The position numbers were made by a program, and so were the translations under genes. A stretch of DNA of 16,063 nucleotides, from positions 1 to 16,063 of the forward strand of contig JAWOFP010000053.1 of assembly GCA_046497485.1 (NCBI GenBank), written 5' to 3'. Below the pieces are notes generated by a model. That model did no database searches, was not told the origin of the DNA, and saw only the letters and a program-made list of their open reading frames with translations. The DNA is from Candidatus Nanohaloarchaea archaeon. Its GTDB lineage: Archaea; Nanohalarchaeota; Nanosalinia; Nanosalinales; Nanosalinaceae. How positions within the stretch are numbered: position 1 is the stretch's first letter; each line of letters opens with the position of its first letter. Positions 1 to 16,063 of this stretch are shown here, piece after piece.

Positions 1-692
1 ATAAAAACGAAGTCACAGTCATTGATAGAGACAAAGAGGCCTTAGAGAAACTTGAGAAAGTCGAAAAGATTCATTTAGATATCACAGACAGGAAGAGAGT
101 TCGAGAAGAATTTTCAGGCCTAGAAGTAGATGCTCTAGTTAACTGCGCAGGAGTTCAGAAACAGGGCGCAGTAGAAGACATGAAAATCGAGGAGTTCGAA
201 GAACATATCTATCATAATTATATCGGAGTTATTAACACAGTTCAAGCCTGTCTACCCAAGCTAAGGGAATCGGAAGGAAAAATAGTGAATGTCTCCTCAA
301 TCGCAGGCCTGTCCTCAGCGCCGTTTTTATCCGGTTACTGCGCCTCAAAGCATGCAGTAGAAGGATTTACGGACTCGCTGAGAAGAGAATTAAAGGATAT
401 AGATGTGGTGCTTGTGGAGCCTGGACGAGTCAAGACCGGATTCAATGAAGAAGGCCGAGACAACTTAGCTAGTTATGAAAATTCTAATTACTCAGAAATC
501 TATGAAGAGAAACTTTCCGAAGAAGTCGGTGGAATGAGGCCTGAAAAAGCCGGTAGAAAACTGGCTTTCATTGCATTAAACGGCTCAAAGCCTCGGTACA
601 CCATCACAAATGAGGCCTGGATAATCTCCAAATTAGAGAAAATAGTTCCGGCTAGGTTAGTGGATTTCTTATTCAAAAGGTATTCTAGGTGA
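1..692 (+). CDS. Short-chain dehydrogenase/reductase (classical SDR), 5' end outside the window
   Basis: The frame of the 180..692 ORF is open back to base 3 (KNEVTVIDRDKEAL...LDITD...DALVNCAG), so ATG 180 is internal. NxAG motif, NVSS and catalytic YCASK are present. Confidence 0.92.
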   Translation, partial: KNEVTVIDRDKEALEKLEKVEKIHLDITDRKRVREEFSGLEVDALVNCAGVQKQGAVEDMKIEEFEEHIYHNYIGVINTVQACLPKLRESEGKIVNVSSIAGLSSAPFLSGYCASKHAVEGFTDSLRRELKDIDVVLVEPGRVKTGFNEEGRDNLASYENSNYSEIYEEKLSEEVGGMRPEKAGRKLAFIALNGSKPRYTITNEAWIISKLEKIVPARLVDFLFKRYSR

Positions 693-694
693 TT

Positions 695-1342
695 CTATCC
701 ATTTAGATCAGGTTTTATTTCTTCTAGAATTGGATCTCTGACAATTTCGTAGATCATTTTATGGCCCTCAGTATTTGGATGCAATCCATCGAAAAGCTTC
801 ACATCCCAGTTACTTTTCTTTAATTCATCAAACAGAGAAACAAATTTCACGTCTTTCTCTTCACAGGCCTCTCTTAGAATTTTGTCAAAGCCTTCGACCA
901 CTTCATTACGATAATACTCCTCCCTGTGACCCAGGCCTACAACCGATTCATCAACAGGATTCAAGCCTACAACAATCACTTGATCGACTACATTCCTTGA
1001 ATCGTCTATAATTTGTCTAATATTTTCACGATAATCGGCTCTTGAGACTTCAGTGTTTCCATTCTGATCAATTGTACAATCGTTCATTCCTATTGAAAAT
1101 ACTATAGTCCAGGCGTGATCTGAGCTATCTCTTGCCGCCTCTAATTCTGGCAAAACCCTGTTTTTCAGGCCTTCAGATGTCTCGCTGGAATTCGCCCTCA
1201 TATAAACTATGTTGTAATCTTGCCACGGCTCAGCCTCCTTAAGATGACGACTGTAGATATCCTGCTTGATTCTAGAGGCCCAACCACCTTTCTCATCCCA
1301 GAGACCTTGCATAATCGAGTCTCCAAAAAATATTAGATTCAT
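695..1342 (-). CDS. SGNH/GDSL-family hydrolase (lipase/esterase)
   Basis: Block I FGDS, block III GMND, block V DGLHP. Confidence 0.92.
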   Translation of the reverse strand: MNLIFFGDSIMQGLWDEKGGWASRIKQDIYSRHLKEAEPWQDYNIVYMRANSSETSEGLKNRVLPELEAARDSSDHAWTIVFSIGMNDCTIDQNGNTEVSRADYRENIRQIIDDSRNVVDQVIVVGLNPVDESVVGLGHREEYYRNEVVEGFDKILREACEEKDVKFVSLFDELKKSNWDVKLFDGLHPNTEGHKMIYEIVRDPILEEIKPDLNG

Positions 1343-1395
1343 AGAAAAGTTTACTCACTGGGAGTCTTTTCACATTTACTGACTAATTGTTGTTT

Positions 1396-2205
1396 ATGAA
1401 TAATTCAATTCTAATAACGGGAGCAAGCGGAACAGTTGCAAAGGCCTCAGCAAGGGAATTGAAAGATCACGGCTTTACTGTGATAGGTGTAAGTAGAAGT
1501 GTAGAAAACGATGCTGAAGAGTATACCAGGACTGAAAGACTAGATCTATTAGAAAGCGGGGATCTAGAACAGCTCGAAGATTTAATGGAGGAAGTTGACG
1601 CGGTTTTCCATCTTGCCTGGAATTTAACTGTAGAAAACTTTGATACTGGAGAGAAATGGCCTGAGAATATTGAAATGTTTGAAAATGTAGTTAATGCCGC
1701 GAAAAACAGTGATGTAGATATCTTAATTAACGGTTCTTCTATCCATGCAGGAACAGGAGATATATCTGCTTATACTGTAGAAGCCTCACTTGAAGATACT
1801 CCCGAGCCTTACAGAAGCAGTATCGATCCAGAAAGCGAATTCGATCTTAGAAAAGAGGATCCGGAAAAATTATTAGATCCTCGTGAAGATAATCCCGACA
1901 GTCCTTACGGAGAATCTAAAATTGAGACCGAGAAAAAGCTGCGGAAAGCTGTTGAAAAAAACGATTTCAAGCTAGGGATAAGCATTAGAATCGGAGGGAT
2001 AAATTCTGAAGATAAGACAGAATTAGATGGAGAGCCATTCTACAGTAGCCTCTACTGGAGTCATAGAGACATTGGGAGAACTCTGAAGAACATCCTAGAA
2101 AGCGATCTAAATGAGAAAAAAGGCTATCACCAGTTTTACGGAGTCTCCGACAACAAAGGAAGAATTTTCAATATTGAAAACAGCTTCACGAGCCCCAAAC
2201 AGTAG
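1396..2205 (+). CDS. NAD(P)-dependent epimerase/dehydratase family oxidoreductase (extended SDR, sugar dehydrogenase-like)
   Basis: ITGASGTVA Rossmann motif, DAVFHLA, SSIHA, YGESK (YxxxK), SIRIG and FYGVSDN. ATG 1396 preferred over TTG 1387. Confidence 0.88.
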   Translation: MNNSILITGASGTVAKASARELKDHGFTVIGVSRSVENDAEEYTRTERLDLLESGDLEQLEDLMEEVDAVFHLAWNLTVENFDTGEKWPENIEMFENVVNAAKNSDVDILINGSSIHAGTGDISAYTVEASLEDTPEPYRSSIDPESEFDLRKEDPEKLLDPREDNPDSPYGESKIETEKKLRKAVEKNDFKLGISIRIGGINSEDKTELDGEPFYSSLYWSHRDIGRTLKNILESDLNEKKGYHQFYGVSDNKGRIFNIENSFTSPKQ

Positions 2206-2275
2206 AAAGAATGAGTTGCGGGAGCGACGCAGAAGTCCTGAGCTTCGTTCTTTTGGTTTGCTTAAATCTTTAAGC
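2206..2275. other. Intergenic double stem-loop (possible terminator, structured RNA or repeat element)
   Basis: AAAGAATGAGTT-g-CGGGA (2206-2223) can pair with TCCTG-AGCT-TCGTTCTTT (2236-2253) allowing G-U pairs and bulges. It is followed by the perfect inverted repeat GCTTAAA-TC-TTTAAGC (2260-2275). Confidence 0.45.
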
Positions 2276-2422
2276 GCGTCATATCTTCTGTAAACTACTA
2301 TTAGTCCTTAACTTTTAATAGGCCTTTGATTATTTCAATATTGATCATAAATCAATGTTAATTATAGAGAGTTTTTTGGGACTATGAAAGGATTTTTGTA
2401 GTTCTCCCGTTCAATTTCATGT

Positions 2423-2776
2423 ATGGGTGACAGCGAATTTTTCAGTAAAATAGTTCTGGATGAAGACGTACCTATACAGATAGGCTATAAATTAGAAGGA
2501 AGAAGTATCGAGGTTTTGAGTCATAAGAGTAGCGCTTCAGATAATGAGGTGCTGCGTTTTGCTGCAGAAAATGGAGCTCCGTTACTAACTAAGGACGAGG
2601 ACTTTAGAGAACGAGATGAAGAATTAGATCATTTTGGTATCTTGATTGATAACCAGATGCACCTGCGTGACTGGAACTTAGTAGCAGATACAATCACGGC
2701 AATGTTGAAGAACATTCCAAAAGAAGATTTACGGGACAATATTTGGAGAGTGTCAGATTATTACGGCGTTTTCTAG
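2423..2776 (+). CDS. DUF5615 family PIN-like protein (VapC45-type putative toxin)
   Basis: VLDEDVP, SDNEVLRFAAENG and LLTKDEDF match the Mut7-C/DUF5615 PIN pattern. Adjacent to a DUF433 gene. Confidence 0.85.
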   Translation: MGDSEFFSKIVLDEDVPIQIGYKLEGRSIEVLSHKSSASDNEVLRFAAENGAPLLTKDEDFRERDEELDHFGILIDNQMHLRDWNLVADTITAMLKNIPKEDLRDNIWRVSDYYGVF

Positions 2777-2991
2777 GCTATAGCAGGTGTTTCGCCATCC
2801 TCTCGCTTATTTATATATTCTACTGCCTCCTTCACGTCTTCAACAGTAATACTTTGATACTGTTCAGCTATCTCTTCAAAAGTCATGCATCTAACTGTAT
2901 AGAGGTCGTACAGAGTCTTTGCTCCTATTCTTGTACCTTCAACTCTCGGCTTACCATGAAGAGTATCCTCTGTTTTCACAATACTAACCAT
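2773..2991 (-). CDS. DUF433 domain protein (VapB45-type putative antitoxin)
   Basis: HGKPRVEGTRI...EEIAEQY..IT.EDVKEAVEY is the DUF433 signature. GAGGT RBS lies upstream of ATG 2991. Confidence 0.92.
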   Translation of the reverse strand: MVSIVKTEDTLHGKPRVEGTRIGAKTLYDLYTVRCMTFEEIAEQYQSITVEDVKEAVEYINKREDGETPAIA

Positions 2992-3122
2992 GGTAAAATT
3001 ACCTCTCTAAATTGTTTTATCAGTTTTGGTTAAGAAATGTTTAGTATAGGAGTCTAGCTTCATCCTAAACCCTCACTTCTTCGTCCATCTCTTTCCAGCC
3101 AATTCTTTGAATTGAGGTATTT

Positions 3123-3740
3123 TCATTTTGGACGACCCACGTAACACTCTATTTCCTGCGAATCATCAGCTAAAATTTTGGCTATTGCCCTGTGATTTCC
3201 ATCATTAATCATTCCCCATGTATCCTCTATATCCCAGTTCCTTTCTCCGTGAACCTCTTTCATCCTATCCAGCTTTTCAGGCCTGTTCCCAGGAGTAACG
3301 ACCCAGGGATAAAATTGATTCAAAACTTCAGGTACCTGCTTCAAATTATGGATATATCTCACACTCTGGGACTCTTCAGGATCTGCATTTTTCACCCATT
3401 CAACGACTTCCAGAAGCGTGCCTGTGATTACTTCTGGAGGCAGATCTCCAGCACGAGGCAGAGTCGTGCCTAAATCCTCTACTTTTACCTTTCTTTTCTT
3501 CCAGGAACATTCCTCGAATATTTTAGATCTGTAGTCAGGATTATTATCTAACTCCTGTAAAAGCTGTTTCTTTTCACCAAGACTGTGATCCTTCTCCCGA
3601 TACTCCTGCCTGATCTTTTCAATGACTTCTTCTATCAAATTTTCTCCGCTGTCCGAGGCCTCAGAAATCTTTCTCTGAAGGCCTTCTTGTTTGCAGATCT
3701 CCCATATAAGATAGTTATCGATAACTTTTTGATCGTTCAT
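3123..3740 (-). CDS. Hypothetical protein with C-terminal ParB/sulfiredoxin-like DGNHR motif
   Basis: 205-aa acidic ORF ending MINDGNHRAIAKILADDSQEIECYV, resembling the ParB/Srx DGxHR core. Confidence 0.6.
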   Translation of the reverse strand: MNDQKVIDNYLIWEICKQEGLQRKISEASDSGENLIEEVIEKIRQEYREKDHSLGEKKQLLQELDNNPDYRSKIFEECSWKKRKVKVEDLGTTLPRAGDLPPEVITGTLLEVVEWVKNADPEESQSVRYIHNLKQVPEVLNQFYPWVVTPGNRPEKLDRMKEVHGERNWDIEDTWGMINDGNHRAIAKILADDSQEIECYVGRPK

Positions 3741-3797
3741 AGTAAAGAAGTTATAGGGCGTGAATTATAGGCTTAATCTTCTAACCTCCAACAGAAT

Positions 3798-4505
3798 TCA
3801 GTAACCTGAATTAAAGCCCCTTGTTTCTGAATCCTGCGTGTAGACCTTCTCAACAACATTTTTGGCTTCCTCGGCCACCCTGTCCATATCTATAACACTA
3901 TTGACTTCACTCTGGTCGTAGCCGGATAGTTCGACAAAATTTCTATACTCTTCTTCGCCTACCTGTTCGCTGGGAAACTCATCAGTTTTCATCCATCTGT
4001 CTATTTGATGTTCGAAAGCCAAAAGGTCTGGAAGAAGATTTTCTTGGTACAATATTTTGACATCTTCATAAAGTTCTCGGAATCCGAATACATCTATTTC
4101 TTCACCTTCTGGGATCCTGTTTTCCCATAGCTCTCTTCTTTCTTCTTCGGATGTGTCTCTGCTCATCAGTCTTTCAAAATCCTCTAATCCATACTGTATT
4201 TCTTCAAAGGCTCTCGCAAGATCATGTTTTTCCTTATATGCTCGGGCAAAGTCTTGTTCATAGACATTCAATGGAGGATTTTCTACTGGATCTGTGGGGT
4301 GAATTCCGTCTAGTTCTCTCGATAGATGAGAGCTTATCTCGTCCATTCTCCGGAATCCTGTTCCTCCAAAGTAAATCATTAAGGCTCCTAATTCTTCCAA
4401 AGAGCGAACATGATCGTCCTGCTCTACAACTTTTTCTCCTACCATTTTAGGGTCTGTTTCGTTCTCGACCTGTTCTATAACTTCTCTCTGTTTTTCCAAT
4501 TTCAT
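3798..4505 (-). CDS. Hypothetical acidic protein
   Basis: Long, very E/D-rich ORF with no motif recognised. ATG 4505 (MKLEKQ) preferred over the track start at 4550, which would leave only 9 bp to the divergent gene. Confidence 0.7.
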   Translation of the reverse strand: MKLEKQREVIEQVENETDPKMVGEKVVEQDDHVRSLEELGALMIYFGGTGFRRMDEISSHLSRELDGIHPTDPVENPPLNVYEQDFARAYKEKHDLARAFEEIQYGLEDFERLMSRDTSEEERRELWENRIPEGEEIDVFGFRELYEDVKILYQENLLPDLLAFEHQIDRWMKTDEFPSEQVGEEEYRNFVELSGYDQSEVNSVIDMDRVAEEAKNVVEKVYTQDSETRGFNSGY

Positions 4506-4559
4506 GTCAATTAGAACCAGGCCAAAAGTTTTATTACTTACTGATGACAATTAAATTAT

Positions 4560-5183
4560 ATGTCTCGTAATCTGATAATCCCTGAACAAGAGCTGGATGA
4601 ACTAATAGAACTGCCATACCAAGAGAATGAGATACAGTTTGCTTTAGTTTACCCAGAACAGGATGCTACAGGACTACCTTCAGATCAGATAGGGGTCTGC
4701 GGGGGAATTGTTCTTGCAGAAGGAAGCCCAGCTGAGGTAGGAAGGAGTCATACTGCAGAAGGACTGTTAAGAGACTTATCAGGAAGAACAGAAGATACAG
4801 ACTTTGAATACCTACTAGGACATACGCACAGTGAGAAAACGGTAGAAAATCATGGTGTCCAATACGCAGATGGTTTCTCTTCAGGCGATTTAAAATCTAT
4901 CGATAAAGAAGCTCGGAGAAGAGGTGAACCAGGATATTTTGAAGTTTTAGTTACTCCTGGCAGACCTGTTCAAATGACTGATGGAACTACAGGTTTTGAT
5001 CCAGACAACTGGAACATAATGGCTTCACACGACGATGTAGATATTTACAGAGGCAACTGGTCGGATGAAAACCCGCCAGAGTCAAATATGTCGTCAAAGG
5101 CCTTCCTACAATACAACAAGGAAATGAGAGAAGAGCTTGACGAATTAGCGGACACATACGATGTTGAGTTTTTAACTCGGTAA
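4560..5183 (+). CDS. Putative JAB/MPN (JAMM-motif) metalloprotein
   Basis: N-terminal E followed by a hydrophobic strand (NEIQFALV), then GHTHS and FSSGD, i.e. E...HxH...SxxD. Confidence 0.6.
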   Translation: MSRNLIIPEQELDELIELPYQENEIQFALVYPEQDATGLPSDQIGVCGGIVLAEGSPAEVGRSHTAEGLLRDLSGRTEDTDFEYLLGHTHSEKTVENHGVQYADGFSSGDLKSIDKEARRRGEPGYFEVLVTPGRPVQMTDGTTGFDPDNWNIMASHDDVDIYRGNWSDENPPESNMSSKAFLQYNKEMREELDELADTYDVEFLTR

Positions 5184-5278
5184 TATACTTCCTACTAATA
5201 AATTAATTCTATCCAATCAGAACTTAATGCCGAAGAATTACCAATTATTAGATTGTTTCAAATGCTATTGAGTATAAA

Positions 5279-5962
5279 TTAACACTGACGTTTCAGCAGC
5301 GGTGATTTGAAATTCACTCCTTTTTCGAGCATATGGTTTATGACTGGTTTGAACATTTCTCTGGATTCTTCATGGTCATGTATTAGTATGATGTCATTAG
5401 AAGCACTACAATTTATGCCCTGCATTTCTTCAGGATTATCTTTCTCAATTCTCTCCAGAATAGCTTCCAGGCCATCTATTTCGTATTCCTTACAGTCGAA
5501 AGTCCAAAACCAGTCTACTCTGTTCCGAAGTCCTTGTTCCTCATACCAATCGTAAGTTATACCATCAAAATTTGGTTTGGTGTAATCAAGTTCACTGAGA
5601 AAACTCTGGAATTTAGAGGTAAGCCTCCCGCCAGCATCTCCATAAGGAAATCGAAATATCTTTGCAGGTCTTTCCTTATCTGCCTTCTCATAGACGTCTT
5701 CGATCAATTCATCCGTTTTCTTTATTTCCTGCTTCCCCTCTGAAAGAGATAGCTGAGAGAAATTTGGATGAGTATATGAGTGATTGCCTATTACAAATCC
5801 GTTCTTGATAGCTTTGATGACTATTTCAGTTCTTTGCTTGATGTATCTGCCTTCACAGAAAAATATCGCAGGTATTTCTTTTTCCTTTAGAAATTCTATC
5901 TTCTCCTCCATAAACGGTGAAGGCGCATCATCTACGGTAAGATATGCTATTTTACCCTTCAT
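5279..5962 (-). CDS. Polysaccharide deacetylase (NodB homology, CE4)
   Basis: LTVDDAP, GNHSYTHP, FRFPYG and LIHD motifs. ATG 5962 lies 2 bp after the upstream stop, suggesting coupling. Confidence 0.92.
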   Translation of the reverse strand: MKGKIAYLTVDDAPSPFMEEKIEFLKEKEIPAIFFCEGRYIKQRTEIVIKAIKNGFVIGNHSYTHPNFSQLSLSEGKQEIKKTDELIEDVYEKADKERPAKIFRFPYGDAGGRLTSKFQSFLSELDYTKPNFDGITYDWYEEQGLRNRVDWFWTFDCKEYEIDGLEAILERIEKDNPEEMQGINCSASNDIILIHDHEESREMFKPVINHMLEKGVNFKSPLLKRQC

Positions 5963-5964
5963 CT

Positions 5965-6438
5965 TCAATCCCACTCTACTGGTTCATATGCTTCTGGATA
6001 AAGTTCTAGGATCTGGAATTTCTGGATTTGAGGGAATAGTTTCCACTCTCCGCCTTCTTTTCTAACGAAATTACTAATTATGACCGTTGTTTCTTCATCT
6101 CCAAACTCGTTTATTGCATGTCTACAGGCTCCACAGGGCATAGTTCCTTTATGATCTTTGTCTGGTACTGGGCCTGCTACCAGAACTGCTTCTATCTTTG
6201 AGTTTTCGGTTTCTTCATATTGGAGCTGGTTGATGGCGTGTCTCTCAGCACAGAAGTTAAAACTCGGCTGACTCGACTCGAACGGTTTACCCTCATAGAT
6301 CTCTCCGCTTTCAGAGAGAACGAAAGCGTATAGAACATCATATAGACCTTCTTCCCATCTGCTCTCGGCGTGGTTCAATATCCTTTCTCTCGCTGTATCA
6401 ACAAGTTCTTCTTCAGATTCAGTGAGTTCTTCAGTCAT
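5965..6438 (-). CDS. cdd: Cytidine deaminase family protein (three-Cys zinc type)
   Basis: FCAERHA and PCGACR zinc motifs. ATG 6438 (MTEE) is preceded by a GAGGT RBS. Confidence 0.85.
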   Translation of the reverse strand: MTEELTESEEELVDTARERILNHAESRWEEGLYDVLYAFVLSESGEIYEGKPFESSQPSFNFCAERHAINQLQYEETENSKIEAVLVAGPVPDKDHKGTMPCGACRHAINEFGDEETTVIISNFVRKEGGEWKLFPQIQKFQILELYPEAYEPVEWD

Positions 6439-6486
6439 TTTTCTATTACCTCTATCAAAGTAATTAAACACAGATTATTCTAAAAC

Positions 6487-7494
6487 ATGGGTATGAGGCA
6501 AGTAGCTGAAAAAGACATTACAAAAGCAATCAACCAACTTGAGTCGGAAAGTCAAATAATAGAGATAGAAGATATCTCAGGACACAATAACAGAATCTTC
6601 AAAGTCAGACTAAAAGATAGAACAGTTATCTGCAAGTTCTGCACGGGAGAAAACAGCAAACAGGACTGCCGAAAAGAAGTAAATATGCACCAACTCCTCA
6701 AAACCAAGACAAATGTTAAAACGCCTGAAATCCTTTACAGCGACCCCTCAGCAAACAAAACAGAGTTCCCATTCTTCATAACTGAATATATCGAAGGAGA
6801 AAGCCTTCAGGATAGCTTCCCAGAACTGAAAGCAAGAGAACAGATAGAAGTTGTGGAACAGGCAGTTCATATACTCGGAGAAGTTCACTCAAAAATCTCT
6901 TTTGAATATGCTGGAGAACTAATACCTGAAAACAAAGACATTATAGTTGACGGAAAATTCACCTGGATTGAATACTTGAAAGAGGAATTGAATCAAGCCA
7001 TAGAGAAAGCAGGCGATACCAGGTTCAGTGACGTGACAGAGAAATCAGAAGACTTTGTTAACAAGCTTTCCGAACTAGATGAACCAGAAAAGACACTTGT
7101 TTTCTACGACTTCCGACCAGATAATGTAATCGCCATGGATGGTAGAATCGAGGCTTTGATTGATTTTGAGAGAGCCTGGTCAGGTGACCCGTTGTGGGAC
7201 TATGCATACAGCGAAATGAGCTTCGTCGAACCACACCGCTACTACGATATGCACGAACCACCAAACGCAGACGAAGAAGAACTCCGAAAAGCCTTCCAAG
7301 AAGGTTATGAAACCCAAAGAGAATTGGAAGAAAACTGGCGGCAAAAAGTAGAGCTTTACAAACTATGTATAATCATCAAAAGATTCAACAGCTTCGAAGA
7401 CTGGACAGAAAGTACAGAAATGACCGAAGAAGAAATAAAACGGCAAGAAAACCTGCTGCGGACCCATCACAACAGACTCTACAAAGATGTGTAA
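6487..7494 (+). CDS. Aminoglycoside phosphotransferase (APH/choline kinase) family protein
   Basis: ICK/KE N-lobe, PEIL, ITEYIEG, DFRPDNV catalytic loop, LIDFE and GDPLWD. Confidence 0.88.
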   Translation: MGMRQVAEKDITKAINQLESESQIIEIEDISGHNNRIFKVRLKDRTVICKFCTGENSKQDCRKEVNMHQLLKTKTNVKTPEILYSDPSANKTEFPFFITEYIEGESLQDSFPELKAREQIEVVEQAVHILGEVHSKISFEYAGELIPENKDIIVDGKFTWIEYLKEELNQAIEKAGDTRFSDVTEKSEDFVNKLSELDEPEKTLVFYDFRPDNVIAMDGRIEALIDFERAWSGDPLWDYAYSEMSFVEPHRYYDMHEPPNADEEELRKAFQEGYETQRELEENWRQKVELYKLCIIIKRFNSFEDWTESTEMTEEEIKRQENLLRTHHNRLYKDV

Positions 7495-7578
7495 GGTAAC
7501 AATTAAAATTAAATCCTGCTAATCAACATTCTTTATCAGTCTATCAAATATAATAAAAAGGCTCAATAATACTATTGC

Positions 7579-8415
7579 ATGGGCATCGAGCCGGAAAACT
7601 ACTACAATGACTTAGGACATGAGGAATGGGATAGGTCCGAAGATCTTTTTGTCCACTCCATAGAACACGAAAACACATATCCATATCTAGAGGAACATCT
7701 TCCTGAAGAAGGCCACATCCTTGATGCCGGAGGCGCAGCAGGAAGATACACAGTCTGGCTAGCAGAAAAGGGCTACAAAGTTACACTTGTCGATATCAGC
7801 GAGGAGCAGTTGAAGATAGCTGAACAAAAACTGAAGGAGAGAGGCCTACTCGATCAGGTAGATATCCAGAAAGGAGATATACGAGACCTAGACTTTAGAG
7901 AGGAGAAGTTTGATGCAGTTCTCTGCCTTGGAGGCCCACTATCACACGTCATAGACGATGAAGAAAGAGATACAGCAGCCAACGAACTAATCAGAGTCAC
8001 CAAAAAAGAACATCCAGTATTCGTTTCAGTAATGGGCTTCTACGGCTGCCTGATGATTCATGTCTTGAATGAATGGAGCTTTATTTGGGAAATAGAAGAT
8101 TTCAATGAGCGCCAAAAATACGATGAAAAGCATAGAGAGAAGGCTGGTGAAGATGATCCTGGATTTGCCAACACCTATTTCTTCAAATCACATCAACTTG
8201 AGAACGTACTCCAAAGGAATGGATTAGAAGTAGGCAAAATGATAGGCCTGGAAAACGTCGTCAGCGTAATGGAAGCCATGGAGGAGGACGGAGAAATCGA
8301 TATCAGCGGAGAATACAAAGAAAGACTCAGAACCACAGCAAGAATTCTTAGGGATGAAGAGGCCTCACCAGACCTATCCAACCACATACTCGCAGTAGGT
8401 TGGAAAAAGTACTAG
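7579..8415 (+). CDS. Class I SAM-dependent methyltransferase
   Basis: ILDAGGAAGRY, LVDIS, GDIRDL and FDAVLCLGGPLSH. Confidence 0.92.
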   Translation: MGIEPENYYNDLGHEEWDRSEDLFVHSIEHENTYPYLEEHLPEEGHILDAGGAAGRYTVWLAEKGYKVTLVDISEEQLKIAEQKLKERGLLDQVDIQKGDIRDLDFREEKFDAVLCLGGPLSHVIDDEERDTAANELIRVTKKEHPVFVSVMGFYGCLMIHVLNEWSFIWEIEDFNERQKYDEKHREKAGEDDPGFANTYFFKSHQLENVLQRNGLEVGKMIGLENVVSVMEAMEEDGEIDISGEYKERLRTTARILRDEEASPDLSNHILAVGWKKY

Positions 8416-8577
8416 TATGTAAAATTCTTCAGAATTAGCAGCCTTCTTTGCCTTTCTGGCAAAAATACCTTTTCAGAATATTTCAATACCGATCTCAGGT
8501 TAAAAAGTTAAGCTTGCGTCACATGCCCTGGAATTTCCTTCATGAAATTTTTGATTCTAAAATAATTAAGGCCTCTT

Positions 8578-9726
8578 TTAACATCCAGAAATATTCCCTA
8601 TAGACTCTATAAGTTTATCGATCTCTTCCTCAGTGTTATAGGCCTGTAAGCTAATTCTAACCGAGTTCTTTCCTTTCTCTCTACAGTGTTTACCGTCTCT
8701 GACATATATTCCTTCACTGTCCAGAATGAAACCGATGTCTTTTGCAGGGAGATTCTCTATAGAGAAAGATATTATCCCATAACCTACATCATCACAGTTT
8801 GCGTAGTAAGGCCCTTTCTCGAATTTTACTTTTCCCTCTAGTTTTTCCATCAAATACTTGGTGAGTTCGAGATTTCTCTCCCTTATTTTCTCGATTCCAA
8901 TCTCCTCTATGTACTCGATGGCAGCCCTCATAGAGATTATACCAGCCACATTAGGGGTCCCGGTTTCAAGGCGTTCAGGTACTTCACCGGTATAGCCTCC
9001 TCCGACCTGATAATCCCCGATTTTCTCGTGTATCTTCTCGTTGATGTAGAGGCCTCCTGTACCTGTTGATGCAAACATTTTGTGGCCTGAAAAGGACAGG
9101 AAATCAATTTCCATCTCTTTTACATCAATAGGTACATGCGCTATGCTCTGACAGGCATCAAGAGATATCAAAGGCCTGTATTCTAGGCCTTCTATCAGCC
9201 TCTTTACCTCAGCTTTACCGCCGTATGCGTTGTGTATATGAGTTACTGAGATAAGGTATGTTGATTCATCTGTTTTCTCAATGATCTCATCTATATCTGG
9301 ATCGCCTGTCTCCAATACACTGTATTCCTGTATAGTGATCTCTTTACCCTGCTTTGCAAGAGTTTCCTTCAACTTCATCCAGGGCCTCTTCGTGGATTTA
9401 TGAGCTTCTTCTGAGACCAGTATCTTCTGCCCATCGTTAATATCTTCTGAGATCAGTTCCGGTATCATGTTAAGTGATTCTGTAGCCCCCGAGGTAAAGA
9501 CTATCTCTTTCTTATCTGCGCCGATGAAATCCGCGACTTTTACCCGGCTCTCCTCTACCTTTTTGCCAGTCTTATTGGCAAGACTGTAACTACCTCGGCC
9601 CACATTTGAGGCCTCTGAAAGATAACTTTCTACAGCACTGATTACTTTCTCAGGTTTCTGAGTCGTAGACGCATTATCAAAGTAAATCCCATCATTCTCC
9701 CGAAAAAATGGGAAATCCTCTCTCAT
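8578..9726 (-). CDS. Class V PLP aminotransferase, SufS/CsdA-like cysteine desulfurase
   Basis: REDFP, YFDNASTTQKP, FTSGATESLN, DACQS, SGHKM (PLP lysine), ETGTPN and RDGKHC (group II catalytic Cys). ATGA overlap with the upstream gene. Confidence 0.9.
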   Translation of the reverse strand: MREDFPFFRENDGIYFDNASTTQKPEKVISAVESYLSEASNVGRGSYSLANKTGKKVEESRVKVADFIGADKKEIVFTSGATESLNMIPELISEDINDGQKILVSEEAHKSTKRPWMKLKETLAKQGKEITIQEYSVLETGDPDIDEIIEKTDESTYLISVTHIHNAYGGKAEVKRLIEGLEYRPLISLDACQSIAHVPIDVKEMEIDFLSFSGHKMFASTGTGGLYINEKIHEKIGDYQVGGGYTGEVPERLETGTPNVAGIISMRAAIEYIEEIGIEKIRERNLELTKYLMEKLEGKVKFEKGPYYANCDDVGYGIISFSIENLPAKDIGFILDSEGIYVRDGKHCREKGKNSVRISLQAYNTEEEIDKLIESIGNISGC

Positions 9727-10517
9727 TCTCCTAACCTCCCGGCGTAAACAATTGGAGAGATGCTATAGTGGTATTGATCGCAGTTTTCGGTGTAAGACCT
9801 GATCCCAGTATCGATAATATCGTTCAACCTGTTTTTCTCTTTTTTCGATAAATCTGCTTCCTTTTCTATCGATGAATAGGCCTCCAAAATATTTTCCATG
9901 TGCTCGATAGTTTTCTTGCGTTCAGGTTTTTCCAGTATAGAAAACTTTTTGATAAATTCTTCTTCATAACTATTAGATAGTTTATCTGCTGTATCTGTGA
10001 ACCTCTTTTTGTTATAGGACTTGAATTTCTCCGTTCTGGCTGTACCTAGTTTCATCTCTAGAATTCTATCACATTGTAAGATACTCTGATTCAACCAGTT
10101 ACCATGGAAAACTGCAATAACAGATTTTTCTGTCATAAGGCCTTCTATTCTTTGAAGTACTGTTGAGGTATCTACTTCCGGTAGATGTAGGAGATCTGCA
10201 CACCAGATAAGATCAAACTTTCCGTCCAGATTCAGATTTTCCGCATCTTGGCGATAGAAACTGGTTTCTAGATCACTTGATCTGGATATCTCTTTTGCCT
10301 TCTCCAGATGTGGATCCGAGATATCTACACATGTCACTGAGGCCTCTGGGAATACTTCCTCCATGACTTCGAGATGTCCTCCAGGACCACAGCCTAAATC
10401 CAGAATCCTGGGTTTTTCATCTATGAGACCTTCAAGTTCTTTTAATGCCTGGAGAACCGCTTTTCGAGTATAGCTGTTGTAGGCCAGCTCTTTGTCTATG
10501 TATTCATTGTCGTGCAT
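9723..10517 (-). CDS. Class I SAM-dependent methyltransferase
   Basis: ILDLGCGPG, VDIS and FDLIW motifs. AGGTGA RBS upstream. Confidence 0.88.
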   Translation of the reverse strand: MHDNEYIDKELAYNSYTRKAVLQALKELEGLIDEKPRILDLGCGPGGHLEVMEEVFPEASVTCVDISDPHLEKAKEISRSSDLETSFYRQDAENLNLDGKFDLIWCADLLHLPEVDTSTVLQRIEGLMTEKSVIAVFHGNWLNQSILQCDRILEMKLGTARTEKFKSYNKKRFTDTADKLSNSYEEEFIKKFSILEKPERKKTIEHMENILEAYSSIEKEADLSKKEKNRLNDIIDTGIRSYTENCDQYHYSISPIVYAGRLGE

Positions 10518-10526
10518 CTATTTCAC

Positions 10527-11801
10527 CTAGAAGCTGTTTTCGAGAGGTTTTCCTGAGTCCCTCCATTCTGTGACCCCATTTTCAAGACTGTAGGCCTCTC
10601 CACCTTTTTCATCTATCATGGCTGCGTATTTCCCGGATTCGTCTCCTGTTGGACATACCACCAAGATTTTTCGATTTGGGAAAGGATTTCCTGTCCTCAG
10701 TATATCCTTCAGTCTATCTCCTGTTATATTGATCGAGCCTGGTATATGTGAGGCCTTGTATGCAGGATTTGATCTTATATCTATAACAGTAAAGTCTTCA
10801 AACTCTTGATGTGCCTGATCCACGGTTATCTGATCTGGCTCCTTTGTTGTTTCGATTTCCTGTTTTTCTCCGCCGAAAAGTTCAGGCCTCCTCTTTTTGA
10901 AGTACGACATGTAAGGTTCGAGGCGGTCACACGCAAGGAAAACCGCAGTCTTTTCCTCCTCAAGCTCTTCAGGAAAATAATCTCTGATTGCAGCAAGTTG
11001 GGCTCCCGTAGTAGGGCCTGAAAGAAGGCCTGAACCTCTTATCAGGTCCAGGGTCGCATCAATAGCTTTCCCGGAGTTTACTGTTAATACATCTGAGTAA
11101 AGCTCTTTTTCATACAGGCCTACCTCCCACATCTCATTCTCTGTTCTTATCCCTGGTATGAAGTCATCGGAGCTTGAGACAATTCCTACAGTGTTCAAAT
11201 CAGGGTTTCTTTCTCTTATGGCCTGTGTTATTCCTTTTGTCGAGCCTGTAGTTCCAAGGCCTCCGAAAAAGTAATCTATCTGGCTCAGATCCTCCATTAT
11301 CTCAGGCCCTGTGTTTTCTCTGTGGGCCTCTGTGTTTTTCTCGTCAGTGTACTGGCCTGTCCTGTAGTAACTGTCGCCTTTTTCTTCCATCAAATTATCG
11401 ATGTATGTTAATGGGTCATCAGGGTCGTTCGGATCAGGGCATTCGCTTTTCCCAGGTAATTCCTCTATCTCAGTTCCCATTGTTATCAGCAGGTCTTTTA
11501 CTTCATCAATCTTGATTCTGTTGGTGATGGTTCTGAAATCTATTCCTCTCGAGGATGTTATACCCTGGATGGCCTTGGCCGTATTGCCGCTGGAAGATTC
11601 TACGACTTTCCTATCTTTTTCTCTGATCATTTCTATATCGTCTTCAAGCAGGCTCCAGGCAACTCTGTCTTTCAGCGAGCCAAATGGATTCATCGACTCC
11701 ATTTTGACATAGAGCTGGAGGTTTCTGACTCCGTGAACCTCTTCATCGATTTTCAAAAGCGGTGTATCCCCTATAAGTTCGGTTATATCTTCGTATTTCA
11801 T
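10527..11801 (-). CDS. Cysteine synthase family (fold-type II PLP) enzyme fused to C-terminal rhodanese
   Basis: IGDTPL, NPFGSLKDR (PLP lysine), ESSSGNT and GLGTTGS. C-terminal DIR...HIPGS...VCPTG...GVTEW rhodanese with active-site Cys. Confidence 0.92.
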   Translation of the reverse strand: MKYEDITELIGDTPLLKIDEEVHGVRNLQLYVKMESMNPFGSLKDRVAWSLLEDDIEMIREKDRKVVESSSGNTAKAIQGITSSRGIDFRTITNRIKIDEVKDLLITMGTEIEELPGKSECPDPNDPDDPLTYIDNLMEEKGDSYYRTGQYTDEKNTEAHRENTGPEIMEDLSQIDYFFGGLGTTGSTKGITQAIRERNPDLNTVGIVSSSDDFIPGIRTENEMWEVGLYEKELYSDVLTVNSGKAIDATLDLIRGSGLLSGPTTGAQLAAIRDYFPEELEEEKTAVFLACDRLEPYMSYFKKRRPELFGGEKQEIETTKEPDQITVDQAHQEFEDFTVIDIRSNPAYKASHIPGSINITGDRLKDILRTGNPFPNRKILVVCPTGDESGKYAAMIDEKGGEAYSLENGVTEWRDSGKPLENSF

Positions 11802-11804
11802 TTT

Positions 11805-13202
11805 TTATACACTGTAATCCTCATCATCTGTAACTTTGATTTTTCCATTTTCCATGGTCACAGCCATTTTTTCTGCTGTACTGTGGTGTATGGCTTTGTT
11901 TTCTGCAAAATCCATATTGTATGCTGCAGTGTTGATGAATGCAAGTATATCTCCGTTCTGTGGCATCTGATCGAAGAATGTTCTATGCTTGTAGATAATA
12001 TCGCTTTCCAGACAGAGGTTGCCTACAATGAAGCCACTGCCTTCTTTAGCGTCCTGATCTGATATCAGAACCGGATCAAGCATCATCTCCTGTTCGCTAG
12101 AGTACAGAGAGAACTTATTCGCATCTACCCCTATCAAGTTATTCTCTTTCACAGATTCCTTCCTGAACATTACTTCTGTCAAAGTAATACCGGCCTGATC
12201 AAGCAAGGCTCTTCCGGGCTCGACCCAGAGCTCAAGCATAAAGTCACTGAGAAGATCCGCAAAACTCCGGTTATAACCAGGTATATCAGATTTCAGCAAC
12301 TCATCAAGATACTCATCTTTTGAAGGCGAATTAAAGTAATCATAGAAAGTATTCGAGCCTTTAATTGAGTCCCCATCACGGTAAAAACCGAAATTTTCAT
12401 CCTTCCAGGTCAAGCCCCCATTATTTTTGACATTATCCTTCAAGGCTGAAATATAGGCCTCCCATTCATTTCTGTCTTCAATATAGTTGGTTCTGAAACC
12501 TCCTCCGATGTTCAAAATCTCTCCTACCAGGCCTTTTGAGGAAAAACTTTGGTGAAGGTCAAAAATATTGGATATAGCGATTCTTCTCTTCCTCATATCG
12601 GAGGTCGAGAGATGAAATGCAAAGCCTTTGAAATCCAGGTTATCATACTTAGTTAATATTTCAATTATTTCATCTTTTCTATCAGCGGAGATACCGAACC
12701 TCGAATCCTTTGATATTGATTCTCTATCCTTGGGATTGAAACCTGAAATCCTGATCAATACCTCGATTTTGGAACCAGATTCTCCTAGATAGGCAAGTTC
12801 TTCCAGGTTATCGACATTAACAGTTATTCCTCTCTCGATAACTTCATCAAGGAAATCTCTCTTCTTGGGGCCTGTAGCCTCGATTTTATTCTCATCAAAA
12901 CCTGTCTGAACCGCGTTCTCAAGTTCATCTAAGCTGGCCACGTCAACTCCTATACCGCAGTTATAGGCTTCTTTTACCAAGGCCTTTGACCTATTTGCCT
13001 TATGAGCCCAGAAGATCTTGCCTGAAATATTATTTTTCTCCATAACCTCCTGGAAGCTTTTAGCATTTCTCTTCAAGGCCTCAGGAAAAATCAGGTTCAG
13101 TGGCGAGCCTTTCTCCTCTATTAATTCCTTAACTTTTTCCTCATTTTCCAGGAAATCCTCTATCTGAGAAGATTTCCTCGGTGTCAGGCCTAGTTTACTC
13201 AT
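11805..13202 (-). CDS. Fold-type III PLP decarboxylase, diaminopimelate-decarboxylase-like (Y4yA family)
   Basis: AHKAN (PLP lysine), DVAS..EL, SRFG, FHL, NIGGGF, EPGRAL, GNLCLESD and NTAAY. The long insert between GGGF and EPGR is typical of the Y4yA subfamily. Confidence 0.88.
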   Translation of the reverse strand: MSKLGLTPRKSSQIEDFLENEEKVKELIEEKGSPLNLIFPEALKRNAKSFQEVMEKNNISGKIFWAHKANRSKALVKEAYNCGIGVDVASLDELENAVQTGFDENKIEATGPKKRDFLDEVIERGITVNVDNLEELAYLGESGSKIEVLIRISGFNPKDRESISKDSRFGISADRKDEIIEILTKYDNLDFKGFAFHLSTSDMRKRRIAISNIFDLHQSFSSKGLVGEILNIGGGFRTNYIEDRNEWEAYISALKDNVKNNGGLTWKDENFGFYRDGDSIKGSNTFYDYFNSPSKDEYLDELLKSDIPGYNRSFADLLSDFMLELWVEPGRALLDQAGITLTEVMFRKESVKENNLIGVDANKFSLYSSEQEMMLDPVLISDQDAKEGSGFIVGNLCLESDIIYKHRTFFDQMPQNGDILAFINTAAYNMDFAENKAIHHSTAEKMAVTMENGKIKVTDDEDYSV

Positions 13203-14133
13203 AACTGAACTCCTCGTCTATCTGGTCTGTAATATCTCCTACAGCATTGACAACATAGTCCTGTCCGGCATATTTTCTGTGGAGTTCGTGGACCCGTTTC
13301 AGCCGCTTTTCGTCCTCCATCTCTGAGTTCTCGGAGGCCTCCCTGATCTTTCCAAAGAGATTTTCGGGCAACATCTCTGGATTAACGGAGTTTCCTCTCT
13401 GTCTTGACTTCTTTATCTCTCTGGAAAACTCCATAAATCCCAGAAATTCGTCTCCAATATTTTCTCTAAGATATTCTCTGTCTTCCTCATCCATGACTTT
13501 GTTCCCTACCAGGTAGACGTTTTCATACATTCCTGCCTCTTCAGAGAGTTTTCTGTACTGTTTATAGACTTCGATGCCTTCTGGAGTTGGTTCGACTATC
13601 AGGAATATGGCGTCAAACTGGGCATGAAGCGTATTTGAGAAAGCATCTGTTCCTGCAACCATATCCGTTACAAGCCATTCATCTTCAAGACTGAGGTGGG
13701 ATAAAATATTTTCAAATACAGCAAGATCTGTATGATAACAGCTAGTACCTATCCCATCTTCCTCATACGTGCCTACATGAAGGAAGAAAGTACCCTCATC
13801 AGGACTCTCGCCGTACTTAGAGAGAACATAATCATCTTCATCGAAGTTGATCAGCTTAGATCCTTCGGCTGGAGGCGTAGTCTTGTATACATGTGATGGA
13901 GACTTTACTCTATCATTTTCCTCAGTAAGGTATTCTTTGATATCTGATGAGTTCTCAGATCTAGAAAGGCCTTTATCCTGATCAAGATCTGCATCGATCA
14001 GCTTTGCCAGATGCTGGTTAATATCTGCGTCTACAGCGAGAATCTCCTCATCTTGAGCCCTCAATTTCTGGATGAAAAGGCCTGCCAATGTGCTTTTACC
14101 GGAACCGCCTTTTCCAACGAAGGCAACTCTCAA
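13195..14133 (-). CDS. CooC-like MinD/SIMIBI family ATPase
   Basis: GKGGSGKS deviant Walker A, VDADIN, DMVAG, VEPT and GNK. TTG start with a strong GAGGTGA RBS. 8-bp overlap with the next gene. Confidence 0.88.
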   Translation of the reverse strand: MRVAFVGKGGSGKSTLAGLFIQKLRAQDEEILAVDADINQHLAKLIDADLDQDKGLSRSENSSDIKEYLTEENDRVKSPSHVYKTTPPAEGSKLINFDEDDYVLSKYGESPDEGTFFLHVGTYEEDGIGTSCYHTDLAVFENILSHLSLEDEWLVTDMVAGTDAFSNTLHAQFDAIFLIVEPTPEGIEVYKQYRKLSEEAGMYENVYLVGNKVMDEEDREYLRENIGDEFLGFMEFSREIKKSRQRGNSVNPEMLPENLFGKIREASENSEMEDEKRLKRVHELHRKYAGQDYVVNAVGDITDQIDEEFSYE

Positions 14134-14210
14134 GGTTTCTCACCTCGAAGCCTGAGGCCTAGAGATTTCTCAAAGTTCAATCTTTCAGATTCGAAAGCAC
14201 TCGACAACAT
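14130..14210 (-). CDS. Putative 26-aa leader ORF (MLSSAFESERLNFEKSLGLRLRGEKP)
   Basis: ATG at 14210. Its TGA overlaps the ATPase TTG start (TTGA). AT-rich TATA-like sequence lies 25-38 nt upstream. Below the ORF-track cutoff. Confidence 0.4.
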   Translation of the reverse strand: MLSSAFESERLNFEKSLGLRLRGEKP

Positions 14211-14335
14211 ATAATTGTTAAAGAATCTAAAGTTTTTTAATAATATAAGTTAAGTTGGATGTATATAGTTAGTACTTGATGATAAATCTCATACGAAAAA
14301 AGAGGCCTTTCACGGAATCTAGAGGGTAAAACAGG
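14211..14335. promoter_or_regulatory. Divergent promoter region with imperfect inverted repeat
   Basis: AT-rich spacer between divergent units, with TATA-like tracts near 14235-14250 and 14261-14268. Inverted repeat ATTGTTAAAGAA-N7-TTTTTTAATAAT at 14214-14244. Confidence 0.5.
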
Positions 14336-14707
14336 ATGCAAGAGAAAAAACAGGTAGATAAGGTAAAGCTCAACGAGCTTAATCCACACGAACAGGTAAT
14401 TGAGGAAAACCTGAGGAAAGTGCTGAAATCGCTCAAAATCGAGAAAAGACTGAAGGAGCCGGTTGTAGTCGATGAAGAGACTAAAGTAATCCTTGATGGA
14501 CATCACAGAGTAAAGGCCTACGAGATACTTGGACTTAGAGAGATTCCCTGCAGACTTGTTGATTACAGTTCCGATAAGATAGCTGTTGAACCACATCAGA
14601 ACGGCGATATATCAAAGGAAGAAGTAATACAGAAAGGCCTTAGGGATGATCTTTTCCCTCCGAAGACTTCTAAGCATAGAATCTTTCAGGATATAGAAAA
14701 TTCTTAA
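14336..14707 (+). CDS. ParB/Srx-fold protein, minimal SerK/SbnI-like (putative free serine kinase)
   Basis: LNPHEQ, ILDGHHR, VDY, SKEEVI and FPPKTSKH parallel the SerK motifs PHEQ, DGHHR, LDY, TKEEV and FSPKTTRH as I recall them. Confidence 0.75.
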   Translation: MQEKKQVDKVKLNELNPHEQVIEENLRKVLKSLKIEKRLKEPVVVDEETKVILDGHHRVKAYEILGLREIPCRLVDYSSDKIAVEPHQNGDISKEEVIQKGLRDDLFPPKTSKHRIFQDIENS

Positions 14708-14733
14708 TAACTTTCGCCCGGAATTATAGTAAT

Positions 14734-15117
14734 ATGAGTGTCGTAAGTGTATCACTGAATGAGACGCTGCTTGAAGATATTGACGAATTCATGGATGAAC
14801 AGGGTTTCTCAGGCAGAAGCGAAGTAATGAGGACAGCGGTCAGAGCTTTACTCAGAGACAGGAAAGAGATATCAGGCCTTGAAGGAGAGGTAAATGCTGT
14901 AGTGATAGTAACTCATGAAGATGAAGACTCGGCAGAAATCGATGAAATACAACATGACTATCAGGAAACAATCACAACCCAGTTACATAACCACATGAGC
15001 GATCACAAGTGCCTGGAAGTCTTTATGCTACACGGCAACGCAGAAAAAGTCAAAGAACTTTACAACAAACTGGAGGCCTCAAGTAAAGTAGAACAGGCCA
15101 AGATGATTATTCCATAA
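14734..15117 (+). CDS. nikR: NikR-family nickel-responsive ribbon-helix-helix regulator
   Basis: N-terminal RHH (VSVSL...GFSGRSEVMR). The C-terminal domain QH...LHNH.....CLE retains the His/His/His/Cys metal ligand set. Confidence 0.88.
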   Translation: MSVVSVSLNETLLEDIDEFMDEQGFSGRSEVMRTAVRALLRDRKEISGLEGEVNAVVIVTHEDEDSAEIDEIQHDYQETITTQLHNHMSDHKCLEVFMLHGNAEKVKELYNKLEASSKVEQAKMIIP

Positions 15118-15139
15118 ATAGTTGGAGTTTTAGAACTAG

Positions 15140-15259
15140 ATGAGAGGATATCCTGAGAAACAAGAATTATCAGAGGCCTCATACAATGAGAAAACCGCGG
15201 AAAAACTCTGGAAGAAAAGCGAGGAACTCACAGGTACCGAGTTCAAGATTCAAAACTAA
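15140..15259 (+). pseudogene. C-terminal remnant of a retinol-dehydrogenase/WWOX-type SDR oxidoreductase
   Basis: Translates to MRGYPEKQELSEASYNEKTAEKLWKKSEELTGTEFKIQN, matching the typical tail (RGxP...SYD...AxxLWxxSEELTG). In-frame TAG immediately upstream and no room for the rest of the gene. Confidence 0.75.
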
Positions 15260-15295
15260 TGAAAAACTATAATCTAACTAGAGAGGATTACTGTC

Positions 15296-15955
15296 ATGCC
15301 AATGAAGGTTGAGGAGAAAGTTGATGCAGAGTTTATTGATGAATGGGAAAATGGTTTTGGCTGGATAGCCAGGCCTGAGGAGGATATGGTCAGGACCAGT
15401 CACGCCTTCGAAGACAATGGAGTCTTTCTTGTTGACCCATTGGATGCAGAAAACCTAGATGAGAAACTGGAAGATTATGGAGAGGTGAAAGGAATAATCG
15501 TGCTTTTTGACCGTCACCAAAGAGATTCGGAACAGCTGGCAGAAAAATACGGCTGCCCGATCTATGTTCCTGAATGGCTTGAGCCAGAGATTAAACTAGA
15601 TGCCGAACCGATTGAAAACAAGATACCTGGTACAAGCTGGGAGTTAATCGAAACAGTAAACACGCTCACAGGAAGAGAAGCAGGCCTCTACAACAAACAA
15701 ACAGGTACTATAATAGTAGCTGACGCCTTAGGAACAGTAGACTTCTTCAAAGGCAGAAACGAAAAATTAGGCCTGAACCCTCTTTACCGGCTCAACCCTC
15801 CGAAAAATCTGTTAAACTATGATATAGACAGGATATTCTGCGGACACGGAATAGGTATACAAGAGAACACTAAGAAAACCTTGAAAAATACATTAGACAA
15901 GGCAAGGCGGAAAGCACCCTCAGCATACTTCAACGCAGTTAAATCAATGATATGA
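15296..15955 (+). CDS. Metallo-beta-lactamase-fold protein (degenerate motif), conserved hypothetical
   Basis: LVDP, DRHQRD, PIYVP, IVADAL and CGHG follow MBL motif order. GAGG RBS upstream. Confidence 0.75.
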   Translation: MPMKVEEKVDAEFIDEWENGFGWIARPEEDMVRTSHAFEDNGVFLVDPLDAENLDEKLEDYGEVKGIIVLFDRHQRDSEQLAEKYGCPIYVPEWLEPEIKLDAEPIENKIPGTSWELIETVNTLTGREAGLYNKQTGTIIVADALGTVDFFKGRNEKLGLNPLYRLNPPKNLLNYDIDRIFCGHGIGIQENTKKTLKNTLDKARRKAPSAYFNAVKSMI

Positions 15956-16063
15956 AAATTCTCCTCACTCATCTTTCAGGCCTTCATACTTCAACCTGAT
16001 TTTTTCAGGAGTCGTTTAATCCTCCCCTGAGAAATAGGATACGCCTCCACCCGTTAATGTGAA

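Follow-up and report, generated by a model that had tools for sequence, protein, structure and literature searches.

A gene cassette built around a PALP-rhodanese fusion, common to a nanohaloarchaeal operon and many bacteria, with metal-sensor genes as its usual neighbors

The window analyzed here, that is, the whole stretch of 16,063 nucleotides from a tiny salt-lake archaeon (Candidatus Nanohaloarchaea), contains five minus-strand genes that form one operon, facing a SerK-like gene and nikR. ORF mapping placed the junctions between the five, taken from 8578 to 14133, at -4, +9, +3, and -8 nt, in agreement with the sequence-only reading, which had given these junctions and a single operon. 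The features are as follows.

8578-9726, minus strand: SufS-like class V PLP enzyme, likely a dedicated cysteine desulfurase (382 aa; Aminotran_5)
9723-10517, minus strand: accessory class I SAM methyltransferase, optional and lineage specific (264 aa; Pfam Methyltransf_25/31)
10527-11801, minus strand: fusion of a CysK/SbnA-like PLP beta-replacement domain and a GlpE-type rhodanese domain (424 aa; PALP + Rhodanese)
11805-13202, minus strand: LysA-like fold-type III PLP decarboxylase (465 aa; Orn_Arg_deC_N + Orn_DAP_Arg_deC)
13195-14133, minus strand: CooC-like deviant-Walker-A ATPase, likely involved in metal handling (312 aa, TTG start; CbiA/MinD/ParA P-loop)
14134-14335, no strand: divergent promoter region with a conserved core (14213-14275) and a candidate operator (14214-14244)
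14336-14707, plus strand: mini-SerK, a ParB/Srx-fold predicted serine kinase (123 aa; ParB_N)
14734-15117, plus strand: NikR-family metal-responsive repressor (127 aa; RHH_1 + NikR_C)

The fusion matches the Pfam profiles PALP (E = 1e-43) and Rhodanese (E = 4e-14). Its best NCBIfam match is SbnA_fam (153.9 bits; cut-off, 349.95), marginally over cysKM (150.2 bits), both scores being below cut-off. Residues K44, SSGN70-73, C121 (within SECPDP), PGIR216-219, and the rhodanese cysteine C383 are invariant in all 121 family members. When the AF2 model of the fusion (pLDDT, 82) was compared using Foldseek, the best match over both domains was aspergillomarasmine A (AMA) synthase (8H4H/8H4Q; E = 2e-26, ~460 aligned columns, 21-22% identity), followed by CysK and SbnA. 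This match supports O-phosphoserine as the substrate, since AMA synthase uses this compound according to the available portion of PMC12751119. The same portion describes AMA synthase of Aspergillus oryzae and Fda4 of Fusarium poae as enzymes that form C-N bonds by beta-replacement on O-phosphoserine (PMC12751119). Because these are C-N and not C-S bonds, the fusion may work with either sulfur or nitrogen. The sulfur nucleophile proposed earlier is plausible in view of the invariant cysteines of the rhodanese domain (121/121) and the desulfurase (12/12), but the closest characterized two-domain relatives speak for nitrogen.

The class V enzyme matches Aminotran_5 (E = 4e-89), and its best NCBIfam match is SufS (305 bits, below the cut-off of 475). 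All 12 aligned sequences keep its PLP-binding Lys216 and its catalytic Cys348, and Cys311 is conserved in cassette-linked copies only. A second class V gene lies in a separate housekeeping SufS-NifU_N pair on C49; since both class V genes of the genome are SufS-like, it appears to contain no SerC. The decarboxylase has the N- and C-terminal Orn/DAP/Arg decarboxylase domains, scores 168.7 bits with lysA (below the cut-off of 297.9), and matches LysA, BtrK, and N-citrylornithine decarboxylase in the PDB. We found neither DHDPS nor a further fold-type III decarboxylase in the genome. The lack of DHDPS and the separate SufS-SufU pair uphold the earlier view that the cassette does not encode housekeeping LysA, CysK, and SufS enzymes.

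The sole PDB sequence match of the ATPase is CooC1 (3kje; E = 3.5e-13). Its orthologues share the start position of this TTG-initiated ORF, and 12 of them show no variation at GKGGxGK[ST]T, H41, and C132-Y133-H134. CooC and the window ATPase share the deviant Walker A motif of the MinD/CooC class. However, CooC, the nickel-insertion ATPase of CO dehydrogenase (CODH), has a Cys-x-Cys motif, whereas the window protein has a conserved Cys-Tyr-His motif, is ~60 aa longer, and has no CODH in its context.

The 123-aa product of the divergent gene matches the SerK family NF053625 (E = 2.4e-14; 53 bits versus a cut-off of 380) and aligns to the free serine kinase of Thermococcus kodakarensis (5x0b) at residues 20-114 and 204-226, so that the ~90-residue middle region of the 242-aa SerK is missing. 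The position of the SerK catalytic glutamate (E30, which differs in mutant PDB chains) is kept, and H18-E19, DGHHR54-58, and P108/K110-T111/K113-H114 (PKTxxH) are invariant in five orthologues. Short length is the rule in this group, since 59 of 60 homologues have 116-163 aa and one has 206 aa. SerK is the best match in both PDB and NCBIfam, but the protein is half as long, which weakens the earlier designation as a SerK-like kinase; its kinase activity is a prediction. In the L094 locus this gene closes the operon itself, which fits the earlier proposal of O-phosphoserine as a substrate. NikR aligns to Pyrococcus horikoshii NikR (2bj1; E = 3.8e-18) with H74, H85, H87, and C93 all kept, and its identity to the L010 and L009 copies (87-90%) is far above that of the cassette enzymes. 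Compared with the same two loci, the promoter core contains 50 invariant columns, whereas the flanking proteins are just 45-68% identical. The candidate operator is an inverted repeat, ATTGTTAAA-N13-TTTAATAAT; this 7+13+7 repeat is shared by all five archaeal-type loci, and the genome contains a single instance of the strict pattern.

To determine synteny, the window proteins were compared by tblastn with 80 genome loci, 66 from Nocardia and 14 from other organisms, including Patescibacteria, Melainabacteria, and two nanohaloarchaea. At all 80 loci the LysA-like gene was the immediate upstream neighbor of the fusion, and because of this recurrence the arrangement is not due to chance. The class V desulfurase was present in 73 loci; the seven that lack it include both nanohaloarchaeal genomes and L060. 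The P-loop ATPase was detected in 9 of the 80 genome loci and also in L094 and L095. Where it is missing, a protein of ~428 aa is usually found instead (66/80), and in the two examples inspected (L017 and L046) the C-terminal domain is CopZ/CopP-like. The sequence-only reading had made its proposal dependent on co-occurrence of the genes in other genomes, and this is what was found: the operon is a member of a cassette common to many bacteria and a few nanohaloarchaea, usually located beside metal-sensor genes. Literature searches retrieved no paper on it, and its core is apparently undescribed so far.

The methyltransferase is not part of this core. It is a near-orphan with 15 matches, of which one alone is close (62%), and it had no tblastn match at any of the 80 genome loci. 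In the 98%-identical relative L093 the gene is cleanly deleted, in frame, and the joined form lacking it was present in three of the four metagenome runs examined; its presence is thus polymorphic within natural populations. L094 has a methyltransferase at the same position, with 34% identity only. Methylation, one of the steps suggested earlier, is on these data not integral to the pathway.

A link to metals had been suggested from the window, and the neighborhoods make it much stronger, since genes for Fur-family proteins, ZnuABC, COG0523, HMA domains, ZIP, and NikR recur nearby. The gene order in L011 is cassette-Fur-ZnuA-ZnuC-ZnuB; Fur adjoins the ATPase in L084 and L060 and lies within extended clusters in L064, L073, and L077. 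A COG0523 GTPase is the first gene of the operon in L010 and L095, L095 also has a NikR facing ZnuABC, and the genome of the window has another NikR gene, which faces that of a ZIP transporter. The metal implied (Ni, Zn, or Cu) varies by lineage. The Fur-family neighbors score best as PerR/Fur, below cut-off, and thiol-redox genes occur nearby, namely, those for glutathione peroxidase, a thioredoxin-reductase-like protein, and desulfoferrodoxin in L084, MsrB in L060, DsbA/DsbB-like proteins in L094, and a DCC1-like protein in L093.

We tentatively propose, with somewhat less than even confidence, that the cassette converts O-phosphoserine into a small S/N-donor metal-binding amine in a nickel- or zinc-responsive manner. 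Operon structure, domain content, synteny, invariant residues, metal-related neighbors, and the variable presence of the methyltransferase are direct observations; for substrates, product, metal, and regulation we infer the following. (i) The mini-SerK would phosphorylate serine, the genome showing no SerC-type route to O-phosphoserine. (ii) The CysK/SbnA-like domain would form a PLP-aminoacrylate and perform a beta-replacement. (iii) The nucleophile would probably be sulfur, delivered by a persulfide relay from Cys348 of the SufS-like enzyme to the rhodanese Cys383 and perhaps to Cys121. (iv) The LysA-like enzyme would strip the alpha-carboxylate, giving an amine of the aminoethyl-thiol or aminoethyl-thioether type. 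(v) The CooC-like ATPase may handle metal through its invariant Cys-Tyr-His. (vi) NikR may repress both divergent promoters via the conserved inverted repeat, and the operon would probably be induced under nickel (or zinc) scarcity. (vii) The methyltransferase would provide optional tailoring. Against this proposal count the C-N bonds formed by AMA synthase, Fda4, and SbnA, the marginal lead of SbnA_fam over cysKM, the shortened mini-SerK, the variation of the implied metal by lineage, the thiol-redox neighbors and PerR/Fur-like scores, the seven loci without the class V gene, and the lack of an exporter or importer gene within the operon. Furthermore, rebuilding cysteine with cysteine-derived sulfur would be futile, which leaves no evident acceptor for the sulfur.

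Four other explanations have to be weighed. The most probable of these, though unlikely, is that the fusion joins O-phosphoserine to the amine of an amino acid, as do AMA synthase, SbnA, and Fda4. The LysA-like enzyme would then act by decarboxylation on the resulting pseudo-dipeptide or on L-Dap, which would yield a chelator of the ethylenediamine-type aminopolycarboxylate class, similar to EDDS or AMA, with the rhodanese and desulfurase being regulatory or used in another step. The Foldseek ranking and the SbnA_fam match are in its favor, as are the amine oxidase and GNAT genes at 7 of the 80 loci, which parallel the pairing of Fda4 with Fda3, an FAD oxidase, in a cluster that also holds fda5, an acetyltransferase gene, according to the available text (PMC12751119). 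Tln5, too, is an O-phosphoserine C-N enzyme according to part of a preprint. However, it leaves the invariant rhodanese cysteine and the desulfurase with its catalytic cysteine without a role, the fusion is far below the SbnA cut-off, and the window contains no oxidase or SbnB-type gene. It is improbable that the cassette serves the maturation of a metal-sulfur center or cofactor. In that case the CooC/Mrp-like ATPase, together with the desulfurase and the rhodanese, would build a metal-sulfur species or place it in its target, while an organic ligand would be provided or recycled by the remaining two PLP enzymes. The MinD/CooC/NifH-class ATPase with its invariant Cys-Tyr-His, the invariant sulfur-transfer cysteines, and the COG0523 and HMA-domain partners of other lineages are consistent with this, but no client metalloenzyme is conserved beside the cassette, it is the decarboxylase and the fusion that always occur together and not the ATPase, and the SerK-like gene is left unexplained.

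Slightly more doubtful still is that the product, under PerR-like control in bacteria, is a low-molecular-weight thiol that buffers redox state or persulfides instead of binding metal. The PerR/Fur-like scores and the several thiol-redox neighbors make it possible; the zinc-transport, COG0523, HMA, ZIP, and NikR contexts and the complete metal site of the window NikR indicate metals, and the two roles of the product are not mutually exclusive. Least probable is an ordinary cysteine supply, with SerK and an O-phosphoserine sulfhydrylase as the only cysteine route of an auxotroph and rhodanese sulfur drawn from thiosulfate or polysulfide. The fusion is indeed the sole PALP-family protein in the 97%-complete genome, and its rhodanese domain is of the GlpE type. 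Yet of 70 genomes in the phylum just 6 carry the fusion, and four from the same genus all lack it, so that it does not belong to the housekeeping set; the LysA-like gene is always coupled to it in spite of the missing DAP pathway; and neither metal regulator nor metallochaperone-type ATPase is explained. Ordinary cysteine synthases can also be expected in Nocardia and the remaining bacterial hosts.

The proposal of a metal-binding amine can be compared with several known systems. The route just called least probable is proven in an archaeon: in T. kodakarensis an ADP-dependent free serine kinase, the best match of the mini-SerK, feeds an O-phosphoserine-using CysK, as stated in the available part of PMC5120207. 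The window cassette differs in its patchy occurrence and its additional decarboxylase, desulfurase, ATPase, and metal regulator. AMA, a Zn chelator according to excerpts of three reports (PMC12751119, PMC8829947, PMC8319579), is made by an enzyme that, like Fda4, shares the PALP + rhodanese-like two-domain architecture of the fusion, although the fungal rhodanese domain is undetectable by sequence from the latter. Unlike the window operon, the fda genes named in the available text comprise no desulfurase, decarboxylase, or ATPase (PMC12751119), and SbnA, too, forms a C-N bond according to part of a preprint. Three of the folds recur in staphyloferrin B synthesis in Staphylococcus aureus: SbnI is a serine kinase with the ParB/Srx fold, SbnA acts on O-phosphoserine and has the CysK fold, and SbnH is a decarboxylase with the LysA fold. 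The staphyloferrin B pathway is metal regulated. Amycolatopsis japonicum has a zincophore cluster for EDDS (aes), in which Zur-controlled SbnA-, SbnB-, and LysA-like enzymes produce an ethylenediamine-based chelator; this cluster is not known to include a rhodanese fusion, a desulfurase, or a CooC-like ATPase. Scanning the 21 window ORFs with domain and family profiles retrieved no SbnB-type or NIS-synthetase family, so that their absence from the window, claimed from the sequence, holds. The sharing of the three Sbn folds, also part of the sequence-only reading, was confirmed, though with all scores under family cut-offs; to this set the window adds a rhodanese, a desulfurase, and an ATPase, and its kinase homologue is half the size.

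The five minus-strand genes of the cassette face a short ParB_N gene and nikR, both on the plus strand, across a 202-nt spacer. According to the ORF listing, the junctions of the five minus-strand ORFs measure -4, +9, +3, and -8 nt. The domains that the sequence-only reading had assigned to these seven genes were recovered by both Pfam and NCBIfam, as follows.

Genes of the cassette and the two facing genes (assignments by Pfam/NCBIfam)
8578-9726, minus strand: SufS-like class V enzyme
9723-10517, minus strand: class I SAM methyltransferase
10527-11801, minus strand: fusion of a PALP and a rhodanese domain
11805-13202, minus strand: LysA-like fold-III decarboxylase
13195-14133, minus strand: MinD/CbiA-class P-loop ATPase (PDB match CooC1)
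14336-14707, plus strand: ParB_N protein, best family SerK
14734-15117, plus strand: NikR

The window corresponds to contig C50; the genome measures 0.97 Mb and is 97% complete. Outside the cassette, a DUF5615/PIN-like protein is encoded at positions 2423 to 2776 (plus strand) and may, with a short ORF upstream of it, make up a small toxin-antitoxin pair in which it would be the toxin. The genes of an APH-family kinase and of another class I methyltransferase (6487-8415, plus strand) run toward the operon's 3' end. The related locus L093 likewise has an APH fragment downstream of its class V gene; no connection of the kinase and second methyltransferase to the cassette was found. The 219-aa ORF located 3' of nikR (15296-15955, plus strand) matched no Pfam or NCBIfam family and had no homologue in related loci.

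The genome encodes no PALP protein besides the fusion, whose PALP domain was recognized by Pfam with an E value of 1e-43. In the alignment of 121 family members, invariant positions comprised (i) the PLP lysine K44 and the S70-S71-G72-N73 loop, (ii) R95, Q150, Y151, N156, P216, R219, and D292-R293, (iii) Cys121, situated in a family-specific S-E-C-P-D-P insert, and (iv) the rhodanese active-site Cys383 (121/121) along with G386 and S389; G217 and I218 were each conserved in 120 of the 121 sequences. The rhodanese domain, for which the NCBIfam families were GlpE and PspE, aligned to single-domain rhodanese-family PDB chains with Cys383 opposite their loop cysteine. The NCBIfam scores of the PALP domain for SbnA_fam (153.9 bits) and cysKM (150.2 bits) were both far under the cut-off, which for the curated SbnA family (TIGR03945) is 349.95 bits. 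In a Foldseek search with the AF2 model of the fusion (pLDDT 82), the top match over both domains was aspergillomarasmine A (AMA) synthase (8H4H/8H4Q), ahead of CysK and SbnA.

A search for relatives of the fusion at an E value of ≤0.001 retrieved 2,502 proteins, and both domains were present in all 120 of those listed; Alkaliphilus and Natranaerovirga are among the bacteria with a homologue. In species-representative genomes, we estimated about 1,400 matching stretches, and the window proteins were compared by tblastn with the best 80 of these, namely, 66 loci from Nocardia, which amount to about one lineage and are thus not independent, and 14 others that span many phyla. The latter include two nanohaloarchaea, Patescibacteria, Nomurabacteria, Obscuribacterales/Cyanobacteria, Bryobacterales, Pirellulales, Cryomorphaceae, Eubacteriales, Planosporangium, and a proteobacterial metagenome-assembled genome (MAG). 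Co-occurrence in other genomes had been named beforehand as a test of the proposed system, and the LysA-like gene was found immediately upstream of the fusion in 80/80 of these best loci. A class V enzyme was matched in 73 of the 80, and three of the seven loci without it (L040, L054, and L057) end near a contig edge on that side. The P-loop ATPase was matched in 9/80, ParB_N and NikR in 2/80, both nanohaloarchaeal, and the window methyltransferase in none (0/80).

Three layouts were distinguished among these best 80 loci. (a) The order class V enzyme, ~428-aa protein, LysA-like enzyme, and fusion was seen in 66 loci (64 Nocardia, Pirellulales, and Planosporangium). Two of the ~428-aa proteins were tested (from L017 and L046), and both contained a CopZ/CopP-like C-terminal domain (E values of 8e-8 and 6e-5). 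(b) Extended clusters additionally encode a flavin amine oxidase and a ~430-aa GNAT protein (7/80), a ~500-aa protein without an assigned family (6/80), a SAM methyltransferase (6/80), an Asp/Arg-hydroxylase-like protein (4/80), and often Fur plus another ATPase. (c) Only the ATPase, LysA-like enzyme, and fusion, with or without the class V enzyme, make up a minimal layout, which was found in nanohaloarchaea, Patescibacteria, Nomurabacteria, and Eubacteriales. We also observed that the ~428-aa protein (L017:7177-8463 and L046:7322-8578), which has no Pfam family, fills the ATPase slot in Nocardia and Pirellulales, with DUF5134 membrane proteins and a P-type ATPase nearby, and that a conserved ~500- to 550-aa protein without a Pfam or NCBIfam family goes with the extended bacterial cassette (L073, L077, L064, L071, and L075).

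Within the phylum, the fusion is carried by 6 of 70 genomes and 5 of 32 genera, and it was found in none of four genomes of the same genus, which are 68 to 92% complete. The cassette is thus not housekeeping but accessory, with a patchy distribution compatible with horizontal acquisition. Among the best 80 loci, the closest bacterial one belongs to a Patescibacteria MAG (54% identity).

The methyltransferase is an optional component of the cassette. No orthologue of it was detected in 40 relatives, and a search of 5.8 billion proteins yielded a single close one. The gene is gone from L093, where the fusion is 98% identical; a 12-codon in-frame remnant, in which the gene's first codons are joined to its last, is left (L093:1979-2021; window 9739-10515). 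The same 9739-to-10515 junction was present in contigs from three runs of three studies (depths of 87.5, 5.6, and 26.7), and contigs bearing the gene came from two runs, one of which contained both forms. The methyltransferase gene is therefore a presence/absence polymorphism. The archaeal-type relative L094 has a methyltransferase in the same position with only 34% identity, as opposed to 64 to 71% for its neighbors, and those of the extended bacterial clusters are not orthologous to the window enzyme. Taken together, the absence from the best 80 loci, the lack of orthologues in relatives, the L093 deletion, and the contigs without the gene rule out methylation as a core step. In one lake metagenome run, the forms without (depth 87.5) and with (depth 59.7) the gene occur together.

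The 123-aa ParB/Srx-fold protein encoded opposite the cassette, termed mini-SerK here, aligns to SerK of T. kodakarensis only at residues 20 to 114 and 204 to 226, and some 90 central SerK residues are missing from it. It scored 53.1 bits (E value of 2.4e-14) against a SerK cut-off of 380 bits, and its 123 aa compare with about 242 aa in two domains. Nevertheless, the Glu of its PHEQ motif aligns with the catalytic E30 of TkSerK, the residue altered in the mutant PDB chains 5x0j and 5x0e; H18, E19, and D54-R58 (DGHHR) are invariant in 5/5 sequences, and the PKTxxH motif is kept. We retrieved 60 short homologues, 59 of them of 116 to 163 aa and one of 206 aa, and the sole one with an organism name is nanohaloarchaeal. 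The AF2 model, built from a five-sequence alignment, had a pLDDT of 45, too low for a fold search. A 205-aa ORF elsewhere in the window (3123-3740, minus strand), without a Pfam family, has a C-terminal D-G-N-H-R that recalls the DGHHR motif. A SerK-like gene is linked to the fusion in the window, in the nanohaloarchaeal loci L009 and L010, and in the archaeal-type loci L094 and L095. In L094, ATPase, LysA-like, fusion, methyltransferase, class V, and ParB_N genes form an operon on one strand; since ParB_N is its last gene, mini-SerK is functionally tied to the cassette. A SerC-type route to O-phosphoserine was not detected in the genome, whose only two class V genes are both SufS-like. A serine-acting kinase, the role predicted for mini-SerK, would fill this gap.

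The cassette class V enzyme has its PLP lysine K216 and catalytic cysteine C348 invariant in 12/12 sequences, and the cassette-linked enzymes have in common an extra Cys311 that housekeeping SufS lacks. Its score for SufS was 305 bits, compared to a curated cut-off of 475. Unlike a SufS system, it is not paired with SufE, SufU, or SufBCD; the genome encodes a separate SufS-NifU_N pair on contig C49, which rules out housekeeping Fe-S supply as its function. The LysA-like enzyme, the only fold-III decarboxylase of the genome, scored 168.7 bits against a LysA cut-off of 297.9. This score and the absence of a detectable DHDPS in the 97%-complete genome rule out lysine biosynthesis. The ATPase has the deviant Walker A motif GKGGSGKST of the MinD/CooC class, and its sole PDB sequence match was CooC1 (3kje). 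CooC possesses a Cys-x-Cys nickel site and serves CODH as its client. The ATPase has an invariant C132-Y133-H134, apparently in place of Cys-x-Cys; H41 is also invariant. CODH was seen in none of the annotated loci.

Metal context is the most consistent theme of the cassette neighborhoods. Of the 14 non-Nocardia loci among the best 80, 8 have Fur-family genes within or next to the cassette, as confirmed by Pfam for six (L011, L060, L064, L073, L077, and L084) and detected by tblastn for two (L071 and L087); their best NCBIfam match was PerR/Fur, below the cut-off, which does not discriminate the metal sensed. In L011, the order is cassette-Fur-ZnuA-ZnuC-ZnuB. A COG0523 GTPase is the first operon gene in SG9 (L010) and in the metagenome locus L095, where NikR is divergent from ZnuABC; neither ZnuA nor COG0523 was found in the genome of the window. 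This genome contains a second NikR paralogue, with Lys at the position of the metal-site H87 of the window NikR, that faces a ZIP transporter (C38:24461-26738, or L096:4562-6839) and is followed by a VTT/DedA gene and a 125-aa glyoxalase-family gene. The NikR-glyoxalase pairing is repeated in L095, beside ZnuABC.

The window NikR contains both the RHH domain (RHH_1, E value of 2.7e-5) and the C-terminal metal-binding domain (NikR_C, E value of 5e-18). It missed the NCBIfam NikR cut-offs (93.8 versus 111, 79 versus 105, and 75.5 versus 83 bits) and matched P. horikoshii NikR (2bj1) with an E value of 3.8e-18; H74, H85, H87, and C93 are identical, which we take to be the His3Cys high-affinity nickel ligands of the E. 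coli and P. horikoshii proteins. NikR is 87 to 90% identical in L010 and L009, as opposed to only 45 to 60% for the cassette enzymes. The spacer contains a core of about 62 nt (14213-14275) with 50 columns invariant with respect to L009 and L010, and within it an inverted repeat, ATTGTTAAA-N13-TTTAATAAT (14214-14244). A 7+13+7 inverted repeat is present upstream of the cassette in all five archaeal-type loci (the window, L009, L010, L095, and L094). Genome-wide, the strict pattern was matched just once (0 matches expected from shuffles), and searches with the promoter core and the palindrome found no site but this one, so that no regulon emerged. The center-to-center distance of 22 bp is the same as in the nik operator of E. 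coli. TATA/BRE elements may also lie in this stretch, so that NikR binding at the candidate operator is a prediction. NikR and the promoter core form an unusually conserved module of regulator and candidate operator. Across three nanohaloarchaeal genera, the core is near-invariant, and the flanking proteins are 45 to 68% identical.

The absence of SbnB and NIS synthetases, claimed from the sequence alone, held for the 21 window ORFs scanned, and a staphyloferrin-B (sbn) type system is hence ruled out. We tentatively put forward, as possible but short of probable, that the cassette is a metal-limitation-induced route from O-phosphoserine to a small amine of the aminothiol or thioether type, with a desulfurase-rhodanese sulfur relay and CooC-like metal handling. 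In this route, (i) mini-SerK would convert serine to O-phosphoserine, (ii) the fusion would catalyze beta-replacement at the PLP-aminoacrylate, using sulfur passed from Cys348 of the desulfurase to Cys383 of the rhodanese domain, (iii) the LysA-like enzyme would decarboxylate the product to the aminothiol or thioether amine, and (iv) the CooC-like ATPase would handle the metal; methylation would be an optional step.

The main rival, AMA/EDDS-like C-N chemistry, appears rather unlikely to us. The structural match to AMA synthase bears on it, as do reactions described in the literature (PMC12751119), namely, that AMA synthase joins O-phosphoserine to Asp and that the rhodanese-bearing Fda4, a relative from Fusarium poae, joins it to Ala, after which an FAD oxidase frees L-Dap. 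Sulfur chemistry is favored because the relay cysteines are invariant and the desulfurase is dedicated; its weak point is that a cysteine-to-cysteine sulfur transfer is futile. Maturation of a metal-sulfur cofactor is improbable, and the synthesis of a redox thiol is slightly more so. Plain cysteine synthesis seems the most remote of these readings.

A wider form of the sulfur route, which we hold with considerable doubt, is a widespread new pathway in which the persulfide relay would feed O-phosphoserine beta-replacement and a LysA-type decarboxylase would yield a thia-diamine or aminothiol (e.g., lanthionine-to-thialysine or cysteamine-type). This product, for which a dedicated chaperone (CooC-like or CopZ-like) would do the loading, would be a new S/N metallophore class or an intracellular metal buffer with which genome-reduced DPANN/CPR symbionts would compete for nickel or zinc. 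Full-text searches of openly accessible literature retrieved no description of the cassette; Y4yA appeared there only in rhizobial type III secretion system (T3SS) papers, and an encapsulin preprint concerned different operons. If the sulfur route is true, a small-molecule pathway new to description and tied to metal homeostasis would be present in an estimated 1,400 species-representative stretches, with hosts including Nocardia, Melainabacteria, CPR bacteria, and nanohaloarchaea, and 1-Mb symbiotic archaea without most amino acid biosynthesis would retain a costly pathway of five genes controlled by a NikR switch. Direct tests are feasible, since the system offers only five soluble enzymes, natural methyltransferase knockouts, and a 31-bp candidate operator.

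Among known systems, the cassette is akin to ligand pathways that are under metal regulation and employ SbnA-like enzymes. The two-domain architecture of PALP and rhodanese-like domains is common to the window fusion, AMA synthase, and Fda4. Should the sulfur route be correct, a member fed by a sulfur relay would join the O-phosphoserine "pseudo-dipeptide" enzymes SbnA, AMA synthase, Fda4, and Tln5.
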